64,000 nucleotides of DNA from Chloroflexota bacterium (GTDB taxonomy: Bacteria; Chloroflexota; Dormibacteria; Aeolococcales; Aeolococcaceae), in contig VBIQ01000006.1 of assembly GCA_005880985.1 (NCBI GenBank), positions 5,088-69,087 of the forward strand, read 5' to 3'. Below are positions 1-64,000 of this stretch, piece after piece (positions within the stretch are counted from its first letter, which is position 1; each line of letters begins with the position of its first letter). The translations under genes were made by a program, and so were the position numbers. The notes under the pieces were generated by a model, which ran no database searches, had not been told where the DNA came from, and was given only the letters and a program-made list of their open reading frames with translations.

Positions 1-186
1 GAACGTGGAACGCGAGGGGTGCTGCGAACGGCTCGGGCACGGCCGTCTACCAGCTGACAGTCGTATGTGCGCGCACCCCATGAGGTGCTGGTAGGAAGCG
101 CCATCAGGCGGACAAGGCTGGCGCGTGGCCCAGCGCGCAGCCCGCACCGCGCTGCGGCGGGGCGGGGGGGTTGGGTTCTGACAACT

Positions 187-262
187 TGGTACGCCTGGAG
201 GGACTCGAACCCCCGCACCCGGCTCCGGAGGCCGGTGCTCTATCCAACTGAGCTACAGGCGC
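187..262 (-). tRNA. tRNA-Arg (anticodon CCG)
   Basis: Reverse complement folds as a cloverleaf: GCGCCTGTAGCTCAGTTGGATAGAGCA D-arm, anticodon stem CCGGC/GCCGG with loop CTCCGGA, GTTCGAGTCC T-loop, 3' CCA. Confidence 0.9.
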
Positions 263-311
263 ACGGCAGCAGTCGAGTATACCCGCGCTCCCCGCCACCG
301 CCTGACGGCTG

Positions 312-1025
312 CTACCACCACTCGAATGGACGTCCGTCCCAGGGGTCGAGCTGAGGGAAGAGGGGGTCGGCCGCCAGCTCGGCGAGGCGTCCGGCGAAGG
401 CGCTGACCTCCTCGGCGGAGAGCAACAGCCGCAGGTGTTGCAGCAACCGCTCTCGCTCCGCGTCATCTCCCTGCAGTGACTGAACGGCGCGGGCGACCTG
501 GTCGGGCAGTCGCGCGCCACCGAGTTCGATCAGCACGGTGCGCTGACGCGGATAGGGGAGGAAGGTGAGCGCATTGTCGATGCCGCGCAGGCGCGGGCCC
601 GGGCTGATCAGCAGGTGGGCGCTCTTGCGGTCGGCGTTGTTGATGAGGACGTCGAGTGCGGCCATTGCTCGCAGCTCCGGTTGCAGGCAGTCCTCCTCGG
701 CGGTGGAGAGCTCGCGGCCGACGGCGTCGACGAACAGCTGCATCGATCCAGCTCCGAACGGGCCGTCGCGCAGCACGGTCGGCGGCACGATCCCCAGCCC
801 GAGCGCGGCGTCGACCAGGTAGCTGGCCACCTCCCGATAGTGCAGGGTCCGGTGCGGGAAGTCCCACAGCGGTCGCTCCCCCCGTGCCGGCTTGTAGATG
901 CCGCGCAGCGGGTGGGCGGGATCGACGGGGTCGGTCGCCTCGAACTCCACCAGGAAGCACGCGTTCGAGGAGTACACCACCCGGCCGACACCGGCGATGG
1001 GGGCGGTGGCGAGGAGCCGGAGCAC
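312..1025 (-). CDS. SCO1664-family protein with a PI3/PI4-kinase-like fold
   Basis: 237-aa ORF with a catalytic-loop-like NADRKSAHLL and a DFG-like GIDNALTF motif. GC3-rich codon usage. It ends just upstream of the tRNA-Arg. Confidence 0.6.
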   Translation of the reverse strand: MLRLLATAPIAGVGRVVYSSNACFLVEFEATDPVDPAHPLRGIYKPARGERPLWDFPHRTLHYREVASYLVDAALGLGIVPPTVLRDGPFGAGSMQLFVDAVGRELSTAEEDCLQPELRAMAALDVLINNADRKSAHLLISPGPRLRGIDNALTFLPYPRQRTVLIELGGARLPDQVARAVQSLQGDDAERERLLQHLRLLLSAEEVSAFAGRLAELAADPLFPQLDPWDGRPFEWW

Positions 1026-1251
1026 CTCGGTGTCGGCCGGCAGGCCTCCGGCCTCGGGTGGCGAGGCCGCGGCCGCGGCAAAGCGGCGATCGACGGTCGT
1101 CAGTTCCCCGGGCTCGATGAAGCGATGGTCGACCCGGATCGTGCGGTGAGTGGCGGCCGGGTCGAGATGAGGGCGCCGCGGCTTCGGTGGCCGGCGCGGG
1201 CGCCCTTCCTCGCTGCCCGGCGGCGTCGCCGCCCCCGTCCCCCGCCTCCGC

Positions 1252-1641
1252 TCAGCGGCCCAGCCGGGCGATCGCGACGACGACCAGCGCGGCCAGGAGG
1301 GAGGGGACGCCGAAGATCAGCAGCCCCGCGACAGCTCCCCGCATCGACGTTGCCCCGACCCCGACCGCGGACACCAAGCCCGCCAGGACCACCACCAGGG
1401 CCACCGTCAGCAGCGAGCGCCACCGCCCTCGGAGTCGCTGGAAACGTCCGACCGGGGCGGCGTCGATCGCGCCCCGGCGCGGGTCGCGTCCCCGCTGCCG
1501 GCTCCCGGCTGCCCCCGGCTCCTCGATGCGGTCGTGGGGCAGATCGGTGCGCGTCAGCGCTGCCCACCACGCGGGCGCGCCGCGGCTGTGACGCTGGTCG
1601 GGCGGGTGGCCTGGGGCCGGACGGGGAGCTTCTTCGGACAT
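1252..1641 (-). CDS. Small hypothetical membrane protein with two predicted TM helices
   Basis: In-frame ATG giving MSEEAPRP..., then two hydrophobic segments (LLTVALVVVLAGLVSAVGV and GLLIFGVPSLLAALVVVAIA). The start is uncertain. Confidence 0.35.
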   Translation of the reverse strand: MSEEAPRPAPGHPPDQRHSRGAPAWWAALTRTDLPHDRIEEPGAAGSRQRGRDPRRGAIDAAPVGRFQRLRGRWRSLLTVALVVVLAGLVSAVGVGATSMRGAVAGLLIFGVPSLLAALVVVAIARLGR

Positions 1642-1816
1642 CGGTGCTCGGGCGGGGCGGGCGACGCGAGAGACGAAGGCAGCAATCTCCGCCGGCGAGC
1701 AGCACGTGATCGGGTGCGGCGGCACCGCCGATCATACCCCCGGCGGGTTGCCGGGGGAGCCATAGACTCGCCGCCATGCGCGGTGCCTGCGTGCTCGGCG
1801 CGCCCGGTGGGCGGCG

Positions 1817-2488
1817 TTGACAGCGGCCGATGCTCGCGGCGAGTCGCTGCAGCGACTGCAGGCGGCGCACCGCGCGTGCACGCGCTGTGTGGACGCCGGT
1901 TGCATTCCCAGCGCGCGTCCCGTCTTCAGCGGTCACGCCGGGCAGCGAATCCTGCTCGTCGGGCAGGCGCCCGGGCCGGTCGAGCGCGACGTCGCACGTC
2001 CCTTCGCCGGCCGGGCAGGACGCCAGCTGATGCGCTGGATGGTGCGCGCCGGCTTTCGCGACGAGGAGGACTTCCGCGCTCGCGTCTACATGACCTCGGT
2101 CACCACCTGTTTTCCCGGGCGCCGTGCCGACGGCTCCGGCGACCGCCGTCCCTCGGCCAGAGAGGTGGCGCTCTGCGCTCCCTGGCTCGACGGCGTGCTC
2201 GAGCTTCTCGAGCCGCGGCTGGTGATCACCGCCGGCTCGCTCGCGCTCTCGCGACTGATGCCGTCGCGACGAAGGCTCGAGGACCTGGTGGGCGGTGCTC
2301 TGCTCGCCGACGGTGGCGACGCGCCCGATGACCCGGCCGGCGTCGCCCGGGTGCTGTTGCCTCTGCCGCATCCGTCGGGACAGAGCCGCTGGCTCAACGA
2401 ACCCACTCGCGTCGCGCTGCTCGACGGCGCCCTGCGGCGGCTGCGAAGGCTGACGGCATGGGCCGAGGGAGCTCGCGCGACGGTGTGA
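1817..2488 (+). CDS. Uracil-DNA glycosylase superfamily protein (family 4-like)
   Basis: CxxC cluster (CTRCVDAGC), GQAPG motif matching GEAPG, PFAGRAGRQL matching PFVGxAG, and a C-terminal HPSGQS matching the HPS motif. Apparent TTG start. Confidence 0.75.
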   Translation: MTAADARGESLQRLQAAHRACTRCVDAGCIPSARPVFSGHAGQRILLVGQAPGPVERDVARPFAGRAGRQLMRWMVRAGFRDEEDFRARVYMTSVTTCFPGRRADGSGDRRPSAREVALCAPWLDGVLELLEPRLVITAGSLALSRLMPSRRRLEDLVGGALLADGGDAPDDPAGVARVLLPLPHPSGQSRWLNEPTRVALLDGALRRLRRLTAWAEGARATV

Positions 2489-2527
2489 GGAGGCCGCGGG
2501 AACGGATGGTATGATCCCGCAGACTTT

Positions 2528-3046
2528 ATGCAGGCGCAAAAGCCCCAGAGTGAGGTTGAGGTGCCCGAGGTCGAGCAGCAGCAGGGTTCGACGCCGCTCG
2601 CCGTCGCTCCCAAGAACGCCGAGGAGATCCTCGAGCGCATCTTCACTCCCACCCCCAAGGCGAGTCCCGCCGAGCAGGCGGAGCGGGCGCTGCGGCGCCC
2701 TCGTCGTCTCGTCTATGTCGCCCTGAGCAATCGCAATTTCTACTGGCGACAGCACGTCACCAAGTTCGTTCTCGACGAGGGCCACGTCCCCATCTGCCCG
2801 TTCATGCTCTTCGACTATTACCTGCTCCACACCGTCGCCAAGGAAACGGTGCGCGAGGCCTTCAACAACCTCATCGTGCGCTCTGACGAGATGTGGGTCT
2901 TCGGCAATCTCTCGCTGGGCGTCAAGGTGCAGATCGGGATCGCCAAGCGACTCAAGAAGCCGGTGAAGTACTGGGACATCACCGATCTGCCGTATCGGGT
3001 GGTGAACGTCCCCGAGGCGCTGGTGCGGGAGGAGAAACGGGACTGA
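2528..3046 (+). CDS. Conserved hypothetical protein, tentatively a nucleoside 2-deoxyribosyltransferase-like (YtoQ/DUF4406-like) fold
   Basis: 172 aa with a strong GC3 bias in this frame. Acidic low-complexity N-terminus, then LVYVALS...SDEMWVFG...GIAKRLKKPV strand/helix pattern. The family assignment is tentative. Confidence 0.5.
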   Translation: MQAQKPQSEVEVPEVEQQQGSTPLAVAPKNAEEILERIFTPTPKASPAEQAERALRRPRRLVYVALSNRNFYWRQHVTKFVLDEGHVPICPFMLFDYYLLHTVAKETVREAFNNLIVRSDEMWVFGNLSLGVKVQIGIAKRLKKPVKYWDITDLPYRVVNVPEALVREEKRD

Positions 3047-3055
3047 CGCCGCCGG

Positions 3056-5488
3056 TCAGACGCGGCGGATCAGCTCGCGTTCCATCCGCTCGCGGGTGGC
3101 GACCACCAGCGAGTGCAGGGGGAGGTCCCGCACCGCCAGCTCCATCTGGCGCAGCATCGAGTAGAGGTTCTTGACCGCCTTGATGACATCGCCGAGGTCG
3201 GCGCCGGCCGGAGCCTCGATCTCGGCGAGCGGCGTCCCCAGCACCCACTGGTAGGCGGCATCGACGAAGTCGAGCGAGAGCGGCCGCAGCGTCTCCAGGC
3301 CCTGGTCGCGTTCCAGCGAGGCGAGCCGGAAGAGGGCGACGCGCAGGGTGCGATAGGCCTGTTCGATCCTCCCGGTGGGGAAACGATGGCGTCCGGCGGG
3401 GCGCTCTCGACCGCGATCCTCGGCGACCAGCATCACCAGGCTGGCGGCCAGCTCCTCGGGGCGCAGATCATCGAGCCATCCCTCGCGGATGGCACGCGCG
3501 ACCAGCAGTGCGTTCTCGCCGTAGAGCGACGCCGCCAGGGCGCCGAGCGCGGTGGGGCGATCGTGCTCGAGATACCCCCCCTCGTGGAGCACGGCGCGGA
3601 AGGCGCGAAACTCCTCCCGGTAGCGGTGGCGCGCCGACTCCAGCTCCTGCTCCCCGCCCGCCAGCGCCTCTTCCATCTCGTCGATGGCGAGATGGTTGGC
3701 CCGGTGCTCGCCGAAGTAGGGGCAGCGGCGGCAGGGACTGTCCGCCTGCCGCGCCTGCAGGCCCTTCATCTGCCGGCGCATCGCCTCGTAGCGCTGGCCG
3801 GGGTCGGCGCTGCGTCCCCCGTAGCGGCCACGACGGCTGTCGCGCCAGTGGTCGCGACGGGCGCGACGGAGCCGGGTCTGGATGGTGATCAGCTCCTCGC
3901 CGCCGTTCAGGTAGGACTCCAGGGTTCGCTCGGTGCAGGGGACCACCGGATGACGGAAGACCCGGGCGCGCAGGTCGGCAAGCCGCGAGCGAAGATTCTC
4001 CTCGCGGTGCACCCAGTTCTCGCCGCGTCGTAGCAGCTGATACTGGCCGAAGGAGCGCTCGAGCAGCAGCTCCGCCCGCTCGACGCTGCCGGTGCGCAGC
4101 AGGTTGAGGGTCATGGTGTAGGTCGGCGCGAACTTGCTCTCCACCGACATCTCTCCACCCATGGCGGCCTCATAGATGTCGCGGATGTCAACGTCGTGCT
4201 CCTTGAGGATGATCCCGTGCCCCAGGGTGTCGATGCCGCGGCGGCCGGCGCGGCCCATCAGCTGGGTGAGCTCGGCGCTGGTGAGCGCGTGGAAGCCGGT
4301 GCCGTCGAATTTGGTGAACGATGACACCACGCAGGCTCGGGCAGGCATGTTGAGGCCGAGAGAGAGCGTCTCGGTGGCGAAGACAACCTTGATCAGCCCG
4401 GTGAGGAAGAGTCGCTCGACCGTTTCCTTCGCATAGGGCAGCATGCCGGCGTGGTGCATCGCCACCCCGTTGCGCAGCAGGTCCCGGGGTAGCGCCTCGC
4501 GGTACACTGTTCGCTCGTCGTCATCGGCAACCGCCACCAGCCGCTCCTCGTAGAACTCTTCGATCCGCTTCTTCTCCGGCGCGGTGGTGAGGTCGATGCC
4601 GTGGACGGCGCATCGCGAGAGCGCCTCGCGGCATCCCCGCCTCGAGAAGATGAAGTAGATGGCGGGGACCATGTCCTGGCTCGACAGCTCCTCGACCACG
4701 TGGAGGAGGTCGTTGTCGGGAGCGCGCCGGGCGTATCGCATCCGCTCGTCGACGGCGTCCTGCCGGCGGGCCAGGTCGAGGGTGCGGCGGGAGGCGTGCC
4801 CCTCGCGGTCGAAGAGGGGATGAAAGCGGTTGTCGATCGCCAGCCAGAGACGCAGCTCCACCGGGCGCTCGGTGCGCATCACGATGCCCATCGGACCCCG
4901 AAGGCCGGTCATCCAGTCGGCCACCTCCTCGACGTTGCCGATGGTGGCGCTCAGTCCGATGAAGCGGATGTGGGGAGGCGCTTGGACGATCACCTCTTCC
5001 CAGACGGCCCCGCGGGGGTAGTCGTCGATGTAATGGATCTCGTCGAGGACCACGTCACCCACCAGGTCGAGGCGGCCGGGCTCGTCGTAGATGACGTTGC
5101 GCAGGATCTCGGTGGTCATCACCACCACCGGGGCACGGTCGTTGATGGTGTGCTCACCGGTCACCAGACCCACGTTGGCTTCGCCGTAGCGGTCGCGCAG
5201 GTCGTGGAACTTCTGATTGCTGAGCGCCTTCAGAGGAGTGGTGTAGACCACGTGGGTCGGTTCGGTGACCGCGCGACGCAGCTCGTGCGGGGCGGCGAGG
5301 CAGCGCCACACCGCGTATTCCGCGACCACCGTCTTTCCGCTGCTGGTGGGGGCGCTGACCAGGACGCCTCGGCGCTGCTCGAGCAGCCGCAGCGCCTCCA
5401 CCTGGAAGCCGTCGAGCGGCCATGGGAGAGTCGCCTGAAAGGCGGCGATCAGCTCGTCGACGCGCTCCCCGGTCGGGACCGCGGTCAC
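3056..5488 (-). CDS. helY: Ski2-like DEAD/DEAH-box ATP-dependent RNA helicase HelY
   Basis: Walker A APTSSGKT, DEIH box, SAT motif, helicase C domain and a Ski2/Mtr4-type C-terminal region. Start is a GTG preceded by GAGAGG, trimmed from the longer ORF. Confidence 0.85.
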   Translation of the reverse strand: MTAVPTGERVDELIAAFQATLPWPLDGFQVEALRLLEQRRGVLVSAPTSSGKTVVAEYAVWRCLAAPHELRRAVTEPTHVVYTTPLKALSNQKFHDLRDRYGEANVGLVTGEHTINDRAPVVVMTTEILRNVIYDEPGRLDLVGDVVLDEIHYIDDYPRGAVWEEVIVQAPPHIRFIGLSATIGNVEEVADWMTGLRGPMGIVMRTERPVELRLWLAIDNRFHPLFDREGHASRRTLDLARRQDAVDERMRYARRAPDNDLLHVVEELSSQDMVPAIYFIFSRRGCREALSRCAVHGIDLTTAPEKKRIEEFYEERLVAVADDDERTVYREALPRDLLRNGVAMHHAGMLPYAKETVERLFLTGLIKVVFATETLSLGLNMPARACVVSSFTKFDGTGFHALTSAELTQLMGRAGRRGIDTLGHGIILKEHDVDIRDIYEAAMGGEMSVESKFAPTYTMTLNLLRTGSVERAELLLERSFGQYQLLRRGENWVHREENLRSRLADLRARVFRHPVVPCTERTLESYLNGGEELITIQTRLRRARRDHWRDSRRGRYGGRSADPGQRYEAMRRQMKGLQARQADSPCRRCPYFGEHRANHLAIDEMEEALAGGEQELESARHRYREEFRAFRAVLHEGGYLEHDRPTALGALAASLYGENALLVARAIREGWLDDLRPEELAASLVMLVAEDRGRERPAGRHRFPTGRIEQAYRTLRVALFRLASLERDQGLETLRPLSLDFVDAAYQWVLGTPLAEIEAPAGADLGDVIKAVKNLYSMLRQMELAVRDLPLHSLVVATRERMERELIRRV

Positions 5489-5498
5489 CGGCGGCCTC

Positions 5499-5798
5499 TC
5501 ACAGGTGCACCAGTTCGAAGCGTGAACCGGTGACCATCGCCTCGGCTTCACCCTCGACGAAGCGCAACACCTTCTGGCACATCTCGTCGGCGTGGCGGCC
5601 GTCTCCACTCACGCAGGCGATGCCGAGCTCAGCCGACTGCCAGAGGTCATGGTCGCCCACTTCGGCGACGGCGACGTTGAACCCCTGACGCAACCGCGCC
5701 GACAGTGAGCGAACCACCTGTCGCTTCTCCTTGAGCGAGTGGCTCTCGGGGACGTGCAGGGTGATGACGAGGCTGCCGATGACCACGGACTCCCTCAC
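5499..5798 (-). CDS. DUF503 family protein
   Basis: 99 aa with MRESVVIGSLVITLHVPESHSLKEKRQVVRSL, characteristic of the DUF503/YlxP-like family. Confidence 0.8.
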   Translation of the reverse strand: MRESVVIGSLVITLHVPESHSLKEKRQVVRSLSARLRQGFNVAVAEVGDHDLWQSAELGIACVSGDGRHADEMCQKVLRFVEGEAEAMVTGSRFELVHL

Positions 5799-5831
5799 GC
5801 TAGCAGAGCGGGGCCGTTATGCTGGCGCGCC

Positions 5832-7649
5832 GTGTCGACGACTGCGGCTGCGCCTCCCTCGATCTCCCTGGTGGAGCACTTCCGCCACCAGGTCGGCAGC
5901 CGGGCAGACCGGCCCGCGATGTACTTCCGGGCCGGCGGTCGCTGGGCCCCGATCACCTGGGGTCAGTTCGGCCAGGCCGCTCGCCGGATCACCGCCTACC
6001 TCGTCGACGAGGGCGTGGCGGAGCACGACCACGTCGCCGTCTGGTCGGGAAACCGCCCCGAATGGCACATCGCCGACGTTGCCATCCTCGCGGGGCGGAT
6101 GCGACCGGTGCCGCTGTACCTCACCGTCAGCGCCGAACAGGCGGGATACATCCTCGGTCACTCCGGGGCACGGGTTGCCGTGGTCGAGGCATGCGAGCAG
6201 CTCGACCGCCTCCTGCGGGAGCGCGACCGTCTACCGTCGCTGCAACGCGTGGTCGTCATCGAGGGGCTGGACGGCTCCTCGGACGACGGCTTCGTCATTC
6301 CCTGGGCGCTGGCGATGCAGCGAGGTGAGGCGGCGCTGGGCCCGCGTGCCGCGGAGGTCGACCGGCGAGCCAGAGCGGTGGGGCTCGATGACGTCGCCAC
6401 CCTCGTGTACACCAGCGGCACCACCGGACCACCCAAGGCGGTGGTGCTCACCCATCGCAACATCACCTCGGCGATCTCCAGCCTGTCGCAGATCGCCGCC
6501 GCCGAGGCCGACGATCGCATCCTCAGCTATCTGCCTCTGGCCCACATCGCCGAGCGGATGGCGAGCGAGTTCCGTCAGTACGTCTTCGGCAACGCCACCT
6601 GGTTCTCCAGCGGTCCGCAGAACCTCGCGTCCGAGCTCGGCGAGGTGCGGCCGACGATGTTCTTCGGCGTCCCCCGGGTGTGGGAGAAGATGGCGGCGCG
6701 GATCCGTGCCGGGCTGGATGAGGCCGGCGGTCTGCGCGGCCACCTGGGGCGCTGGGCGGTGCGCACCGGGGAGACGGTGGCGGGCGCCCGTGGGAGCGGA
6801 CGCGAGCCGGGTCCACTGCTTCGCGCCCGGTATCGCCTCGCCGATCGCCTGGTGCTGCGGCGGGTGCGCAGCGCCCTGGGACTCGACCAGGCACGCTACG
6901 TCGCCAGCGGGGCAGCACCCATCGCCGCCGATGTTCTCCGCCTCTTCGCCGCCCTGGGACTCGAGGTCCTCGAGATCTACGGGCAGACCGAGAACTGCGG
7001 CCTGACCAGTGTCAACCGGCCGGGACACAGTCGCATCGGGACGGTGGGTCCGCCCGCGCCCGACGTCGACGTCCGCCTCGACGGCGACGGCGAGATCCTG
7101 GTGCGCAGCGGCGCCGTCTTCGCCGGATACCACGGGGACGAGCAGGCGACCGCCGCGACCCTCGAGGACGGGTGGTTGCGCACCGGCGACATCGGTAGCC
7201 TCGACGCCGACGGCTACCTGCGCGTCATCGACCGCAAGAAGGATCTGATCATCACCTCGGGCGGGAAGAACATCGCACCGGGTGGGATCGAGAACGCGCT
7301 GCGGGAGCATCGTCTGGTCGAGCAGGCAGTGGTGATCGGCGACCGCCGCCCCTTCGTGACCGCACTGCTCACCCTCGATGCCGATGAGCTGATGGCAGTC
7401 GCGGCCGAGAACAATCTGCCGGCAGACCCCGCCACCCTGCGGGACAGCGCGGTGGTGCAGGCGGCCCTTCAGGCCCACGTCGACGCGGTGAACCGCCGTC
7501 TCTCCCAGGTCGAATCGGTCAAGCGTTGGACGGTGCTGCCTCGCGGATTTGCCATCGGCGAAGAGCTCACTCCGACGCTCAAGGTACGCCGCCGCATCGT
7601 CGAGGAACGCTACGCCGCCGAGATCGACGCCCTGTACGCCAGCGGCTGA
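5832..7649 (+). CDS. AMP-dependent synthetase/ligase (long-chain fatty-acid-CoA ligase, FadD-like)
   Basis: AMP-binding motif YTSGTTGPPKAVVLTHRN, then YGQTE, and a C-terminal ITSGGKNIAP...KVRRR. GTG start chosen to avoid overlap with the divergent DUF503 gene. Confidence 0.85.
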   Translation: MSTTAAAPPSISLVEHFRHQVGSRADRPAMYFRAGGRWAPITWGQFGQAARRITAYLVDEGVAEHDHVAVWSGNRPEWHIADVAILAGRMRPVPLYLTVSAEQAGYILGHSGARVAVVEACEQLDRLLRERDRLPSLQRVVVIEGLDGSSDDGFVIPWALAMQRGEAALGPRAAEVDRRARAVGLDDVATLVYTSGTTGPPKAVVLTHRNITSAISSLSQIAAAEADDRILSYLPLAHIAERMASEFRQYVFGNATWFSSGPQNLASELGEVRPTMFFGVPRVWEKMAARIRAGLDEAGGLRGHLGRWAVRTGETVAGARGSGREPGPLLRARYRLADRLVLRRVRSALGLDQARYVASGAAPIAADVLRLFAALGLEVLEIYGQTENCGLTSVNRPGHSRIGTVGPPAPDVDVRLDGDGEILVRSGAVFAGYHGDEQATAATLEDGWLRTGDIGSLDADGYLRVIDRKKDLIITSGGKNIAPGGIENALREHRLVEQAVVIGDRRPFVTALLTLDADELMAVAAENNLPADPATLRDSAVVQAALQAHVDAVNRRLSQVESVKRWTVLPRGFAIGEELTPTLKVRRRIVEERYAAEIDALYASG

Positions 7650-7671
7650 CAGTGCCGCTTGCGGCGGCTCG

Positions 7672-7980
7672 TCAGAGAACCGAGAGCAGCTTCTGCCGCA
7701 GCTCCTCGAGGCGTTCGAACTCCTCGACGGCGGGCTTGGGCGGAGTCTTCTGCTGACCGGGGAACTTCAGCCGCTGCAGGGCGTCGGCGATGGTCTGGAT
7801 CTCCTCGTCGCTGAGGCGGAGGAGCCGTCCCCCGGCGCTCGGCGGCGGCATGCGCGAGATCGGCGGGCTCCCCGTCGGATTGACCTGGCTGACCGGCTCG
7901 CGGTTGCGCTCTGCTTCCGCCTGGGTCGGGCGGAAGAGCTCATCCGAGCCACGCAGCTGGGCGCGGCGGAAGCCGGCCAT
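7672..7980 (-). CDS. Small ParA-coupled protein with an Arg-rich flexible N-terminus and a C-terminal ribbon-helix-helix-like segment (ParG-like adaptor candidate)
   Basis: 102-aa ORF whose ATG overlaps the parA stop (ATGA). GGAGG sits 7 nt upstream. N-terminus MAGFRRAQLRG; C-terminus RLLRLSDEEIQTIADALQRL, a beta-strand-plus-helix pattern like RHH proteins. Confidence 0.6.
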   Translation of the reverse strand: MAGFRRAQLRGSDELFRPTQAEAERNREPVSQVNPTGSPPISRMPPPSAGGRLLRLSDEEIQTIADALQRLKFPGQQKTPPKPAVEEFERLEELRQKLLSVL

Positions 7981-8768
7981 CAACCCGCCTCCGCGGCCAC
8001 CGCGTCGGTGGCCATCACCGCGGCCGCCAGTTCGCGATATGCCTTGGCCCCGGGTGATGCAGCGGCGTACTGGAGGATCGACTGGCCCTCGATGGGACAC
8101 TCGGCGAAGCGAATGCTGGCGTCGACCCGGACGGCGAAGACCTGCTCGCCATAGTGCTCGCGCACCAGCTCCAGCACGTCCTGGCTGTGCAGGGTGCGCG
8201 CCTTGTAGATGGTCGGCAGGATGCCGGCGATGCGCAGGCGCGGATTCAGCTTGGCACGGACCCGGTCGATGGTGCGCTGCAACTGCTGCATCCCCTTCAT
8301 CCCGAAGTACTCGCACTGCAGCGGAATGATCACCTCGGTCGCCGCCACCAGCGCGTTGATGCTCAGCAGGCCCAGTGAGGGCGGGCAGTCGATGACCATA
8401 AAGTCGTAGTCGTCGAGAACGGGTTCGAGCTTGTCGGTGAGCACGCTCTCGCGACCGATCTCGCTGGCCAACTGCATCTCTGCACCGCTCAGCTCGATGT
8501 TGGCAGGGAGGAAGTCGACCCCGATCTTGTCGGCGTGGAGTCGCACATCCTCGACCGCCACCTGCGAATTGGTGAGCAGGTCGTACACGGTCAGCTCGAG
8601 GTCGTCGGGCCGGCGCACCCCCATGTTGATGGTGAGGTGACCCTGGGGGTCGAGGTCGATGCAGAGCAGGCGCTGGCCTGCTTCCGCCAGCGCGCCCGCG
8701 AGGCTCACCGCCGTGGTGGTCTTTCCCACACCGCCTTTCTGGTTGGCGATGGCGAGGACGCGAGTCAT
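7980..8768 (-). CDS. parA: ParA/Soj-family partition ATPase (small, with no N-terminal HTH extension)
   Basis: Deviant Walker A NQKGGVGKTTTAV, Walker A' CIDLDPQ, Walker B VIDCPPSLG. 262 aa. Confidence 0.9.
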   Translation of the reverse strand: MTRVLAIANQKGGVGKTTTAVSLAGALAEAGQRLLCIDLDPQGHLTINMGVRRPDDLELTVYDLLTNSQVAVEDVRLHADKIGVDFLPANIELSGAEMQLASEIGRESVLTDKLEPVLDDYDFMVIDCPPSLGLLSINALVAATEVIIPLQCEYFGMKGMQQLQRTIDRVRAKLNPRLRIAGILPTIYKARTLHSQDVLELVREHYGEQVFAVRVDASIRFAECPIEGQSILQYAAASPGAKAYRELAAAVMATDAVAAEAG

Positions 8769-8934
8769 CGGGCCGCCGAACAGATGCGCTCCACCGAGCC
8801 GGTATCATACCGCTCCCGTCGCGGCGCAACCGTGATGGGACGAAGTTGCCGGGCCGTCCTGGGGCAGCTGCCTGCGCCATCCTTATGTGGCGGTGATGTG
8901 TCGACCGGCAGACGCTGCCGGAAGCGGGTCCAAC

Positions 8935-9828
8935 ATGGAGTTCGAGGTGGCTGAAGCCGAGCGGGTCAAGCCGCGCGCGATGTACGTCGAGGAGGCCATC
9001 CAGCTGGCGCTCGACAGCCGCTGGAGCGAGGCGGCGGCGATCAATCGCACCATCCTCGACCACTACGGCCCCGACGAGGACGCGTACAACCGCCTCGGCA
9101 AGGCGCTCTACGAACTCGGCCAGCTTCAGGAGGCGCTCGACGCCTACTCGGAGACGCTCAAGCTCAATCCGCTCAACCTCATCGCCCAGAAGAACACCCG
9201 CAAGCTCACCGCCCAGCTCGAGGCGCCGAGCCGCGTCGAGGGTCAGGCGAGCGCGATCGACGTCGATCTCTTCACCGAGGAGCCGGGAAAGAGCGGGCTC
9301 AGCGTGCTCGCGCCGCCCAGCGGTGGCGTCACCATCACCGTCGCTCCCGGCGACGCCGTCGAGCTGGAACCGCGGGGCACCGCGCTCGCAGCGCGCACCG
9401 TGCGCGGGGTCGAACTCGGCGAGGTCGAGGCCAAGCTGAAGCGCCGCCTGCTTCCCCTGATGGCCGCCGGCAACCGCTACGCCGCCGCGGTGGCCCGGGT
9501 CGAGGACCAGCGCATTGAGATCATGATCCGGGAGACCTACCAGTCCCCCGAGAACGCCCGGAAGTCCTCCTTCCCGATCGCCCGCGGCTCCCGCCGCGAA
9601 GAGTTCCGCCCCTACGCGAAGGAATCGCTCCTCGGCGAGCGCGGCAGCGATCTCGACCTCGAGCTCGCCGGCGAGGAGGACTCCTTCAATGTCCCCGGCG
9701 GCGGCGACGAGCCCGAGGAGGAGCTCGACGGCATGCAGACCGTCGGCGAAGACCTCGACGAGGCGGGCGGCTTCGAGGTGGAGGAGGAGCCCGAGGACGA
9801 GGACGAACGCCCCGAGGACAACTACTAG
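8935..9828 (+). CDS. TPR-repeat protein with a highly acidic C-terminal tail
   Basis: N-terminal TPR-like helices (EEAIQLALDSRWSEAAAINRTILDHYGPDEDAYNRLGKALYELGQLQEALDAYSETLKLNP). The last roughly 70 aa are D/E-rich. Divergent from parA. Confidence 0.6.
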   Translation: MEFEVAEAERVKPRAMYVEEAIQLALDSRWSEAAAINRTILDHYGPDEDAYNRLGKALYELGQLQEALDAYSETLKLNPLNLIAQKNTRKLTAQLEAPSRVEGQASAIDVDLFTEEPGKSGLSVLAPPSGGVTITVAPGDAVELEPRGTALAARTVRGVELGEVEAKLKRRLLPLMAAGNRYAAAVARVEDQRIEIMIRETYQSPENARKSSFPIARGSRREEFRPYAKESLLGERGSDLDLELAGEEDSFNVPGGGDEPEEELDGMQTVGEDLDEAGGFEVEEEPEDEDERPEDNY

Positions 9829-9978
9829 AGGGCGCCCTTGTCGGCCTCGGGGGCGGGTGCACGGCGCCTTGGCCGATTCGCCTCGGGTCTCCCAGAGGCG
9901 AGAGCTGCTTGGCCGCTGGTCGGAGGCAATTTAAATACATTCTTGACTGCATGTATCATTGAGTGGTACAACCCGGCG

Positions 9979-10611
9979 ATGGTCACCGCAGCCCCCCGCC
10001 GAACCCAGGCGGAGCGCAGCGCCTCGACCCAGGCCCGCCTCCTGGACGCCACCGTGGAGTGCGTCGCGGAGCTGGGCTACCAGCGCACCACCACCACCGA
10101 GGTTGCCCGTCGGGCCGGCTTGACCCGTGGTGCTCAGCTCCACCACTTCGGCAGCAAGGCGGAACTGGTGACCAGCGCGCTCGCCCATCTCCATCAGCGG
10201 TACGACGCGGAGTTCCGGGCGGCCATGGCTGAGGTCAAGGCTGCCGGTGGCAATCCGCTGGAGGCCGCGGTCGACGTCATGTGGGGGCTGTACTCCACCC
10301 CCAGGCGGACGGCTTGGATGGAGCTCAGCGTTGCTGCCCGAACCGATCCCGAGCTGCGCAGCCGTATGGCCGAACTCCAGCGACAGTTCATGGCGAGCGC
10401 GCGCGAGACCTTCGCGGAGCTGTTCCCCGAAGCGGCGGCGGATCCGGAGTTCTCAATCGCTCCGTTGTTCACCTTCACGGTCCTCGACGGCCTCGCGCTG
10501 TGCCAGGCCGTGTCCCATGACGAGACCGAGGTACGCGCCGTTCTCGAGGCACTCAAGGCTGTCTCACGTCTCTTTGCGCCAGTCGACGCTGCCACCGGAG
10601 GAAGGAAGTGA
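9979..10611 (+). CDS. TetR family transcriptional regulator
   Basis: N-terminal HTH (RTTTTEVARRAGLTRGAQLHHFGSKAELV). ATG sits downstream of an AT-rich palindrome. The stop overlaps the next gene's start. Confidence 0.85.
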   Translation: MVTAAPRRTQAERSASTQARLLDATVECVAELGYQRTTTTEVARRAGLTRGAQLHHFGSKAELVTSALAHLHQRYDAEFRAAMAEVKAAGGNPLEAAVDVMWGLYSTPRRTAWMELSVAARTDPELRSRMAELQRQFMASARETFAELFPEAAADPEFSIAPLFTFTVLDGLALCQAVSHDETEVRAVLEALKAVSRLFAPVDAATGGRK

Positions 10612-11573
10612 GCACGATGGTGACCCCTCTCGCAGAGGAGCAGTCCGGCACCTGGGACAACTTGCTGGAGCGGTTGAACCGCCAATCGGTGCTCAAGCAC
10701 TTCGACGCCTACGTGGATGTGCCCTGGGATGAGCCCGGGTTCAGCATCGATCCGGCCGACTCGCGATGGCAGTTAGAGCCAGACCATCCCCTGGGTGCCA
10801 CCGACTGGTATCGGTCTCAACCCGCTGAAGTGCGGTCGCGAATCGGATTGCACATGATTGCCACTCAGATGAAGCTGGGTCTGCAGTTCGAGAGCGTTCT
10901 CAAGCGCGGACTGCTCGAATGGGCAGCGGATCTGCCCAATGGATCGGCGGCGTTCCGCTACGCGTACCACGAGGTGATCGAGGAAGCGCAGCATTCGCTG
11001 ATGTTCCAGGAGTTCGTCAATCGTGCCGGGTTCGACACTCCCGGCCTCTCGCGATTCTTGCGCTTCCAGGCACGTCAGGTCATCCGCCTGGGACGCAAGT
11101 TCCCCGAATTGTTCTTCGTGTTCGTGCTCGGCGGTGAGGATCCCATCGACCACGTCCAGCGAGTCGCGCTCCGGAACGGCGACTCACATCCATTACTGCT
11201 CCGCATCATGCGTATCCACGTCACCGAGGAGGCACGGCACCTGTCCTTCGCACGCCAGTACCTCAGGGATCGAGTGCCTCAGCTGAGCTGGCTGCGCCGG
11301 CAGCGGCTGGCGATCAACGCACCATTGATCCTTGGCGTGATGGCGCAGACGATGATGCAGCCGTCGCCGCAGATGGTGAAGGAGTACGGAATCCCGCGCT
11401 CAGTGATCCGTGCCGCCTACAAGGACAACCCGCGATATCGCCAGCAGGTGCTCGATTCGCTGCGTAAGGTCCGAGAGTTGCTGATCGAGCTGCGGCTGAT
11501 GACACCGATGACCCGGCCGATCTGGCGCCGGCTGCGAATCTGGGAGGCTGGCGCCACGGAGACCGCTGCCTAG
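10608..11573 (+). CDS. Diiron oxygenase of the AurF-like (p-aminobenzoate N-oxygenase-like) family
   Basis: Two ExxH motifs (EEAQHSLMFQE and TEEARHLSF) spaced as in AurF-type diiron carboxylate proteins. Translationally coupled to the TetR gene. Confidence 0.65.
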   Translation: MSTMVTPLAEEQSGTWDNLLERLNRQSVLKHFDAYVDVPWDEPGFSIDPADSRWQLEPDHPLGATDWYRSQPAEVRSRIGLHMIATQMKLGLQFESVLKRGLLEWAADLPNGSAAFRYAYHEVIEEAQHSLMFQEFVNRAGFDTPGLSRFLRFQARQVIRLGRKFPELFFVFVLGGEDPIDHVQRVALRNGDSHPLLLRIMRIHVTEEARHLSFARQYLRDRVPQLSWLRRQRLAINAPLILGVMAQTMMQPSPQMVKEYGIPRSVIRAAYKDNPRYRQQVLDSLRKVRELLIELRLMTPMTRPIWRRLRIWEAGATETAA

Positions 11574-11944
11574 ACGCCCACGATCTCGGCGCGTTCACCC
11601 CAGGCCATCGCCGCCATGGCGAGGGTTGTATGGTCGCGGCTTCAGCGGCCGCGGGTGAGCGATCTATTTGGCGCGGTTTGGACGCGCTCCTCCGGCCGAA
11701 TGGCGCACAGACTGCCCGCCCCCCGAGGAGCCTGTAGATCCGGAGCGGCCCGTCGCGGAGGGCGACCGGTGGGGGAAGCACCGTCGCGGAGAGAACCCTC
11801 TGAGACGCGCCGTGCAGGCGCGCTCGAAGAGCCGAGTCGACGCCGATAGGCGCCGGCCGGCGAGGGTGAACGCAGCGATGGTGCCTCCCCCACCCCGAGC
11901 CAACAGGGAACTAGCCGAAAGCGGAGCGACGCTACACTCCGAGC

Positions 11945-13252
11945 ATGCAGGACGCCTCCACCGTTGCCGGCGCCGGAGCGCCGCGGGGGCGGGCCGGCGG
12001 ATTCACCGACTGGCTGCCGGGGGCGGCGGAACGGCGGCGCGCGGTGGGTGACGCCTTTCTCGACACCTTCGGCGCGTGGGGGTACGGGCTGGTCTCGACT
12101 CCCCTGATCGAGCCGGTCGACACCGTCGCCGCCGGGGTGGGAGGGGCGAGCCAGACCCGTCTCTTCCGCTTCATGGATGCCGACGGGAGCCTGCTGGCAC
12201 TGGTCGGCGAGCGCACCGTCAGCGTCGCCCGGGTGGTCGCCACCCAGCTGCGGGACGGTCCCTTCCCGCTGCGCCTCTGCTACCTGGGACCGGTGCTGCG
12301 CAATGCGGCGCTGCTGGGAGGCCGCCGCCGCGAGCTGCTGCAGGCGGGGTGCGAGCTGATCGGGACCCCCGAGCTGGCCGCCGACGCCGAGTGCGTGGCC
12401 CTGGCGGCGGAGGCGCTGGGCCGGGCCGGGCTCGACGGGGTGCAGATCGACGTCGGCCACGCCGACTTCCTTCCCGGGTTGCTGGAGTCGGCCGAGGTGG
12501 ACGACGCCACCCGGGAGCGCGTCCTCGCAGCCCTCTCCGGACGTGACCTGGTCGCGGTCGAGGCGGCGCTCGCGGCCACCCCCGTCGGCAACGCGGAGCG
12601 TTCGCTGCTGCTGCGCTTTCCCGCCCTGCGCGGTGGTCGCGAGATCCTCGAGGCGGCCGCGCAGGACCTGCGCGCCCCGCGGGCGCTTCGCGCCCTCGAG
12701 CAGCTCGGCGACCTCTGGGACCTGCTCGGCGCCCACGGCTTCGCCGGCGCCGTCCACCTCGACCTCGGGGCGGTGCGCGACTGGGAGTACTACACCGGTC
12801 CCACCTTCGAGCTCTTCAGCGGCGACCTGGGCTTCCCGCTGGGGACGGGAGGCCGCTACGACACTCTGCTCGGTCGTTTCGGGCTGGCCACGCCCGCGAC
12901 GGGCTTCGTCCTCCATCTCGACCGCTGCTGCGACGCCCTCGCCCGCCGCGGTCTCGCCAGCGGCGGCTTCTCGGTGCTGGTCGTGGGTCACGTCGCCGGG
13001 GAGGCGGCCGCGGCCATCGCCCTGGCGACCCGACTGCGTCGCGCCGGGCTGCCGGCGCGCCGCGAGCTGCGGGCGTGCGCCGAGGACGCCGATGTCGACG
13101 TGCTGGTGCGCGGCGCGGGCCGGGTGGTCTGGAAGGGGGCGGGTGGCCGTCGCGAGGTCAGCATCGACGACCTGTTGAGCCAGCTGACCGTGGGCGGCTA
13201 CGGCAACGGGGTGTTCGGCACCCGCGACGCCGCCGACGTGGGAGCCCAGTGA
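11945..13252 (+). CDS. hisZ: ATP phosphoribosyltransferase regulatory subunit HisZ (HisRS-like)
   Basis: Class II aaRS-like core without an anticodon-binding domain. Sits immediately upstream of, and overlaps, a short-form hisG. Confidence 0.8.
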   Translation: MQDASTVAGAGAPRGRAGGFTDWLPGAAERRRAVGDAFLDTFGAWGYGLVSTPLIEPVDTVAAGVGGASQTRLFRFMDADGSLLALVGERTVSVARVVATQLRDGPFPLRLCYLGPVLRNAALLGGRRRELLQAGCELIGTPELAADAECVALAAEALGRAGLDGVQIDVGHADFLPGLLESAEVDDATRERVLAALSGRDLVAVEAALAATPVGNAERSLLLRFPALRGGREILEAAAQDLRAPRALRALEQLGDLWDLLGAHGFAGAVHLDLGAVRDWEYYTGPTFELFSGDLGFPLGTGGRYDTLLGRFGLATPATGFVLHLDRCCDALARRGLASGGFSVLVVGHVAGEAAAAIALATRLRRAGLPARRELRACAEDADVDVLVRGAGRVVWKGAGGRREVSIDDLLSQLTVGGYGNGVFGTRDAADVGAQ

Positions 13253-13896
13253 GCCGCGGTCTGTGCATCGCCGTTCCCAACGGCGTCCTGCTCGAAGGGA
13301 CCTGCGCGTTGCTGCGCCGCGCGGGGATCGCCGGCCTGACTCCCCAGAGCTTCGACGCGGCGCTGCTGGTCGAGGACGGTGCCAACCGGCTCGTCAAGGT
13401 GCGACCCACCGATGTGCCGGTCTACGTCGAGATGGGCGCGGCGGACTGCGGCATCGTCGGCAAGGACATGCTCTGGGAGAGCCACCGCGACACCTACGAG
13501 CTGGCCGACCTGCGCTTCGGTGAGTGCCGGCTGGTGCTGGCCGCGCCGGAGCGGTCGCCGATGGGAATGGGGGACTGGCCGCCGGCGCTGCGCGTGGCCA
13601 CCAAGTACCCGCGGGCGGCACGCGCCTTCTTCGACCGCATCGGAGTCGCCGCCGAGCTGATCAAGCTGCACGGCTCGGTCGAGCTCGCTCCGGCAACCGG
13701 TCTGGCCGACGCCATCCTCGACATCACCGCCACCGGCGGCACGCTTCGCGCCAACCGGCTGGTGGAGGTGGCCGAGGCCGACCGCTCCACCGCCAGGCTG
13801 ATCGTCAACCAGGCGTCGCTGAAGACGCGGTTCGAGGCGGTCAACGAGGTCGCGACCGCGCTCCGGCGTGCGGTGGAGGAGCGGGCACCGGTATGA
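13249..13896 (+). CDS. hisG: ATP phosphoribosyltransferase, short form
   Basis: 216 aa. GTG start overlaps the hisZ stop. Conserved LRFGECRLVLAAP and ATGGTLRANRL motifs. Confidence 0.9.
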   Translation: MSRGLCIAVPNGVLLEGTCALLRRAGIAGLTPQSFDAALLVEDGANRLVKVRPTDVPVYVEMGAADCGIVGKDMLWESHRDTYELADLRFGECRLVLAAPERSPMGMGDWPPALRVATKYPRAARAFFDRIGVAAELIKLHGSVELAPATGLADAILDITATGGTLRANRLVEVAEADRSTARLIVNQASLKTRFEAVNEVATALRRAVEERAPV

Positions 13897-15263
13897 CCGC
13901 GCTCACCCGGTACGAGGTGGCTCGTTGGCGGGCGATGACGCGCGGAGCGCGCCGCTTTGCCGAACCGCAGCTCGACCGCGAAAGCCAGCGGCGGCTGGGC
14001 GAGCTCTTCGGCCGGGAGCTGAGCGCCGACGAGGCGGTGCGCCGCATCGTCACCGACGTTCGCGAGCGGGGCGACGCTGCGGTGCGCGAGTGGACCCGGC
14101 GCCTCGACGGCGTCGATGTCGCCGAGACGCGCCAGCCGGCTGATGCGCCGCCGGCAGCCTGGCAGGCCCTGGATCCGAGCATCGCCTCCGCCCTGACTGT
14201 CGCGCGCGATCGCATTCGCGCCTTCCATGAGCAGCAGCGCGATCAGCGGTTGCGCGGCACCCCCGACCTGGGACTGCGGGGGATGCCGCTCCGCCGCGCC
14301 GGCTGCTACGTGCCCGGCGGGCGCGCCGCCTATCCCAGCACGGTGCTGATGAACGTCATCCCCGCCCAGGTGGCGGGGGTGGACTCCGTGGTCGTGGCCA
14401 GCCCGCCCGGATCCGACTCCCGGGTGCATCCCGCGGTCCTCGCCGCCGCCCACCTTCTCGGTGTCGGTGAGGTGCACGCGATCGGCGGGGCCCAGGCGGT
14501 GGCGGCGCTCGCCTACGGCACCGAGAGCATCCGGCCGGTCGACAAGATCGTCGGCCCCGGCAACCTCTTCGTCACCCTGGCCAAGCGGGCGGTGCTCGGC
14601 GCCGCGGGGATCGACGGCCTCGCCGGACCCAGCGAGATCGTGGTGGTCGCTTCGGATGGCGCTGAGCCGCACCACGTCGCCGCCGATCTCGTCTCGCAGC
14701 TGGAGCACGACCCGCTCGCCTGGGCGGTGTGCGTCACCGACTCCCCGCCGCTGGCCCGCCGCATCGAGGAGGCGTTCGCGGTCGCGGCTGCTGCCGCGCA
14801 GCGCGCCGGCATCATCGCCGAGGCGGCGGGACGGCACGGCGCGCTGATCGTCAGCCGCGACATGGAGGAGGCGCTCGAGCTGGTCGACGACTTCGCCCCC
14901 GAGCACCTCGAGCTGCAGGGAGCGGCGGCGGAGTCGCTGGCCGACCGGGTGCGCTGCGCCGGTGCCGTCTTCGTCGGCGCCAGCAGCCCGGTGGCCATCG
15001 GCGACTACGTGGCGGGGCCCAATCACACCCTTCCCACCGGCGGCGCGGCCCGGTACGCGGGGCCGCTCTCGGTGATGGACTTCGTGCGCTGGTCGAGTGT
15101 CACCCGGCTCTCGCCCGCGGAGCTCGCGCGCCTGGCTCCGGCAGCCTGCCGCCTCGCCGAGGCGGAGGGGCTGCATGGCCACACCGCCTCGATTCGCGCC
15201 CGCACCGGCGATGCCGGCGCCGCCACCGTCGAGATCGCGGGTGGGGAGGGAGCGGCGTCGTGA
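13893..15263 (+). CDS. hisD: Histidinol dehydrogenase
   Basis: ATG overlaps the hisG stop (ATGA). Motifs DKIVGPGN, GPSE and NHTLPTGGAARY. Confidence 0.9.
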   Translation: MTALTRYEVARWRAMTRGARRFAEPQLDRESQRRLGELFGRELSADEAVRRIVTDVRERGDAAVREWTRRLDGVDVAETRQPADAPPAAWQALDPSIASALTVARDRIRAFHEQQRDQRLRGTPDLGLRGMPLRRAGCYVPGGRAAYPSTVLMNVIPAQVAGVDSVVVASPPGSDSRVHPAVLAAAHLLGVGEVHAIGGAQAVAALAYGTESIRPVDKIVGPGNLFVTLAKRAVLGAAGIDGLAGPSEIVVVASDGAEPHHVAADLVSQLEHDPLAWAVCVTDSPPLARRIEEAFAVAAAAAQRAGIIAEAAGRHGALIVSRDMEEALELVDDFAPEHLELQGAAAESLADRVRCAGAVFVGASSPVAIGDYVAGPNHTLPTGGAARYAGPLSVMDFVRWSSVTRLSPAELARLAPAACRLAEAEGLHGHTASIRARTGDAGAATVEIAGGEGAAS

Positions 15264-15862
15264 GCGGTGACGGCAGCACCACCCGGAGGGTGGCCGAGCT
15301 CGATCGCAACACGCGCGAGACGCGCATCAGCGTCAGCGTCGATATCGACGGTAGCGGCACCGCCGACATCGTCGTGCCGCTGCCCTTCCTCCGCCACATG
15401 CTGGAGTCCTTCACCAAGTACAGCGGGATGGACGTGCGCCTGCACGGCGACGGCGACGTCGACGTCGATGCCCACCACCTGGTCGAGGACTGCGGTCTGG
15501 CGCTGGGTAGCGCCATGTCGCGCGCTCTGGGCGAGCGCGTCGGGATCCGTCGCTTCGGCACCGCCCATGCCCCGCTCGACGAGGCGCTGGTGCGCTGCGT
15601 CCTCGACTACGGCAACCGGCCGTTCACCGTCTACGAGATGGCAGCCCTGCGCGGTCGCATCAACGACTTCGATGTCGACCTGCTCGGCGAATTCGTGCGT
15701 GCCCTGGCGCAGACAGCCGGCATCTCGCTCCACCTCGACTACCTGCGGGGCGAGAATCCCCACCACATCGCCGAGGCGGCCTTCAAGGCGATGGGGCTGG
15801 CCACCCGGGAGGCGCTGACTCACGTCGGTGGGGGGGTGCCCTCCACCAAGGGGGTGCTGTGA
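15260..15862 (+). CDS. hisB: Imidazoleglycerol-phosphate dehydratase
   Basis: GTG overlaps the hisD stop. Motifs RNTRETRISVSVDIDGSG, DAHHLVEDCGLALG and GENPHHIAEAAFKA. Confidence 0.9.
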   Translation: MSGDGSTTRRVAELDRNTRETRISVSVDIDGSGTADIVVPLPFLRHMLESFTKYSGMDVRLHGDGDVDVDAHHLVEDCGLALGSAMSRALGERVGIRRFGTAHAPLDEALVRCVLDYGNRPFTVYEMAALRGRINDFDVDLLGEFVRALAQTAGISLHLDYLRGENPHHIAEAAFKAMGLATREALTHVGGGVPSTKGVL

Positions 15863-16494
15863 GCCCGCGCATCGCAATCTGCGACTACGGTGTCGGCAAC
15901 CTGCGCAGCGTCGAGCGCGCCGTGCTCGCCAGCGGCGGCGATGCCGCCATCACCCGCGACGCCGGGGTCATCGCCACCGCCGACGGAGTCGTGCTCCCGG
16001 GCGTCGGTGCCTTCGCGCCCGCCGTGGACGCCCTCACCACCACCGGGTTGGGTGAGGTGGTGTGCCAGGTGGCCGCCTCCGGACGGCCGCTGCTCGGCGT
16101 CTGCCTGGGACACCAGCTGCTCTTCGAGTGGAGCGAGGAGAACGGCGGCCGTGCCGGCCTGGGACTGCTGGCGGGAACCGTGACCCGCCTCGGCCCGGAG
16201 CGCGGCAAGGTGCCGCATATGGGGTGGAACCGTCTCCGGCTGCTCCGGGACTCGGTGCTCACCGATGGCATCGAGGACGGCACCTACATGTACTTCGTCC
16301 ACTCCTACGCGTCGCCCGCCGCCGGGCCCGACGTGGTCGCCACCTGCGACTTCGCTGGCCCGATCGCCGCCGTCTGCGTCCGCGACAACGTCTGGGGCAC
16401 CCAGTTCCACCCCGAGAAGAGCGGGCCGGGCGGTCTGCGTCTCTACGCGAACTTCGTGCGCGCCTGCGCCGCGACACCCTCGACCCGTCGATGA
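15859..16494 (+). CDS. hisH: Imidazole glycerol phosphate synthase, glutamine amidotransferase subunit
   Basis: GATase-1 catalytic triad region GVCLGHQLLF ... FHPEKS. Overlapping start and stop. Confidence 0.9.
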   Translation: MSPRIAICDYGVGNLRSVERAVLASGGDAAITRDAGVIATADGVVLPGVGAFAPAVDALTTTGLGEVVCQVAASGRPLLGVCLGHQLLFEWSEENGGRAGLGLLAGTVTRLGPERGKVPHMGWNRLRLLRDSVLTDGIEDGTYMYFVHSYASPAAGPDVVATCDFAGPIAAVCVRDNVWGTQFHPEKSGPGGLRLYANFVRACAATPSTRR

Positions 16495-17225
16495 TGGTGA
16501 TCCCAGCCGTCGACGTCCGCGGCGGCCGCTGCGTGCGCCTCTATCAGGGCGACTTCGGTCGCGAGACCGTCTACGCCGAGGATCCGTCGGTACGCGCGAT
16601 CGCATTCGCCCGGGGAGGGGCGGCGCGAGTGCACATCGTCGACCTGGACGCCGCTCGTGGGACTCCCGACGTTCTCTCCCGTGACGCGGTCCGGGCGGCG
16701 GTGCGAGCGGTGTCCTCCACCGGGACCACGGTGCAGGTCGGTGGCGGAGTCCGGAGCGCGGCGGCCGCCGCCGCCTGGCTCGAGGCCGGCGCTGATCACA
16801 TCGTGCTCGGCAGTCTCGCGGTGCGCGAGCCGCTGCTCGCCGAGGCGATCTGCCGCGCACACCCGGGACGGGTGCTGCTCGGTCTCGACGTCCGCGACGG
16901 CGTGGCCCAGGCCCAGGGTTGGACCGAGGGAGCCGGCGCCGCCGCCGATCACCTGGCGCGCTGGCGCCGGTGGCGGGCGGCGGGGGTGATCCGCACCGAC
17001 GTCGGGCGCGACGGCTCGCTTCAGGGTCCCGACCTCGAGGGCCTGCGACGGTGCGTCGACGCCTATGACGGCGAGGTGATCGCCTCCGGGGGGGTCGCCT
17101 CGGTCGACGACATCGCCGACTGCGCCGGCGCCGGAGCCAGCGGGGTCATCGTGGGCAGGGCGCTCTATGAAGGCCGGCTCTCGCTCGAGGAGGCGTTGCG
17201 CCGCTTTCCGGCGGTCTCGTCGTGA
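16491..17225 (+). CDS. hisA: ProFAR isomerase
   Basis: ATG overlaps the hisH stop. Motifs [17 protein letters not shown] and VGGGVRS. Confidence 0.85.
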
Positions 17226-17980
17226 GTCTGGCCCGGCGCATTATTCCCTGCCTCGACGTCGATGCCGGTCGCGTCGTCAAGGGAACCCGCTTCGTGGACC
17301 TCCGCGACGCGGGCGATCCCGCCGAGCTGGCGGCGCGCTACGACGCCGACCTCGCCGACGAGTTGGTCTTCCTGGACATCACCGCCTCGCACGAGAGCCG
17401 CGCCATCCTCCTCGATGCGGTTCGCCGCACCGCCGACTCCGTCTTCATCCCGCTGACGGTGGGCGGCGGGATCCGCTCACTCGACGACATCGAGGCGCTG
17501 CTGCGCGCCGGCGCCGACAAGGTGTCGCTGAACACCGCGGCGCTGGCGGAGCCCGCCCTCATCGACTCCGCGTCGGAGCGCTTCGGCGCCCAGTGTGTCG
17601 TCATCGCCGTCGACGCCCGTCGCGACAACGGCAGGTTCGGGGTGCACACCCACGGAGGACGCCGGCCGGCCGGCCGCGACGCGGTGGAGTGGGCCCGCGA
17701 GGCGGCCGAGCGCGGCGCCGGGGAGATCCTGCTCACCAGCATGGACCGTGACGGCACCGGCGACGGCTACGACCTGGAGCTGACCCGAGCGGTCGCCGAG
17801 GCGGTGCCGGTGCCGGTGATCGCCAGCGGCGGCGCCGGCGAGCCACGCCACCTGCGCGAGGTGCTGACCGACGGCGGCGCCGACGCGGCGCTGGCGGCGT
17901 CCATCTTCCACTTCGACGCGCATCCTGTCTCTGTGACCAAGCGCTATCTCGCCGACTCCGGCGTGCCGGTACGGCTGTGA
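17222..17980 (+). CDS. hisF: Imidazole glycerol phosphate synthase, cyclase subunit
   Basis: Motifs [25 protein letters not shown] and [10 protein letters not shown]. Confidence 0.9.
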
Positions 17981-18504
17981 CGGTTCACCGCCCTCCGGTG
18001 CGCATCCCCCGGGCGGCGAGACCGCTGGGGGCTCCGCTCTGGCTGCGCACCCAGGGTCGCATCCGCGAGCGCTACGGATTCGACCTCAACGCTCGGGACG
18101 CGGTGGAGCGCGCCGCCGCCCTGCTGTCCGAGTCCCCCGACGACGCCGACCGGCTGCTGCTGCACGCCGCGGCCCTGGCGACGCGCGGCGACGATGCCGC
18201 CGCGGAGCGTGACGTGCGCCGGGCGCTCGACCACAATCCCTCGCTGGCGCGGGCGCACACGACTCTCGCCACCCTGCTGGTGCGCGCGGGTGACGTGGAG
18301 GCGGGACTGGCGGAGGCACGCGCCGCAGCCGGGCTCGACGCCGCCGACCCGACGGTGCAGTACAACCTCGGCCTCGCCGAGCACGCCGCCGGTCACCGGC
18401 ACGAGGCCGCCGCGGCCTTCGCCGCGGCGCGGAATGCCCTGCAGGGCGAGGGGGCGGCGCCGCCGCGATCCCGCTGGTGGCAACGGATGCGTCGCCATGG
18501 CTGA
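17977..18504 (+). CDS. Hypothetical TPR-like protein inserted between hisF and hisI
   Basis: 175 aa. Ala/Arg-rich helical repeats ([40 protein letters not shown]). Start overlaps the hisF stop. No PRA-PH (HisE) motifs. Confidence 0.45.
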
Positions 18505-18853
18505 TGCGCCGGTTCCCGATTTCGGCGCTGATGGGCTGGTCGCCGCCGTGGTGCAGGACGCCGAGACCGGCGCGGTGCTGACGGTGGCGTGGATGAACCG
18601 CGAGGCGTGGGAGGCGACGCTGCGCACCCGCCGTGCCACCTTCTGGAGCCGCTCGCGTCGAGAGCTGTGGGAGAAGGGCGCCAGCAGCGGCAACACCATG
18701 CTGGTCCGCGACATTCGCCTCGACTGCGACCGGGACGCCGTGCTCCTGCAGGTCGATCCGCGTGGACCCGCGTGCCACACCGGTGCCACCTCGTGCTTCT
18801 TCGAGCAGGTGGAACTGCCCGCGGCACCCGAGGACGCCTCGCCGGCGCCGTAG
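18497..18853 (+). CDS. hisI: Phosphoribosyl-AMP cyclohydrolase (monofunctional)
   Basis: 119 aa with [36 protein letters not shown] and [12 protein letters not shown]...CHTG. No C-terminal HisE domain. Confidence 0.85.
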
Positions 18854-18885
18854 CCGGCGCCGCCCGGGGGAGGCACAGCGCCACG

Positions 18886-20730
18886 ATGAGGCCGGTCGAG
18901 CGCGTCGACGGATATCTGCCGATCGCCGCCTACGGCGTCATCGGTGACTGCCGTAGCAGCGCCCTGGTCGGGCAGGACGGCAGCATCGACTGGCTCTGTC
19001 TGCCGCGTTTCGACGACCCTTCGATCTTCGCACGGATCCTCGACCCGGAGAGGGGCGGACACTGGCAGCTGTCGCCGCGTGGAGCCTACGAGGTCGTGCA
19101 GCGATACAACGATCGGACCAACGTGCTGCAGACGGTCTTCACCACCGCCACTGGGCGGGTGATCGTGGTCGATTTCATGCCCATCGACGAAGCGGCGATG
19201 GCGCGCCACGCGTCCCCGCACGGCCGTCCGCGGGTGATCCGGGTGGTGGAGTGTCTGGCGGGGTCGATGGTCATGCACCAGCAGCTCGCTCCCCGCCCAA
19301 ACTACGCTCGTCTCGACCGCTCCGGCTTCCGCTGCAGCGGACACCGGTTACATGCTGATGCCGGCCCGATTCACATCTGTGTGCGCGGCACGCGGGCGCT
19401 CACCGGTCCACGTCAGGATCTCTCCCTGCGCCTCGGAGACAGCGTCGCCTTCAGCCTGACCACCAGCGTCGCCGGCCGCTGTCCAGGCGGTGAGTGGTCG
19501 GTGGAGCATGCCCGCCGGGCCCTGGGTGAGACCCGGACCTACTGGCGGGACTGGGTCGACGCGGTCCGGTACCACGGTCCCTTCCAGGAACCGGTGCGGC
19601 GCAGTGCGCTGGTGTTGAAGTTGATGACCTACTCGCCGAGCGGCGCCATCGTCGCCGCCCCGACCACCAGCCTGCCCGAGGCCGTCGGCGGGCAGCGCAA
19701 CTGGGATTACCGCTTCACCTGGCTGCGGGACGCGTCGTTCACGCTGTACGCGTTCTTTCAGCTCGGCCTGGTCGACGAAGCCAACGACTTCTTCGGCTGG
19801 GTGTCGGGGAGCGGCATCGGCACCCGCCGCCACGCGCTCGACAACCTCTACACCCTCGACGGCGGGAGGGTCGGAGAGGAGGTCGTGCTCGACCGGCTCG
19901 AGGGCTACCGGAGGTCGCGGCCGGTGCGGGTGGGCAACGGCGCCGCCCACCAGCTGCAGCTCGACGTCTATGGCGAGGTCCTCGACAGCGCCTACCTCTA
20001 CGCGCGCCATGGCGGTCGCATCAGCCGGCGCCTGTGGTCCGACCTCCACGCCATCGTCGAGCTCGCCATCGATCGCTGGCAGCAACCGGACGCCTCGATC
20101 TGGGAGGTGCGCGGCGGCGACCGCCACTTCACCTACAGCAAGGTGATGTGCTGGGTCGCCATCGATCGCGGCCTGCGGCTCGCCGAACGCTATGGGTTTC
20201 CCCACAACTCTGCTCGCTGGCGATCAGCCCGGCGCGCCGTCCACCGCCGCGTCGTCGTCGAAGGCTTCTCGGCGCGGCTCGGCGCCTTCACCCAGACCCT
20301 GGGCAGCGAGGTGCTCGACGCAGCCGCGCTGCGACTGCCCCAGCTCCGCTTCCTGGCACGCCGGCATGACCGGCTGGCCAGCACCGTCGACGCGGTGGCG
20401 CGCCGGCTCTGCGTGGGCGACCTGGTCCGCCGCTACGACATCGACGAGAGCGACGATGGGATCGGCGGCTCCGAGGGGGCGTTCCTCGCGTGCTCCTTCT
20501 GGCTGGTCGACGCCCACGCTCATCTGGGACGGGTGGAGGACGCGCAGCGGATGTTCGAGCGGCTGCTCCCATTCGCGTCCCCGCTCGGCCTCTTCGCCGA
20601 GGAGGCCGACACGCGCACCGGGGAGCTGCTCGGCAACTTCCCCCAGGCATTCACCCACCTGGCCCTGGTCGGCGCGGCGGTTAACATCGAGCGCGCCCGC
20701 CACCGGGAGCTCGGCGTCCACCGCCTCTAG
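18886..20730 (+). CDS. Glycoside hydrolase family 15 protein (glucoamylase/trehalase-like)
   Basis: About 614 aa with NWDYRFTWLRDASFTLYAF and an (alpha/alpha)6-barrel-type C-terminal region. GGGGGAGG RBS before the ATG. Confidence 0.75.
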   Translation: MRPVERVDGYLPIAAYGVIGDCRSSALVGQDGSIDWLCLPRFDDPSIFARILDPERGGHWQLSPRGAYEVVQRYNDRTNVLQTVFTTATGRVIVVDFMPIDEAAMARHASPHGRPRVIRVVECLAGSMVMHQQLAPRPNYARLDRSGFRCSGHRLHADAGPIHICVRGTRALTGPRQDLSLRLGDSVAFSLTTSVAGRCPGGEWSVEHARRALGETRTYWRDWVDAVRYHGPFQEPVRRSALVLKLMTYSPSGAIVAAPTTSLPEAVGGQRNWDYRFTWLRDASFTLYAFFQLGLVDEANDFFGWVSGSGIGTRRHALDNLYTLDGGRVGEEVVLDRLEGYRRSRPVRVGNGAAHQLQLDVYGEVLDSAYLYARHGGRISRRLWSDLHAIVELAIDRWQQPDASIWEVRGGDRHFTYSKVMCWVAIDRGLRLAERYGFPHNSARWRSARRAVHRRVVVEGFSARLGAFTQTLGSEVLDAAALRLPQLRFLARRHDRLASTVDAVARRLCVGDLVRRYDIDESDDGIGGSEGAFLACSFWLVDAHAHLGRVEDAQRMFERLLPFASPLGLFAEEADTRTGELLGNFPQAFTHLALVGAAVNIERARHRELGVHRL

Positions 20731-20843
20731 CAGCTGCGGGCAGACCCCATGGTTCCCTGGCATCGGCGTGACGACTCGGTCACACGCGTCTGTGAGGCGG
20801 TCCCGGCGGTCCAGCATCGAGGCACCCCAGCCCACCCACACGG

Positions 20844-21350
20844 TTGCGCAGCATGCCGACGTCCCCGCGAATCCTGGTTGTCGACGACGATCCGGTGATC
20901 TGTCTGATGCTCGAGCTCGCCCTCAAGCGCGTCGGATTCGAGGTCGAGCTCGTGCACGACGGCATCGAAGCACTCGACGCTGTGAGCGAGTCGCCACCGG
21001 ACGTGGTGATCGCCGACATCATGATGCCGCGACTCGACGGGATCGCTCTCTGTCGCGAGATCCGGCGCAATCCGGAATGGCGGTCGATCCCGATCGTCCT
21101 CTACAGCGCGGTCGAGCGTCGCGCCAGTGAGCTCGGCGGCGAGGTGCCGGGGGTGGTGACCGTGAGCAAGGCGGAGGGCCTGGGGACACTGCTCGCCACC
21201 GTTCGCGGCCTGATCCCCGCCGGTGACGAGCTGGCGCGGATGCTCCACGAGCAGGCGGCGTCGCCGGGGCTGCCTCACACCGGGCTCCCCGGCCGGGTGG
21301 AGCGGGTGGGCGAGGGCCGGCGGGTGGAGGCGCAGTCCCGCCGCCGGTGA
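20844..21350 (+). CDS. Single-domain response regulator (CheY-like receiver)
   Basis: ILVVDDDPVICLMLELAL...VVIADIMMPRLDG...LYSA. Receiver-domain acidic pocket and conserved Lys region. No output domain. Confidence 0.75.
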   Translation: MRSMPTSPRILVVDDDPVICLMLELALKRVGFEVELVHDGIEALDAVSESPPDVVIADIMMPRLDGIALCREIRRNPEWRSIPIVLYSAVERRASELGGEVPGVVTVSKAEGLGTLLATVRGLIPAGDELARMLHEQAASPGLPHTGLPGRVERVGEGRRVEAQSRRR

Positions 21351-21410
21351 GGCCCGTCGATCCCCGCGGCGGGGTTGCATAAATATGCACTAGTCCCGTA
21401 TAAAGCGCGG

Positions 21411-22436
21411 ATGGCCGCCCCGCCCCGGCTCCGCGCCGCCGTCGCCGGCGCCACCGGCTATATCGGCATCCAGTGTGTCGAGATGCTGGCCCGGCATCCC
21501 CACGTCGAGCTGGTGCGCCTGCTGGCGCGCACCCACGCGGGAAGGCGGTTCTCGGAGGTCGTCCCCGGCAGCCGCGTCGACCTGCAACTCGATCCCGGCC
21601 TCGACGTCGACGGAGTCGATCTGGTTCTCGCCGCGCTTCCCCACACGGTCGCCGCCAGCCATGCTCGGGGCTGGATGGCGTCAGGGGCGGTGGTGGTCGA
21701 CATGAGTGCCGACTTCCGGCTCCGCGACGCCCGGACGTGGTCGCAGTGGTACCGTCTCGACCACCCCGATCCCGAGCTGTGCGCCAGCGCGGTGTACGCC
21801 CTGCCCGAGCTTCCCGGCAGCAGCCTGACGGACGCGAGCCTGCTGGCCATCCCCGGCTGCTATCCGACCGCCGCCCTGCTGGCCTGCGTCCCGGCGCTGT
21901 CCGCCGGCCTGGTCGAGCCCGACCTGGTGGTCGATGCCAAGAGCGGGGTGAGTGGCTCCGGCCGTTCGCCGACCATGGGGGTGCACTTCGCCGAGGTCAA
22001 CGAGTCCGTGCACGCCTACGGAGTCGACGGCCACCGCCACAAGGCGGAGATGCTCCAGGAACTGCGCCTGGTCGCCGGTGGGGAGGTTCAGCTCACCTTC
22101 GTGCCCCACCTGGTGCCGATGACCCGCGGCATCCTGGCGACCGCCTACCTGCGCCCCCGCCCCGGGGTGACGGCATCCGACATCGAGGCGGCGTATGCGG
22201 AGTTCTGCGACGGCCATCCCTGCCTGCGCCTCGACCCGCAGCCGCCGGCCACCAAGAGCGTGACCGCCACCAACGTCGCCGCCCTCCACGCCGGCTGGCA
22301 GGACGGCAGGGCGGTGATCACCTGTGCCATCGACAACCTGGTGAAGGGCGCCGGTGGCCAGGGGCTGCAGGCGCTCAACCTCCGCTTTGGATATCCCGAG
22401 ACCGCGGGGCTGCAGCTGGAGGCGTCGTGGCCGTGA
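21411..22436 (+). CDS. argC: N-acetyl-gamma-glutamyl-phosphate reductase
   Basis: AVAGATGYIG Rossmann N-terminus and catalytic AIPGCYPTA. The ATG lies 5 nt after a TATAAA -10 element. Confidence 0.9.
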   Translation: MAAPPRLRAAVAGATGYIGIQCVEMLARHPHVELVRLLARTHAGRRFSEVVPGSRVDLQLDPGLDVDGVDLVLAALPHTVAASHARGWMASGAVVVDMSADFRLRDARTWSQWYRLDHPDPELCASAVYALPELPGSSLTDASLLAIPGCYPTAALLACVPALSAGLVEPDLVVDAKSGVSGSGRSPTMGVHFAEVNESVHAYGVDGHRHKAEMLQELRLVAGGEVQLTFVPHLVPMTRGILATAYLRPRPGVTASDIEAAYAEFCDGHPCLRLDPQPPATKSVTATNVAALHAGWQDGRAVITCAIDNLVKGAGGQGLQALNLRFGYPETAGLQLEASWP

Positions 22437-23656
22437 ACGCCTCGGTGGTGGAGGCCATCCCGGCGGGGGTCTGCGTCCCCCGCGGCTTCGTCGCCGGAGT
22501 GGCCGCGGCGCACATCCGTGACGACGGCGATGAGCGGCGCCTCGACGTCGCGGTGCTGCGCAGCGAGCGGCCCTGCGAGGTGGCCGGGGTCTTCACCCGC
22601 AACCTGGTCAAGGCGGCACCGGTGGTGATCTCCCAGCTCACCCTGCGACAGGGACGGGTGCAGGCGGTGGTGATCAACTCCGGCAACGCCAATGCCTGCA
22701 CCGGAGCCCAGGGCTTCCGCGACGCGCTGCAGATGTGCAAGGCGGCGGCCGACGGCTGCGACCTCGACCCCGGACAGGTCCTGGTCTGCAGCACCGGGGT
22801 CATCGGCCGCCCGCTGCCGGTGGACCGGGTGGTGCGCGGCATCCGCGACGCCTGCGCCGCCCTGTCTCCCGCCGCCGGTGAGCCGGCGGCACGAGCGATG
22901 ATGACCACCGACACCGTCATCAAGATCGCCAACACCACGTTCGAGGCATCGGGGCGGCGGTACGCCGTCGGCGGCATGGCCAAGGGGGCGGGGATGATCC
23001 ATCCCGACATGGCCACCCTGCTGGCGCTGGTGACCACCGATGCCCCGGTGGCTCGAGATGTCCTGCAACCGGTGCTCGCGCGCGTCGCCGACCAGACCCT
23101 CAACTGCGTGACCGTTGACGGCGACACCTCGACCAATGACACCCTGCTGCTCCTCGCCAACGGTGTGGCGGAGGGTGAGCCCTTCACCGAGGGATCGGCA
23201 GAGCTTGCCGCGCTGGAGCGGGCGGTGTTCGAGGTCTGCGACTCGCTGGCCGAGCAGGTGGTCGCCGACGCCGAGGGCGCGACCAAGCATTTCCGGGTCT
23301 GGGTGCGCGGCGGCGCCGACCTGGCCCAGGCCCGCGCCGCCGCGCGCACCGTCGCCGCCAGCCCGCTGGTGAAGACCGCCATCCACGGCGCCGATCCCAA
23401 CTGGGGGCGCGTCGTCGCGGCGCTGGGGCGGAGCGGCGCTCAGTTCTCGCTCGATCGCTGCCGGGTCGAGGTCGGCGCCATCACCGTCTTCGACGGGGCT
23501 CCTCGCGCGGTCGATCCCGACGCGGTACGTGCCGCGTTCAGCTCGGCCCGCATCGAGATCGACTGCGACCTCGGCGCCGGCGAGCACGAGGCGCACGCGT
23601 GGGGCTGCGACCTGTCTGCCGAGTACGTCCATATCAACGCCGACTACACGACATGA
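22427..23656 (+). CDS. argJ: Bifunctional glutamate N-acetyltransferase / amino-acid acetyltransferase
   Basis: Autoproteolytic ATLLAL-type site (HPDMATLLALVTTDA). GTG start overlaps the argC 3' end. Confidence 0.9.
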   Translation: MAVNASVVEAIPAGVCVPRGFVAGVAAAHIRDDGDERRLDVAVLRSERPCEVAGVFTRNLVKAAPVVISQLTLRQGRVQAVVINSGNANACTGAQGFRDALQMCKAAADGCDLDPGQVLVCSTGVIGRPLPVDRVVRGIRDACAALSPAAGEPAARAMMTTDTVIKIANTTFEASGRRYAVGGMAKGAGMIHPDMATLLALVTTDAPVARDVLQPVLARVADQTLNCVTVDGDTSTNDTLLLLANGVAEGEPFTEGSAELAALERAVFEVCDSLAEQVVADAEGATKHFRVWVRGGADLAQARAAARTVAASPLVKTAIHGADPNWGRVVAALGRSGAQFSLDRCRVEVGAITVFDGAPRAVDPDAVRAAFSSARIEIDCDLGAGEHEAHAWGCDLSAEYVHINADYTT

Positions 23657-23681
23657 TCCTCAGAGAAGCGGCGACTTCCCC

Positions 23682-24572
23682 ATGAGCAGCTTCACCATCG
23701 AGGAGCGCATCCGCCGTGCCGAGGTGCTGGTGGAGGCGCTTCCCTACATCCGGCGCTTCGCCGGGCACACTGTGGTCATCAAGCTCGGCGGGGCGGCGAT
23801 CGAGGGCGGCGACCCCGAGCCGGTGCTCCAGGACGTCGTCCTGTTGCGCTTCGTCGGCATGCGCCCGGTGCTGGTGCATGGAGGCGGTCCGGCGATCTCC
23901 GCCTGGCAGCGCCGCATGGGACTGGAGACGCGCTTCGTCAACGGGTTGCGGGTCACCGATGCGCAGACCATGGAGCTGGCCAAGATGGTGCTCACTGGCA
24001 AGGTGGGCCCCGAGCTGGTCGCCGCCATTCATCATCTGGGCGGCAACGCCATCGGGCTGTCCGGGGAGGACGGACCGACCCTGCTGGTGCAGCCGCGCGA
24101 ACCCGAGGGCGGCGAGGACCTGGGATTTGTCGGCGACATCGTCCAGGTCAATCCCGAGCCCATCGAAGCCATTCTCGACCAGGGCCGGATCCCGGTGATG
24201 GCCTCGATCGGACTCGGCTACGACGGTCAGGCGTACAACGTCAACGCCGACTCCGTCGCCGCCGAGCTGGCGGTGGCGCTGCGTGCCAGCAAGCTGATGC
24301 TGCTCACCGATGTCGAGGGGGTGCGCGACACGGACGGCAGCCTGATCAGCGAGCTCGACGCGGTGCGGGCTCGCCGTCTGATCGCCGCCGGCACCATCGG
24401 TGGCGGCATGATCCCCAAGGTGATGGCGGCGCTCCGCGCCCTCGATGGCGTCGGCGCGGTCCACATCGTCGATGGCCGGGTGCCGCACTCGCTGCTGCTC
24501 GAGCTGCTCACCGAGTCCGGGGTCGGGACGATGATCCGGGTCGAACCCGACGACGGGCCGGAGGCGGCATGA
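23682..24572 (+). CDS. argB: Acetylglutamate kinase
   Basis: Motifs VIKLGGAAI, LVHGGGP and a YNVNADSVAAELA-type segment. Confidence 0.9.
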   Translation: MSSFTIEERIRRAEVLVEALPYIRRFAGHTVVIKLGGAAIEGGDPEPVLQDVVLLRFVGMRPVLVHGGGPAISAWQRRMGLETRFVNGLRVTDAQTMELAKMVLTGKVGPELVAAIHHLGGNAIGLSGEDGPTLLVQPREPEGGEDLGFVGDIVQVNPEPIEAILDQGRIPVMASIGLGYDGQAYNVNADSVAAELAVALRASKLMLLTDVEGVRDTDGSLISELDAVRARRLIAAGTIGGGMIPKVMAALRALDGVGAVHIVDGRVPHSLLLELLTESGVGTMIRVEPDDGPEAA

Positions 24573-25786
24573 GCGCCGAGACCGCGCTCGCCTCGCTGCA
24601 GGAGCGTGCCGCGCGGGTGTTGATGAACACCTACCGCCGGCTCCCGGTCACCTTCGTGCGGGGGCAGGGGTGCTGGCTCGTCGACGACGGGGGTCGCCAG
24701 TATCTCGACCTGGTGGGCGGCATCGCCGTCAACGTGCTCGGGCACTCCGCTCCGGCGGTGCGGGCCGCGCTCGAGCAGCAGTCGGCGCAGCTGGTGCACG
24801 TCAGCAACCTTTACTACTCGGAGCCGCAGGTCGAGCTCGCCGAGCGGCTGGTGCGCTCCGCCTTTCCGGCGCGCGTCTTCTTCTGCAACAGCGGTGCCGA
24901 GGCCAACGAGGCGGCCATCAAGATCGCTCGCAAGTGGGGTCAGCGCCATCGCGGCGGTGCCTATCGCATCGTCTGCGCCGTCGGCGCCTTCCACGGTCGT
25001 ACCCTGGCCACCCTCGCGGCGACCGGCCGTTACCTCGACACCTTCGCCCCGGCGGTCGACGGCTTCGCCCACGTGCCCTTCGACGATGCCGACGCGGTGG
25101 CCGCCGCGATCGACGACTCGGTGGTCGCGGTGATGCTGGAGCCGGCGCTCGGAGAGGGGGGCATCGTCCCCATGGGCGACGACACCCTGCGCCGCATCCG
25201 CGCCCTCTGCGACCAGCGCGACGTGCTCCTCGTCCTCGACGAGGTGCAGAGCGGGATGGGGCGCACCGGCCGCTGGTGGGCGCATCAGCACGCCGGCGTC
25301 ACCCCCGACGTGATGACCGTCGCCAAGGGGCTCGGCGGGGGCATCCCCATCGGCGCGGCGCTGGCCGCTCCCCGCGCCGACGTGCTCGAGCCGGGCGATC
25401 ACGGATCGACCTTCGGGGGCACGCCGCTGGCGGCGACGGTCGCGGTGGCCGTCCTCCGCACCATCGAGGAGCGCGGTCTGCTGGACAACGCCGAGCGCGT
25501 CGGTGCCCGGCTGCGTGACGGGCTTCTCGGTCTGCGCGAGTGCGGGTTGCCGGTCGAGACGGTGCGCGGTCGCGGTCTGATGCTGGCGGCGGTGCTCGGC
25601 GACGACATCGCACCCGTGGTGGTCGACGCCGGGCTGGAGCAGGGCGTGGTGCTCAACGCCACCGGTCCGCGGGTGATCCGCCTGGTGCCGCCGCTCACCC
25701 TCAGCGCCGACGAGGCCGACGAGGGGGTGCGCCGCCTCGCCACGGCGATGGAGCTCGCGCTGCAGCGCCGAGGCGATGCGGCATGA
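24569..25786 (+). CDS. argD: Acetylornithine aminotransferase
   Basis: Class III PLP aminotransferase with CNSGAEANEAAIKIAR, DEVQSGMGRTG and lysine site TVAKGLGGG. Confidence 0.9.
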   Translation: MSAETALASLQERAARVLMNTYRRLPVTFVRGQGCWLVDDGGRQYLDLVGGIAVNVLGHSAPAVRAALEQQSAQLVHVSNLYYSEPQVELAERLVRSAFPARVFFCNSGAEANEAAIKIARKWGQRHRGGAYRIVCAVGAFHGRTLATLAATGRYLDTFAPAVDGFAHVPFDDADAVAAAIDDSVVAVMLEPALGEGGIVPMGDDTLRRIRALCDQRDVLLVLDEVQSGMGRTGRWWAHQHAGVTPDVMTVAKGLGGGIPIGAALAAPRADVLEPGDHGSTFGGTPLAATVAVAVLRTIEERGLLDNAERVGARLRDGLLGLRECGLPVETVRGRGLMLAAVLGDDIAPVVVDAGLEQGVVLNATGPRVIRLVPPLTLSADEADEGVRRLATAMELALQRRGDAA

Positions 25787-26282
25787 CCGCGGCCACCACC
25801 GCGCCCGCCGCGCCGCGACCGGTCTCCAAGGCGGAGCGGCAGCGGGCCATCCTCGACCTGGTGAGGATGCGCCCCATCCGCACCCAGGAGGAGCTCGTCG
25901 ACGCGCTCCACGGCCTGCGCCTCGACGTGACCCAGGCGACCGTCAGCCGCGACGTCCGCGAGCTGGGCCTGGTGCGCATCCCCGACGGCGACGGACTCCG
26001 GTATGTCGGTGCCGTGGCCGACGCCGATCCTGGTGGCACGGCGGCGCGGCTGCGCAGCGCGCTGCGTGATCACGTCCGCGGCATCGAGTTCGTCGACAAC
26101 CTCGGCGTGGTGCGGACGCGGCCGAGCACCGCGCCGCTGGTCGCCGCCGCCGTTGACGCCGCCCGCTTCGACGAGGTGGCCGGCACCGTGGCCGGCGACG
26201 ACACGGTGCTGGTGGTGGTGCGCGGCCGGGTGGCGGCGCGCCGCCTGCAGGCTCGCCTGGAGGCTCTGGCCGGAGGGCGTGG

Positions 26283-26286
<4 letters not shown>
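25783..26286 (+). CDS. argR: Arginine repressor
   Basis: N-terminal wHTH (RQRAILDLVRMRPIRTQEELVDALHGLRLDVTQATVSRDVRELGL) and a C-terminal oligomerisation/Arg-binding domain (DDTVLVV). ATGA overlap with argD. Confidence 0.9.
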
Positions 26287-27540
<1,254 letters not shown>

Positions 27541-27548
<8 letters not shown>

Positions 27549-29016
27549 CGACGCCCGAGTGCGTCGGGGCGGCAAGGTCTGGGGGGCGCGGCTGGGCGGC
27601 CGGACCAGCCGCCGGGTCGAGGAGTACACCAGCAGCGTCGCCGTCGATCGCCGCCTCTTCGCCGAAGACATCCAGGGTTCACTGGCCCACGTCCGCATGC
27701 TTCGCGCCGTCGGTCTTCTCACCGCCGCCGAGGCCAGCAGGCTCGAGCGCGGGCTGGGCTCCGTGCAGACCGAGCTCGAGCGCGACACCTTTGTCTTCCA
27801 GCCCGCCGACGAGGACATCCACACCGCGGTGGAGCGGCGGCTGGGTGAGATCGCGGGCGACGTCGCCGGCAAGCTGCAGACCGCCCGCAGCCGCAACGAC
27901 CAGGTGGCCACCGATCTGCGGCTCTACGGCAGGCGCGTCTGCGGCGAGCTGATGCTGGCGGCGGCGGGGCTGCAGGAGGCGCTGCTCGATCGCGCCCGCG
28001 AGCATCGCACCACCGTGTTGCCCGGGTACACCCACATGCAGCGGGCCCAGGTGGTGTCACTGGCCCACCACCTGCTCGCCTACGTGGAGATGCTGCAGCG
28101 CGACGTCGAACGGCTCGAGAACGCGCAGCGGCGCTCTGACGTCCTCCCGCTGGGAAGCGGCGCCCTGGCGGCGACGACCCTCCCCATCGACCGCGACGTG
28201 ACTGCGGCTGAGCTCGGCTTCTCCAGCCTCACCGCCAACAGCCTCGACGCCGTCTCCGACCGCGACTTCGCGGTGGAGATCGTGTTTGCCTGCGCCCTGC
28301 TGATGGTCCACCTCTCTCGCCTTGGCGAGGAGCTGGTGTTGTGGACCTCGAGCGAGTTCGGCTTCGCCGAGCTGCCCGACGCCTACGCGACCGGCTCGAG
28401 CCTGATGCCGCAGAAGAAGAACCCCGACGTGCTGGAGCTGGCGCGGGGGAGGAGCGGCCGGACGGTGGGCGCGCTGGTGTCACTGCTGACGATGCTCAAG
28501 GGGCAGCCGCTCGCCTACAACCGTGACCTGCAGGAGGACAAGCAGCCGCTCTTCGACGCCGTCGACATCGCCGCGTCGTCGCTGGCCATGCTCACCGAGG
28601 TGGTGCGGGTGCTGCGCTTCGACACCACCGCGATGCGGCGCGCCGCCGGCGACCCCGGCCTGCTGGCCACCGACGTGGCCGAGTGGCTGGTCGGTCAGGG
28701 TGTCCCCTTCCGTGAGGCGCACGGCCTGGTGGCTCGCGCCGCCCGCCGGGCGGCGGACGGCCGCCGCTCGCTGGACCGGTTGTCGCCCGCCGACTGGAGT
28801 GCGATCGACCCGCGGGTGGGGCCGGAGGTGACCAAGCTCTTCGATCCACAGCGCGGCCTGCGCCGCCGCGAGGTCCCCGGCGGACCGGGACCGCGGGCGG
28901 TGTCGCGCCAGCTCGCCCGCGGCGCGGCGATGGTGACGGCCACCCGACGACGGGTCGCGCTTCTGGCTGAACCTGCCGATCGCGGTGGCGCCGTCCGCGC
29001 CCGACGCCGGCGGTGA
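27541..29016 (+). CDS. argH: Argininosuccinate lyase
   Basis: Fumarate-lyase signature GSSLMPQKKNPD. GTG start overlaps the argG stop. About 30-aa Arg-rich C-terminal extension. Confidence 0.9.
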
Positions 29017-29041
29017 GCAGGGGCTCGGCTATCCTGCGGAG

Positions 29042-29806
29042 GTGAAGCTGCCTCTGCTCATCGTCGGTGACGTCCAGGGCGACGACGAACGGTTGCGCGA
29101 GGCGCTGGCGCGCTATCCCGACGATGCCGTCGACACCATCTTCCTCGGTGACTTCTTCCAGGGTGGTCCGCCGGGTCTCGCCGGAGGCGCCGCGTGCGCT
29201 CGCATCGCCCGGGAACGCGGCAACTCGCGGAGCATCCTCGGCAACCACGACCTGATGCTGCTCTGCGTGCTCGAGGAGGTGCGCACCGGCCACACCCCCG
29301 ACGAGGTGCGCGAGCGGCTGCGGGGAACCCTGGCGATGGTTTGGCTGTGGCGGCGTGGCGACTGGGCGGACCTGCGCGAGGTCGCCGACGACCCCGAGCT
29401 CGAGGCCTGGCTGCGCGGGCTGCCGGTGATGATCCGTCTCGACGACGGCACTCTCATCCAGCACTGTGACGACGATGCCTACGCCCGTCTCGGAGACGAT
29501 GTCGAGAGCGTCAACGCCAGCGCGCATGGGTTGCTGGACCAACCCGGCGGCGCCTGGCGCCTCTTCTGGCACACGGTAGGCCGGCGTGCCTTCGACGACG
29601 GCGCGCGGCTCGAGCAGCACCTGCGTCGTTTCGGTGCTCGGCGGGTCGTTCACGGCCACACTCCGCACCACGGTCCCCGGCCGCAGGTCACCCACGACGG
29701 ACGCCTGTGGTGCTTCGACGGCTGCTTCTCGCGCTACTGGACCGAGGGCGGGGAGGGGACCGGTCCCATCGAGGCGACCGTCGCCCTTCTCCCCACTCTG
29801 GAGTGA
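29042..29806 (+). CDS. Metallophosphoesterase (calcineurin-like)
   Basis: GDVQGD, GDFFQGG, GNHD and HGHTP phosphoesterase motifs. Confidence 0.7.
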   Translation: MKLPLLIVGDVQGDDERLREALARYPDDAVDTIFLGDFFQGGPPGLAGGAACARIARERGNSRSILGNHDLMLLCVLEEVRTGHTPDEVRERLRGTLAMVWLWRRGDWADLREVADDPELEAWLRGLPVMIRLDDGTLIQHCDDDAYARLGDDVESVNASAHGLLDQPGGAWRLFWHTVGRRAFDDGARLEQHLRRFGARRVVHGHTPHHGPRPQVTHDGRLWCFDGCFSRYWTEGGEGTGPIEATVALLPTLE

Positions 29807-29822
29807 GCTGAGCCGATCGAGC

Positions 29823-30188
29823 TCATTCGACCTCCGTCTCCGGGCCGCCGCCGTGCAGAAAGCGCATGCCCTCCTCGACGGCGAAGCGCTCGCCACAGGT
29901 GGGACATTCCACCTGTGGCGCCTGGGGATCGTCCTCCGGGAGCAGCAGCCGGGCTCCACAGCCCGGACACTCCAGCACCGACGACGCGGAGCGGTTGTCC
30001 ATCAGCATCTCCCGGGCGGCGGCGGCCACATCGATGACCACGCTGCGGCAGCGGACGCAGACGTAGGTGGCCGCGCTGCCGTCGTGCTCCAGGTACCGCC
30101 CGGAGCCATCGACGATCAGCGGCGCGTTGAGGGCTTCGAAGTGCCCCTCGGGGCAGCCGTTGGGACAGCGCAGATCGCGGCGGGTCAC
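29823..30188 (-). CDS. Small zinc-ribbon protein (two CxxC pairs twice)
   Basis: About 121 aa. GTG start downstream of the ptrB stop. CPNGC...CVRC and CPGC...CPTC motifs. Confidence 0.4.
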   Translation of the reverse strand: MTRRDLRCPNGCPEGHFEALNAPLIVDGSGRYLEHDGSAATYVCVRCRSVVIDVAAAAREMLMDNRSASSVLECPGCGARLLLPEDDPQAPQVECPTCGERFAVEEGMRFLHGGGPETEVE

Positions 30189-30226
30189 CGGCCCATGGTG
30201 CCAGGCCGGACCGCCCCGCCCGGCCG

Positions 30227-32281
30227 TCAGCCGGCGATGCCGACGGAGTCGAGGATGAAGGCGAAGACCATCGCCTCCTCGCGCCAGGACGAGTAGCGTC
30301 CCGACGGGCCGGCATGCCCCGCACCCATCTCCGTCTTCAGCAGGATGGGCGCATCGCCCTCGCTGACGTCCCGCAACCGTGCCACCCATTTCGCCGGCTC
30401 CCAGAAGCCGACCCGGGGGTCGTTGAGCCCCGCGGTCACCAGCAGCGCCGGATGACGCATCGCCGCCAGGTTGTCGTAGGGCGAGTAGCCCCGCATGTAG
30501 CGGTAGTGCTGCTCCTCGTTGGGGTTGCCCCACTCCTCCCACTCGGTGACGGTGAGCGGCAGCGTCTCGTCGAGCATGGTGGTGAGGACGTCGACGAAGG
30601 GCACATGGGCGACCACCGCGGTGAAGAGGTCGGGCCGCAGGTTGAGGGCGGCCCCCATCAGCAGTCCGCCGGCGCTGCCGCCGCGGATCACCAGCCGGTC
30701 CGCAGACGTGTACCCGGCCGCCACCAGGTGCTCGGCGGCGGCGATGAAGTCGGTGAAGGTGTTGCGCTTGTGCAGCAGCCGCCCGCTCTCGTACCAGCTG
30801 CGACCCATCTCGCCACCGCCACGGACGTGGGCGATGGCGTAGACGACGCCGCGCTCGAGCAGGGAGAGCCGGAGCGACGAGAAGGCGGGGTCGACGCTGA
30901 TCTCGTAGGCGCCGTAGCCGTAGAGGACCGCCGGGGCGCTGCCGTCGAGCGGCAGATCGCGCCGATGCACCAGCGAGATCGCCACCGAGGTCCCGTCCGG
31001 GGCGGTGGCCCAGAGCCGCGAGGTGGTGAAGCGCTCGGGGTCGTAGCCACCGAGCACCGGCATCACCTTGCGAACCTGGCGGACGCGGGTCTGCATGTCG
31101 TAGTCGATGGTCGAGCGCGGGGTGGTCAGCGACGAGTACTCGAAGCGCAGCTCGGTGGTGTCGAACTCCGGGTTGTCACCGGGCAGTGCCGCGTACACGG
31201 GCTCGGGTTGCTCGATGGTGTGGATCGACATGTCGGCCAGGTCCATCACCCGGATGCGCCGCAGGCCTTCGGCGCGTTCGTGGAGCACCAGGTGATGGCG
31301 GAAGGCCTCCACTCCATCGAGGGTGACGCCGTCGCGGTTGCCGATCAGCTCGTGCCAGCTCTCCGGTCCCGCAGCATCGACCGGCGCTTCCATGAGGCGG
31401 AAGTTGGGAGCGCTGTCGTTGGTGGTGATGAAAAAGCGGTGCTGGTGATGGTCGACCGCGTACTCGACCCCCTGGCGACGCGCGGCGATGACCCGGAAGG
31501 GACCCCGCGGGGTGGTGGCGTCGAGGACGCGCACCTCGGTGGTCATCTTGCTCTGCGCGGTGAGCATCACGAAGGCCCGGCTGCGGGTCTCGCCGACGCC
31601 GAGGAAGAAGCGCTCGTCGTCCTCCTGGTGGACGAGAGCGTCACCGGCCGACTCCTCGCCCAGCACGTGCCGCCAGAGCTGCCAGGGACGCATCGCCGCG
31701 TCCGGACGCAGGTAGAACAGGGTGCGGTTGTCGGCCGCCCAGGCCAGCCCGTAGTAGGTGTCGAGGATCTCGTCGGGGAGATCGTGGCCGCTCCCGAGGT
31801 CGCGCACGCGAAGCGTCATCCGCTCCCCGCCGCTCACGTCGGTGGCATAGGCGAGCAGCCGCTGGTCGGGACTCAGGGCGAGATTGCCGAGTGAGAAGAA
31901 GTCATGACCCTCGGCGAGCGCGTTCTCGTCGAGCATCACCTCGTCGGCGCCGTCACGGGCCGGACGGCGGGCGTGCATCGCGTACTGGCGTCCCTCGACG
32001 GTGCGGGTCACGTACCACATCGCACCGCGGCGAACCGGCGCCGACTCGTCGGTCTCCTGGATGCGGGCGACGATCTCGGTGTAGAGGCGCTCCTGCAGGC
32101 CGGAGGTGTGCGCCAGCGATGCCGACGTGTGGGCGTTCTCCGCCTCGAGATGGGCGGTGACCGCCGGGTCGTCGCGGTCGCGCAGCCAGTGGTAGTCGTC
32201 GACGCGGCGGTCGCCGAAGCGCTCGAGCACGACCGGCCGCCGCTCTGCCCGAGGCGCGGCGACGGTGGGAAGCTCCGCCAT
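30227..32281 (-). CDS. ptrB: Oligopeptidase B (S9A prolyl-oligopeptidase family)
   Basis: N-terminal beta-propeller plus a C-terminal alpha/beta hydrolase with GGSAGGLL nucleophile elbow and catalytic His region. Confidence 0.85.
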   Translation of the reverse strand: MAELPTVAAPRAERRPVVLERFGDRRVDDYHWLRDRDDPAVTAHLEAENAHTSASLAHTSGLQERLYTEIVARIQETDESAPVRRGAMWYVTRTVEGRQYAMHARRPARDGADEVMLDENALAEGHDFFSLGNLALSPDQRLLAYATDVSGGERMTLRVRDLGSGHDLPDEILDTYYGLAWAADNRTLFYLRPDAAMRPWQLWRHVLGEESAGDALVHQEDDERFFLGVGETRSRAFVMLTAQSKMTTEVRVLDATTPRGPFRVIAARRQGVEYAVDHHQHRFFITTNDSAPNFRLMEAPVDAAGPESWHELIGNRDGVTLDGVEAFRHHLVLHERAEGLRRIRVMDLADMSIHTIEQPEPVYAALPGDNPEFDTTELRFEYSSLTTPRSTIDYDMQTRVRQVRKVMPVLGGYDPERFTTSRLWATAPDGTSVAISLVHRRDLPLDGSAPAVLYGYGAYEISVDPAFSSLRLSLLERGVVYAIAHVRGGGEMGRSWYESGRLLHKRNTFTDFIAAAEHLVAAGYTSADRLVIRGGSAGGLLMGAALNLRPDLFTAVVAHVPFVDVLTTMLDETLPLTVTEWEEWGNPNEEQHYRYMRGYSPYDNLAAMRHPALLVTAGLNDPRVGFWEPAKWVARLRDVSEGDAPILLKTEMGAGHAGPSGRYSSWREEAMVFAFILDSVGIAG

Positions 32282-32311
32282 CTCGCCGGGATTGTGAGGC
32301 CAGCGCGGCGG

Positions 32312-33160
32312 CTACAGCGAGATGTGGAAGGCGAGCCCCAGGGTTCCCGGGCCGGCGTGGCAGCCGACGATGGGACCGATGGGGGTGATCTCCGGATCGC
32401 CGTCGCAGTGGGGCGCCACCTTCTCGGCGAGCAGACGGGCATCCTCCGGACAGTCGGCGTGCCCGACCGCCACCACCGCCCCGCGTCCGGTCTCTCCCAC
32501 CGCGGCCGCCACCGTTCCCGCGATTCGTTCCAGCGCCCGCTGGTAGGTGCGGACCCGGTCGAAGGGCTCGATGCGGCCGTCGAGCACCTGCAGCACCGGC
32601 TTGATGTTGAGCACCGATCCGAGCAGGGCCCGGGCGCCGCCGATGCGGCCGCCGCGCCGCAGGTACTCGAGGGTGGCGACGGTGAAGATGGAGCGCTGGC
32701 GGCGCATCACCTCCTCCATCAGGCCGAGCACGTCGTGGACGTCCCCCCCGGCCTCCGCCCGCTCCACGGCGGCGCGCACCAGCGCGTGATGGCCCATCGA
32801 CACCGTCCGCGTGTCGACCACGTGGATGTCGAGGTCCGGAAGCGCGTCGCGGGCGGTGACCGCGGCATTGTAGGTCCCACTCATCTCCGAGGAGAGGGTG
32901 GTGCAGATCACGCTGCTGCCGTCGCGGGCGGCCTCCGCGAAGGCGGCCTCGAACTCCGCGGGCGTCGGCTGGGAGGTGGTGGGGTTGCGGCTGCTGGCCC
33001 GCATCCGCGCGTAGAAGCTGCCGGCGTCGACGTCGACCCCGTCGACCAGCACCTCGTCGCCGAACAGGACCCGCAGGGGAACACAGATCACCCCGTGCTC
33101 GTCGCCGTAGCGGGGGTCCATCTCGGCGGTGCTGTCGCAGACGATGCGGACGCTCGGCAT
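32312..33160 (-). CDS. DegV family (fatty-acid-binding) protein
   Basis: RIVCDSTAEMD N-terminus and an SGTYNAA motif typical of DegV. Confidence 0.85.
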   Translation of the reverse strand: MPSVRIVCDSTAEMDPRYGDEHGVICVPLRVLFGDEVLVDGVDVDAGSFYARMRASSRNPTTSQPTPAEFEAAFAEAARDGSSVICTTLSSEMSGTYNAAVTARDALPDLDIHVVDTRTVSMGHHALVRAAVERAEAGGDVHDVLGLMEEVMRRQRSIFTVATLEYLRRGGRIGGARALLGSVLNIKPVLQVLDGRIEPFDRVRTYQRALERIAGTVAAAVGETGRGAVVAVGHADCPEDARLLAEKVAPHCDGDPEITPIGPIVGCHAGPGTLGLAFHISL

Positions 33161-33196
33161 CTCAGACTCCCAAGAATGCTGTGAAGCTGTGGCGGC

Positions 33197-33898
33197 TCAC
33201 GCCCGGTCGCTGACCGGTGCGTCGGGGACGGGTGACAGCGACTCGAGGGCGCCGGTGAGAGAGCGGAGCAGCCGCTGGCGGCGGGCCGCGGTGGTCCGCG
33301 CCAGCCGGGCCTGGAAGGCGCTCACCTCGGCGGTCAGCGCTTCGGCGAGCTCGCCGTCGCGGCCGGCGCCGACCGCTCCGTAGACGGTGGCCACGAACAT
33401 CGACAGGGCGGTGGCCGCCTCGGGAGCGTTGCGCAGCAGCTGCTGCAACCGCTCGCGGGTGCGACCGCTCAGCCCGTCGGCCTGGTGGAGCCAGAAGCCC
33501 AGGTGCCCGGCGAGATCGAGACCGCGCGGCCGCCACTCGAGAACGGCGCGGGCGGCGGCGACCGGTCCCAGTCGGGCGAAACCGGCGCGAGCCCGCTGCA
33601 GGGCCCGGTCCTCGGCGCCGGCCACGGTCTCGCCGAGAACGCGGCGGCCGGCCTCGGTGGGCAGGAAGCCGACCTGGGCCCGCCCGACCGCCACCCCGGG
33701 ACGGTGGCTGTAGACGGCCGCCGCCAGGCCATCGCGTTCGAGTTCGCGGAGCAGGTCATAGGCGGTCCACGAGCTGATGCCCAGCGGCTCGGCCACGGCG
33801 CTGTAATGCGCCGCTCCCCCGCCCGCGGCCACCGCGTCGCGCAGCGCCAGCAGGCACTGCCGGCGCCGCGCGGTGAGCCGGAATCTCCCAAGAATCAC
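33197..33898 (-). CDS. Hypothetical protein with a predicted winged-helix DNA-binding N-terminus
   Basis: 233 aa in a same-strand operon with degV. The HTH-like segment is CLLALRDAVAAGGGAAHYSAVAEPLGISSWTAYDLLRELERDGL. No family recognised. Confidence 0.4.
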   Translation of the reverse strand: MILGRFRLTARRRQCLLALRDAVAAGGGAAHYSAVAEPLGISSWTAYDLLRELERDGLAAAVYSHRPGVAVGRAQVGFLPTEAGRRVLGETVAGAEDRALQRARAGFARLGPVAAARAVLEWRPRGLDLAGHLGFWLHQADGLSGRTRERLQQLLRNAPEAATALSMFVATVYGAVGAGRDGELAEALTAEVSAFQARLARTTAARRQRLLRSLTGALESLSPVPDAPVSDRA

Positions 33899-33942
33899 GT
33901 CGCGCGGAGGCTAGGGGCCGGGGCGGCCGGACGTCAAGGACA

Positions 33943-34968
33943 ATGGCCGCCATGACCACCGCGCCGGGCCGGCGGGGGCGCCTGGTCGACGACGTGGTCG
34001 AGAGCCAGGCCCTCCGCGACAATCCGCTGGGTGATCCGTGGCGGCGCCGCCTGTACGTGTGGCTGCCGCCCGGGTACGAGGGCGGCGACGCGCGCCTTCC
34101 CGCCGTCTATGTGCTTCCCGGATACGGCTCGGCGGTGGAGGAGTGGAGCAACCGCCATCTCTTCGATCCGACCGTCTTCGAGCGCCTCGACGCGCTCTAC
34201 TCCGCGCCCGACGCACCGCCGCCGTGCATCTTCGTGTTCGTGGACGGTGCCACCCGGTACGGCGGCAGCCAGTTCGTCAACTCCTCGGCGACCGGGCGGC
34301 ACGAGGACTACGTGGCCGATGACGTCGTCGCCCATGTCGACGCGCGCTACCGGACCCTGGCGTCACCTCGTCACCGGGGGCTGGCGGGCCACAGCAGCGG
34401 GGGGATCGGCGCGCTGGTCCTCTCGATGCGCCGGCCCGACGTCTTCGGCGCCTGCGTGTCCCATGCCGGCGACGCTCTCTTCGAGCACTGCTACGGTCGC
34501 GAGCTGGGTGACTTCGCCCGTGCCCTCCGCGAGCACGACGGCGACGTGGCGCGCCTGTGCGAGCGGCTGCTCGCGGACGAGGTGTACCGCCGCGCCCACT
34601 TCGGCCCGCTGATGGTGATCGGCTGCGCCGCCGCCTACTCGCCCGACCCCGGCGCACCGCTGGGCATCGGTCTTCCCGTCGATCCGACGGGAGCGCTGGT
34701 GCCCCGCCACTGGGAACAGTGGCTGGCGAACGATCCGGTGCGCCTCGCCCCGCGGCGTGCCGAGGCGCTGCGCGGGCTGCGTGGTGTCTTCCTCGATGCC
34801 GGCGAGAGCGACGAGTACTACCTGGATCTCGGCGCCGCCGCGATGCACGCCGTGTTGCGCGACCTCGGGGTCGAGCACCGCTACGAGACCTTCCCCGGGC
34901 GTCACAGCGGCATCGCCCACCGCTACCCGATCGGGTATGCGTTTGCGGCGCGGGCGCTGGCGAACTGA
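33943..34968 (+). CDS. Alpha/beta-hydrolase esterase (putative esterase / esterase D-like)
   Basis: YVWLPPGY...LPAVYVLPGYG near the N-terminus, nucleophile elbow GHSSGG, C-terminal His. Confidence 0.7.
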   Translation: MAAMTTAPGRRGRLVDDVVESQALRDNPLGDPWRRRLYVWLPPGYEGGDARLPAVYVLPGYGSAVEEWSNRHLFDPTVFERLDALYSAPDAPPPCIFVFVDGATRYGGSQFVNSSATGRHEDYVADDVVAHVDARYRTLASPRHRGLAGHSSGGIGALVLSMRRPDVFGACVSHAGDALFEHCYGRELGDFARALREHDGDVARLCERLLADEVYRRAHFGPLMVIGCAAAYSPDPGAPLGIGLPVDPTGALVPRHWEQWLANDPVRLAPRRAEALRGLRGVFLDAGESDEYYLDLGAAAMHAVLRDLGVEHRYETFPGRHSGIAHRYPIGYAFAARALAN

Positions 34969-35948
34969 TGACCACGTACCGAGGCGCGGCGGCGACTCGG
35001 TACTGCTCGGCCCTAGTGGTGGTCGCGGCGCTGCTGGCGGCCGCCAGCTGCGGCGGCGGGACCTCGCCGGTGACCAGGGCGACGTCGGCCGCCTCGTCGG
35101 CGGCGTCGACGGCCACCGCGCCGGCGTCAGCGACGGTCTCCGCCGTCTCGACGCCACCGCCCTCGGGCGACCCGCTGGCCGGCTGCCCGGCGGCCACCTC
35201 GGAGAGCGCGCTGCCGGTGTTGGCGCGTCTTCCCGGTCAACCCGACGACGTCACCGCCGCGTCCAACGGCACGCTCTGGATCGGCGACGAGACCGGCCGG
35301 ATCAGCGAGCTCGGCACCGGCGGCACGGTGCTGTCGACGCTCACCGACGCCCACGGTCCCGAGGGCATCATCGTCGACGGCAGCACCCTCCTGGTCGCCG
35401 AGCAGCGCGCCAATCGCGTGGTCAGGATCCCGCCCCAGGGGAGCACCACGACCGTCGTGACCCTGACCAACCGCACCGGGCAGCCGGGGGTCGACGGACT
35501 GGGCGTGGACACCGAGCGCGGCCTGCTGCTCATCCCCGACGGCCTGCTGGGTGCGCTGCGGGCGGTGCCGCTCGGCGGCGGCGCCCTGCGCACCCTGGCG
35601 ACGGGGATGTCGCGGCCGGTGGCCGCAAGCGTTGCAACCGATGGCGCGCTCTACGTCGCCGACGAGGGCGCCACCGGGCTGTGGCGCATCCCGCGCGATG
35701 GCGGCAAGCCGGTGGCGGTGGGACACGAGCGCGATCTCGATGAGGTGATCAGCGAGGGCCGGCTGCTCTACGTCACCGACCTGAGAGCGGGGACGGTGCG
35801 CGCCATCGACCCCGCGAGCGGCGCGGCGCGTGTCCTGGTCAGCGGTGACGCCAGCCCGCAGGGACTGGCGCTCGCCGCCGGTGGCCATCGGCTGGTGCTC
35901 ACCGACTCCAACCGTGGGCTGGTCATGACCCTGCCCACCTGCAGCTGA
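34968..35948 (+). CDS. Secreted lipoprotein with an NHL/SMP-30-like beta-propeller
   Basis: Signal peptide plus lipobox (LLAAASCGGG) and a Thr/Ser/Ala-rich linker. Repeated GTLWIGDE / LYVADEG / LYVTD blades. ATG overlaps the upstream stop. Confidence 0.65.
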   Translation: MTTYRGAAATRYCSALVVVAALLAAASCGGGTSPVTRATSAASSAASTATAPASATVSAVSTPPPSGDPLAGCPAATSESALPVLARLPGQPDDVTAASNGTLWIGDETGRISELGTGGTVLSTLTDAHGPEGIIVDGSTLLVAEQRANRVVRIPPQGSTTTVVTLTNRTGQPGVDGLGVDTERGLLLIPDGLLGALRAVPLGGGALRTLATGMSRPVAASVATDGALYVADEGATGLWRIPRDGGKPVAVGHERDLDEVISEGRLLYVTDLRAGTVRAIDPASGAARVLVSGDASPQGLALAAGGHRLVLTDSNRGLVMTLPTCS

Positions 35949-35960
35949 CCCGGCGCCGAA

Positions 35961-36785
35961 TCAGAGAAGGGCCAGCGCCCCGTAGAGGTTGCGGTCGTCG
36001 CCCAGGGCGGCCTGCCGGATCGGCGGCCTGGCCTGCAGCCGCAGCGCCCGGTCCACGGTTTTCGACAGTGACGGCCAGAACTTGTCCCAGGAGTTGCAGA
36101 CGCCGCCGCCGAGGATGACCACGTCGGGGTCGTGCAGGGCCACCGCGTTGGTGACCGCCAGTCCCAACCAGCGGCCGACATCCTCCCAGGCAGCCGCATC
36201 GTCGAGGGCTTCGGCGGGGACCCCGAACCGGCGCGCGATCGACGGCCCCGAGACCAGCGCCTCGAGGCACCCCGCCCCGCCGCAGCGGCAGGCCGGTCCG
36301 CCGAGCCAGGCGGGCCAGAGCACCTGGTGGCCACCCTCGGTGTCGTGCCGGCCGGTCAGCAGCCGGCCTCGATTCACGATGCCGGCACCCACCCCGGTCG
36401 ACACCGTGTAGTAGACGACCGTGTCCAGGCCGCTGCCCGCCCCGTGCAGCGCCTCCCCGAGGGCCGCGCAGTTCGCGTCGTTCTCGACCACAACCCGGCA
36501 GCGGTAGCGGCCGCCGAGCTCCTCGGCGAGGGCCACCCGCTTCCAGGCCGGGGGAACGTTGGGGGGATCGGTGAGCGCTCCCCGCTCGCGGTCGAAGGGA
36601 CCGGGAACGGCGATGGCGATGCCGTCGAGCGAGCGGCCGCCGCGCACCGCGTCGAGCATGTCGCAGAGCACGCCCAGCGGGTCCTCGGGTGGAGTCGTCC
36701 GGCGCTCCGCCGAGGTGGGCCGCCGGTCGGCGCCGGCCACCGCCGCCAGCAGCTTGCTCCCCCCGATGTCGATGGCGCCGAACAC
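35961..36785 (-). CDS. ROK family sugar kinase (glucokinase-like)
   Basis: AIDIGGSKL N-terminal motif, ENDANCAALGE, and the ROK zinc motif CRCGGAGCLE. Start is taken at an internal GTG because the longer ORF would leave only 16 nt to divergent coaX. Confidence 0.75.
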   Translation of the reverse strand: MFGAIDIGGSKLLAAVAGADRRPTSAERRTTPPEDPLGVLCDMLDAVRGGRSLDGIAIAVPGPFDRERGALTDPPNVPPAWKRVALAEELGGRYRCRVVVENDANCAALGEALHGAGSGLDTVVYYTVSTGVGAGIVNRGRLLTGRHDTEGGHQVLWPAWLGGPACRCGGAGCLEALVSGPSIARRFGVPAEALDDAAAWEDVGRWLGLAVTNAVALHDPDVVILGGGVCNSWDKFWPSLSKTVDRALRLQARPPIRQAALGDDRNLYGALALL

Positions 36786-36849
36786 GGCAGCAGGGTAGCC
36801 GCGCCACCAGGTCCGGCGCTGCCCGCACGGCACCTACAATCCCGGCACC

Positions 36850-37614
36850 ATGCTGCTGGCCATCGACGTCGGCAACTCCAACATCGTCGGCGGGGTGTTC
36901 GACGGCGAACGCCTGGTGGCCGACTTCCGTCTCCACACCGAGGCGCTGGCCACCGGAGACGAGCTGGGCCTGGTGGTGGCAGGGCTGCTCGGCCTGCGCA
37001 ACATCGAGCGTGGAACGGTCGATGCGGTGGTGGTCAGCAACGTGGTGCCGACCCTGTCGCGCAGCATCGATGACCTCTGCCACCAGTACTTCGCGGTGGC
37101 TCCGATGCACGTCGGCCCCGGGATGCGCACCGGCATGCGCATCGTGGTGGAGGATCCCCGCCAGGTCGGGGCCGACCGCATCGTCAACGCCATCGCCGCC
37201 TTCAACGCCTACGGCGGACCGGCGGTGATCGTCGACCTGGGAACCGCCACCACCTTCGACGCCATCTCCGACCGCGGCGACTACCTCGGCGGGGCGATCG
37301 CCCCCGGCATGATCATCAGCCTCAACGCCCTGGTCGCCCGCGCCGCCAAGCTCAACCGTGTGGACCTGGTCGCACCGCCGTCGGTGATCGGCCGGACCAC
37401 CAACCTCGGCGTCCAGTCGGGCATGGTCTACGGGTACGTCGGCCTGGTCGAGGGCATCGTCGGCCGCATGAAGGCCGAGCTCGGCGGCCGCGCCACGGTG
37501 ATCGCCACCGGCGGGCTGGCGGAGCTGATCGCCGCCAACACCACCTGCATCGACACCGTCGACCAGCGGCTGACGCTCGATGGGCTGCGCCTCTTCTACG
37601 GCTTGAATCAGTAA
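36850..37614 (+). CDS. coaX: Type III pantothenate kinase
   Basis: MLLAIDVGNSN start with DxGTAT-like VDLGTATTFD and GGLA motifs. Confidence 0.9.
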   Translation: MLLAIDVGNSNIVGGVFDGERLVADFRLHTEALATGDELGLVVAGLLGLRNIERGTVDAVVVSNVVPTLSRSIDDLCHQYFAVAPMHVGPGMRTGMRIVVEDPRQVGADRIVNAIAAFNAYGGPAVIVDLGTATTFDAISDRGDYLGGAIAPGMIISLNALVARAAKLNRVDLVAPPSVIGRTTNLGVQSGMVYGYVGLVEGIVGRMKAELGGRATVIATGGLAELIAANTTCIDTVDQRLTLDGLRLFYGLNQ

Positions 37615-37737
37615 CTGCATGGCACAGGCGGGGGAGGGGTCTCCGCAGCGACGGCCCCTCCCCCGCCCAGCGCCAAGCGGCGGGTACTGCTGAGCAACCG
37701 CTTGCAACGCGCGGCCTTGGCGCAGCGAGGCCGGGGG

Positions 37738-38220
37738 TCAACCCTCTCGCCAGACCTCATGACGGGGATGAGGATCCCCATGGCCAGTGGTCTTGGTAAG
37801 GAGACAGCGTGAGATGTCGAACTCGAAGAGGAGGTCGATGTTGGGCGGGACTGGGACTTGAAGATGGGCCCGTTCGGCGGCGAACTGCTCACCGAGTCGC
37901 GCCCGAACTCCCGCCTCGGTGGTGAGCCGGGCCGTGCCAGTGAGATAGAAGGCGTCCTCGTTGTCCGGACAGGGAAACGAGTGCAGCGCATAGCGGCCGT
38001 CGCGCCGGAGATCGGTCTGCTTCGGGGAGGGGATGATGAATGCAAAGATGCCCTGGTTGGTGACCACCGGGCAGATTGGGTGAGTCCGCGGTCCTCCATC
38101 TCGTCGGACCGTGGCCAGAAAAGCCAGGCCGACACCGAATTGGTAGAGCAGCGCTCTTCCAGCGTCCACTAGATCTGGTCGGGCACGGGCCAGCCCCTCC
38201 CAGGTCGCCATGGGTGACAT
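37738..38220 (-). CDS. Pyridoxamine 5'-phosphate oxidase-like FMN/F420-binding split-barrel protein
   Basis: About 160 aa from ATG MSPMATWEG. ALLYQFGVGLAFLATVRRDGGPRTHPI...IFAFI matches the PNPOx split-barrel N-terminus. Codon usage is visibly atypical (cga, aga, gga, cta, cca). Confidence 0.55.
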   Translation of the reverse strand: MSPMATWEGLARARPDLVDAGRALLYQFGVGLAFLATVRRDGGPRTHPICPVVTNQGIFAFIIPSPKQTDLRRDGRYALHSFPCPDNEDAFYLTGTARLTTEAGVRARLGEQFAAERAHLQVPVPPNIDLLFEFDISRCLLTKTTGHGDPHPRHEVWREG

Positions 38221-38259
38221 GTTGCCTGGAGCGGCGCGCCGATGCCGTAGCATCGGTGC

Positions 38260-39306
38260 ATGGCACTCGCGCTTGCTGATGCCCCTGCGCCGGCTCTGCG
38301 GATCGGCGATCTCGAGCTGAGCTCCCCGATCCTCGTCGCCCCGATGGCGGGGATCACCGACGTGCCGTTTCGGCGGATCGCCATGGAGATGGGGGCGGGC
38401 CTGGTGTGCACCGAGATGGTGGCCGCCGAGGCGGTGGTGCGCAGCGTCGAGGCGAGCCTGCGGCTGCTGCAGTTCCCCGACGACACGCGCCCGGTGGCGG
38501 CGCAGCTGGTCGGCTCGGATCCCGCGGTGATGGCGGCAGCGGCGCAGGTGTGCGCCGAGCGCGGCGCCATGGCGGTCGACGTCAACCTGGGATGCCCGGT
38601 GCGCAAGGTGGTGGGCCTGGGATGCGGTGCCGCGCTGGCGCGCGACGTCGCGGCGACGGCGCGCGTGCTGGCCGCGATCGTCGACGCCGTCGACGTGCCG
38701 GTGACCGCCAAGATGCGTCTCGGCTGGGACCAGGGCAGCATCAACGCGCCCCTGTTGGCGCGGTCTCTGGCGGACGTCGGCGTTGGCGCGGTCACCGTCC
38801 ACGGCCGCACCCGCTGCCAGGGCTACGCGGGCTGGGCGGACTGGAGAGAGATCGCCGGGGTTCGCGCCGCGGTCGACATCCCCGTCTTCGGCAGCGGTGA
38901 CCTGCGCGATCCCGAGCAGATCGCCCACCACATCGAGAGCGGACACGTCGATGGCGTGGTCATCGCCCGCGGCATGCTGGGCAACTTCTGGCTGGTGCGC
39001 CAGGCGGCGCACCGGCTCGCCACCGGCGAGAACCTGCCCGACCTTCCCTTCGTCGAGCGCATCGAGCTCGGCCGCCGTCACCTCGAGGAGCTGATCGCTC
39101 ACTACGGTGAAGCGCGCGCCTTGCGGATAGGCCGCAAGTACGTTGCCTGGACGATCAAGGGTTGCGACGGCGCCTCGCGGCTGCGGGCGATGGTGCAGGA
39201 CCTCGACAGCCGCGAGCGCCTTGACGCGATCTACGCGGAGGCGCTCGCCGCGGGAGAGCGACCCGAGGGCCCGTACCAGCCGATCTTCACCAGCGGGGAG
39301 GGCTGA
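38260..39306 (+). CDS. dus: tRNA-dihydrouridine synthase
   Basis: Motifs VAPMAGITD, VDVNLGCP and a TVHGRTR catalytic region. Confidence 0.9.
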   Translation: MALALADAPAPALRIGDLELSSPILVAPMAGITDVPFRRIAMEMGAGLVCTEMVAAEAVVRSVEASLRLLQFPDDTRPVAAQLVGSDPAVMAAAAQVCAERGAMAVDVNLGCPVRKVVGLGCGAALARDVAATARVLAAIVDAVDVPVTAKMRLGWDQGSINAPLLARSLADVGVGAVTVHGRTRCQGYAGWADWREIAGVRAAVDIPVFGSGDLRDPEQIAHHIESGHVDGVVIARGMLGNFWLVRQAAHRLATGENLPDLPFVERIELGRRHLEELIAHYGEARALRIGRKYVAWTIKGCDGASRLRAMVQDLDSRERLDAIYAEALAAGERPEGPYQPIFTSGEG

Positions 39307-39709
39307 CAGCCGGCGGGCTGGTCAGCGCGGCCGCGCCCCCGATGCGACGGAGGGGGGTCGAGACCAGCGAGGTTCGCGGGCAAATAAAAAGGGCGCCCCC
39401 AGCAAGCCAGGGACGCCCCGAGAGGGGGGGCAATAGAGGTGTCGCTGTAGGCTGAGAGGATACCGGCTGTATCAACAGGGCGTCAAGCAGCCCACCGGGG
39501 GCGAGCATACCCCGCCGGCACCCGCCGTCGGAGGCGGCCAGATCGGGGCGGTGGCCACCCCAGCAGGCGTCCCCTCCCCGGTGGAGACCAGATCCTCGAC
39601 CGGGGTCCATGTCGCTCGGGGCTCCCGTATACTCCGCTGCTCTCATGATTTGACGGGCACCGGCCGCTCCCTGGCAGCAGTCCGGCGGAGGCGCGGGGGC
39701 CCTGACGCG

Positions 39710-40186
39710 ATGTTGGTGACCCTCATGCTCGACAAACCGGTCCTCATCACCCCGGAGGGCCTGGACAAGCTCCAGCAGGAACTCGACCATCTCCGGACCG
39801 AGGTCCGGGCCGAGGTCGCAGAACGGATCAAGTACGCCAAGGAGTTCGGCGACCTGTCGGAGAACGCCGAGTACGAGCAGGCCAAGAACGAGCAAGGGAT
39901 GATCGAGGGGCGGATCCTCACCCTCGAGCGCATGGTGCGCAACGCCGTGATCATCGAGGAGCATCACGACGGCGTCGTCCAGGTCGGCTCGGTGGTCACC
40001 GTCCGCGACGAGTTCGGCGAGGAGGCCTTCACCATCGTCGGACCGGCCGAGGTCGACGTCGCCAACGGCCGCATCTCCATGGAGTCGCCGGTGGGCAAGG
40101 CGCTGATGGGCCACCGCGCCGGCGAAGCCGTCGAGGTTCAGAGCCCCGCGGGTACGCGCTCGCTGTCCATCGTCTCCGTGTCCTGA
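39710..40186 (+). CDS. greA: Transcription elongation factor GreA
   Basis: Coiled-coil N-terminus ([44 protein letters not shown]) and an FKBP-like C-terminus. Start is the ATG at 39710 or 39725. Confidence 0.85.
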
Positions 40187-40213
40187 GCCCGGCTCGGGCT
40201 ACCCTGTCGAGCC

Positions 40214-41806
40214 GTGCCCGAGGACGCGCTGATCGCCGAGCGCCGTCGCAAGGTCGACGAGCTGGCGGCGCTTGGCGTCGCCGCGTACAACGTCGACTTC
40301 CGTCCGGACACGACCCTGTCCGAAGCGCTGGCGCGGCTGGCGGCGTTCGAGGAGTCGTCACCCCCGCAACCCGATGGCGGCCCATCCGCCGGGCCCGTGG
40401 TCGCCGTCGCTGGGCGCATCGTCCAGCTCCGCGTCATGGGGCGGATGGTGTTCGCCCACATCGAGGACGAGGAGCAGCGGCTCCAGGTCTGGCTGCGCTA
40501 CGAGCGGCTGGGCGAGGACGCCTGGCGGATGGTGGAGCTGCTCGATCTGGGCGACATCATCGGGGTGCGCGGGCCGATGGCCCGCACCCGGCGGGGAGAG
40601 CCGAGCGTGCTCGCCGACAGCGTGACCCTGCTGGTCAAGGCGCTGCGCCCACCGCCGGAGAAGTACCACGGCCTGCAGGAGCAGGAGACCCGATTGCGCA
40701 AGCGCTACCTCGACCTGCTCGGCAATGCCGACCAGCGCCTGCACTTCTCCCGGCGCACCCACATCGTCGCCGCGGTGCGCCGCACCCTCGACAGCCACCG
40801 CTTCCTCGAGGTGGAGACCCCCATCCTCCAGGCGATTCCCGGCGGCGCCAACGCCCGGCCGTTCATCACCCACTGGAACGCGCTCCACATCGACGTCTAC
40901 CTCCGCATCGCCATCGAGCTGCACCTGAAACGGCTGCTGGTGGGCGGCTACCGTCGCGTCTACGAGATCGGCCGGGTCTTCCGCAACGAAGGTCTGTCAC
41001 CGCGGCACAACCCCGAGTTCACCATGCTCGAGGCCTACGAGGCCTACGGCGACTACCGCATCATGGGCTTGCTCACCGAGGAGATCATCGTCGCCGCCGC
41101 CAACGCCGTCGGTCCGCAAGCGGTTGCCGACGAGGCCGGCGGCTCGCCCGGCAGCAACCCGCTGGCGCGCCGCTACGGAGGCCGCGAGCTCGACCTAAGC
41201 CCGCCGTTCCGCAGCGCCCGCATGGTCGACCTGGTGCGCGAGACGTGCGGCCTCGATGCGATGGCCGCCTGGGACGACGGCCGCCTCGAGGAGGAGGCGC
41301 GGCGGCTCCAGGTCGAGGTGCCGGCCGGGGCCGGCCCCGGTGTCATCCTGATGGCGATCTACGAGCAGCTGGTGGAGCACACCCTCTGGGATCCCACCTT
41401 CGTGCTCGACTACCCCGCCGAGGTCTCCCCCCTGGCGCGACGCCGCAGCGACGATCCCCGGTTCGTCGAGCGCTTCGAGCTGATCGTCGCCGGGCGCGAG
41501 CTGGCCAACGCCTTCTCCGAGCTCAACGACCCCATCGACCAGCGGCGCCGCTTCGAGCAGCAGGCCGGGCTCCGCGCCGCCGGGGACGTCGAGGCGCATC
41601 CCCTCGACGAGGATTTCCTCGAGGCGATCGAGACCGGGATGCCCCCCGCCGGTGGCCTGGGCATCGGCATCGACCGGCTGGTGATGCTGCTCACCGACCG
41701 GGCCAGCATCCGCGAGGTGCTGCTCTTTCCCACCATGCGGCCGCGGCACGCCGCGGGCACAAGTGGACAGCTGCCCGATGTCGGCGGCGAGGAGCTGGAA
41801 GGCTGA
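40214..41806 (+). CDS. lysS: Lysine-tRNA ligase, class II
   Basis: OB-fold N-terminus and class II motifs ([20 protein letters not shown]). Confidence 0.9.
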
Positions 41807-43062
41807 TGCTCTCCGTCCAGCAGGTGCGCGACAATCCGGAGCGCATCCGCGAGGCGGGCCGGCTCAAGGGGGAGCCCGCGCCCGTCGACGAGATTCTCGA
41901 ACTCGACGAGCAGGCACGGGCGCTGCGCACCCAGGCGGAGACCCTCCGCGCCGAGCAGAACCGGGTGAGCCGCTCGTTCCGCGGGACTCCCGGTGGGCCG
42001 GAGCGTCAGCGGCTGGCCGAGCTGAAAGAGCGGATCCAGGCGCTGCTCGACGACGTCGGCGAGCTGGAGCACCGTCGGGACGAGCTCCTCCTCGAGCTTC
42101 CCAATCCCCCGCACGAGTCGGTCCCGGTGGGCACCAGTGAGGCCGACAACCTGGTGGTGCGCAGCTGGGGTGAGCCGCGACGCTTCGACTTCACTCCGCT
42201 ACCCCACTACGAGCTGGGTGAGCGCCTCGGCATCTTCGACTTCGAGCGCGCCGCCCGGATCTCCGGCAGCCGCTTCGCCGTGGTCCGTGGCGCCGGGGCG
42301 CGTCTCCAGCGCGCCCTCGCCACGTTCATGCTCGATCTGGCCACAACCCGGCACGGCTATACCGAGGTCGCCCCGCCATACCTGGTCCGGCGGGAGGTGA
42401 TGGTGGGAACGGCCCAGCTGCCCAAGTTCGAGGACGACGCCTTCCACACCGAGGGCGACATGTTCCTCATCCCCACCGGAGAGGTCCCGGTGACCAACCT
42501 CTATCGGGAGGAGATCCTCGACGGCCAGCTGCTGCCCATCCGCCACGTCGCCTTCACCCCCTGCTGGCGCCGCGAGGCAGGCGCCGCCGGGAAGGACACC
42601 CGCGGCTATCTCCGTCTCCACCAGTTCGACAAGGTCGAGCTGGTCAAGTTCGTCACTCCCGAGAGCTCGCTCGACGAGCTCGAGAGCCTGGTGAGCGACG
42701 CGGAGACGGTTCTGCAGGAGCTCGGTCTCCACTACCGGGTGGTCCTGATGTGCACCGCCGACATGGGCTTCGCCCAGTGGAAGAAGTACGACCTCGAGGC
42801 CTGGGCGCCGGGTCTGGAGCGCCACCTCGAAGTGTCGTCGTGCAGCGTCTTCGCCGACTTCCAGGCGCGGCGAGCCAACATCCGCTTCCGCGCCGCCGCC
42901 GGGGAGCGGCCGCGCTTCGTCCACACCCTCAACGGCAGCGCCCTGGCGCTGCCACGCACGGTCGCCGCGCTGCTGGAGTCCTACCAGGAGAGCGACGGGA
43001 CGGTCACCATCCCCGCCGCCCTCCGGCCCTACCTCGACGGTCTGGAACGGCTGACCCCGTGA
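41806..43062 (+). CDS. serS: Serine-tRNA ligase
   Basis: Coiled-coil N-arm plus class II motifs ([14 protein letters not shown]-type motif 3). Start overlaps the lysS stop. Confidence 0.9.
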
Positions 43063-43559
43063 CCGACGCGGACCAGGCGCGGGAGCTCGACGAGCTCGAT
43101 GGGCTCTGGCTGAACGACCGCAGCGAGTTCCAGCAGAACTTCGTCCACGGACTGCGCAATCCCATCGGACTGCACATCCAGTACCGCCTCGAGGAGCGGC
43201 TGGTGGTCGGTGACTGGACCGCGGACGAGCGCCACGTCGGCTTCCCCGGCGTCGTCCACGGCGGCCTGCTCGCGGCGATCCTCGACGACGTGATGGGGCG
43301 CTGGTCGGCGATGCGTCATCGCTGGGTGGTGACGGCGCGGATGGAGACCCGGTTCCGGGTCCCGGCGCCGGTGGGGGTGGCGCTGCGGATCGAGGCGTGG
43401 GTGACCCGCGAGCGGACCCGCACCCTGCAGGCCGAGTCGCGCATCCTTCTGCCCGACGGCGCCGTCGTGGTCGAGGCGACGGCGACCTACCTCGCGATCA
43501 CCGGCGCGCTTCGGGAACGCATGGTCGCCGCCTGGCCGGGGTTCGCCGGCTTCGCGTAG
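43059..43559 (+). CDS. PaaI-family hotdog thioesterase
   Basis: [17 protein letters not shown] hotdog active-site segment. GTG overlaps the serS stop. Confidence 0.7.
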
Positions 43560-43619
43560 GACGAGCCGGCTCTCCGAAGTCCTACAGTCGTTCTCGTACC
43601 CCCCGCCCCGAGGAGATCG

Positions 43620-44057
43620 ATGATGACGGTTGCCACGCCGACCAAGGTGCTGTACACGGCCGAGGCTGTCGCCACCGGGGATGGCCGCGGCGGGCATGTC
43701 CGCAGCTCCGACGGCCTTCTCGACATCGACCTTGCGCTGCCGCTCGAGCTGGCCGGGCCGGGAGGCCACACCAACCCCGAGCAGCTCTTCGCAGCCGGCT
43801 ACGCGGCCTGCTTCCACAGCGCGCTGAAGCTCGTCGCCCGCCGGCTCGAGGTCGACGTCACCGACAGCACCGTGACCGCACGAGTCGGCCTCGGCGCCGG
43901 CGGCGACGGCGGCTTCGTGCTCACCGTTGCGCTCGGAGTCCACCTCCCCAACGCTGACGCGGGCCAGGCGCAGCGGGCCGCCGACGCCGCCCACAAGGTG
44001 TGCCCCTACTCGAACGCGACCCGCGGCAACATCGACGTCACCGTGTCCGTCGTGTGA
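43620..44057 (+). CDS. ohr: OsmC/Ohr family peroxiredoxin (organic hydroperoxide resistance)
   Basis: Two conserved Cys regions (AAGYAACF and KVCPYSNAT) typical of Ohr. Confidence 0.85.
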   Translation: MMTVATPTKVLYTAEAVATGDGRGGHVRSSDGLLDIDLALPLELAGPGGHTNPEQLFAAGYAACFHSALKLVARRLEVDVTDSTVTARVGLGAGGDGGFVLTVALGVHLPNADAGQAQRAADAAHKVCPYSNATRGNIDVTVSVV

Positions 44058-44079
44058 GCCGTCCGGTGCCGCCATCGCG

Positions 44080-44757
44080 TTGAGCGCACCCGGCGTCTCC
44101 GCTCTCCTCTTCGACGTCGATGGCACCCTCCTCGACAGTGTCTATCAGCACGTTCTCGCCTGGCACGAGGCGCTGCAGGAGGAGCACATCGAGCTGTCGG
44201 TGTGGCGCATCCACCGCCGCGTCGGCATGAGCGGCGGGTTGTTCGTGGACGCGCTGGCGCGAGAGACCGGGGCCTCGATCGACGCGGCGCGGGCGGAGCG
44301 GCTGCGCCGGCGGCACGCTCAGGGTCTGCTGGCGCGGCTGGCGGAGATCCGGCCCCTGCCCGGCGCGATCGCCCTGCTGACGCATCTGCACAATCTCGGC
44401 ATGCCCTTCGCCCTGGCGACCAGTGGCCGGCGCGAGACCGCCGACCAGACCATCTCCCTCCTCCATCTGCCGGGGGGCGTTCCCGTCGTCACCCGCGACG
44501 ACGTGGTGCGGGCCAAGCCCGACCCCGACCTCTTCCTCGCCGCCGCCGACCGCCTCGGCGTCCCCGCCACCGGCTGCTTCGTCGTCGGCGACAGCGTCTG
44601 GGACCTGCTCGCAGCCCAGCGGGCGCGAGCGCTCGGCGTCGGCCTGCTCTCGGGCGGATACGGACGCGACGAGCTGGAGCGCGCCGGAGCCTATCGCGTC
44701 TACAGCGATCCCGCCGACCTGCTGGCGCACCTCGACGAGATCGGAGTGCGAGGGTAG
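44080..44757 (+). CDS. HAD-superfamily hydrolase (phosphatase, subfamily IA)
   Basis: Motif I LFDVDGTL, motif II ATSG and motif III VVGDSVWD. Probable TTG start. Confidence 0.7.
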   Translation: MSAPGVSALLFDVDGTLLDSVYQHVLAWHEALQEEHIELSVWRIHRRVGMSGGLFVDALARETGASIDAARAERLRRRHAQGLLARLAEIRPLPGAIALLTHLHNLGMPFALATSGRRETADQTISLLHLPGGVPVVTRDDVVRAKPDPDLFLAAADRLGVPATGCFVVGDSVWDLLAAQRARALGVGLLSGGYGRDELERAGAYRVYSDPADLLAHLDEIGVRG

Positions 44758-44779
44758 TCGGGTGCCACAGAATCACCCC

Positions 44780-45610
44780 ATGCGATTCGGTCTCGACATC
44801 GCCCAGCAGCGGCTGGAGTGGTCGGAGATCGTCGACCGCGCCCGCCTTGCCGAGGAGCTGGGCTTCGACGGCGTCTGGGGCTTCGACCATTTCAAGCCGA
44901 TGTACGGCGAGGGCCCGGGCAACTGCTTCGAGGGGATGTCGACTCTCGCCGCGCTTGCGACCGCGACAAGCCGCGTGCGGTTGGGACTGCTGGTCACCGG
45001 GGTGACCTATCGCCATCCCTCGGTGCTCGCCGCCGAGGCGGTCACCATCGACCATGCGTCCAAGGGCCGGCTCGAGCTCTCCTTGGGAGCGGCGTGGTTC
45101 GCCGAGGAACATGAGCAGCTGGGTATCCCCTTGCCGCCCCTGCGCGAGCGCATCGACCGGCTCGAGGACGCGCTCGAGGTCATCCGCCGTCTGTTCACCG
45201 GTGAGGAGGTCTCCTACACCGGGCGCACCCTGTCGCTCGACCACGCCCGCCTGCTGCCACGCCCGGTGCAGCAACCGCATCCCCCCGTCTGGATCGGTGC
45301 CTCCGGTGAGCAGCGGATGCTTCCCCTCGCCGGCCGGCTGGCCGACGCCTGGCATTGCTTTGGTGGTCCCGAGACCCTGCGGCGTAAATGGGCGGTGGTG
45401 GCCCGGGCGGCGGAGGCGGCCGGACGCGATCCAGGGGCGATCCTCCGGGCCGGCTCGCTCTCAATCAGCGGAGACCTCAATGCGGTGCGACGCTTCATCG
45501 ACGCGCAGGTCGCGGAAGGAACGGGATATCTGGTGTGTGGCTGGCCGACCGAGGGCCGTGCTCGCGTCGAGGAGTTCGCTCAGCGGGTGATGTCAGACGC
45601 CGCTGGCTGA
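44780..45610 (+). CDS. Luciferase-like monooxygenase family oxidoreductase (probably F420-dependent)
   Basis: MRFGLDIAQQ...GFDGVWGFDHF...LGLLVTGVTYRHP, the LLM TIM-barrel pattern. Confidence 0.75.
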   Translation: MRFGLDIAQQRLEWSEIVDRARLAEELGFDGVWGFDHFKPMYGEGPGNCFEGMSTLAALATATSRVRLGLLVTGVTYRHPSVLAAEAVTIDHASKGRLELSLGAAWFAEEHEQLGIPLPPLRERIDRLEDALEVIRRLFTGEEVSYTGRTLSLDHARLLPRPVQQPHPPVWIGASGEQRMLPLAGRLADAWHCFGGPETLRRKWAVVARAAEAAGRDPGAILRAGSLSISGDLNAVRRFIDAQVAEGTGYLVCGWPTEGRARVEEFAQRVMSDAAG

Positions 45611-45649
45611 CCGATCGAGCGGAGCAACCGCGGCGGGCGGCGGTCGAGG

Positions 45650-46324
45650 GTGATCGTGCCGGCGGAGCGACTCGACCTCTGGCTCGCCGGCTTCGCGGAG
45701 CGACACGGCTCTCTGCAGTGGACGGCCACGCCGGAGCAGGTGGTGGTGACCGGTGCCGACGGATGCACCGCCGAGTGCGAGGTGCCGTTCCCACCGCTTG
45801 CGCCGGATGAGGGCGCTCCGTTCGCTGGTCTGGTCGCGCACGCGTGCGCGGAGCGCAGCGTCGGGGTGGTGCTGGTCCGCCTGGGGGGCTACGCGGTCGG
45901 GGTGTTCCGTCGGTCGCAGCTGGTCGCCTCCAAGGTGGGATCGCGCCCGGTCCACGGCCGCGCCGCCGCCGGCGGCTGGTCGCAGAAGCGATTCGCCCGC
46001 CGGCGCGAGGGACAGGCGCGCGTCGCCCTCGAGGCCGCGGCGGACGCGGCCGCGCGTGTCGTGGCTCCGGTTGCCGGCAGCCTCGATGCCGTCGTCACCG
46101 GCGGAGACCGCCACGCGGTGGAGGCGGTGCTCGGCGACGCGCGTCTCGGGGTCCTGCTTCCGCTGCGGGCCGGCCGCCTGCTCGACGTGCCGGAGCCGAG
46201 GCAGAGGACGCTTGCGGAGGTGTTTCGGCGGAGCAGCGCGGTGCGCATTCGCATCGTCGAATCGCCGCTTCACCGGCACGGCAAGGAGAAGGAGGAGGAG
46301 CAGCCGCCGCAACACGAAATGTGA
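45650..46324 (+). CDS. eRF1/Vms1-like release-factor-fold protein (acVLRF1-like, putative peptidyl-tRNA hydrolase)
   Basis: 224 aa with GGWSQKRFARRREGQ. This has a GxxQ catalytic-loop pattern followed by an RFAR motif, as in eRF1 (GGQSALRFARL) and Vms1/ANKZF1. Basic C-terminal tail. Confidence 0.5.
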   Translation: MIVPAERLDLWLAGFAERHGSLQWTATPEQVVVTGADGCTAECEVPFPPLAPDEGAPFAGLVAHACAERSVGVVLVRLGGYAVGVFRRSQLVASKVGSRPVHGRAAAGGWSQKRFARRREGQARVALEAAADAAARVVAPVAGSLDAVVTGGDRHAVEAVLGDARLGVLLPLRAGRLLDVPEPRQRTLAEVFRRSSAVRIRIVESPLHRHGKEKEEEQPPQHEM

Positions 46325-46368
46325 CCGTTTCGGCGCGAGCGCTGCGGTGAGCGCCGTGCGCCGGCGGC

Positions 46369-47007
46369 TCAGCTGTGTCGCGCCGAACCGGAGAAGGCTG
46401 CGACGGCGCCGAGGGTGACGTAGACGCCGCCGGTGACATACCGCTGCCGCCGTGCCCGCAGCAGCCGCCGGCGCAGCCAGCCACCGGCGGCGGAGCCGAC
46501 CAGAGCGTAGGTCCCGTCGCTGCAGAGCCCCAGCGCCATGAAGATGCCCCCGAGCATGAGGACCTGCAGCGCGACGCGTCCCTTCGCGGGGTCGACGAAC
46601 TGGGGAAGGAAGGCGAGAAAGAAGAGCGCGGTCTTCGGATTGAGCACGTTGACCACCGCTCCCTGGGCGACGATCCGCGGCAGTGGCGCCCGGGCTCGGG
46701 GAGCGGCGTCGACGGGGGCTTCGTGTGTGAGGATGCGCCGCAGTCCAATGACGATGAGATAGGCGGCGCCCGCCAGCTTGACGGCGGTGAATGCCCCACT
46801 CGAGGCGACGAGCAATGCCGACAGGCCCAGCGCCGCGGCGGTGACGTGCACCGAGGTGCCGATATGGACGCCGAGCACCGAGGCGAGGCCGGCGGTGCGC
46901 CCCTCGTCGACGCTGCGGGTCACGATGTACAGGACTGAGGGGCCGGGGATCACCAGCAGGGTGAGGGCGGCGACCCCGAAGAGGGTGACCATCGACGCTC
47001 CGGGCAT
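46369..47007 (-). CDS. LysE/RhtB-family amino-acid exporter
   Basis: About 212 aa, six predicted TM helices, N-terminal LLVIPGPSVLYIV motif. Confidence 0.8.
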   Translation of the reverse strand: MPGASMVTLFGVAALTLLVIPGPSVLYIVTRSVDEGRTAGLASVLGVHIGTSVHVTAAALGLSALLVASSGAFTAVKLAGAAYLIVIGLRRILTHEAPVDAAPRARAPLPRIVAQGAVVNVLNPKTALFFLAFLPQFVDPAKGRVALQVLMLGGIFMALGLCSDGTYALVGSAAGGWLRRRLLRARRQRYVTGGVYVTLGAVAAFSGSARHS

Positions 47008-47057
47008 AAGGGCACAGCCTACCGCGCCCTCGGCCGGCCGTTCGCTGCGGTGGTGGC

Positions 47058-47825
47058 TCAGTCGACCTGCTCGGTGGGGCGGACGAGCAGCTCGTTGAGG
47101 GCGACGCGGCGCGGTCGCGTCACCATGAAGGTGACGATCTCGGCGATGTCGCCGGCGCTCATGCGCTCGATGGCGCCGAAGCGGCGCTGCATGGTGGCGA
47201 CCACCTCGGGGTCGGTGTTGTGCGAGGCGAGCTCGGTGTCGACCGCTCCCGGCTCGACCAGACCGACTCGCACGTGCCGGCCGGTCACCTCCTGCCGCAG
47301 GGCGTCGCTGAAGGCGTTGACCGCCCACTTGCTGGCGTTGTAGGCGCCGCTGCCGACCCGGGCGACCCGTCCCGCGACGCTGCTGACGTTGACGATGTCG
47401 GCGACGCCGCGCGGCTCGCCCGCGGCTGCCTCGAGCAGATGGGGGAGGGCGGCGTGAGTCAGCGTCATCAGGGCGGTGACGTTGAGGTCGAGCATGCGCC
47501 GCCACTGCGAGGTGTCGGCACCCTCGATGCGGCCCAGCAGCATGACCCCGGCGTTGTTGAGGAGGATGTCCAGCCTCCCGAGCTCGCTCACCGTCCGCCG
47601 CACCGCCTCCCGGGCGTCGTTCTCCTTGGTGACGTCGGTCTCGATGACCAGCGCGGTGCCGCCGGCACCACCGATGCGCGCGGCGAGGTCGTCGAGCCGG
47701 TCGCGACGGCGGGCGACCAGGGCCACGGCCGCGCCCTCGGCGGCGAAGGCGGCCGCGCTTGCCTCTCCGATGCCGCTCGAGGCGCCGGTGACGAGGGCGA
47801 CCGTTCCGGTCAGTGACGCGGACAT
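47058..47825 (-). CDS. Short-chain dehydrogenase/reductase (classical SDR)
   Basis: TGASSGIG cofactor motif, NNAG, and catalytic S...YNASK. Confidence 0.85.
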   Translation of the reverse strand: MSASLTGTVALVTGASSGIGEASAAAFAAEGAAVALVARRRDRLDDLAARIGGAGGTALVIETDVTKENDAREAVRRTVSELGRLDILLNNAGVMLLGRIEGADTSQWRRMLDLNVTALMTLTHAALPHLLEAAAGEPRGVADIVNVSSVAGRVARVGSGAYNASKWAVNAFSDALRQEVTGRHVRVGLVEPGAVDTELASHNTDPEVVATMQRRFGAIERMSAGDIAEIVTFMVTRPRRVALNELLVRPTEQVD

Positions 47826-47852
47826 CGCTGCAGCTGCACGACCTCGGTCCGC

Positions 47853-49274
47853 CTAGTCCTCGAGGGCGTGCCAGAGCCGCGGCGCGATCAGCTCGTTCGC
47901 CTCGGCGGGTCCCAGGCTGCCGGCCGTATAGGGAACGATCGGCGGCGGCGCTTCGAGCACCGGGGTGACGACCTCCCAGCCGCGCACCACCTCCGGCTCG
48001 CTGATGAACAGGGTGTGGTCGCCGACCATCGCGTCGTGGAGCAGCCGTTCGTAGGACTCGGGTGGGGTCAGCTTGAAGGATTCGCCGTAGCTGAAGTCCA
48101 TCTCCACCTTCTGGGTTGTGACGACGGGGCCCGGTTCCTTGAGCACGAAGGTCAGCGAGATGCCCTCGTTGGGCTGGATGCGGATGTGCAGCTTCTGGGA
48201 GACGAGCCGCTTGACCTCGGTCGTCTCGAAGAAGTTGAGGGGTGCGTCGCGGAAGACGATGACGATGCGGGTCTCCCGCCGGGCGAGCCGCTTCCCGGTG
48301 CGGAGATAGAAATGGGTCCCGCCCCAGCGCCAGGAGTCGATGTTCATCCGCAGCGCCGTGTAGGTCTCGGTGGCGGAATCGGGATTGACGCCCTCCTCCT
48401 CGCGGTAGCCGGCAACCGTGCTGCCGTCGATCGAACCCGCGGTGTACTGCCCGCGGATCACGTCGGCGGGGTCGATCGGCCGGGCGGCGGCGAGCAGTTT
48501 CGCCTTCTCGGCCCGGATCGCCTCCGGCGTCATCCGCACCGGCGCCTCCATCGCGATCAGGGCGAGCAGCTGGAAGAGATGGTTCTGGACGATGTCGCGA
48601 AGCGCGCCCGTCTCCTCGTAGAAGCGGCCGCGCCGCCCCACCCCCTCGGTTTCGGCGACGGTGATCTCGATGCGGTGGATCCCGTCGTTGTTCCACTCGC
48701 GCTCGAAGAGCGGGTTGGCGAAACGGAAGACGAGGAGGTTCTGGACCGTCTCCTTGCCGAGGTAGTGGTCGATGCGGAAGACCCGCTCCTCGGGGAAGAC
48801 CTCGTGGATGGTGTGGTTGAGCTGCTGCGCCGAGGGCAGGTCGTGCCCGAACGGCTTCTCCACCACCAGCGAGGTGCCGTCGGCGAGGTCGACCCCTCCC
48901 AGTCCCTGGACGATGGTCGGCACCGACGAGGGCGGCACCGACAGGTAGACGAGGCGGCGGTCCAGATCGAGGACGCGGCGCAGGTCGGCCAATCCGTCGC
49001 CGTTGCCGGCGACGAAACGCAGCCGTGCCGACAGCCGGTCCCAGATGCGCTCGTCGAGGCCGGTGCGGCTGTGGAACGACACCGCCTTGAGGGCGTGGAC
49101 CCGGAAGTCCTGGTCGGTCCAGTCGTTGAGGGCGAAGCCGACGATGTTGCCCCGCTGCGGGAGCAGGTTCTCGCGTTCGAGGTTATAGAAGGCGGGGAGC
49201 AGCCGCCGCGTCGCCAGGTCGCCGGTGGCGCCGATGACGACGATGTCCTGGTCGGGCGGAGTGCTCAGGGCCAT
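47853..49274 (-). CDS. zwf: Glucose-6-phosphate dehydrogenase
   Basis: GATGDLA NADP-binding motif, RIDHYLGKE active-site motif, and EKPFG. ATG preceded by GGTGGGGA. Confidence 0.9.
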   Translation of the reverse strand: MALSTPPDQDIVVIGATGDLATRRLLPAFYNLERENLLPQRGNIVGFALNDWTDQDFRVHALKAVSFHSRTGLDERIWDRLSARLRFVAGNGDGLADLRRVLDLDRRLVYLSVPPSSVPTIVQGLGGVDLADGTSLVVEKPFGHDLPSAQQLNHTIHEVFPEERVFRIDHYLGKETVQNLLVFRFANPLFEREWNNDGIHRIEITVAETEGVGRRGRFYEETGALRDIVQNHLFQLLALIAMEAPVRMTPEAIRAEKAKLLAAARPIDPADVIRGQYTAGSIDGSTVAGYREEEGVNPDSATETYTALRMNIDSWRWGGTHFYLRTGKRLARRETRIVIVFRDAPLNFFETTEVKRLVSQKLHIRIQPNEGISLTFVLKEPGPVVTTQKVEMDFSYGESFKLTPPESYERLLHDAMVGDHTLFISEPEVVRGWEVVTPVLEAPPPIVPYTAGSLGPAEANELIAPRLWHALED

Positions 49275-49319
49275 GCGCGTCCCCACCATACCCGGCCCGG
49301 CGGGCGCGAGCCTAGGGGA

Positions 49320-50123
49320 TCAGACGGGCTCGCTCCCCGCCCTCCGCCGCCAGGCCGTCACCCCGGCTCCGATCCCGCCGGCGGCCAGCAGCACCAACGC
49401 GATGATCAGTCCGACCGGGGCACCGCCGCCCGTGGAGCCGGGCGTGGCGGCGATCCCCGGCGCCGGAGACGAGCCCGACGGCGAGGCCTGTGCCAGCGGC
49501 TGGTTGGCGCTGCTGGAGGCCGCTGACCCGGTGGATGTCGCGGCAGCGCTGGTCGACGTCCTGGCGACCTGAGCCGGTGACGGACTCGACGGTGCGTGCA
49601 CCGTCGCAGTCGAGGGAGCCGCGCTCGCCGGCGGTCGGGCGGTCGGCGGCGGCGCGGTCGGCGGCGACGGTGGGGGTCCGGTGACGGTGACCGTGCCGTG
49701 CATCGCCGCGTAGCCGTGGATGGTGCAGTAGTAGACGTAGCTTCCCGCCCCGCTGAAGCTGATCGATGCCTGACCACCGGGGTTGACGGTGCCGCTGTCG
49801 AAGCTCGGCGGAGCGGTGCCGGAGCCGCCCCCGGTGCCGCATGCGGAGGTGGTGCAGCGGGTGACGGTGTGAGACACCGCCGAGCGGTTGCTCCAGGTGA
49901 CCGCGCTGCCCGAGCTCACGGCCACGGAGTTGGGGGTGTAGCAGTACATGTTGCCCTGCCCGCCGGCGTTGGGTACACAGCCGTTGCTGCCGGGGCCGTC
50001 GATCGCGACCGACGCCCCGGCGGCCGCCGCGGGGTGCACCGACGGCGGCGCGAGGACCAATCCGACCGTCAGCGCGAGCAGCCCGCCGCTCGCCCGCATG
50101 CGAATGACCAGCACGCGTCGCAT
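49320..50123 (-). CDS. Membrane-anchored cupredoxin (blue-copper) domain protein
   Basis: Signal peptide; cupredoxin ligand pattern H(SHTV)...YYCTIHGYAAMHG (Cys-x2-His-x4-Met). Long P/S/T/A-rich linker and a C-terminal TM helix (GLIIALVLLAAGGIGAGV). Confidence 0.7.
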   Translation of the reverse strand: MRRVLVIRMRASGGLLALTVGLVLAPPSVHPAAAAGASVAIDGPGSNGCVPNAGGQGNMYCYTPNSVAVSSGSAVTWSNRSAVSHTVTRCTTSACGTGGGSGTAPPSFDSGTVNPGGQASISFSGAGSYVYYCTIHGYAAMHGTVTVTGPPPSPPTAPPPTARPPASAAPSTATVHAPSSPSPAQVARTSTSAAATSTGSAASSSANQPLAQASPSGSSPAPGIAATPGSTGGGAPVGLIIALVLLAAGGIGAGVTAWRRRAGSEPV

Positions 50124-50224
50124 CCGGCAGCCACCTCCGTCGATGCGCGGGCACAGAAGAGCGTCCGCCGCCGCCTCTTGGGGATACCCGGCCGCGTTAC
50201 GCCGCGGGAGGCTGGTCCGCCGGC

Positions 50225-50740
50225 TCAGGGCCCGACCGGACCCGGGCCGGCCTCGCCCTCGCCGCCGGCGCGGGTCCAGCTCTCGATCGATTCCCGAGCC
50301 GCCGCCGAGGCGCGCACCCAGTGCGCGGGATCGACCCGCACGAAGAGGCCCCTCGCCTGGGCGTGCACCGTGCCCTCACGCTCCAGCTCGGCTTCCGCCC
50401 ACACCTTGCGGCCCTCCTGGCTGAGGATGCGGGCCGCGGCTCCGAAGTCGAGCTCCAGGGGTACCGGCCGGCGGTAGTCGACCTCCAGCCGCGCGGTCAC
50501 CATCGGCACCCCCAGCCGATAGAGCAGGTAGCCGAGCACGTCGTCGAGGACGGCGGCGACGATGCCCCCGTGGGCCACCCCCGGCCCGCCCTCGTGGCGG
50601 CGCTCAAGACGAACGCTCCCCGCCACGCCCTCCTCGGTCATGTGGCACCGCAGGTGCAGCCCCGACTCGTTGCGCGGTCCGCAGCCGAAGCAGTTGGGAT
50701 GGTGTGGCGGCAGCCGTTCACCGACCTCGAAGAGGCGCAT
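50225..50740 (-). CDS. Hotdog-fold thioesterase (PaaI/4HBT-like)
   Basis: NCFGCGPRN matches the (H/N)CFVCG motif. Central GVAHGGIVAAVLDDVLG hotdog helix. Confidence 0.65.
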   Translation of the reverse strand: MRLFEVGERLPPHHPNCFGCGPRNESGLHLRCHMTEEGVAGSVRLERRHEGGPGVAHGGIVAAVLDDVLGYLLYRLGVPMVTARLEVDYRRPVPLELDFGAAARILSQEGRKVWAEAELEREGTVHAQARGLFVRVDPAHWVRASAAARESIESWTRAGGEGEAGPGPVGP

Positions 50741-50827
50741 CGGCGGCCGATGGTAGGCGCTGGGCCGGCGGCCCCGTCCCCGGCCGAGGCGGCCCCGCGG
50801 CCTGGCTCGCCACAATGGAGTCAGCCC

Positions 50828-51601
50828 ATGTCCAATCCCGACAAGTACGCCACCGCGGTCGTCATCGACCGGCGCGACCTCTGCGACGACCTCTGGGTGG
50901 TTCGGCTGCGCACCGACTGCGAGCTCCCCTTCCGCCCCGGCCAGTACGCGACCCTCGGCCTGGAGCTGAACGGGAAGGTGGTCGAGCGCCCCTACTCGAT
51001 CGTCTCCGCCCCGGAGGAGACGGACGTCGAGATCTTCATCGAGCTGGTGCCCGAGGGCGCGCTGACCTCCCACCTCTACCGTCTCGGCACCGGCGACGAG
51101 ATCCTGGTGCGCCGCAAGACCAAGGGCCTCTTCCTGCGCAACACGCCGGTCGACGGGCAGGCCCATCTCTTCGTCGCCACCGTGACCGGGATCGCTCCCT
51201 TCGTCAGTTTCCTGCGGCGGCTCGCCGCCCGCTGGCGGGCGGGAGAGTGGTCGACCGAGCAACGCATCACCCTGCTACAGGGGGCGAGCCGCTCCTACGA
51301 GTTCGGCTACCTCGACGAGATGCGGGCGATGGCCGCCGAGGTGCCGTGGTTCGAGTACGTGCCCACCGTCAGCCGGCCCTGGGAGGACCCGGAGTGGCGT
51401 GGTGAGACCGGTCGGGTGGAGGACGTGCTGCGCAAGTACGCGGATGCCGCCGGGATCGCTCCGGGATCAGGTGCCGTCTACCTCTGCGGCCACCCGGGGA
51501 TGATCGCGACCGGTCGCGCCATCATGCGCCGCCGCGGTCTCAACGACGACAGCGAGATCTTCGAAGAGCAGTACTGGCCGGACACCAAGGCAGCCTCCTG
51601 A
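50828..51601 (+). CDS. fpr: Ferredoxin-NADP+ reductase (plant-type FNR fold)
   Basis: RPYSIVS FAD-binding motif; NAD(P) binding GTGIAPFVSFL; CGHPGM near the C-terminus. Confidence 0.8.
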   Translation: MSNPDKYATAVVIDRRDLCDDLWVVRLRTDCELPFRPGQYATLGLELNGKVVERPYSIVSAPEETDVEIFIELVPEGALTSHLYRLGTGDEILVRRKTKGLFLRNTPVDGQAHLFVATVTGIAPFVSFLRRLAARWRAGEWSTEQRITLLQGASRSYEFGYLDEMRAMAAEVPWFEYVPTVSRPWEDPEWRGETGRVEDVLRKYADAAGIAPGSGAVYLCGHPGMIATGRAIMRRRGLNDDSEIFEEQYWPDTKAAS

Positions 51602-52592
51602 CCCGGCCCGGCGGCGCGATGAGGGCGAGGACGGCGGCGGCGCCGCCGACGGGAACGGCGGGAAGCGCCAGCGTGGCGAGCTCCGTCCCGGCGCGGGCAT
51701 GCAGCGCGGCGGCGAGGAAGGCGGTGGTGTTCTCCCAGACGTCGTCGGCGTAGGCGACGGCGTGTCGCGACCCCGCCAGCAGCTGCACCTCGACGGGGAC
51801 GCCGTGGTCGCTGAGCCGTCGCGCCATGGCGCGGGCCTGCGATGCCGGGACGATCTCCTCCAGGCTGCCGGCGAGCAGCACCGGCGGCGATCCGTCGACC
51901 ATCTGCTCCAACGGTGACGCGGCCGCATACCGCGGGGAGCAATCGGCGACGTCGCATCCGATGAAGTGGTGAGCTGCGGCGCGCAGCCACGCGGGCGTGG
52001 CGTCGCCGCCGGCGACCATGGTGCGCAGGTCCATCGGACCGGACCAGGAGACGACGCCGGCGACCGGCCCGGCGGTGCGCTCGGGGTGGTGGGTCGCGTC
52101 GAGACCGGTGAGCACGGCGAGGTTGGCCCCCGCCGACTCGCCCAGCAGGGCGACCCGCCGCGGATCGACGTCATAGGACCTCGCATGGTCGCGCAGCCAG
52201 CGCACTCCCGCCTCCACGTCGTCGAGCTCGGCGGGAAACGGTGCCGCAGCGTCGGTGCGATAGTCGATGGTGGCCGCCACCCAGCCGCGCTCCGCCAACC
52301 GCTGCGCCGCAAGATCGAGATAGCCGCGGTCGCCGCCCCGCCAGGCGCCGCCGTGGACGAGGACCACGGCCGGTCTCGGTCCCTCGGCCGCGGCGGGCAC
52401 GAACACGTCGGCGCGCAGGACCACGCCATCGGGGTGAGCGATCATCACCCCCAGCAGGGCTGCGTAGCTCGGTCGCGCCGTCCAGGCGCCGAGGGCCAGC
52501 AGAAGGGCAAGCGAAGCACCGGCCAGGATGGCCCGGCCGCAGCTGACGGCACCGCCGGCGCTGCCGCGACAGCGTCCCCCTCTCTGTGACAC
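51540..52592 (-). CDS. Secreted alpha/beta hydrolase (esterase/lipase, HGG-type)
   Basis: Oxyanion HGGAW, nucleophile GESAGAN, signal-peptide-like N-terminus. The 3' end overlaps convergent fpr by about 60 nt. Start approximate. Confidence 0.7.
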   Translation of the reverse strand: MSQRGGRCRGSAGGAVSCGRAILAGASLALLLALGAWTARPSYAALLGVMIAHPDGVVLRADVFVPAAAEGPRPAVVLVHGGAWRGGDRGYLDLAAQRLAERGWVAATIDYRTDAAAPFPAELDDVEAGVRWLRDHARSYDVDPRRVALLGESAGANLAVLTGLDATHHPERTAGPVAGVVSWSGPMDLRTMVAGGDATPAWLRAAAHHFIGCDVADCSPRYAAASPLEQMVDGSPPVLLAGSLEEIVPASQARAMARRLSDHGVPVEVQLLAGSRHAVAYADDVWENTTAFLAAALHARAGTELATLALPAVPVGGAAAVLALIAPPGRVRRLPWCPASTALRRSRCRR

Positions 52593-52669
52593 GACGACTG
52601 CGACTCTACGGGCCCCCAGCCGAACGTGGCGTATCGCGTCACGGCGTCGCGGCACCGTAGAGTCGGGCA

Positions 52670-54190
52670 ATGCCCGGCGGCCGGCTGACCCCACTGGACA
52701 CCACCTTCCTCAGCCTCGAGGACGGCACCACCGCACACATGCACATCGCCGGCGTCTGCCTCTTCGAGGGGCCCGCACCCGCCTACAGCGAGCTCATCGC
52801 GGCGGTGGAACGGCGTCTGCACCTGGTGCCGCGCTACCGGCAGCGACTCAGCTTCGCCCCCTTCGGGCTCAACCACCCGGAGTGGGTCGACGATCCCTTC
52901 TTCACCCTCGACTACCATGTGCGACTCACCGCCCTGCCTCGTCCGGGGAGCGAGGACCAGCTCAGGAAGCTGGCCGGGCGGATCCTGTCGCAGCGGCTGG
53001 ATCGCGAGCGTCCGCTGTGGGAGATGTGGCTGGTCGAGAGGATCGAGGGCGATCGCTGGGCGCTGATCAGCAAGACCCATCACGCCCTGGTCGACGGCAT
53101 CTCCGGAGTCGACATCGCCACCGTCCTCTTCGATCTCGAGCGCACTCCTGCCGACCAGGGCACGCGTCCTCGCCCCTGGCATGCGGAGCCGTGGCCGAGC
53201 GCCGCGGGAAGCGCGGTGCGGGCGGTGGCCGACCGCGTCAGCTCGCAGGCCCAGGCCGGCCGCGCCGCGGTCGAGCTGATCCGCCGGCCTGACGACCTCC
53301 GCGCCGCGATCGCCAACGCGGCGGGCGCGGTGCTGAGCTCGGTGCGTCCCGGGCCGCCGTCGATCTACAACGTGCACATCGGGCCGCATCGCCGCTTCAC
53401 CTGGGTGCGCAGCTCGCTGGCGGAGGTGAAGGCGATCAAGAACGCGCTCGGCGGCACCGTCAACGACGTCGTGCTCGCCGCGGTCACCGGTGCGTTGGGA
53501 CGTCACATGCGCCGTCGCGGGGAGCGGGTCAGCGGGGTCGAGCTGGTGGCGATGGTCCCGGTCAGCGTGCGCGCCGAGATCGAGCGCGGTGCCCTCGGCA
53601 ACCGGGTCTCGTCGTACTTCGCGCCGCTTCCGGTCGGGGTCACCGATCCGGTCAAGCGGCTTCGCCGGGTGTCGGGCGCGATGCGCGGCCTCAAGGAGAG
53701 CGGCAACGCGGTGGGAGCGGAGATCCTCACCCAGCTCGGAGGCCTCGCCCCGGCGACGATCATCGCCCAGGCGTCGCGGCTGGTGGCCGGCTCGCGCGTC
53801 TTCAACCTGACCATCACCAACGTCCCCGGCCCGCAGTTGCCGCTCTACATGGCCGGACGCCAGCTCCTCGATGTCTTCCCGATGGTGCCGCTCGCTCCCG
53901 ACCATGCTCTGGGCATCGCCATCATCAGCTACCACGGCACCCTCGACTTCGGGCTCGTCGGCGACTACGACGCCATGGCCGACGTCGAGGATCTCGCCGG
54001 CGACCTCGCCGAGTCCCTCGAGGAGCTGGCGGTGGCGGCGGGGGTGCATGGCGGGGACGCAGCCACCTCGCGGCGCGGCCGTGGCCGCGCGGCGCCGACG
54101 GCGAACGGCTCCGGCGATGGGTCCCGTGGCAACGGTCGCACCCGTGCGGCCGGAGGAGCACGCCGCGGCGCGGGCCGCGGCGCCGGCTGA
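52670..54190 (+). CDS. Wax ester synthase / diacylglycerol O-acyltransferase (WS/DGAT)
   Basis: HHALVDG active-site motif in the N-terminal domain. 506 aa with a Gly/Arg-rich tail. Confidence 0.85.
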   Translation: MPGGRLTPLDTTFLSLEDGTTAHMHIAGVCLFEGPAPAYSELIAAVERRLHLVPRYRQRLSFAPFGLNHPEWVDDPFFTLDYHVRLTALPRPGSEDQLRKLAGRILSQRLDRERPLWEMWLVERIEGDRWALISKTHHALVDGISGVDIATVLFDLERTPADQGTRPRPWHAEPWPSAAGSAVRAVADRVSSQAQAGRAAVELIRRPDDLRAAIANAAGAVLSSVRPGPPSIYNVHIGPHRRFTWVRSSLAEVKAIKNALGGTVNDVVLAAVTGALGRHMRRRGERVSGVELVAMVPVSVRAEIERGALGNRVSSYFAPLPVGVTDPVKRLRRVSGAMRGLKESGNAVGAEILTQLGGLAPATIIAQASRLVAGSRVFNLTITNVPGPQLPLYMAGRQLLDVFPMVPLAPDHALGIAIISYHGTLDFGLVGDYDAMADVEDLAGDLAESLEELAVAAGVHGGDAATSRRGRGRAAPTANGSGDGSRGNGRTRAAGGARRGAGRGAG

Positions 54191-54201
54191 GGCCGATCGA
54201 G

Positions 54202-54927
<726 letters not shown>

Positions 54928-54997
54928 GAGGGAGCGCAGCGGTGCGCCCCGCTGAGGCGCAGGGGCGGCCTCCGTCCGGGGAGACCGCCCCTGCTGC

Positions 54998-55501
54998 TCA
55001 TGGGGTGAGGGTGTTGATCGCCGACTGGACCGGAGCCGGCGGGGTGATGCCCATCACCGTCGTGGTCTTCCGGCGCGGAGCGCGGCTGGTCTTCCGGGCA
55101 GCCGCCGGCTTCTTCGCCCGCTTCGGCGCGGTCTTGCGCGGCGCCGCGACCCTGGAGACGGCACGCTTGGCGGTGGTCCGCTTGGCCGTGGTGCGCTTCG
55201 CGCTCCGCTTCGCCGAGCGCTTGGTCGCGCGCTTCGCCGTCGTCTTCTTCCGACCACCGCGGGCCGCGGTGGTCCGCTGCCCGGCCAGCTGCCGGCGGAG
55301 CCGCTCGTTCTCGCTGGCGAGCCTGCGGAGCTCGGCCCCGAGGATCCGCAGCGCCTGATCGGCTGCTCCTCCCAGCGCGCGGCCCGCGGGCGTCTTGGCA
55401 GCTCTGCGGCCCACCGCCCTCGCCGCACGCCTGACCGTCCCAGTCGCGCGCGCCGCCGCCTTGCGTGCGGTCGACTTGCGCCGCCGTGTCACTCGTGCCA
55501 C
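54998..55501 (-). CDS. Lys/Arg/Ala-rich basic protein with a central coiled-coil and histone-H1-like (AKRTTAKR) repeats
   Basis: GTG start preceded by GGGAGG. 168 aa and strongly basic. LRILGAELRRLASENERLRRQL coiled coil. Function unknown. Confidence 0.5.
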   Translation of the reverse strand: MARVTRRRKSTARKAAARATGTVRRAARAVGRRAAKTPAGRALGGAADQALRILGAELRRLASENERLRRQLAGQRTTAARGGRKKTTAKRATKRSAKRSAKRTTAKRTTAKRAVSRVAAPRKTAPKRAKKPAAARKTSRAPRRKTTTVMGITPPAPVQSAINTLTP

Positions 55502-55726
55502 TGCACTACCTCCCTGGGGTGCGGAGCACTCCGCACCAAAACGCGCATTACAGCACACGTGTGACAGAAACACACGCGCGCGAATGGCTCAGCGCGCGGC
55601 TGAGCTGGTGGTCGGGGCGATGCGGCGCGAGGCGTTGTGCGTCGTGCTGCCGCAGACCAACATCTGGGGCTCGGGCGTTCCGGTGCGCACCGTCGTCGCT
55701 GCGCGGCCCGGAAGCGAGGGCTGACG

Positions 55727-55820
55727 GTGGCGGGAAGGGAGGGATTCGAACCCTCGGAGGAGCTTGACACCCCTCACCCGCTTAGCAGGCGGGCGCTTTC
55801 GGCCACTCAGCCACCTCCCC
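55727..55820 (-). tRNA. tRNA-Ser (anticodon GCT)
   Basis: Reverse complement GGGGAGGTGGCTGAGTGG...anticodon stem CCCGC/GCGGG with loop CTGCTAA, long variable arm, GGTTCGAATCC T-loop, CCA end. Confidence 0.9.
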
Positions 55821-55913
55821 ACCAGGGTCGATCGAGTATACCGGCGCGCGCTCCGCGTTCTACCCATGCCGTGCTCGCTCGGCACCGTCGTGCGACACTC
55901 TCGCCGCCGGCGC

Positions 55914-56003
55914 GGAGGCATGCCGGAGCGGTTGATCGGAGCGGTCTTGAAAACCGCAAGGGCCGTCAAGCCCTCGGGGGTTCGAATCCCTCTGCCTCCG
56001 CCA
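55914..56003 (+). tRNA. tRNA-Ser (anticodon TGA)
   Basis: GGAGGCATGCCGGAGCGG...anticodon stem GCGGT/ACCGC with loop CTTGAAA, long variable arm, GGTTCGAATCC, CCA end. Confidence 0.9.
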
Positions 56004-56092
56004 GCGCCCCTTGATCGGCTCGCTGTTACCGAGGCGCTGCGGGCTCGGCGCCGCACCGGCCCTCTCCGATGTCGAGAAACCAACCAGTGTCC

Positions 56093-56123
56093 TTGACATC
56101 TCGCGGCGTCCCGTCCGTATACT
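56093..56123 (+). promoter_or_regulatory. Near-consensus sigma-70/SigA-type promoter (TTGACA ... TATACT)
   Basis: TTGACA at 56093-56098 and TATACT at 56118-56123, with a 19-nt spacer (or GTATAC at an 18-nt spacer). It drives a short transcript carrying a 5' hairpin and a mini-ORF. Confidence 0.5.
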
Positions 56124-56201
56124 GCGGCGGTCCTCGAAGGGAGGACCTCGGGAGGGACACATTTGCTCGCACATCGACCGCGTCGCACCGTCCGCTCGTG
56201 G

Positions 56202-56282
56202 ATGGCCGGACGAGTCGGCACGGCCTCTCTCACCCTGACGGCCGTCCTCTTCGTCGTCGGCGCCGCCATCGCCGCCCACTGA
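56202..56282 (+). CDS. Candidate 26-aa hydrophobic micro-protein (MAGRVGTASLTLTAVLFVVGAAIAAH)
   Basis: ATG about 80 nt downstream of the promoter above. Single TM-like helix. No convincing SD sequence. Speculative. Confidence 0.25.
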   Translation: MAGRVGTASLTLTAVLFVVGAAIAAH

Positions 56283-56683
56283 GACCGCTCAGCTCGCCGC
56301 CGGTCTGCTAGCGCCGGGTGGGGGAGGCGTCGTCGCTGCGGAGACCCGCGGTTCCGACGCCTTTGGCGTCGGCCCGCTGCGCTCGGCTCGCTCAGCTCGC
56401 CTGCGCGACGGTCTCCTCCGCGACGACGCCTCCCCCACCTCAGCCACAAGCGACAACGTGCTCAGCACCCCTCGCCCACGCGAAGCGCCGGTTCCGAAGC
56501 GCCGCTCCGCGATGAGTCGCGCGCCTCGCATCATGAGGGCGGAGGGGGCACGTCGCGGAGGAGGCCGTCGCGGCGTGGCGTGCAGCCGCGTCCGCGCCGA
56601 GCGAGTCGACGCCGGTAGGCGTCGGCCGCGTGCCGCCGCAGCGACGTGCCCCCTCCGCCCCCGGAACCGGCGCAGCCCCCGCT

Positions 56684-57868
56684 TCAGCCGAGAGCCGACC
56701 GCGGCGCGGAGGACACCAAGCCGGAGACGATCTCCATGGCCTCCTCGAGCCGCTCGCGCGGTGCCGTGAAGCAGATGCGGAGATGGCTCGGCATCCCGAA
56801 ACCGACGCCCGGCGCCACCAGTACCCGGCGGCGAGCGAGCGTCTGCACGAAGTCGAGGGTGTCGTCCCAGGGCGAGCGGGCCCAGAGGTAGAGCGCTCCG
56901 TCGGGGACGCCGAGGTCGAGGCCCGCCTCGCGGGCGCAGGCGACGGCGTGGTCGCGGCGCTCGACGTAGGGGAGGGTGTCGACCTGCCACACCGGCAGGT
57001 GCAGCAGCATCCGCTGCATGGTGGCGGGAGCGTTGACGAACCCGATCGCCCGCATGCACACCTCGAGAGCGCGGCCGATCTCCGGGGTCGCCAGCGCGGG
57101 ATGCAGCGCCAGGTAGCCGATGCGCTCGCCGGCGAGACCGAGATCCTTGGAGAACGATCGCGCCAGCACCGTGCGCGGGTGGAGTGCGAACGGGTCGACG
57201 CGACGCGCCGGAGGGTAGACCAGCCGGTGGTACACCTCGTCGACGATCAGCAGCACCGGGCCGCCGGCAACCGGCGCATGCTCCTCCAGCACCTCCGCCA
57301 GCGCCGCCATCTCCGATTCGTCGACCACATGACCACTGGGGTTGCAGGGGGTGTTGAGCACCAGGGCGCGGGTGCGCGGGGTGAGGGCGGCGGCAATGGC
57401 CTCGAGATCGAGCCCGCCGTCGTCACTCGGTGCCGCCGGGACGAAGGTCGCTCCGATGGTGTTGCAGTACGCCGGGTACTCACCGAAGTAGGGCGTGATG
57501 CCGACCACCTCGTCACCCACATCGACGAAGGCACGCAGCGCCAGGACCACCGCGGCACCGGCGCCGCCGGTCAGGATGATGGATTCGCGCTCCAGCCCCT
57601 CGACCCCCATGTGCGCGGCGACCCGCTCGCGCACCTCGGGAAAGCCGAGGTTGGGCATGTAGCCGAATCGCGCCCGACCGCGTTCGCTGGCCGCCGCCAG
57701 CAGCGCATCCCTGACCTCGGGGAGTGGCTCATCGAGGGGCTGTCCGAGAGCGAGGTCGACGACGGCGTCGTCGCCGAACTCGGCGCGCAACCGCTGTCCC
57801 TGGGCGAACATGCGACGCACCCAGCCTCCGGCCGCGACCTGGGCGCTGGCCCAGCGGGAGAGCGTCAA
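56684..57868 (-). CDS. PLP-dependent aminotransferase class I (aspartate/aromatic aminotransferase-like)
   Basis: Motifs NTPCNPSGHV and SFSKDLGLAGERIGY (PLP lysine). Its start overlaps the hmgA stop (ATGA). Confidence 0.85.
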   Translation of the reverse strand: MTLSRWASAQVAAGGWVRRMFAQGQRLRAEFGDDAVVDLALGQPLDEPLPEVRDALLAAASERGRARFGYMPNLGFPEVRERVAAHMGVEGLERESIILTGGAGAAVVLALRAFVDVGDEVVGITPYFGEYPAYCNTIGATFVPAAPSDDGGLDLEAIAAALTPRTRALVLNTPCNPSGHVVDESEMAALAEVLEEHAPVAGGPVLLIVDEVYHRLVYPPARRVDPFALHPRTVLARSFSKDLGLAGERIGYLALHPALATPEIGRALEVCMRAIGFVNAPATMQRMLLHLPVWQVDTLPYVERRDHAVACAREAGLDLGVPDGALYLWARSPWDDTLDFVQTLARRRVLVAPGVGFGMPSHLRICFTAPRERLEEAMEIVSGLVSSAPRSALG

Positions 57869-59022
57869 CTGCTCGCGGACCAGGAGTAGGGGTAGCAGGT
57901 GTCGAGAACCTGTCGTGCCGCCTGGGTGCGGTGGAGCGGGCGGAAGGTGTCGATCATCACCGCCAGCTCGCTGGTCTCGCGGGCGCCGGTGAGGGCTGCT
58001 TCGAGGGCGCCCGGTTGCGGTCCGTGGGGGACACCGCCGACGTGGTGGGTCAGCGATCCCTCGCGCACCCCGCGCCGGGCGGAGTAGTCACCCCCGCAGT
58101 AGTACATCACCTCGTCGGAGTCGAGGTTGCTGTGATGATAGGGGAGGGCCACCGCCTCGGGATCCCAGTCGATCTTTCGCGGCACGAAGTTGCAGATCAC
58201 CAGCCCGGGCGCCTGGAACACCTGGTGCGTCGGCGGGGGAACATGGAAGCGTCCCGCCCGCGGCTCGAAGTCGTGGATCGAGAAGGCGCAGGGGTACACC
58301 GTCCCGTCCCAGCCGATGACGTCGAAGGGGTGGTGGTCGAGGCAGTAGCGGGTGATCCGGCCGCCGCGCTTCAGCATCACCTCCGCCGGACCGTCGGCCT
58401 GCTCGAGCTCCTCGGGAGCGCGGATGTCCCGCTCCGAGTACGGGGCGGCCTCGAGCAGCTGCCCGTTGCGGGAGCGATATCGCTCCGGCGAATCGACCAG
58501 CCCGGTGCACTCCAGCACCAGGACCCGGGTCGCCTGCGGCGCGGCGAGCTCGATGCGGTGCACCGTGCCCCTGGGGATGACCAGGTAGTCACCCTCCGCG
58601 ATCGGCAGGCGGCCGAACTGAGAGTGGAGGGTGGCCGCGCCGCGGTGGAAGAAGAGCACCTCGTCGGCGGACCCGTTGACGAACAGGGTCTCCTGCTGCC
58701 GCTCCGGGACAGCGACGCCGACGCGCACGTCGTCGTTGACCAGCAGCCAGCCACGCCCGCTGACGATGTCGCCCTCCGGCTGCATCCGCCAGGCCTCGAG
58801 GTGGGCATGGGTGTGGACCTGCTCCAACTCCATCGCCGCCCGGTCGTCGGCGCCGGGGACGACGTCGTGCGCCGCCTCCGGCATGCCCAGGTGATAGAGC
58901 AGCGAGGACGGACCGGTGAATCCCTCGCGACCAAAGAGCTCCTCGAAGACCGGCCTGCCGCCACGCTCGATCCGCATGTGCCGCTTGCGGGGAAGCTCAC
59001 CCAGGCGTCGGTACGACCGCAT
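57865..59022 (-). CDS. hmgA: Homogentisate 1,2-dioxygenase
   Basis: Cupin-type HGD with conserved Fe-binding His/Glu region (HHSNLDSDEVMYY...HVGGVPHGPQPG). Confidence 0.85.
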   Translation of the reverse strand: MRSYRRLGELPRKRHMRIERGGRPVFEELFGREGFTGPSSLLYHLGMPEAAHDVVPGADDRAAMELEQVHTHAHLEAWRMQPEGDIVSGRGWLLVNDDVRVGVAVPERQQETLFVNGSADEVLFFHRGAATLHSQFGRLPIAEGDYLVIPRGTVHRIELAAPQATRVLVLECTGLVDSPERYRSRNGQLLEAAPYSERDIRAPEELEQADGPAEVMLKRGGRITRYCLDHHPFDVIGWDGTVYPCAFSIHDFEPRAGRFHVPPPTHQVFQAPGLVICNFVPRKIDWDPEAVALPYHHSNLDSDEVMYYCGGDYSARRGVREGSLTHHVGGVPHGPQPGALEAALTGARETSELAVMIDTFRPLHRTQAARQVLDTCYPYSWSASS

Positions 59023-59024
59023 GG

Positions 59025-60143
59025 CTAGAGGTTTCCGCGCGCGGCCTGCTCGCGTTCGATGGCCTCGAAGAGCGCCTTGAAGTTGCCCTTGCCGAAGCCC
59101 TTCGCCCCCTTGCGCTGGATCACCTCGAAGAACAGCGTGGGACGGTCCGCGACGGGGCGGGTGAAGATCTGCAGCAGGTAGCCACCGTCCTCGAAGTCGA
59201 CCAGGACCGACAGCTCGCGAAGCCGGTCGAGATCCTCGCTGACGCCGTGCTCGCGCACCCTGGTGGCGATCTCCTCGTAGTACGCCGACGGAGCGGTCAG
59301 GAACTCGACCCCGCGCTCGCGCATGGCGAAGACGGACTCGACGATGTCGTCGGTGTGCAGGGCGATGTGCTGCACCCCGGCGCCGCCGTAGTAGTCGAGG
59401 TACTCCTGGATCTGCGACGCCCGCAGACCCTCGGCGGGTTCGTTGATGGGGAAGGTGATCCGGGTGCGCTGATCGCGGGTCACCTTGGAGCGGAGCGCGC
59501 TGTATCGGGTGGCGATGTCCTGCTCGTCGAACTCCTGGAAGACGTGAAAGCCGAAGACCTCGCGGTAGAAGTCCACCCAGGAGTCCATGGCACCGAGCTC
59601 GACGTTGCCGACGGTGTGGTCGATGTGGCGCAGTCCCACGCCCCCGCCGGGGCGGCGCTCGGCGCGGTACCCGGGCCAGTGCGGGCCGGAGTACTCGTCG
59701 CGCTCGACGAAGCGATGGACGGTGTCGCCGAAGGTGGCGATGCCCGCGTAGCGGAGGGCACCGTGCGAGTCCTCAACCGTGCGCGGCTCCTCGACCGCAC
59801 GGGCGCCGCGGGCGAGCGCCCCCTCGAAGGCGGCGGTGGCGTCCTCGACCCGGAGCGCGATGGTGCGGACGCCGTCTCCGTGGCGGTGGACGTGGGCCGC
59901 CAGCTCGCCTTCGGGGTGCAGCGGCGCGGTCAGTACCAGCCGCACCCGTCCCTGCTCGAGAACGTACGAGGCCCGGTCGCGCAGCCCGGTCTCCGGTCCC
60001 GCGTAGGCGATCACGTCGAAGCCGAAGGTGCTGCCGTAGTAGTGGGCCGCCTGGCGGGCGTTGCCCACCCACAGCTCGACGTGGTCGGTCCCGGTGAGCA
60101 CCGGCGGCGCCGCCGCCACCGCCCGTTCGATCACCTCAGCCAC
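59025..60143 (-). CDS. hppD: 4-hydroxyphenylpyruvate dioxygenase
   Basis: Two VOC modules with Fe ligands (HIALRV...HIDHTVGNV...QHIALHTDDI, then a C-terminal FFEVIQR Glu). GTG start overlaps the upstream gene by 8 nt. Confidence 0.85.
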   Translation of the reverse strand: MAEVIERAVAAAPPVLTGTDHVELWVGNARQAAHYYGSTFGFDVIAYAGPETGLRDRASYVLEQGRVRLVLTAPLHPEGELAAHVHRHGDGVRTIALRVEDATAAFEGALARGARAVEEPRTVEDSHGALRYAGIATFGDTVHRFVERDEYSGPHWPGYRAERRPGGGVGLRHIDHTVGNVELGAMDSWVDFYREVFGFHVFQEFDEQDIATRYSALRSKVTRDQRTRITFPINEPAEGLRASQIQEYLDYYGGAGVQHIALHTDDIVESVFAMRERGVEFLTAPSAYYEEIATRVREHGVSEDLDRLRELSVLVDFEDGGYLLQIFTRPVADRPTLFFEVIQRKGAKGFGKGNFKALFEAIEREQAARGNL

Positions 60144-61011
60144 CGCTGGGCTGCAGCCTCCGCTGGTTGAGCCCGTCCCAGAACACCTTGACCCCATCGA
60201 GCATCGCCGCCGCGCCCTCGAGGAACTTGGTCTCGTTGAAGCCGGGACGCTCGAACGCCTCGTGCAGCTCGTCCAGGGTGTGCGCCGCGTGCTGGTCCTC
60301 GACCCGATCGTGCCAGGTGAAGAAGGCCAATCTCAGCTCCGGGCACTCGCGGTCGCGGAACCGGTCCAGCCCGCTGATCAGCTGCTTCCAGAATCCGGCG
60401 GCGGCCCAGTTCTCGACCGCGAAGCTCGCGCCCTCGGCGATGTCGGGCTCCTCGCTGCCGTAGATGCGGGCCAGCTCGTCGCAGAAGTGCAGCGTGCTCG
60501 GCCAGCCGAAGCGCCGCTTGCCGATGTCCTGGAAGGAGAGCCCCAGCGGTTCGGCGACCTTGGTCAGCCACTCGAAGTGAGCGGCATTGAATCGATAGAC
60601 ACCGCCGTCGACGGTGCCCTCGGTGCTCACCAGATCGGGGTCACCCATGCGGTCCTTGGCGTCGTCGTCGACGGGAACGTCGTGCACCGGCGAGGTGCGA
60701 CCGGAGCGGAAGACGACGCCCAGCTCGTTGACCAGGATCTCCTTGCTCTCGCGCGCCTGCTCGATGCTCGGCGCGTTGATGGTCTTGAGGAGCTGAGCGA
60801 CGATGAAGAGGTTGCTGAACACCGAGAACTGCTGGATGAGGTCACGCACCTGGGCCCGCGTCGCCTCGCCCTTCTCGAACCAGACGCAGTAGCGGTTGTC
60901 GGTGACGACCGGGTGCTGCATCACGGTGCGCCGGACCTGCTCGAAGAAGCGGTCCCACCGCTCCGGCACCGAGGGAGCGGCGGCTTCGCTGATCAGTGTG
61001 GCCATGGACAC
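60136..61011 (-). CDS. Heme-oxygenase-like fold, iron-containing redox enzyme family protein (TenA/PqqC/CADD-like)
   Basis: 291 aa, all-helical composition. First gene of the hppD-hmgA-aminotransferase operon. Family-level call only. Confidence 0.45.
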   Translation of the reverse strand: MSMATLISEAAAPSVPERWDRFFEQVRRTVMQHPVVTDNRYCVWFEKGEATRAQVRDLIQQFSVFSNLFIVAQLLKTINAPSIEQARESKEILVNELGVVFRSGRTSPVHDVPVDDDAKDRMGDPDLVSTEGTVDGGVYRFNAAHFEWLTKVAEPLGLSFQDIGKRRFGWPSTLHFCDELARIYGSEEPDIAEGASFAVENWAAAGFWKQLISGLDRFRDRECPELRLAFFTWHDRVEDQHAAHTLDELHEAFERPGFNETKFLEGAAAMLDGVKVFWDGLNQRRLQPSGG

Positions 61012-61233
61012 GACACCTCCGACTGCCCGAGCTCCGCGGGGTTGGAAGAAGCCTCGACCATTCTCCCAGGCGTGCGCACATTCGTCCAGGCAGTGGCAGG
61101 ATCGCTAGACGAATACTCCGATTCTGGCTATCCTTGCTGGACAAATGGACCGGACGACGGGGCTTGACGCCCTCCCGGCTGGACGCCCTCAGCGGCAGGC
61201 CGCGCCGCGGCCGCCCCGGGGCTGACGCCCGCC

Positions 61234-61773
61234 GTGGCTCGCCGCCCCGACCTCGACGACGTTGACCGTCCGGACAGGGCGCCGCCGGCAGCGGCTGCCG
61301 CGGCCGCTGGCGCCCGCGCCGCCGTCGGCATCGACGCCGTCGACCGGCGCCTGCTCGAGGTCCTGCGCGACGACGGCCGGCTGTCGGTGGCGACGCTCGC
61401 CGAGCGCGCCGGCATCTCCCGGGCCGGCGCCTACAGCCGCCTCGAACGCCTCCGTGCGGATGGCGTCATCAGCGGCTTCAGCGCCCGCGTCGACAGCGCC
61501 CGCATCGGTCTGTCGATCGTCGCCGTCATCCTCATCTCCGGCCGCCAGCCGGCCTGGCGCTCGCTGCGCGCGCAGCTCGCCGCCATGCCCGAGGTCGAGT
61601 ACTGCGCCTTCACCAGCGGCGAGTACGACGCGCTGATCGTGGTCCGGGTCGCCGACGTCGAGACGCTGCGCGATGTCATCCTCGAACGGCTGCAGTCGAT
61701 GGCCGCGGTTCGCGCCACCCAGACGATCTTCGTGCTCGACGAGGTGGTGCGCCGTCCCTACGTACTGCCATAG
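61234..61773 (+). CDS. Lrp/AsnC family transcriptional regulator
   Basis: HTH (LDAVDRRLLEVLRDDGRLSVATLAERAGISRAGAYSRLERL) plus a C-terminal RAM domain. Divergent from the tyrosine-catabolism operon. The true start is probably internal to the listed ORF. Confidence 0.8.
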   Translation: MARRPDLDDVDRPDRAPPAAAAAAAGARAAVGIDAVDRRLLEVLRDDGRLSVATLAERAGISRAGAYSRLERLRADGVISGFSARVDSARIGLSIVAVILISGRQPAWRSLRAQLAAMPEVEYCAFTSGEYDALIVVRVADVETLRDVILERLQSMAAVRATQTIFVLDEVVRRPYVLP

Positions 61774-61802
61774 CGGCGTGCCGCGCCGCGGCGCCCCGCC
61801 GC

Positions 61803-62687
61803 TCAGTACTCCTGCAGGTACGAGCAGTTGTCGGCGAAGGAGAGCGGTTCGAAGCCGAACTGGCGCGGGACCGCGTCGATGCGGGTGATGTTGTTCTTCT
61901 TCAGCAGGCGCAGCTGCCCGGGTGTCACCGGCGGATTGGCAAGCAACCGGTCGAAGAGGACGGCGATCGGCAGCATCGCCGCGACCGGCACGTGCACCTT
62001 GCGCCGGCGCAGACCGAGCTCCGCCCTGATGATGTCGATGATCTCCTCGTAGGTGAGGTGATCGGGACCGCCGACCTCGTGGATGTCGTTGGACGACCCC
62101 CGGGCGATGCAGTCGACGACGATCCGTGAGAGGTCGGCCACGGCGAGCGGCTGGAAGAGGGCGCGACCGTTGCCGACGATGGGGATCACCGGGTTGAGCC
62201 GGATCAGCCTGGTCAGGGTGGTGAAGAAGCCGTCGCCGGGCCCGAAGAGCAGGCTGGGACGGAGCACGGTGTGGGGCACCGACGACCCGCGCACCGCCAT
62301 CTCCCCAGCCCACTTGCTGGCCAGGTACCCGTAGTAGGGATCGGGATCGACGCCGATGGCGCTGAGGTGGACGATGTGCCCGATCCCCGCCTGCCGCGCG
62401 GCCTGGGCGACGTTCTCGGCGCCGGCACGGTTGACCCGGTCGAAGGTCTGCGCACCGCGCTCGCGGATGACGGCGACGAGGTGCAGCACGGCGTCGCAAC
62501 CGCGCAGCGCGTCGAGCAGGCCGTCACCGGTGGTGACGTCGACGCGGAGGAAGTCGACGCCCTGAGGTCGTGGCCCGCGGCGCCGGCCCCGGCCGAGAAG
62601 CCGCAGCTGATGACCGGCCTGGCGCAGGGCGCGGCCGGTGTGCAGGCCGACGAATCCGGTGCCCCCGGTGACGGCGATCCGGGCCAC
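61803..62687 (-). CDS. NAD(P)H-binding atypical SDR (NmrA / NDUFA9-like)
   Basis: GTG start preceded by GGGAGGA. IAVTGGTGFVG Rossmann motif and a YxxxK-type YGYLASK. Confidence 0.75.
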   Translation of the reverse strand: MARIAVTGGTGFVGLHTGRALRQAGHQLRLLGRGRRRGPRPQGVDFLRVDVTTGDGLLDALRGCDAVLHLVAVIRERGAQTFDRVNRAGAENVAQAARQAGIGHIVHLSAIGVDPDPYYGYLASKWAGEMAVRGSSVPHTVLRPSLLFGPGDGFFTTLTRLIRLNPVIPIVGNGRALFQPLAVADLSRIVVDCIARGSSNDIHEVGGPDHLTYEEIIDIIRAELGLRRRKVHVPVAAMLPIAVLFDRLLANPPVTPGQLRLLKKNNITRIDAVPRQFGFEPLSFADNCSYLQEY

Positions 62688-62745
62688 GTGCGTCCTCCCT
62701 CGCGGCGGGCCCCTTGTGGGGCGCCGGCGCAAGGGTACGCAACCC

Positions 62746-62775
62746 TTGCGGCTTCGAACGCATGTTCGTTATACT
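62746..62775 (+). promoter_or_regulatory. SOS-regulated promoter with a Cheo-type LexA box in the spacer
   Basis: -35 TTGCGG (62746-62751) and -10 TATACT (62770-62775). The spacer holds TCGAACGCATGTTCG (62754-62768), which matches CGAAC-N4-GTTCG. Confidence 0.7.
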
Positions 62776-62873
62776 GATCCTCCCGCTCCACGCTCCCTCG
62801 ACGTCCTCATCGGGGCAGGGAGGTCGATACCAGGTGAGCTCCGCACGGCGGCGTGCCGCGCGGAAGGAGCGAA

Positions 62874-63740
62874 GTGTCCGGGCCCATCCTCATGGACGAT
62901 CCGTCCTCGCTGATCGAGGCCGTCACCCTGGTGCGGCGGCGGTTTGGGGCAGCGGCACTGCGGCGCGGCGGTGATCCGCTTCCCGAGCCCGCCTGGGTCA
63001 CCGGAGTGCCCGCGCTCGATCAGGGACTCGGCCAGGGCGGCCTCGTCCGCGGGCGGCTGACGGTGCTCGCCGGCGCCCGGTCACCGGTGACGGGGCGGCT
63101 GACGCTGCTGCAGGCGCTGGCGGCGGTGGCCAGCCGCACCATGCCGGTGGTCTACGTCGACCTGGTGGGGACGCTCGACCCCGGCTTCCTCGCCGACCTG
63201 GGGGCCGACCTCGACGCCTGCCTGGTGGTCCGTCCTCCCGGCGGCGATCTGGCGCCGGGATTGGTGATGGGATATTCCCTGGTCGCCGCCGGTGTGCCCT
63301 GGCTGGCGGTCGCCCTGCCCGTCCATCCCCAGCCGGCGTGGAGGCGGGCGGAACCGGCGCTGGCCGCGCTGGTGGCCACTGTCGAGGGGAGGCGGGCGGT
63401 GGCCTGTGTCGCCGCCCCGGCGCCGCTCGCCGCCCCTCTCGCCTATGCCTCGTCGCTGACGGTGACCTGCCGGTCACTGGGATGGCAGGAGGAGCACGAC
63501 GACGTGGTCGGGCTGCGCGTGGGTCTGGAGGTGGTGAAGAGCCGGGTGGGGACGCCGGGAAGTCAGGCCGGGGTGCTGCTGCGCTACCCGCGTCCGCACG
63601 GGACCGGCGAGGTGGTCGGCTTCCCGACGGTGGTCGGTCTGCCCGCCTCCCCCGACGGTGCGGGGGTCGCGGCCACCCTCGGACCGGAGGTCACCCCTGC
63701 CGTCGCGCCCGGTGGCGGTCCCGCCGTCGCCGCCGGGTAG
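62874..63740 (+). CDS. imuA': ImuA'-like inactive RecA-fold protein (SOS mutasome component)
   Basis: RecA-core-like GVPALDQGLGQGGLVRGRLTVLAG, but a degenerate P-loop (ARSPVTGRLTL instead of GxxxxGKT). VVYVDLVGTLDP strand follows. GTG start preceded by GGAAGGAG. Confidence 0.7.
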   Translation: MSGPILMDDPSSLIEAVTLVRRRFGAAALRRGGDPLPEPAWVTGVPALDQGLGQGGLVRGRLTVLAGARSPVTGRLTLLQALAAVASRTMPVVYVDLVGTLDPGFLADLGADLDACLVVRPPGGDLAPGLVMGYSLVAAGVPWLAVALPVHPQPAWRRAEPALAALVATVEGRRAVACVAAPAPLAAPLAYASSLTVTCRSLGWQEEHDDVVGLRVGLEVVKSRVGTPGSQAGVLLRYPRPHGTGEVVGFPTVVGLPASPDGAGVAATLGPEVTPAVAPGGGPAVAAG

Positions 63741-63767
63741 CCGTCGGTTGCCCGAGCCTCGCTGCCG

Positions 63768-64000
63768 CCATGCCCCGCATCCTCTGCGCCCGCTTCCCCC
63801 ACCTCGGCCTGGTGGTGGCCTGGCGGCGGTATCCCGAGCTGCGCGGCGAACCCGTCGCCATCGCCTCCGACACCACGGCGGGCGCCGTCGCCCTGGCCGC
63901 CTCGGAGGCCGCCCGGGCAGCCGGAGTCCACCCGGGGCAGCCGCTCCGCCAGGTCCGGCACCTCTGTCCCGGGGCTGCCGTGCTTCCCTTCGACGCCACC
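63768..64000 (+). CDS. imuB: ImuB-like Y-family polymerase homologue (5' part only, truncated by window end)
   Basis: N-terminus MPRILCARFPHLGLVVAWRRYPELRGEPVAI matches the UmuC/DinB-like start of ImuB proteins. Confidence 0.6.

Follow-up and report, generated by a model that had tools for sequence, protein, structure and literature searches.

We report that a chromosomal locus of a soil bacterium from the uncultured phylum Candidatus Dormibacterota encodes a Soj-type ParA ATPase coupled to a small protein of its own (hereafter the partner). We consider it fairly probable that the two form a positioning module found throughout the phylum, in which ParA works with a dedicated, dimeric, ParA-activating adaptor and the operon opens with a short upstream open reading frame (uORF). 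The locus lies within the window, the whole stretch of 64,000 nt that was analysed, and its features are collected in Table 1. A first-pass annotation of this DNA had placed it among housekeeping genes, and his/arg biosynthesis genes, lysS, greA, dus, coaX, UDG and a HelY-like helicase do surround it.

Table 1. Features of the ParA-partner locus (window coordinates)
Feature	Position	Strand	Basis or remark
Partner gene, 102-aa protein, undescribed family	7672..7980	-	no Pfam/NCBIfam match; coupled to parA
Partner C-terminal domain, codons 51-102	7675..7830	-	conservation; AF2 monomer and tandem pseudo-dimer
Partner codons 1-19, M-x-G-F-R-R-A-Q-L-R-G-S-D-E-L-F-R-P-T	7924..7980	-	alignments; near-invariant
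parA, Soj-type ParA/MinD-family ATPase, 262 aa	7980..8768	-	Pfam AAA_31 3.5e-59
uORF, GTG + 8 codons + TGA (VERICSAAR*)	8765..8794	-	stop overlaps parA ATG (ATGA)
13-bp palindrome, CGGTAT-C-ATACCG	8800..8812		single copy; overlaps -10-like hexamer
TPR protein, 297 aa, acidic C-terminal tail	8935..9828	+	Pfam TPR_1/TPR_2; divergent from parA

The partner is a real gene, tightly coupled to parA. The reading frame that had been picked out by its N-terminus, MAGFRRAQLRGS, and its RLLRLS segment was recovered at full length. Its junction with parA had been given as ATGA and is actually TGATG, in which the stop (TGA, 7982-7980) and the start (ATG, 7980-7978) share 1 nt, with GGAGG 7 nt upstream of the partner ATG. 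Conserved homologues were sought and found in 186 clusters, annotated as 'hypothetical' wherever a source name was given. Among 1.84 billion proteins the family has 61 representatives, every one of them small (42-174 aa), and its 164 relatives in GTDB species genomes come from Dormibacterota or from mislabelled MAGs that share the synteny. No homologue of the small partner was found outside Dormibacterota, nor any in a plasmid collection, and by these searches the family is restricted to Candidatus Dormibacterota. Of 87 related loci, nearly all have parA as the gene immediately upstream of the partner, the junction being TGATG in 37 and an overlap of -4 or -8 in 11, with the remainder mostly at <=15 nt. 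In a GC-rich genome with many spurious long ORFs, a chance or non-functional ORF 3' of an orphan ParA is conceivable, but the number of clusters, the invariant residues, the in-frame length variation, a gene-like GC3 (0.89, close to the 0.88 of parA) and a position and start/stop coupling kept in >70 loci make this explanation vanishingly improbable, and conservation effectively rules it out. Beyond the empty Pfam and NCBIfam searches with the window protein, Pfam searches of 38 family members gave three weak Myb matches only, consistent with a generic helix N-cap motif, and a PDB sequence-profile search was negative. A second partner paralogue, which keeps the N-terminal peptide, directly follows the gene for a GT2-like membrane protein at four loci, each from a different MAG; two of these MAGs have the ParA-linked copy as well.

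[quoted passage not shown] It is the short form without an N-terminal HTH, as had been stated, with Walker A starting at residue 11. The deviant Walker A motif, KGGxGK[ST], is present as KGGVGKT (residues 11-17; signature Lys K11, Walker A Lys K16). Motif 2 retains D38 and D40 without exception in 79 orthologues, and the usual Asn is replaced by an invariant His, H44. R220, the equivalent of the non-specific DNA-binding Arg of M. xanthus (R238) and B. subtilis (R189), is likewise invariant in 79 orthologues, and C-terminal tails (e.g. ...AVMATDAVAAEAG), read by eye, are not amphipathic or MTS-like. Searches of the PDB matched M. xanthus ParA (8RAY, 3.6e-63, 43% identity), M. smegmatis 4PFS (48%) and T. 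thermophilus Soj (1WCV, 49%), with E-values of 1e-58 to 1e-63 against chromosomal ParA/Soj structures and 1e-16 against McdA; the 15 PDB matches listed at E <= 1e-10 include no ParF, SegA or SegB chain. PADLOC returned only weak P-loop matches for ParA. The likeness to M. xanthus and T. thermophilus ParA/Soj (43-49% identity) spans the whole protein and includes the signature Lys Walker A, the Motif 2 Asp, the DNA-binding Arg and most of the experimentally mapped ParB-peptide pocket (Y62, E92, L132, L134 and L174; PMC12462528). Lineage-specific changes comprise the invariant H44 and R169 and a predominant Q99; set against the ParA/Soj of ParABS systems, the Motif 2 Asn has become His, L187 Arg and E117 Gln.

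The small protein has the architecture that had been expected of a ParA partner, with a basic, disordered N-terminal peptide and a folded C-terminal domain. The peptide is near-invariant across the family (F-[KR]-R-x-x-L-x-G-S-x-E-L-F-R-P-T) and predicted to be disordered in the AF2 monomer, in which two helices follow; the middle of the protein is a variable Pro/Ala linker. AF2 places in the C-terminal domain a strand (51-56), a helix (58-72), a Pro-rich loop in which K-[FY]-P is invariant, and then another helix (85-101). In the AF2 tandem pseudo-dimer the sole two strands are 51-56 and 154-159, and in one of five single-sequence tandem models residues 51-56 of the two copies pair into a two-stranded sheet. 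Outward positions of the strand are polar or basic, with R55 invariant in the close clade and R, Q, N or H elsewhere, and the mean net charge of the domain is about -0.9. The inter-helix loop is Pro-rich, 12 residues long and unlike that of a canonical RHH. No HMM or fold match to RHH was obtained for the partner, Pfam included, and hhalign against ParG and CopG, using approximate sequences, gave a probability of <= 0.1%. RHH membership and DNA binding are putative properties of the partner.

As a rule, it is through a disordered N-terminus with positive charge that partners act on ParA/MinD ATPases (PMC10241942), and efficient stimulation of the ATPase needs paired peptides. Because partner residues 1-19 are analogous to the N-terminal tails of ParB, ParG and SegB, we infer that they are a putative ParA-binding, ATPase-stimulating motif. 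Counting against the module reading, the peptide agrees with the ParB motif L-G-R-G-L-x-x-L-I at only about 4 of 6 key positions in close-clade proteins, and the distant clade does not keep the central basic residue, R10. The ribbon seen in one model of five, the charge and the loop of the C-terminal domain, and the negative searches for repeated binding sites and for a sigma-70 promoter reported below weigh on the same side. The C-terminal domain is a putative dimerisation and cargo-binding domain. In the mechanism that we propose, ParA would be a nucleoid-binding Soj-type ATPase, and the basic/hydrophobic residues 1-19 would bind the ParA dimer at the ParB-peptide site and stimulate ATP hydrolysis. 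The Pro/Ala linker would serve as a flexible tether between peptide and C-terminal domain, and dimerisation through the strand-helix-helix domain would offer two peptides per ParA dimer. That same domain would attach to the cargo, for which our first guess is DNA, held by an RHH-like ribbon as in ParG and SegB, with a protein cargo nearly as likely. The uORF, parA and the partner gene would be expressed as a single near-leaderless operon whose stops and starts overlap in a chain, the palindrome supplying its -10 region.

This last assignment concerns a sequence, CGGTATCATACCG, that the first-pass annotation had taken for a perfect 13-bp palindrome and a possible operator or centromere-like site. 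Its location is as described, but the two 6-bp arms flank an unpaired central base. The window holds one exact copy, any other match requiring 2 mismatches, and at <=1 mismatch the sequence occurs only upstream of parA in ~877 kb (the window plus 87 related loci); the search for further copies therefore leaves a single occurrence in place of a centromere-like array. On the minus strand it contains TATGAT (8809..8804), a hexamer resembling a -10 element, and TATGAT or TATCAT is conserved across parA upstream regions; in the distant clade TAGACT lies 10-14 nt ahead of the parA start. Among 36 distinct upstream sequences, 28 have a start codon 9 nt past the hexamer, exactly where the GTG of the window uORF lies. 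The uORF frame persists through six leader lengths, every one 2 mod 3, and in 24 of 33 its stop runs into the parA start codon. From this comparison the uORF is conserved and probably leaderless, and transcription of the whole uORF-parA-partner operon may be leaderless too; a strict sigma-70 and terminator scan called neither a promoter nor a terminator. Since the palindrome is single-copy, carries the conserved TATGAT and is followed at this spacing by a uORF whose stop overlaps parA, it is most likely the -10 promoter region of the operon and not a centromere.

An operator or centromere-like site for the small protein or ParA, with autoregulation of the kind known from type Ib par operons, is in our judgement unlikely. 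The inverted repeat does overlap the -10, two lineages show compensatory variants of the arms (CCGGTAT.ATACCGG versus CCGCTAT.ATAGCGG), and three distant-clade loci (L044, L046 and L052) bear another inverted repeat, TCTAC-GG-GTAGA, over the -10. However, each locus has one copy and there is none elsewhere, a C.C mismatch breaks the arms at most orthologous sites, and the flanks are perfectly symmetrical in some lineages only. What is conserved is TAT[GC]ATA together with the downstream uORF start, rather than a symmetrical site, and TATGATA is self-complementary anyway.

The absence of a Spo0J-type ParB noted earlier holds for the window and for 87 related loci, in which tblastn with three approximate ParB sequences found none. 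The GERRxRA motif gave four matches only in the window and these loci, in Arg-rich reading frames judged non-coding. No parS was found in the window, a repeat search near the operon returned chance-level pairs only, with no centromere array or repeated candidate binding sites, and an Rfam search of 7400-9200 had no match. A literature search on ParB in Dormibacterota yielded nothing usable. We also considered whether the partner is itself ParB or a truncated ParB, and rejected this: it has no Pfam match, hhalign against a 3-sequence ParB alignment (approximate sequences) gave a probability of 0.2%, and the peptide resembles the ParB motif only partly.

The locus departs from ParABS in that a 102-aa partner without ParB domains replaces ParB, with no adjoining parB. 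Orphan ParA-like proteins of actinobacteria (the PldP/Rv1708 class, in xerD-parA-scpAB clusters, and M. smegmatis 4PFS) are 48-50% identical and likewise chromosomal without an adjacent ParB, but downstream of theirs lies either scpA/scpB or nothing. SegAB and type Ib ParF/ParG, and also delta/omega, likewise pair a ParA-family ATPase with a small dimeric partner encoded next. SegB and ParG share a layout of disordered N-terminus and C-terminal domain, the unstructured N-terminus activating the ATPase (PMC8682754); the layout here is alike, and the C-terminal half of both opens with a strand followed by helices, as here, SegB being likened by its published description (PMC8682754). Against ParG and CopG stand the missing sequence and fold match and the long Pro-rich inter-helix loop; against type Ib ParF/ParG and SegAB, the lack of centromere repeats beside the operon and an ATPase that is not of ParF or SegA type; and against archaeal SegAB and plasmid type Ib systems, the bacterial chromosomal setting and the lack of a plasmid homologue. 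McdA/McdB also combine a ParA-family ATPase with a small, partly disordered adaptor with a charged N-terminus. McdB has a conserved C-terminal Trp, whereas the partner here has neither Trp nor McdB-like features, the neighbourhood lacks carboxysome and RuBisCO genes, and the ATPase, only distantly similar to McdA, carries the signature Lys. The proposed membership in the type Ib ParF/ParG or McdA/McdB systems thus fails on the Soj-type ATPase, the Trp-less partner and the lack of a carboxysome context.

Two more specific functions compete over the cargo. The partner could be an RHH centromere-binding protein acting on specific sites, so that ParA segregates the chromosome or a region of it, as in SegAB or type Ib partition, possibly in place of ParB. 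We regard this as possible, if less than likely: the conserved DNA-binding Arg of a Soj-type ATPase, the strand-helix-helix topology with strands that pair in the pseudo-dimer model, the polar/basic outward positions with R55, the SegB- and ParG-like layout, the failure to find ParB in either the window or ~0.8 Mb of related loci, and the phylum-wide conservation of the module all point towards it, but there is no RHH match, no repeat array and no extra copy of the palindrome, the C-terminal domain is not basic, and the paralogue beside a membrane glycosyltransferase-like gene suggests a non-DNA cargo. That paralogue, found with the same N-terminal peptide at its four loci, instead favours protein-cargo positioning of the McdAB kind, in which the C-terminal domain binds a protein assembly that ParA spreads over the nucleoid; this assembly might be the TPR protein encoded next to parA, an envelope/polysaccharide synthase complex or a division factor. 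The neutral to acidic C-terminal domain fits this reading, as does the divergent TPR gene, which stays beside parA throughout the closer clade although the flanks are otherwise variable. We hold it possible but doubtful, since the distant clade has no TPR gene beside parA, McdB hallmarks (Trp and carboxysome genes included) are missing and the similarity to McdA is weak. Rather improbable, in our estimate, is a broader version in which Dormibacterota are ParB-free and the Soj-type ParA with its partner is the phylum's chromosome segregation system, minimal, CTP-independent and SegAB-like, the paralogue perhaps enabling this ParA to position a membrane glycosyltransferase complex too.

Chromosomes, plasmids, organelles and division sites are all arranged in the cell by ParA/MinD ATPases, with the partner setting what is positioned; many a ParA counts as an orphan because its partner has gone unrecognised. 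Positioning by a ParA and a small partner is a well-known kind of system. What is new here is the partner family, about 100 residues long and phylum-wide in an uncultured lineage, which was recognised from sequence alone. A delimited candidate 'luggage-tag' peptide, together with matching lineage-specific changes in the ParA pocket, makes the proposed ParA-partner module a test case for the evolution of partner specificity. If ParB proved to be lacking in Dormibacterota, this would be a bacterial phylum that segregates its DNA by a minimal ParB-free system.

Any tie of the TPR protein to the module is conjectural. Searches with it returned generic TPR matches only, and among the best 120 matches listed, the named homologues are from Dormibacterota or mislabelled MAG records. 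Its gene has an alternative GTG start at 8887.

The 102-aa protein encoded directly behind the orphan parA belongs to a conserved, Dormibacterota-restricted family, and strong comparative evidence supports the proposal of the first-pass annotation that it serves as an adaptor for this ATPase. A word-indexed search returned 186 clusters of homologues (about 94-113 aa among the clusters listed, and "hypothetical protein" wherever a source name was given), and only 61 proteins, all of them small (42-174 aa), were recovered when 1.84 billion cluster representatives were searched in full by HMM. The window itself derives from a Candidatus Dormibacterota MAG, which carries the NCBI label "Chloroflexi bacterium". 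Scanning one genome per GTDB species gave 164 relatives, from which 80 loci were kept; these are Dormibacterota, or otherwise labelled MAGs with the same synteny, and no homologue was found in the plasmid collection. Across 87 related loci, a ParA gene lies immediately upstream of the partner in almost all, the two overlapping as TGATG in 37 loci and by 4 or 8 nt in 11, with most others lying no more than 15 nt apart; six further loci, counted by script as +2, read TGATG by eye. In the window the junction reads GGGTTGATGGCC, so that the earlier observation was essentially correct except for the type of overlap: the parA stop TGA (7982-7980) and the partner ATG (7980-7978) have one base in common, and do not form the ATGA originally described. 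GGAGG is found 7 nt upstream of the partner ATG, and GC3 is 0.89 in the partner ORF versus 0.88 in parA.

Several loci carrying a partner homologue are titled Candidatus Angelobacter, Acidiferrales, Solibacter, Acidoferrum or "uncultured Actinomycetes" (L014, L021, L045, L051, L087 and L068/L069, the last two being duplicate contigs of one MAG). L014 and L021 keep the full hisZ-TPR-parA-partner-fadD-DUF503-helY order, and the taxonomic labels of all these loci are probably wrong.

Features of the parA-partner locus, its surroundings and the partner paralogues (window positions, or positions within the named locus)
Feature	Position	Strand	Description
Partner gene	7672..7980	-	102 aa, MAGFRRAQLRGSDELFRPT...RLLRLSDEEIQTIADALQRLKFP...EEFERLEELRQKLLSVL; directly after parA
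parA	7980..8768	-	262 aa; Walker A KGGVGKT from residue 11
uORF	8765..8794	-	VERICSAAR*; GTG start, TGA overlapping parA start
Palindrome	8800-8812		13-mer CGGTATCATACCG; only exact copy in window
TPR protein gene	8935-9828	+	297 aa, strongly acidic C-terminal tail; divergent from parA
TetR regulator and AurF-like N-oxygenase genes	9838-11573	+	Between TPR gene and hisZ
VLRF1-like release-factor family gene	45650-46324	+	Actinobacteria/Chloroflexi type (acVLRF1 / baeRF family 10)
Partner paralogue	L048 2738-3025
Partner paralogue	L053 614-892
Partner paralogue	L055 1756-2043
Partner paralogue	L056 6001-6288

The housekeeping surroundings noted earlier were borne out, as the window holds ordinary chromosomal neighbours (the his operon, a HisZ-like gene, arg genes, lysS, greA, dus and coaX) together with genes for UDG, a HelY-like helicase, DUF503 and an acyl-CoA ligase. 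The window likewise yielded no Spo0J-type ParB, in line with the initial description: tblastn with three ParB query sequences was empty, a GERRxRA scan gave four matches only, all in Arg-rich reading frames judged non-coding, and a parS search found none. A literature search for ParB in Dormibacterota yielded nothing usable. The TPR gene adjoins parA divergently throughout the closer clade, with varying genes beyond it, and is missing from this position in the distant clade; database matches of its product are generic TPR only, and the source names among the best 120 matches listed are all Dormibacterota or mislabelled MAG records. The TetR and AurF-like pair beside hisZ is seen in the window lineage only, L005 and L006 carrying an NYN-domain gene or an asparaginase there.

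The position of the Walker A motif identifies the ATPase as a short-form ParA without an N-terminal HTH, as had been noted; assignment of the pair to type Ib ParF/ParG-like or McdA/McdB-like modules was not supported. Its best solved relative is the chromosomal ParA of M. xanthus (8RAY; 3.6e-63, 43% identity), and it shares 48% identity with an M. smegmatis ParA-like protein (4PFS) and 49% with T. thermophilus Soj (1WCV), whereas McdA matches at 1e-16 only and no ParF chain is listed among the 15 PDB matches at E <= 1e-10. The closest match from the plasmid collection (50% identity) turned out to be an actinobacterial chromosome gene, located in a xerD-parA-scpA-scpB cluster. By sequence, the window protein is thus classed as a nucleoid-binding, Soj-type ParA, with the DNA-binding Arg retained as R220.

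The residues of M. xanthus ParA that bind the N-terminal peptide of ParB have been mapped experimentally (PMC12462528). The window ParA retains most of the hydrophobic pocket and of the Arg-binding site (Y62, D63, E92, M98, L132, G133, L134, I137 and L174), with three changes: N64 to H44, E117 to Q99 and L187 to R169. K11, K16, D38, D40, H44, E92, L132, R169, L174 and R220 are the same in all of 79 Dormibacterota ParA orthologues, and Y62 in 78, so that the substitutes for the Motif 2 Asn (H44) and for the pocket Leu of M. xanthus ParA (R169) are both fixed; Q99 replaces E117 in most. A pocket kept in outline with lineage-specific changes is as expected if a different peptide were bound at the same site, and we infer that the window ParA may do so.

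Alignments of 27 close (A1) and 38 diverse (A2) family members divide the partner into three parts: a near-invariant N-terminal peptide, M-x-x-F-[KR]-R-x-[SQ]-L-x-G-S-x-E-L-F-R-P-T; a Pro/Ala-rich linker of variable length (about 25-60 residues); and a conserved domain of ~50 residues, which opens with h-x-h-x-L-[ST]-x-x-E-h-x-x-L-h-x-A-h-Q-x-x-K-[FY]-P and, after 6-9 residues, continues with K-P-[SP]-h-x-E-[FY]-E-x-L-E-x-L-R-x-K-L. In an AlphaFold2 prediction based on the family alignment (mean pLDDT 68), the N-terminus and linker come out disordered, and two helices span 58-72 and 85-101 (pLDDT 79-86). When two copies were folded in series from single sequence, the disordered half of the second serving as linker, the top-scoring model of five (pLDDT 64, against about 46 for the rest) added strands at 51-56 and 154-159, which must pair because it contains no others. 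A strand-helix-helix unit that dimerises in this way, by a ribbon of two strands, would have ribbon-helix-helix (RHH) topology. Strand positions alternate in the family, 54 and 56 being hydrophobic and 53 and 55 polar or basic; R55 does not vary within the close clade. This points only weakly to the RHH-like fold first suggested, since it derives from one single-sequence model of five, no RHH family was matched in Pfam among 38 members, hhalign comparison with ParG and CopG showed no signal, the inter-helix loop is long (12 residues) and Pro-rich, and the conserved domain has a mean net charge of about -0.9; the partner is at most a candidate RHH protein.

Partners of ParA/MinD ATPases mostly work via an N-terminus that is disordered and positively charged (PMC10241942). 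Efficient stimulation of ParA requires two such peptides held together. SegB and ParG, both small and dimeric, combine an RHH body with an N-terminal tail that activates the ATPase (PMC8682754). The Dormibacterota partner likewise presents a peptide, a linker and then a predicted dimerising body. It has no detectable relationship to ParB. In the close clade its peptide shares only about four of the six key positions of the ParB motif L-G-R-G-L-x-x-L-I, and its conserved basic residues are K/R5 and R6, whereas that of ParB is the central Arg. We therefore call the two peptides analogous, not homologous. By this analogy, the N-terminal peptide would be the ParA-activating element and dimerisation of the body would hold two peptides together, and our committed reading is that the partner acts as a dedicated dimeric ParA-activating adaptor. 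The pair is a new, phylum-restricted form of the ParA-plus-partner theme, a finding that gains weight if ParB is truly absent from Dormibacterota.

Upstream of 36 distinct orthologous loci, a conserved TAT[GC]ATA precedes a conserved block, and in 28 of these sequences the -10-like hexamer is followed after 9 nt by a start codon (GTG in 27 and ATG in the other), which opens an ORF of 9-19 codons. Among the orthologous loci L005-L043, products of this uORF begin, for example, with MERICS, MRRVCS or MRRSRL. In 24 of 33 distinct loci its TGA stop and the start codon of parA overlap (NTGA), and this arrangement holds over six leader lengths (26, 29, 32, 35, 50 and 56 nt), each of which is 2 modulo 3; in the remaining nine the uORF stops 7-21 nt earlier, with a purine-rich stretch next in several. 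Loci of the distant clade (L044-L087) carry a conserved GTTAGACTCG with a -10-like TAGACT 10-14 nt before the parA start, and a TAGAAT stands about as far from the start of their divergent CvpA-like gene, a pattern suggesting that 5' leaders in the phylum are commonly very short or lacking. As a strict sigma-70 scan gave no promoter, our promoter call draws on conservation and position: in the simplest reading TATGAT would be a -10 element, and the palindrome is best explained as promoter. Transcription would start at or just before the uORF GTG, and the uORF would probably be the first cistron, leaderless and coupled to parA, in a uORF-parA-partner operon with chained stop/start overlaps.

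The palindrome does lie upstream of parA as first noted, where it had been taken as a possible operator or centromere-like site. Perfect palindromic flanks occur in some lineages only: CCGGTATGATACCGG or a subset in the window, L005, L008 and L039, and CCGCTATCATAGCGG, a compensatory variant of the arms, in L006 and L018. Most loci show a C.C mismatch in the arms. An operator overlapping the -10 element appears improbable to us. The centromere-like role fails the test set for it in the first-pass annotation, since the palindrome is single-copy: with up to one mismatch no further copy exists in the roughly 877 kb of window and loci, and no repeat array is present. Rfam gave no match over 7400-9200.

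A partner paralogue that keeps the N-terminal peptide and has no adjacent ParA was found in four loci from four MAGs, in two of which the ParA-linked copy was also recovered (46-48% identity between copies). In all four loci it lies directly downstream of a gene for a 511-670-aa membrane protein with GT2-like motifs (VIPTYTEP, DLDSD, EDSRF and QIKRWAWG) and no Pfam match, and polysaccharide flippase, sugar-transferase and cytochrome b/Rieske genes are found nearby. As leads only, these paralogues hint that a single ParA may work with more than one adaptor; they also favour a protein cargo.

Follow-up and report, generated by a model that had tools for sequence, protein, structure and literature searches.

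Introduction

Burroughs and Aravind described the acVLRF-1 family in 2019 as standalone proteins of two-part architecture, with an N-terminal extension and a GGxSQ motif that is also found in archaeal aVLRF-1 (PMC6514570). In the same account, prokaryotic VLRF-1 proteins in general are standalone, and the superfamily uses its conserved arginines to bind rRNA of the large subunit (PMC6514570). The nearest characterised relative is Vms1/ANKZF1, the eukaryotic eVLRF-1 and release factor of ribosome-associated quality control (RQC), for which action as a hydrolase or as a tRNA nuclease is disputed (PMC6514570, PMC7026593). In yeast, the ABCF protein Arb1 occupies the E site of Vms1-60S complexes and has been proposed to position the peptidyl-tRNA (PMC7026593, PMC8012679; PDB 6r84). 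On the bacterial side, rqcH and mutS2 occur in none of 3,213 Actinobacteriota genomes, and arfB in 2,245 of them, leaving about 30% without ArfB (PMC11633108).

The 2019 computational paper is the only one in the literature we searched that mentions acVLRF-1, and no biochemical or genetic study of any member was found there; a paper on the Streptomyces WblC regulon mentions ArfB and not the acVLRF1 family. This agrees with an earlier note on the DNA analysed here, which had called bacterial members of the fold essentially uncharacterised experimentally. Here we describe an acVLRF1 gene in a 64,000-nucleotide stretch of a Chloroflexota genome (the whole stretch being referred to as the window), compare it with its homologues and neighbours, and weigh what the encoded protein may do.

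Results

The gene and its start site

The 224-residue reading frame and the motif GGWSQKRFARRRE were found where the earlier note had placed them (Table 1). Coding composition is normal, with codon-position GC of 0.82/0.53/0.87, the pattern of real genes in this window of about 72% GC. The antisense and out-of-frame ORFs that cross the same interval are the usual artefacts of high-GC DNA. GTG at 45650 is the first canonical start of the frame, and several homologues in the alignment begin at the same point. A GAGG sequence (45646-45649) abuts this codon and is better spaced from a second GTG at 45656, so that the true start may lie two codons downstream; the choice alters nothing else about the protein. 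An N-terminus further upstream was rejected, as the residues there (NRGGRRSR) only vaguely resemble the family's AAGGGRW and are without a canonical start codon. Read-through from the preceding LLM gene was also considered, because its TGA stop (45608-45610) shares a frame with the acVLRF1 GTG 13 codons further on. The frames of the two genes differ in L087, a relative with 80% identity, so that the shared frame in the window looks coincidental. Scans for sigma-70 promoters and intrinsic terminators around the gene gave nothing above shuffled expectation, while an Rfam search returned only three tRNAs, far from acVLRF1, and no tmRNA.

Table 1. Features of the acVLRF1 gene, its product and its neighbours in the window.
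Feature	Position	Strand	Evidence or remark
CoaX	36850	+	string member
Dus (tRNA dihydrouridine synthase)	38260	+	string member
GreA	39551	+	string member
LysS	40214	+	string member
SerS	about 41800	+	string member
4HBT thioesterase	between SerS and OsmC	+	string member
OsmC	43620	+	string member
HAD hydrolase	between OsmC and LLM	+	string member
F420-type LLM/Bac_luciferase oxidoreductase	44756-45610	+	upstream of acVLRF1; exactly at cut-off of TIGR03560 (F420-dependent LLM family)
acVLRF1 gene	45650..46324	+	224 aa and stop; ORF list, coding GC pattern, family models, identical NCBI protein
N-terminal family-specific alpha/beta extension, residues 1-66	45650..45847	+	AF2 model, block pLDDT >=96; NF041024 residues 3-202
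Release-factor peptidyl-hydrolase (RF-PH) domain, RNase H fold, residues 69-201	45854..46252	+	PF18859; structural matches
Predicted catalytic loop from strand 3 to long helix, residues 99-112, ending G108-G109-W110-S111-Q112	45944..45985	+	AF2; conservation
Motif GGWSQKRFARRRE, residues 108-120, GGxSQ signature and arginine-rich start of helix 111-137	45971..46009	+	sequence, conservation, PMC6514570
C-terminal tail, residues 204-224, HRHGKEKEEEQPPQHEM, mixed-charge, non-conserved	46259..46321	+	alignment; pLDDT 66-84
LysE translocator/exporter	46369-47013	-	downstream, convergent

Family assignment and distribution

Two curated models recognise the protein. Pfam PF18859 (acVLRF1; 'Actinobacteria/chloroflexi VLRF1 release factor') matches residues 69-201 with an E-value of 8e-42 and 142.9 bits against a cut-off of 27.1, spanning profile positions 1-130 of 130. 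NCBIfam NF041024 ('acVLRF1 family peptidyl-tRNA hydrolase') scores 253.4 bits against a cut-off of 125, over residues 3-202 and profile positions 5-207 of 208. The proposal that this is an eRF1/Vms1-like release-factor-fold protein of acVLRF1 type is thus borne out, and the gene is a standard member of acVLRF-1, the actinobacterial/chloroflexi branch of the Vms1-like clade within the archaeo-eukaryotic release factor (aeRF-1) superfamily. The Pfam search showed no domain other than the release-factor one, on which weaker matches to the related bacterial aeRF families 10 and 2 overlap. The match to baeRF-1 family 10 (PF18854; 75.3 bits) is above its own threshold but far under PF18859 on the same residues, and we therefore read it as an overlapping match from a related family. 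The equivalog model for aRF1/eRF1, TIGR03676, scores 17.6 bits against a cut-off of 234.7, and a sequence search of the PDB gave only a marginal match, to Aeropyrum aRF1 (3agk; E 0.037), in which GGWSQKRF is aligned with GGQSQRRY.

The window instance is already known: Pfam and NCBIfam have included the family since its 2019 description, RefSeq genomes carry the name 'acVLRF1 family peptidyl-tRNA hydrolase', and a 100% identical protein is deposited at NCBI as 'MAG: hypothetical protein E6J14_04685 [Chloroflexi bacterium]', from a contig of 195 kb. The 'peptidyl-tRNA hydrolase' of the family name is a computational inference. Among the candidates scored, 6094 database homologues were found at E<=1e-3; relatives of the window protein are from Dormibacteraeota and Actinomycetota, the nearest named ones being Candidatus Dormibacteraeota and Mycobacteriales MAGs. 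When 1.84 billion cluster representatives were searched with a profile, 1242 clusters (50% identity) were found at E<=1e-3 and 337 at E<=1e-30, and at least 582 species genomes carry a member. A search of phage sequences for acVLRF1 gave no matches, a search of plasmids gave a single match, which is an 11.85-Mb Nonomuraea replicon, and none of the PADLOC defence-system models matched, ruling out a mobile-element or anti-phage defence gene. Taken with its wide distribution, the lack of phage, true plasmid or defence matches gives acVLRF1 the character of a housekeeping gene.

Protein architecture

An AlphaFold2 model of the window protein, built on a 27-sequence alignment, has a mean pLDDT of 92 and a pTM of 0.84. 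Its N-terminal module consists of a helix (residues 5-19), strands (22-26, 30-35 and 40-44) and a further helix (57-66), with W11, F15, R18, H19 and G20 conserved in the alignment; it corresponds to the extension noted by Burroughs and Aravind and occupies the place of the stop-codon-recognition domain of eRF1. The domain that follows, RNase-H-like up to residue 203, opens with three strands (70-77, 80-87 and 90-98), a loop and a long helix (111-137). It is the counterpart of the eRF1 middle domain, with structural matches to aRF1, eRF1, Dom34, Vms1 and Balon. Within this otherwise confident model the mean pLDDT drops to 63 at residues 101-110, as expected for a flexible loop.

The top Foldseek matches of the model are all aRF1, eRF1, Pelota or Vms1, with E-values from 1e-5 to 1e-3. 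Structural comparison scores are led by aRF1 (8hku; 14.7) and eRF1 (13.6), followed by Dom34 (10.6), the isolated eRF1 middle domain (2hst; 10.5), Vms1 (6r86_R; 10.3) and Balon (9.3 to 8.2), with generic RNase-H-fold proteins (kinases, RuvC) at 8.5 or below. With aRF1 and eRF1 at their head, these matches indicate that the eRF1 middle-domain fold is present in the window protein, and the check suggested in the earlier note, a comparison of an AlphaFold model with eRF1 domain 2 and Vms1, accordingly found that fold. Of the other eRF1 domains, neither the one that reads the stop codon nor the C-terminal one that binds the GTPase is present in the model.

The loop of GxxQ form and the RFAR-type motif described from the sequence are both present, whereas the basic tail said to follow them is not a tail at all: R114 and R117-R119 form the N-terminal end of helix 111-137. 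At the actual C-terminus, the ends of homologous proteins differ in position and are unrelated in sequence.

Conservation of the motif

G108, G109, S111, Q112, R114 and R117-R119 are invariant in all 120 of the closest homologues and F115 is present in 119; the same nine positions are invariant in the 27-sequence alignment. The conservation of the loop glutamine, the other condition by which the earlier note could be refuted, extends beyond close relatives: among the best 150 of the diverse 50%-identity cluster representatives, position 112 is Q in 138, S in 8, A in 1 and a gap in 3.

Position 110 is variable (W in 86, Q in 26, T in 6 and R in 2 of the 120 closest homologues). In alignments, Trp110 (45977-45979) falls on the catalytic Gln of GGQ in eRF1/aRF1, and the homologues with Gln here have an aRF1-like GGQSQ. 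The invariant Gln112 is the second Q of such a motif, two residues downstream of the GGQ glutamine position. Given this offset and the variability of position 110, the catalytic geometry of Gln112 is only a prediction.

In one sub-clade (P0121, P0150, P0157, P0160, P0165, P0178, P0209, P0222 and P0267), GGSSS(G/T)RFARRR replaces GGxSQ, with P0157 reading GGSSA; these proteins are without the putative catalytic Gln and keep the arginine helix. GGSSS is the reading in about 8 of the 150 representative clusters; some members of the family therefore do without the Gln, which counts against the explanation that we prefer below. Members of the sub-clade may be inactive or differently acting paralogues.

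Gene neighbourhood in the window and its close relatives

acVLRF1 is the last gene of a co-directional string that occupies 36850-45610 ahead of it, and lies 39 nt behind the LLM gene (Table 1). The string is of a housekeeping kind and, with Dus, LysS and SerS, puts two aminoacyl-tRNA synthetase genes and a tRNA-modification gene on the strand of acVLRF1. Beyond LysE, an SDR gene and a glucose-6-phosphate dehydrogenase gene also converge from the minus strand.

The F420-type oxidoreductase and the LysE exporter flank the gene as the earlier note had it, and its statement that there are no obvious operon partners holds in this lineage. The order LLM, acVLRF1 and convergent LysE or SDR is kept only in the closest relatives, L087-L089 (78-80% protein identity); L087 lacks LysE, and acVLRF1 there is followed directly by the SDR gene. 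Compared with the window over 44756-47825, the flanking LLM, LysE and SDR proteins of these relatives are 87-95% identical, and acVLRF1 at 78-80% is therefore the faster-evolving gene, a second observation that we count against the preferred explanation. In three contigs at 62-66% identity the neighbours are all different and unrelated (FtsH and a SCO4848-family protein; pyruvate dehydrogenase E1; DHDPS and a glycosyltransferase). Across 80 actinobacterial acVLRF1 loci none of the window's neighbours is conserved: serS and the thioesterase, OsmC, HAD, LysE, SDR and glucose-6-phosphate dehydrogenase genes do not recur, and the LLM-type matches are scattered paralogues at about 30-35% identity. 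In the window's lineage acVLRF1 is functionally standalone.

A LysE-family exporter also adjoins acVLRF1 in Salinispora (L084, 6261-6974) and in the actinobacterial MAGs L008 and L022, in differing orientations. This recurrence is probably a coincidence, the Salinispora LysE being non-orthologous (30% identity over 97 residues) and that of L022 being 41% identical.

Gene order in Actinomycetota

In many Actinomycetota, unlike in the window's lineage, the gene lies with the suf Fe-S assembly operon on one side and an ABC-F ATPase gene on the other (loci L003, L007, L014-L020, L029-L033, L039-L042, L053, L064-L067, L070-L075, L080 and L084-L086, all outside the window). An ABC-F ATPase gene is the next gene downstream on the same strand in 22 of the 80 loci, after a gap of 78-332 bp, and lies 0.7-3.5 kb downstream in 13 more. 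In nine loci, 12-158 bp separate acVLRF1 from the end of the last suf gene (sufT, DUF59) upstream. In Micromonosporaceae the order runs sufR-B-D-Rieske-C-S-U-T, LysE or another gene, acVLRF1, ABC-F, HTH_58, enoyl-CoA hydratase and an ABC exporter. The neighbouring ABC-F protein has two ABC_tran domains and an ABC_tran_Xtn linker, and scores at or near the cut-off of NF000355 ('ribosomal protection-like ABC-F'). No ABC-F gene was found in the window or in the three related contigs at 62-66% identity.

One protein, P0191 (266 aa), begins with 26 residues that match the C-terminal part of SufT and continues into the acVLRF1 domain. As only those 26 residues are shared, its origin is probably a frameshift, or the merging of neighbouring sufT and acVLRF1 genes during gene calling, and not a genuine fusion.

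Suf genes and an ABC-F gene may lie near each other in actinobacteria generally. With such a general proximity possible, with the adjacency confined to one phylum and with gaps roomy enough for separate promoters, a partnership between acVLRF1 and the ABC-F protein is only possible, and the run of suf, acVLRF1, ABC-F and enoyl-CoA hydratase genes may equally be a gene order inherited within that phylum.

Discussion

A candidate rescue factor

Taken as a whole, the explanation that we find reasonably probable is that acVLRF1 is a codon-independent, single-component back-up rescue factor that frees nascent chains from stalled ribosomal complexes. Needing neither a stop codon nor a GTPase, the protein would bind to a vacant A site, either on a stalled ribosome or on a large subunit that still carries peptidyl-tRNA. 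[quoted passage not shown] Detachment would most likely be by hydrolysis of the ester bond, as in eRF1, or alternatively by removal of the 3' CCA end of the tRNA, as in Vms1/ANKZF1. With no decoding domain, the protein would have to act without regard to the codon, on ribosomes with an empty A site or, as Vms1 does, on split 50S-peptidyl-tRNA complexes. It would do so as a single component and not as part of a multi-gene system.

The choice between the two chemistries separates this explanation from its closest competitor, in which acVLRF1 is a tRNA endonuclease that cuts the 3' CCA end off peptidyl-tRNA on the split 50S subunit, much as Vms1/ANKZF1 would on the 60S; the cut tRNA would be repaired by the CCA-adding enzyme, and in Actinomycetota the neighbouring ABC-F protein might assist. 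The window protein does belong to the Vms1-like clade, and in reviews Vms1/ANKZF1 is the enzyme that cleaves peptidyl-tRNA, the cut tRNA is recycled by TRNT1 and Arb1 occupies the E site (PMC7026593), an arrangement that the ABC-F gene directly downstream in 22 of 80 actinobacterial loci would fit. However, acVLRF-1 keeps the di-glycine of the hydrolases eRF1 and aRF1 (GGxSQ), where Vms1 has GxuQ/GSQ, and Burroughs and Aravind favour a hydrolase function for the clade as a whole (PMC6514570). The modelled structure also scores nearer to aRF1 and eRF1 than to Vms1, and neither the window nor the three contigs related to it at 62-66% identity has an ABC-F gene. The motif and the predicted structure thus favour ester hydrolysis over CCA-end cleavage, and we regard the endonuclease as unlikely, if still a serious competitor.

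A broader proposal can be built on the actinobacterial gene order: that acVLRF-1 is the release step of a bacterial large-subunit quality control that runs without RqcH, paired in Actinomycetota with the adjacent ABC-F protein. In this scheme, an E-site ABC-F protein would hold the peptidyl-tRNA in position for detachment of the chain by acVLRF-1 bound in the A site; the window copy would be the same enzyme, with its ABC-F partner encoded elsewhere. The adjacency echoes the Vms1-Arb1 pairing of yeast. For the reasons given with the gene order, we hold this pairing to be quite unlikely; if true, acVLRF-1 and its ABC-F neighbour would correspond in prokaryotes to Vms1-Arb1 and might be its evolutionary precursor.

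It is more doubtful still that the protein is a non-catalytic A-site binder, one that protects or silences idle or stalled ribosomes without release, as the hibernation factor Balon does. Such roles have been proposed for many bacterial aeRF-1 families (PMC6514570), and the GGSSS sub-clade has dispensed with the Gln. Against this, the Gln and both glycines are invariant in 120/120 close homologues and present in 92% of diverse representatives, which is the pattern of catalytically active families (PMC6514570) and makes a Balon-like role less likely; the window protein also has none of the flanking domains of the three-domain aeRF-1 proteins related to Balon.

Least credible of all is a function off the ribosome, as an RNase-H-fold enzyme or nucleic-acid binder linked to the metabolism that the adjacent genes encode (F420-dependent redox chemistry or amino-acid export in the window, Fe-S cluster assembly in Actinomycetota), since, despite the 39-nt spacing from LLM that the closest relatives preserve and the nine loci in which acVLRF1 closely follows the suf genes, the neighbours all change by 62-66% protein identity with none of the window's conserved across 80 loci, conservation falls precisely on the residues of the release-factor loop and rRNA-binding helix, and RNase-H-type matches beyond the release-factor superfamily are weaker.

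Significance

The window gene in itself adds nothing new, being named by Pfam and NCBIfam models. The family is notable as a widespread bacterial relative of eRF1 and Vms1 with an intact catalytic-type loop, and the main interest lies in the biochemistry of that family, not in this locus. Its main hosts, the Actinomycetota, are without the RqcH/MutS2 pathway and some 30% are without ArfB (PMC11633108), so that release activity, if true, would add a new kind of bacterial rescue factor. It would also bear on the origin of the release step of eukaryotic RQC, and on the chemistry of the clade, ester hydrolysis or tRNA cleavage.

Comparison with known systems

The window protein has only the core domain in common with Vms1/ANKZF1. 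The Rei1-type zinc finger, ankyrin repeats, VIM motif and treble-clef domain are all missing from its 224 residues, and its motif is GGxSQ as opposed to GxuQ/GSQ. Without these accessory domains and with a different motif variant, it is a relative of Vms1 within the clade and not an orthologue. The hosts differ as well, acVLRF-1 bacteria being without the RQC partner of a Vms1-type system (rqcH in 0/3,213 Actinobacteriota genomes; PMC11633108).

Nor is it an orthologue of eRF1/aRF1. Unlike these proteins and Pelota/Dom34, it has neither the N domain, with its NIKS-type codon recognition, nor the C domain for eRF3/aEF1-alpha. Where eRF1 and aRF1 have three domains and GGQ, the window protein has the middle domain only, with Trp at the GGQ glutamine and the invariant Gln shifted by two. 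Balon, the hibernation factor derived from aeRF1 (e.g. Rv2629 / MSMEG_1130), is longer, at 360-375 residues against 224, while acVLRF-1 keeps its invariant GGxSQ.

ArfB/ICT1, the bacterial GGQ rescue factor, is the predicted functional analogue, a single-component peptidyl-tRNA hydrolase that acts on stalled ribosomes independently of the codon. Its catalytic fold, the bacterial RF-PH domain, is unrelated to that of acVLRF1, and its C-terminal helix senses the empty mRNA channel (PMC6514570); the likeness is a working analogy and not shared membership.

With the acVLRF-1 family itself, in contrast, nothing substantive differs, only the tail and the start site being specific to the lineage. The window protein passes the family cut-offs and has the GGxSQ motif, the arginine-rich helix and the short N-terminal extension; it shares the loss of the codon-recognition and C-terminal domains, the standalone state and a host of Actinobacteria/Chloroflexi type, and thus displays every testable defining feature of acVLRF-1.

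Follow-up and report, generated by a model that had tools for sequence, protein, structure and literature searches.

A 680-nt intergenic stretch, running from a tRNA-Ser(TGA) gene to the 3' end of a class I/II aminotransferase gene, contains a near-consensus promoter, a short open reading frame (sORF) and, beyond it, large palindromes, raising the question of whether a gene lies here and what it might encode. The stretch forms part of the 64-kb piece of DNA from an uncultured soil bacterium of the Chloroflexota that we analysed (the window), which has a base composition of 71% G+C. An earlier note on the same DNA had placed the promoter beside a divergent tRNA-Ser pair, and had left a micro-protein, a type I toxin-like peptide, a leader peptide and a structured small RNA side by side as possible readings. 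The tRNA pair is real, and together with the aminotransferase gene it sets the context of the locus:

55728-55820, minus strand: tRNA-Ser(GCT), Rfam match, divergent partner of tRNA-Ser(TGA), with its own TATACT at 55840-55835
55914-56003, plus strand: tRNA-Ser(TGA), Rfam match, 90 nt upstream of the -35 hexamer
56684-57820, minus strand: class I/II aminotransferase gene, convergent with the sORF and the next gene downstream

Related contigs allowed the locus to be compared between two haplotypes. Two contigs (L055 and L063) match the window almost exactly, and four others (L053, L054, L057 and L058) make up a second lineage at ~89–92% nucleotide identity; of these, L057 is an ~89% identical relative that covers the locus from the tRNA 3' end through the aminotransferase. 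The comparison is effectively a single pairwise one, with six substitutions in the ORF. Its results are given below beside each feature, beginning with the promoter:

tRNA 3' end: 0/36 changes between the window and L057/L053
56004-56069, between tRNA and promoter: 25/66 changes plus indels relative to L057
56070-56092, plus strand: A-rich block TGTCGAGAAACCAACCAGTGTCC upstream of the -35 hexamer, 4/23 substitutions relative to L057
56093-56098, plus strand: -35 hexamer TTGACA, 6/6 match to consensus, 0/6 changes in L057
56099-56117, plus strand: promoter spacer of 19 nt, 6/19 changes in L057 with the length kept at 19 nt
56118-56123, plus strand: -10 hexamer TATACT, 5/6 match to TATAAT, 0/6 changes in L057 (0/12 for the two hexamers together)

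The arrangement TTGACA-19 nt-TATACT had been described as one of the best sigma-70-like matches in the window; we found it as described, and it is the sole occurrence of TTGACA-N15–20-TANNNT on either strand of the 64 kb. At least one match to this pattern appeared in 7 of 100 dinucleotide shuffles of the window. The 19-nt spacer also falls outside the 17 ± 1 nt expected of a sigma-70-type promoter, and a spacer of this length is suboptimal for E. coli-type sigma-70 promoters. A promoter scanner restricted to spacers of 16–18 nt reported no promoter in 50000-64000, and it misses the TTGACA/TATACT site because the spacer is 19 nt long. The case for a gene rests on conservation and context rather than on these patterns as such. 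Both hexamers are conserved relative to L057 while the spacer and the upstream sequence diverge, and intact hexamers flanking a diverged spacer of fixed length are the footprint expected of a working promoter; conservation thus supports the promoter reading. The A-rich block may possibly represent an UP-element-like or operator region.

The context of the -10 hexamer points in the same direction. Only two TANNNT motifs occur on either strand of 55800-56720, namely the sORF -10 and the TATACT located 15 nt upstream of tRNA-Ser(GCT). The latter hexamer is kept at two related loci (L002 and L004) and nearly kept at two others (L010 and L011). The window as a whole holds five copies of TATACT, against roughly 2.7 expected from base composition (an estimate), and these precede tRNA-Arg, tRNA-Ser(GCT), the sORF, greA (39628; the gene is named from its GreA-like translation) and a gene starting near 62874. 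TATACT thus looks like a preferred -10 element of highly expressed genes in the lineage of the window. Its presence upstream of tRNA genes and greA in turn suggests that the sORF may be strongly transcribed.

The region that would form the 5' leader of the transcript contains two features:

56129-56147, plus strand: 7-bp hairpin GGTCCTC/GAAGG/GAGGACC, arms at 56129-56135 and 56141-56147, present in both the minimum free energy (MFE) and centroid folds; 1/19 changes relative to L057
56150-56157, plus strand: Shine-Dalgarno (SD)-like GGGAGGGA, 5 nt before the TTG at 56163, single-stranded in the centroid fold and kept in L053 and L057; 0/14 changes in the SD region relative to these contigs, with one 1-nt indel before it

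The hairpin begins at, or within 1–2 nt of, the predicted 5' end of the transcript. The perfect stem claimed for it is present, but the loop comprises 5 nt (GAAGG) rather than the 6 nt originally given. Perfect 7-bp hairpins number 106 in the window and 62–107 in Markov simulations, placing the hairpin alone within chance expectation. In L057 the stem is unchanged and the single difference is an A-to-G substitution in the loop, with no covariation; moreover, the leader and ORF together fold no better than shuffled sequences (z = +0.42). We propose that the hairpin acts as a 5' mRNA-stabilising stem-loop, a role assigned by analogy. Two GGAGG-like motifs had been read in the leader, and both exist: GGGAGGA lies inside the 3' arm of the hairpin, and GGGAGGGA is free. 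In the MFE fold the SD region is base-paired to the 3' end of the ORF, a long-range interaction that the centroid fold lacks.

The reading frame and the sequence that directly follows it are as follows:

56163-56282, plus strand: sORF MLAHRPRRTVRSWMAGRVGTASLTLTAVLFVVGAAIAAH, 39 codons plus stop from TTG, with an alternative start at ATG 56202 (26 aa); 6/120 changes and no indels relative to L053 and L057
56283-56305, plus strand: short hairpin GACCG...CGGTC in the predicted fold, directly after the stop
first 34 nt after the stop: 8/34 changes plus indels relative to L057/L053

The 26-codon ATG ORF first reported here (56202-56282, MAGRVGTASLTLTAVLFVVGAAIAAH) was correctly delineated, and its frame stays open for 13 codons further upstream, to the TTG at 56163, which extends the product to 39 aa. 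The peptide is laid out as a basic N-terminal tail followed by one predicted transmembrane (TM) helix at residues ~20–38. Mean Kyte-Doolittle hydropathy is -0.57 over residues 1–19 and +2.04 over residues 20–38, in agreement with the single TM helix predicted earlier. Codon usage was evaluated with a log-odds model whose training set was 19 long high-GC3 ORFs from the window. The sORF frame scored best of the six (+5.8 bits versus -6 to -45), and only 0.4% of out-of-frame 39-codon windows reached this score, which nonetheless falls in the lowest 3.4% of in-frame windows. GC content by codon position is 0.72/0.62/0.82 (GC3 > GC1 > GC2), the usual order in this genome. Existing gene calls differ, as the JGI pipeline placed a partial gene at the position of the sORF on L053, whereas ENA gene calling on the near-identical contig L055 left the sORF uncalled.

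The choice of start codon is less clear. The 13 N-terminal codons score -7.4 bits, compared with +13.3 bits for the 26 codons from the ATG, and this atypical codon usage makes the TTG start uncertain. The ATG at 56202 lacks an SD and lies within a small predicted stem, and one of the six synonymous changes discussed below falls in the extension between TTG and ATG. The TTG, for its part, is preceded at a suitable spacing by a strong and conserved SD, and we tentatively favour TTG 56163 (39 aa) over ATG 56202. Downstream, the arms of the stop-proximal hairpin read GGCCGG...CCGGCC in L053 and L057, where A-to-G and T-to-C substitutions keep the pairing while the loop diverges. No U-tract accompanies this hairpin and a terminator scan was negative; the hairpin is possibly a terminator or a 3' stabiliser.

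The substitution pattern within the ORF also points to a coding function. All six substitutions are at third positions and synonymous in the sORF frame only, whereas the other five frames would take 2–6 amino acid changes; under random substitution the probability of six synonymous changes is ~8e-4. Indels occur on both sides of the sORF and none inside it. The first 32 nt of the ORF are free of substitutions, and the 5' UTR was likewise called substitution-free. The earlier note had asked whether conservation followed the coding frame or the nucleotide sequence of an RNA, and the answer, from two haplotypes, is a synonymous-site bias of 6/6. The alignments show purifying selection on the coding frame as well as on the SD and both promoter hexamers. 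Of the readings initially proposed, that of a micro-protein is the one favoured by these data, given the synonymous-only substitutions, the best codon score of six frames and the presence of an SD and a start codon.

We then asked whether the peptide or its transcript belongs to any known family. Searches of the whole window with Rfam 15 at the gathering score recovered only tRNAs at the sORF locus, and relaxing the threshold to E <= 10 on 55500-56800 added nothing but noise, with hits in 56004-56800 confined to E > 8; the suggested match to a known RNA family is accordingly lacking beyond the two tRNAs. The peptide had no match in Pfam, NCBIfam or PADLOC (E <= 1–10), and its matches in PHROGs and the PDB were non-significant (E 0.09 to 1.8). 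No homologue was recovered by a word-index protein search with the peptide padded to 40 aa or by an exhaustive phmmer search against 1.84 billion representative proteins, and exact look-up located neither the 39-aa nor the 26-aa form in the protein collection. On metagenome contigs, a 61-aa in-frame extension gave 600 pattern matches with 0 confirmed, and a wobble-tolerant DNA pattern for codons 13–21 gave one identical copy (L063) and three chance matches; the same pattern had no match on viral contigs. A tblastn search of the window and related loci detected no paralogue, indicating a single-copy gene. The statement that no annotation class explains the ORF thus holds for known families, while the ORF does fall under the generic heading of small single-pass membrane proteins.

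The sORF is followed by two palindromes that have relatives elsewhere in the window:

56317-56439: element A, inverted relative to elements B and C, with 30-nt arms and nested hairpins; 5/120 changes relative to L057
between elements A and B: spacer with 16/97 changes
56537-56660: element B, of the same palindromic family as element A; 1/124 changes relative to L053, L054, L057 and L058
11768-11895: element C, third full copy, between two co-directional ORFs
37620-37675: mini copy, stem only
aminotransferase 3' end: 10/300 changes

These are the nested palindromes noted before, two in number and ~125 nt each, and the ORF does end just ahead of them, its stop lying 35 nt before the first. The palindrome region folds far better than shuffled sequences (z = -8), and the consensus is a long outer stem around two hairpins in which differences between the arms of the copies are compensatory. 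A covariance model recovers the copies in the window and their orthologues, and recovers none in ~108 kb from 12 more distant Dormibacterota/Chloroflexota loci; viral matches to the core pattern of the palindrome had no covariance-model score at those positions. Both elements have changed far less than the intervening spacer, which implies either function or homogenisation between copies. Copies occur at unrelated loci and in both orientations as imperfect palindromes, as in a dispersed repeat, and on reading the flanks we saw no target-site duplication. ERIC/IRU, Correia, MITE and REP-type repeats are similar in being ~125-nt imperfect intergenic palindromes dispersed in both orientations and in lying between convergent or tandem genes. 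Elements A and B nevertheless differ from these in having no sequence relation to them and no Rfam match, in numbering, with their relatives, only three full copies and one mini copy in 64 kb without a visible target-site duplication, and in the conservation of element B, which far exceeds that of its own flanks. On another contig, L060, the sequence becomes unrelated beyond window position ~56304 and another gene replaces the sORF/tRNA block; the repeats and the sORF are therefore separable. We therefore treat the palindromes as a separate ERIC/MITE-like dispersed repeat family under constraint that happens to bound the sORF gene.

These results are best accounted for by an independent, monocistronic gene that encodes a small membrane protein and is restricted to a Dormibacterota-like lineage, a reading to which we assign a probability of roughly 0.6. 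Though real, such a gene is a fairly ordinary example of those that are overlooked. Transcription would begin at ~56130 from the sigma-70-type promoter, and the first ~19 nt of the transcript would fold into a stable stem-loop that may protect it from 5'-end-dependent decay, by analogy with ompA; 5'-terminal stem-loops such as that of ompA slow decay of this kind. The resemblance to the ompA 5' UTR lies in a stable hairpin at the predicted 5' end with an accessible SD after it, and the differences are that here the transcript start is a predicted one, the hairpin is no rarer than chance and its stem is unchanged, without covariation. The free GGGAGGGA would bring ribosomes to TTG 56163 or, less likely, to ATG 56202. 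The product of 39 aa (or 26 aa) would have an Arg-rich N-terminal tail and one C-terminal TM helix; sequence, hydropathy and the positive-inside rule suggest a cytoplasmic N-tail with residues ~20–38 spanning the membrane, that is, an N-in/C-out topology. The transcript may end, or be protected at its 3' side, at the stop-proximal hairpin, the large palindromes or both, and the palindromes would separate the gene from the convergent aminotransferase operon.

Small single-pass inner-membrane proteins such as E. coli AcrZ, MgrB, MgtS, KdpF and CydX provide the closest known counterparts. These proteins, 26–50 aa long with a single TM helix and an SD of their own, frequently escape annotation and are in many cases confined to particular lineages. 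The sORF resembles them in size, in hydropathy and in its absence from protein collections. It differs in having no sequence similarity to them and no operon partner or neighbouring target gene, and also in the orientation of the peptide, whose basic segment is N-terminal and whose TM helix runs to the C-terminus. By analogy with other small single-pass membrane proteins, the peptide would most likely assist or modulate a membrane complex.

Annotation systematically overlooks small membrane proteins, and to our knowledge the phylum Dormibacterota has no genetic system. The locus offers a concrete, testable case of a small membrane protein from Dormibacterota-like soil bacteria, complete with promoter, SD and 5' hairpin, in which both the exact peptide and any relatives are missing from collections of billions of proteins. 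The TATACT element common to tRNA genes and greA would also offer a first hint at the form that strong promoters take in this lineage, and could help promoter and sORF prediction in related metagenome-assembled genomes (MAGs). The impact is nonetheless modest, as the distribution looks narrow.

One may postulate a more far-reaching scenario, which we consider unlikely, in which the locus represents a new Dormibacterota-lineage family of highly expressed membrane micro-proteins, or a type I toxin without homologues, driven by a tRNA-grade promoter and bounded by near-invariant palindromes of a new ~125-nt three-way-junction type that act as structured RNA. Were this true, the palindromes could, for instance, terminate transcription in both directions or insulate convergent transcription units from each other.

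A second alternative, somewhat doubtful on present evidence and improbable in our estimation, is that the sORF supplies the toxin in a type I toxin-antitoxin module, that is, a membrane-damaging peptide whose translation is blocked by an antisense RNA or by mRNA structure. Known toxins of this type include Hok, Ldr, TisB, Ibs, ShoB, Fst and BsrG, and the sORF shares with them a small hydrophobic peptide with a TM helix, a strong stand-alone promoter and a structured 5' end with SD-like sequence. One SD-like motif sits in the 5' stem-loop, the SD region is paired with the ORF 3' end in the MFE fold, and the gene adjoins a tRNA at a place where genomes differ. Several observations run counter to this scenario, however. 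No TANNNT occurs on the minus strand in 55841-56720, with the reservation that such a motif scan is blind to a non-canonical promoter; sequestration of the SD is not robust, being absent from the centroid fold of a region no more structured than shuffles; there is one copy of the gene and no paralogue of it in the window or at the related loci; the peptide has no Pfam, NCBIfam or PADLOC family match; and its charge is at the N-terminus. The missing antisense -10-like motif and the missing paralogue leave the toxin reading unsupported.

Two further possibilities appear very unlikely to us. In the first, the transcript acts as a small RNA without a coding role, or as a dual-function RNA with an incidental ORF, perhaps reaching into the palindromes. 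In its favour, the promoter is conserved, substitutions are absent from the 5' UTR and from the first 32 nt of the ORF, and the 3' flank is both extremely structured and conserved. Constraint on RNA alone does not predict six substitutions with codon periodicity, all of them synonymous, however, and the palindromes are dispersed and occur elsewhere without the sORF gene. The leader and ORF fold no better than shuffles, and with no Rfam match even at E <= 10 and conservation that follows codons, the option of a structured small RNA raised at the outset is not supported.

In the second, the sORF is the truncated 5' remnant of a secreted-protein gene, of which the promoter, the SD and a signal-peptide-like N-terminus are left. 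The peptide could indeed be read as a long Sec/Tat-type signal peptide, with a basic n-region, a hydrophobic h-region and a C-terminal A-I-A-A. It ends abruptly beside inserted repeats, and the locus is rearranged, as shown by the L060 breakpoint at ~56304 and by the aminotransferase gene, which flanks the tRNA pair on its opposite side in L002, L004, L010 and L011. Decay would nevertheless predict non-synonymous changes and indels, and we observed none of either (0/6 changes non-synonymous). The stop was not made by a repeat either, as it lies 35 nt before element A, and it is followed by a conserved hairpin; neither the word-index search nor phmmer recovered a full-length homologue.

Finally, a leader peptide or attenuator for a downstream gene, suggested by a short ORF behind a strong promoter and ahead of stem-loops, can be dismissed as scarcely credible because there is no downstream gene in the same direction (the aminotransferase at 56684-57820, which comes next, is convergent), and the ORF has no run of regulatory codons while the stem-loops belong to the dispersed repeat family.

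Some observations concern the surroundings of the small membrane-protein gene. An antisense ORF at 55589-56449 on the minus strand, whose third codon positions coincide with those of the sORF, was considered and rejected as spurious: it crosses both tRNA genes and has two amino acid changes in L057, and the 1-nt indels in the 5' UTR of L057 break its frame and rule out a conserved long antisense ORF. A neighbouring ORF of 138 aa matched only itself. In more distant Dormibacterota that have the tRNA-Ser pair near the aminotransferase, the region downstream of tRNA-Ser(TGA) is unrelated and the sORF peptide is absent. The lineage is thinly sampled, protein identities dropping from 98% to <=67% with nothing between. 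Among GTDB genomes, the best species-level relatives of the aminotransferase are 57–65% identical and all come from Dormibacterota/Chloroflexota MAGs, some of which also have the divergent tRNA-Ser pair; among the members of the 90% cluster of the aminotransferase is an NCBI entry whose name marks it as a protein from a Chloroflexi MAG.

The hexamer TATACT occurs five times in the window:

276-281 (-), 13-15 nt 5′ of tRNA-Arg
39628-39633 (+), 5′ of greA
55835-55840 (-), 13-15 nt 5′ of tRNA-Ser(GCT)
56118-56123 (+), 5′ of the predicted small membrane-protein gene (sORF)
62770-62775 (+), as TTGCGG-18 nt-TATACT, 5′ of a gene whose start lies near 62874

Because all five copies occupy promoter-like positions, this pattern suggests that TATACT is the preferred -10 element of the lineage.

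The interval from the cyclophilin lipoprotein gene to tRNA-Ser(GCT) contains two called genes, 54942-55358(+) and 55584-55724(+), which encode 138 and 46 aa, respectively, on L055, a contig essentially identical to the window. Neither could be assigned to a family, and the homologue search with the 138-aa gene recovered only itself; both may be orphans or over-calls. Sub-threshold Rfam matches to 'Plastid-psbl-rps4' at 55731-55785(+) and 55963-56000(-) were rejected as a separate feature, as they simply correspond to the two tRNA-Ser genes read in antisense.

The window contains copies, in both orientations, of a palindromic element family of about 125 nt, in which a long outer stem encloses two hairpins:

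56317-56439, element A
56537-56660, element B
11768-11895, further copy
37620-37675, stem-only mini copy

The arms carry compensatory differences between copies, and in one relative element B differs at 1 of 124 positions, compared with 16 of 97 in the adjoining spacer. The family had no match in Rfam, and no copies were found in 12 loci from more distant Dormibacterota or Chloroflexota.

The convergent neighbour of the sORF is an operon-like gene run (56684-60200(-); L055 134-6137) encoding an aminotransferase, a cupin protein resembling homogentisate dioxygenase, and a glyoxalase-fold protein; an AsnC-type regulator is located close by. The group resembles a cluster for degrading aromatic amino acids (tyrosine/homogentisate). 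In the relative L060 (335-1816 and 1907-2203), the aminotransferase ORF is called as 493 aa; since it ends at 1816, it spans element B and reaches into element A. Past the point equivalent to window position ~56304, a different gene (a 92-aa partial call) replaces the sORF/tRNA block.

A divergent tRNA-Ser(GCT)/tRNA-Ser(TGA) pair near the aminotransferase also occurs in distant Dormibacterota MAGs, where these regions were set against window 55728-56003:

L002, 7708-7983
L011, 4330-4610
L004, 6687-6781
L010, 6969-7061

In these MAGs the sequence 3′ of tRNA-Ser(TGA) is unrelated to that of the window, and the aminotransferase flanks the GCT member of the pair, not the TGA member as in the window; rearrangement has thus taken place around the tRNA-Ser pair.

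Follow-up and report, generated by a model that had tools for sequence, protein, structure and literature searches.

The ERIC/IRU elements of Enterobacteriaceae are imperfect palindromes of ∼127 bp that lie in transcribed intergenic regions at moderate copy number and include internally deleted variants, and in all of this they are like the family described here; orientation-dependent effects on mRNA have been proposed for them. Correia/NEMIS-type MITEs also resemble it: they are 100–150 bp long, carry terminal inverted repeats, lie between genes, and are co-transcribed with their neighbors. REP units are 20- to 40-nt imperfect palindromes with a conserved GTAG 5′ of the hairpin base, and in the BIMEs of E. 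coli the REP types y and z1/z2 stand in inverse orientation, separated by linkers (PMC3333891). E. coli REPs have been reported both as 3′ UTR terminators and as mRNA stabilizers (bioRxiv 10.64898/2026.03.23.713779). The REPINs of Pseudomonas consist of two highly conserved inverted REP sequences (25-mers) around a middle that only needs to pair (PMC3116915). Detailed studies of REP/BIME, REPIN, and ERIC elements are limited to Proteobacteria and a few Firmicutes; the family described here comes from a phylum-level lineage without close cultured representatives.

The window, the whole 64-kb stretch of DNA analyzed here, is ∼71% GC and carries housekeeping genes (his and arg operons, aminoacyl-tRNA synthetases, GreA, and CoaX). 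Its proteins match those of a MAG labeled "Chloroflexi bacterium" at full identity, and the nearest named relatives are Candidatus Dormibacteraeota MAGs (57%–72% identity). Two palindromic elements, A (56317–56439) and B (56538–56659), lie in a non-coding gap of 401 nt (56283–56683) between convergent genes and come out on top when the inverted repeats of the whole window are ranked. We are highly confident that they belong to a lineage-restricted family of dispersed, strand-specific structured repeats. This family has not been described previously; it is small and scattered between the housekeeping genes of an uncultured soil bacterium.

The arms of element A (GGTGGGGGAGGCGTCGTCGC, at 56317–56336 and 56420–56439) are 20 nt long and perfectly complementary. 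They enclose an inner GGAGACC/GGTCTCC stem (56340–56346 and 56410–56416) and a CCGACGCC-TTT-GGCGTCGG hairpin (56354–56372). Element B has perfectly paired arms of 19 nt (GGCGGAGGGGGCACGTCGC, at 56538–56556 and 56641–56659) and a CGACGCC-GGTA-GGCGTCG hairpin (56607–56624). Folded singly as RNA, the elements reach −101 to −109 kcal/mol (z = −7.8 to −9.3), a stability matched by none of 200 shuffles; the values are −108.9 kcal/mol (z = −9.3) for A and −107 kcal/mol (z = −8.4) for B. The whole gap folds into two independent domains on either strand. The arm motif gives 5 matches against 0.1 expected. A and B are separated by a linker of 98 nt (56440–56537), which is unstructured and fast evolving. 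The original prediction had placed the features of A within 1 nt and, with approximate coordinates, those of B within 3–7 nt of these positions, and had put the gap at about 400 nt. It had described the two elements as tandem; an alignment to B is obtained only with the reverse complement of A, which makes them an inverted, head-to-head pair. The A/B locus is present in five other independent assemblies (L016, L026, L027, L028, and L029), so we reject an assembly artifact. Element B is flanked by the arms of a perfect 12-bp inverted repeat, GCGCCGGTTCCG/CGGAACCGGCGC (56485–56496 and 56662–56673), which are predicted to pair when the gap is folded in full; sister strain L026 has a disrupted right arm, so this repeat is probably not conserved.

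On the left, the gap is bounded by a 39-codon ORF (56163–56282, plus strand) whose stop codon lies 34 nt before A, and on the right by a class I/II aminotransferase gene (56684–57820, minus strand; PF00155, E = 1.6e-48) whose stop codon lies 24 nt after B. The aminotransferase gene is the last of an HPPD-HgmA-aminotransferase cluster and corresponds to a 378-aa gene call in sister assemblies. The 39-aa product, MLAHRPRRTVRSWMAGRVGTASLTLTAVLFVVGAAIAAH, has an arginine-rich N terminus, one hydrophobic helix, and a hydrophobic C terminus; its ORF has a strong GGGAGGG ribosome-binding site and is preceded by TTGACA-19 nt-TATACT at 56094–56124. All 6 of its substitutions relative to L026 are synonymous, so the ORF is a real gene, and its product is predicted to be a small membrane protein. 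It has no Pfam match, is absent from the gene calls of one assembly, and is like a type I toxin in shape. Two divergent tRNA-Ser genes with anticodons GCT and TGA (55728–55820, minus strand, and 55914–56003, plus strand) lie ∼300 nt upstream of the repeat pair. Toward the end of the window, a RecA_N-domain (ImuA-like) gene (62874–63740, plus strand) is followed, past the window end (L028 1–4051), by a gene for a 485-aa protein and a DnaE2-like DNA polymerase III alpha gene, a run that looks like an imuA-imuB-dnaE2 mutagenesis cassette. Exact-protein look-ups for two ORFs of the window and two members of the cluster returned no record.

The window holds two further members of the family. Element C (11768–11894, plus strand) is a solo full copy between an AurF-like gene and hisZ. 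The second, a core-deleted derivative (37627–37667, plus strand; inverted repeat I8 of the window), starts 13 nt after the coaX stop codon and consists of a 5′ arm, TCCGCAGCGACG, and a 3′ arm, with the 3′ junction motif retained. Aligned with A taken as the reverse complement relative to B, elements A, B, and C share a mean column identity of 79%. A covariance model built from three copies (R1) gives 111–117 bits for each element on one strand and 31–43 bits on the other, and over the family as a whole the covariance-model scores are 83–125 and 22–43 bits. The family therefore has polarity: A is in the sense orientation on the minus strand (111.4 versus 43.4 bits) and B on the plus strand (115.9 versus 31.5 bits), with their 5′ ends, or heads, facing each other. 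The model match of A, 56312–56444, adds ∼6 nt per side. Element C scores 117.4 bits, and the core-deleted derivative scores 32.9 bits, with model positions 26–111 skipped. A weak model match at 54950–55003 is an unrelated simple hairpin and was rejected; the GC-rich hairpin there (54961–54993, CAGGGGCGG...CCGCCCCTG) lies between a PPIase gene and the next gene and is no family member.

We searched for members elsewhere with a strict junction pattern, CGTCGCGGAG-N60-90-CGCAGCGAYG-N1-4-CCYCC. Among JGI metagenomes, true members occur at four places: the window's own locus and three loci on large contigs of one soil metagenome (L013, L014, and L021), each with two copies, for six further copies in total. 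The same pattern gave 8 matches in 185,579 GTDB species genomes, all of which were rejected by the covariance model, so that this set yielded no true member. A looser pattern, which doubles as a control for chance matches, gave 23 matches in IMG/VR; the model rejected all of them, and the element is therefore not phage borne. A second model (R2), built from 11 sequences, found no extra or diverged members in 243 kb of fetched loci, including 31 kb from relatives at 65%–81% protein identity. In the next relatives (81% identity for hisZ, 65% for the aminotransferase), the corresponding sites have other gene neighbors and no family member. Considered together, these searches make the family look confined to one narrow lineage. 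Against Rfam 15, only tRNAs in the window pass gathering thresholds, and for 56250–56720, searched at E up to 10, the best E values of 3–6 are at chance level.

All copies share a three-way junction fold on one strand. The unit is ∼123 nt long, or ∼135 nt with short conserved stretches just outside the basal stem, and comprises a basal stem (P1), the junction, a stem (P2), a hairpin (P3), and a second hairpin (P4-P5). P1 is a ∼20-bp helix, G rich on its 5′ side and C rich on its 3′ side, variable in sequence with complementarity kept: 97% of it is paired, and 8 of its 20 pairs covary. The junction, CGTCGC-GGAG ... CGCA-GCGAYG, is invariant and holds a symmetric internal loop. The loops GUGCA and GRUA are also conserved, as are the unpaired nucleotides of junction and loops. 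K-turn, hammerhead-like, and riboswitch readings of this fold were dropped, given the symmetry of the internal loop, the lack of an Rfam match, and the unrelated gene contexts.

The fold is supported by covariation in an alignment of 11 sequences, of which 9 are paralogous copies and 2 are orthologs that are not independent of them. Standard pairs occupy 92.7% of the pair cells, and double, compensatory changes are seen in 14 of the 47 pairs. Covariation scores 0.277, compared with 0.10 in shuffles, and none of 500 shuffles reaches this value. As a register control, sliding the 3′ partner by 1–3 columns lowers pairing to 32%–60%. In the well-aligned helices P1 and P5, G·U pairs outnumber A·C mismatches by 15 to 3, and the sense strand folds 3–8 kcal/mol more stably than the antisense strand; both observations suggest that what counts is pairing in single-stranded form, on the sense strand. 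DNA parameters predict the same fold (z = −7.7 to −9.9), and RNA and single-stranded DNA are therefore not distinguishable here. We note that the perfect complementarity of the arms need not reflect selection on an RNA, as intrastrand templated repair of quasi-palindromes could also produce it.

The units are modular, with three types of core and two types of basal stem, alpha (GGYGGGGGAGGYG..) and beta (GGCGGAGGGGGCAC..). Core T1 is found in A, in the plus-strand copy of L013, and in the minus-strand copy of L014; T2 in B, in the minus-strand copies of L013 and L021, and in the plus-strand copy of L014; and T3 in C and in the plus-strand copy of L021. A and C carry alpha stems, and B carries a beta stem. 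Cores of the same type are 93%–99% identical across loci, whereas the identity of the stems attached to them can be as low as 57%–65%, although the two arms of any one stem still complement each other. Core and stem are therefore combined independently of each other. In 4 of 4 pairs, a minus-strand copy is followed by a plus-strand copy with the 5′ ends facing the linker, and each pair combines two different core types, one alpha stem, and one beta stem; with n = 4, this is an observation and not a law.

Between model matches, the linkers of the pairs are 87–249 nt long and only partly alignable; those of the pairs other than A/B measure 142–249 nt. A second, different palindromic repeat (GCAGGCCCGCTCGCTGCACTGCCGAC...) occurs in two of them in opposite orientations (L014 5926–5951, plus strand; L021 559–584, minus strand) and is absent from the window. 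A GGCAAGAG...CTCTTGCC hairpin lies in the linker of L013. Several hairpin modules are thus combined, mosaic-like, in these intergenic regions.

The sole close relative compared, with both elements, is sister strain L026, whose aminotransferase is 98% identical in amino acid sequence to that of the window. Between the two strains, element A differs by 4.1% and element B by 0.8%, compared with 7.4% at codon position 3 of the aminotransferase gene, 16.3% in the A-B linker, and 21%–24% in the flanks between stop codons and elements; linker and flanks (16%–24%) are the fastest-evolving parts of the locus. The difference in divergence between the elements and unstructured intergenic DNA is significant (Fisher p = 4.6e-8). 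One basal-stem pair of A is T-A in one strain and C-G in the other, a compensatory change, and a G-to-A change gives a wobble pair only on the sense strand. We conclude that A and B have descended vertically at this position, kept alike either by selection or by homogenization. The low divergence could stem from gene conversion among copies instead of functional selection.

The flanking genes are housekeeping genes, mutually unrelated across the five loci. Besides the convergent pair around A and B, they are the AurF-like gene and hisZ around C (same strand), genes for an HtrA-like protease and MoeA in L013 (same strand), genes for a protein without assigned family and an inositol monophosphatase in L014 (convergent), and genes for an endo/exonuclease-phosphatase family protein (weak match) and a PNP-family phosphorylase in L021 (same strand). 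Units start 13–50 nt after a stop codon, with the exception of solo element C, which starts 195 nt after the AurF-like stop. At same-strand loci, the unit ends 45–76 nt before the next start codon, and a −10-like TACACT or TATACT box lies just 5′ of that codon. Two such hexamers, at 11927–11932 (hisZ) and L021 ∼815–820 (PNP-family gene), stand 6–9 nt before the ATG with no Shine-Dalgarno sequence between, which suggests leaderless mRNAs in this lineage. Between a TPR gene and hisZ, the window has a TetR gene, the AurF-like N-oxygenase gene, and element C (9838–11944). In the relative with an 81% identical HisZ (L030 5267–6237), the TPR gene adjoins hisZ across a 37-nt gap, and element C therefore sits at the edge of a difference in gene content.

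The best overall explanation, to which we assign a probability of roughly 0.55, is a lineage-restricted, BIME-like repeat family whose units act as 3′ UTR hairpins that limit read-through or decay. Since the units lie 13–50 nt after stop codons and before the promoter of the next gene, they are most likely part of the 3′ UTRs transcribed from the genes on either side. A fold this stable would hold back 3′ exonucleases, read-through, or both without the help of a U-tract, and would thereby insulate neighboring transcription units. The role as stable hairpins in 3′ UTRs, which we infer by analogy and from position and fold, is in itself an even bet. One feature sits awkwardly with it. Given the minus-then-plus order, whichever flanking gene is transcribed, its RNA runs through an antisense unit before it reaches a sense one, which is not the simplest design for a 3′ UTR element. 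Pairs also occur between same-strand genes (L013 and L021), which would need just one orientation. Pairing therefore looks like a feature of the repeat and not of the genes.

How the family spread bears on a rather unlikely alternative, a selfish, non-autonomous mobile element of REPIN or MITE type, copied by a trans-acting transposase, for example a HUH/Y1 enzyme acting on folded single-stranded DNA, with any effects on transcripts incidental. Copies with near-identical cores dispersed at unrelated loci, the existence of a core-deleted derivative, and a fold that is equally strong with DNA parameters would all be expected of such an element, and the invariant junction motif could serve as a protein recognition site. 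The inverted heterotypic pairs are also like those of BIMEs, which are substrates of TnpA_REP on single-stranded DNA (PMC3333891). The borders and surroundings of the copies argue the other way. We found no target-site duplications or shared target motif at the borders of 9 copies, no transposase gene across the 64 kb of the window and the 26 kb surrounding the remaining copies, and no Y1 transposase (TnpA_REP/RAYT) gene among the ORFs scanned in the window, L013, L014, L021, and L028. As for an autonomous IS sharing the termini, pattern scans of genomes and viral contigs gave only chance matches, and no transposase lies beside the metagenome copies. The arms covary between copies and thus form no fixed terminal inverted repeat, which argues against a transposase that reads a fixed double-stranded one. 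A and B have also been inherited at one position by two strains and have diverged far less than the DNA next to them, and the one sister lineage compared shows no presence/absence polymorphism for them.

In the preferred reading, the family would have spread and been homogenized among intergenic sites by a process acting on the folded single strand or by gene conversion. By analogy with TnpA_REP on BIMEs, a protein working on the folded strand could recognize the invariant junction. Gene conversion of cores and intrastrand templated correction of arms may be alternatives to such protein-driven spread. A stronger version of this reading, which we regard as unlikely, is an independently evolved BIME-like system: a three-way-junction RNA or single-stranded DNA unit, its junction read by a dedicated protein (a domesticated HUH-type enzyme or an RNA-binding factor), with the obligate alpha/beta head-to-head pair as the functional or replicative unit.

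In a third, improbable explanation, the units are independently transcribed structured small RNAs that diverge from the linker between the heads and act in trans or bind protein. Strand polarity with a G·U excess on the sense strand, the conserved loops and junction, and 5′ ends that face the linker in every pair are compatible with this. Against it, no sigma-70-like promoter was found in the linker, no motif is conserved 5′ of the unit 5′ ends across loci, and the linker is among the fastest-evolving parts of the locus and only 98 nt long. Moreover, solo copy C and the core-deleted copy lack such a linker, and no Rfam family matches.

Simple bidirectional terminators for two convergent genes, with no family-level biology, are more improbable still. 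Very stable hairpins 24–34 nt after both stop codons, filling the gap between convergent genes, do fit this description, but the dispersed conserved copies already largely refute it. The same three-helix cores recur elsewhere, including between same-strand genes, and conservation extends to the unpaired positions of their junction and loops, for which a generic hairpin terminator has no use. A terminator scan of 55600–57000 returned 0 terminator-like sites, and no T-run follows any copy in either orientation, the flanks reading CCCGGCG, CCCGGAA, and TCAGCC. With no T/U-tract after the GC-rich hairpin, a canonical intrinsic terminator is ruled out, and any termination would be non-canonical. 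Sites that work at the level of DNA, as cruciforms or as binding sites for nucleoid proteins, gyrase, or recombination, analogous to chromosome-structuring roles proposed for BIMEs, are highly improbable: long perfect arms capable of cruciform extrusion and a BIME-like organization would suit them, but a double-stranded site would not give strand-asymmetric G·T wobbles over A·C, and recent work on a model REP in E. coli found no role for it in the nucleoid (bioRxiv 10.64898/2026.03.23.713779).

The suggestion that the two elements belong to a repeat family and are not simple terminators is borne out by further copies in the window and at three unrelated loci, by one covarying three-way-junction fold common to all of them, by the missing T-runs, and by conservation in the sister strain; the elements are neither unique in the genome nor unconserved. 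Of the accompanying label, "REP/MITE-like or a structured RNA," the MITE part is not supported, and REP in the strict sense fails on unit size and on GTAG; the closest analogy lies in how BIMEs are organized.

On present evidence, the family is an ordinary genome feature, a set of dispersed intergenic palindromic repeats, and not a new kind of system. Its covariance model and invariant junction motif offer a handle for annotating Dormibacterota-like MAGs, for locating operon ends, and for searching for a partner protein. Its higher-order grammar is that of BIMEs, with polar units, discrete types, and heterotypic inverted pairs, but the unit is far larger and branched. An independent origin of this grammar would suggest that repeats of this kind are shaped by some general constraint or mechanism; candidates are the avoidance of long perfect inverted or direct repeats and the substrate needs of a single-strand-specific enzyme.

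Like BIMEs, the repeats are intergenic, lie in 3′ UTR positions, and consist of polar units arranged mostly in inverted heterotypic pairs (4 of 4, besides one solo and one core-deleted copy) with variable linkers, and differences between unit types preserve complementarity. In contrast, there is no sequence similarity to BIMEs, and the host is a Chloroflexota/Dormibacterota-like soil bacterium. Nor is the unit a REP: it is 123 nt long, with three helices beyond the basal stem and a three-way junction, rather than an imperfect hairpin of 20–40 nt. GTAG does not stand 5′ of the stem base, where the flank reads ..GA|GG in 8 of 9 copies; it occurs only inside the P5 loop of T2 and T3 cores and is absent from T1. 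Because the organization is BIME-like while sequence and size differ, we treat the relationship as an analogy of organization, not as family membership.

The family shares with REPINs a long hairpin of ∼100–150 nt, compensatory changes across the hairpin, and dispersed intergenic copies. Its conservation runs in the reverse direction, with outer arms that vary and covary and an inner core and junction conserved in three discrete types, and on these grounds (8 of 20 arm pairs covarying, cores 93%–99% identical within type) REPIN membership is ruled out. So is membership of the MITEs, since the borders of 9 copies carry no direct repeats and the arms differ between copies. Relative to Correia/NEMIS elements in particular, there is no target-site duplication, the arms are not a fixed transposase-binding sequence, and no parent insertion sequence was found. 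To our knowledge, ERICs show no heterotypic inverted-pair organization, and they are unrelated to the family in sequence and phylum. Integron attC sites are ruled out by the lack of AAC/GTT core sites (RYYYAAC/GTTRRRY) and by inverted pairs with no cassette between them, and membership of an Rfam 15 family by the lack of any score at the gathering threshold. In the way it works, the family is comparable to REP/BIME, ERIC, and REPIN elements, yet it belongs to none of them.
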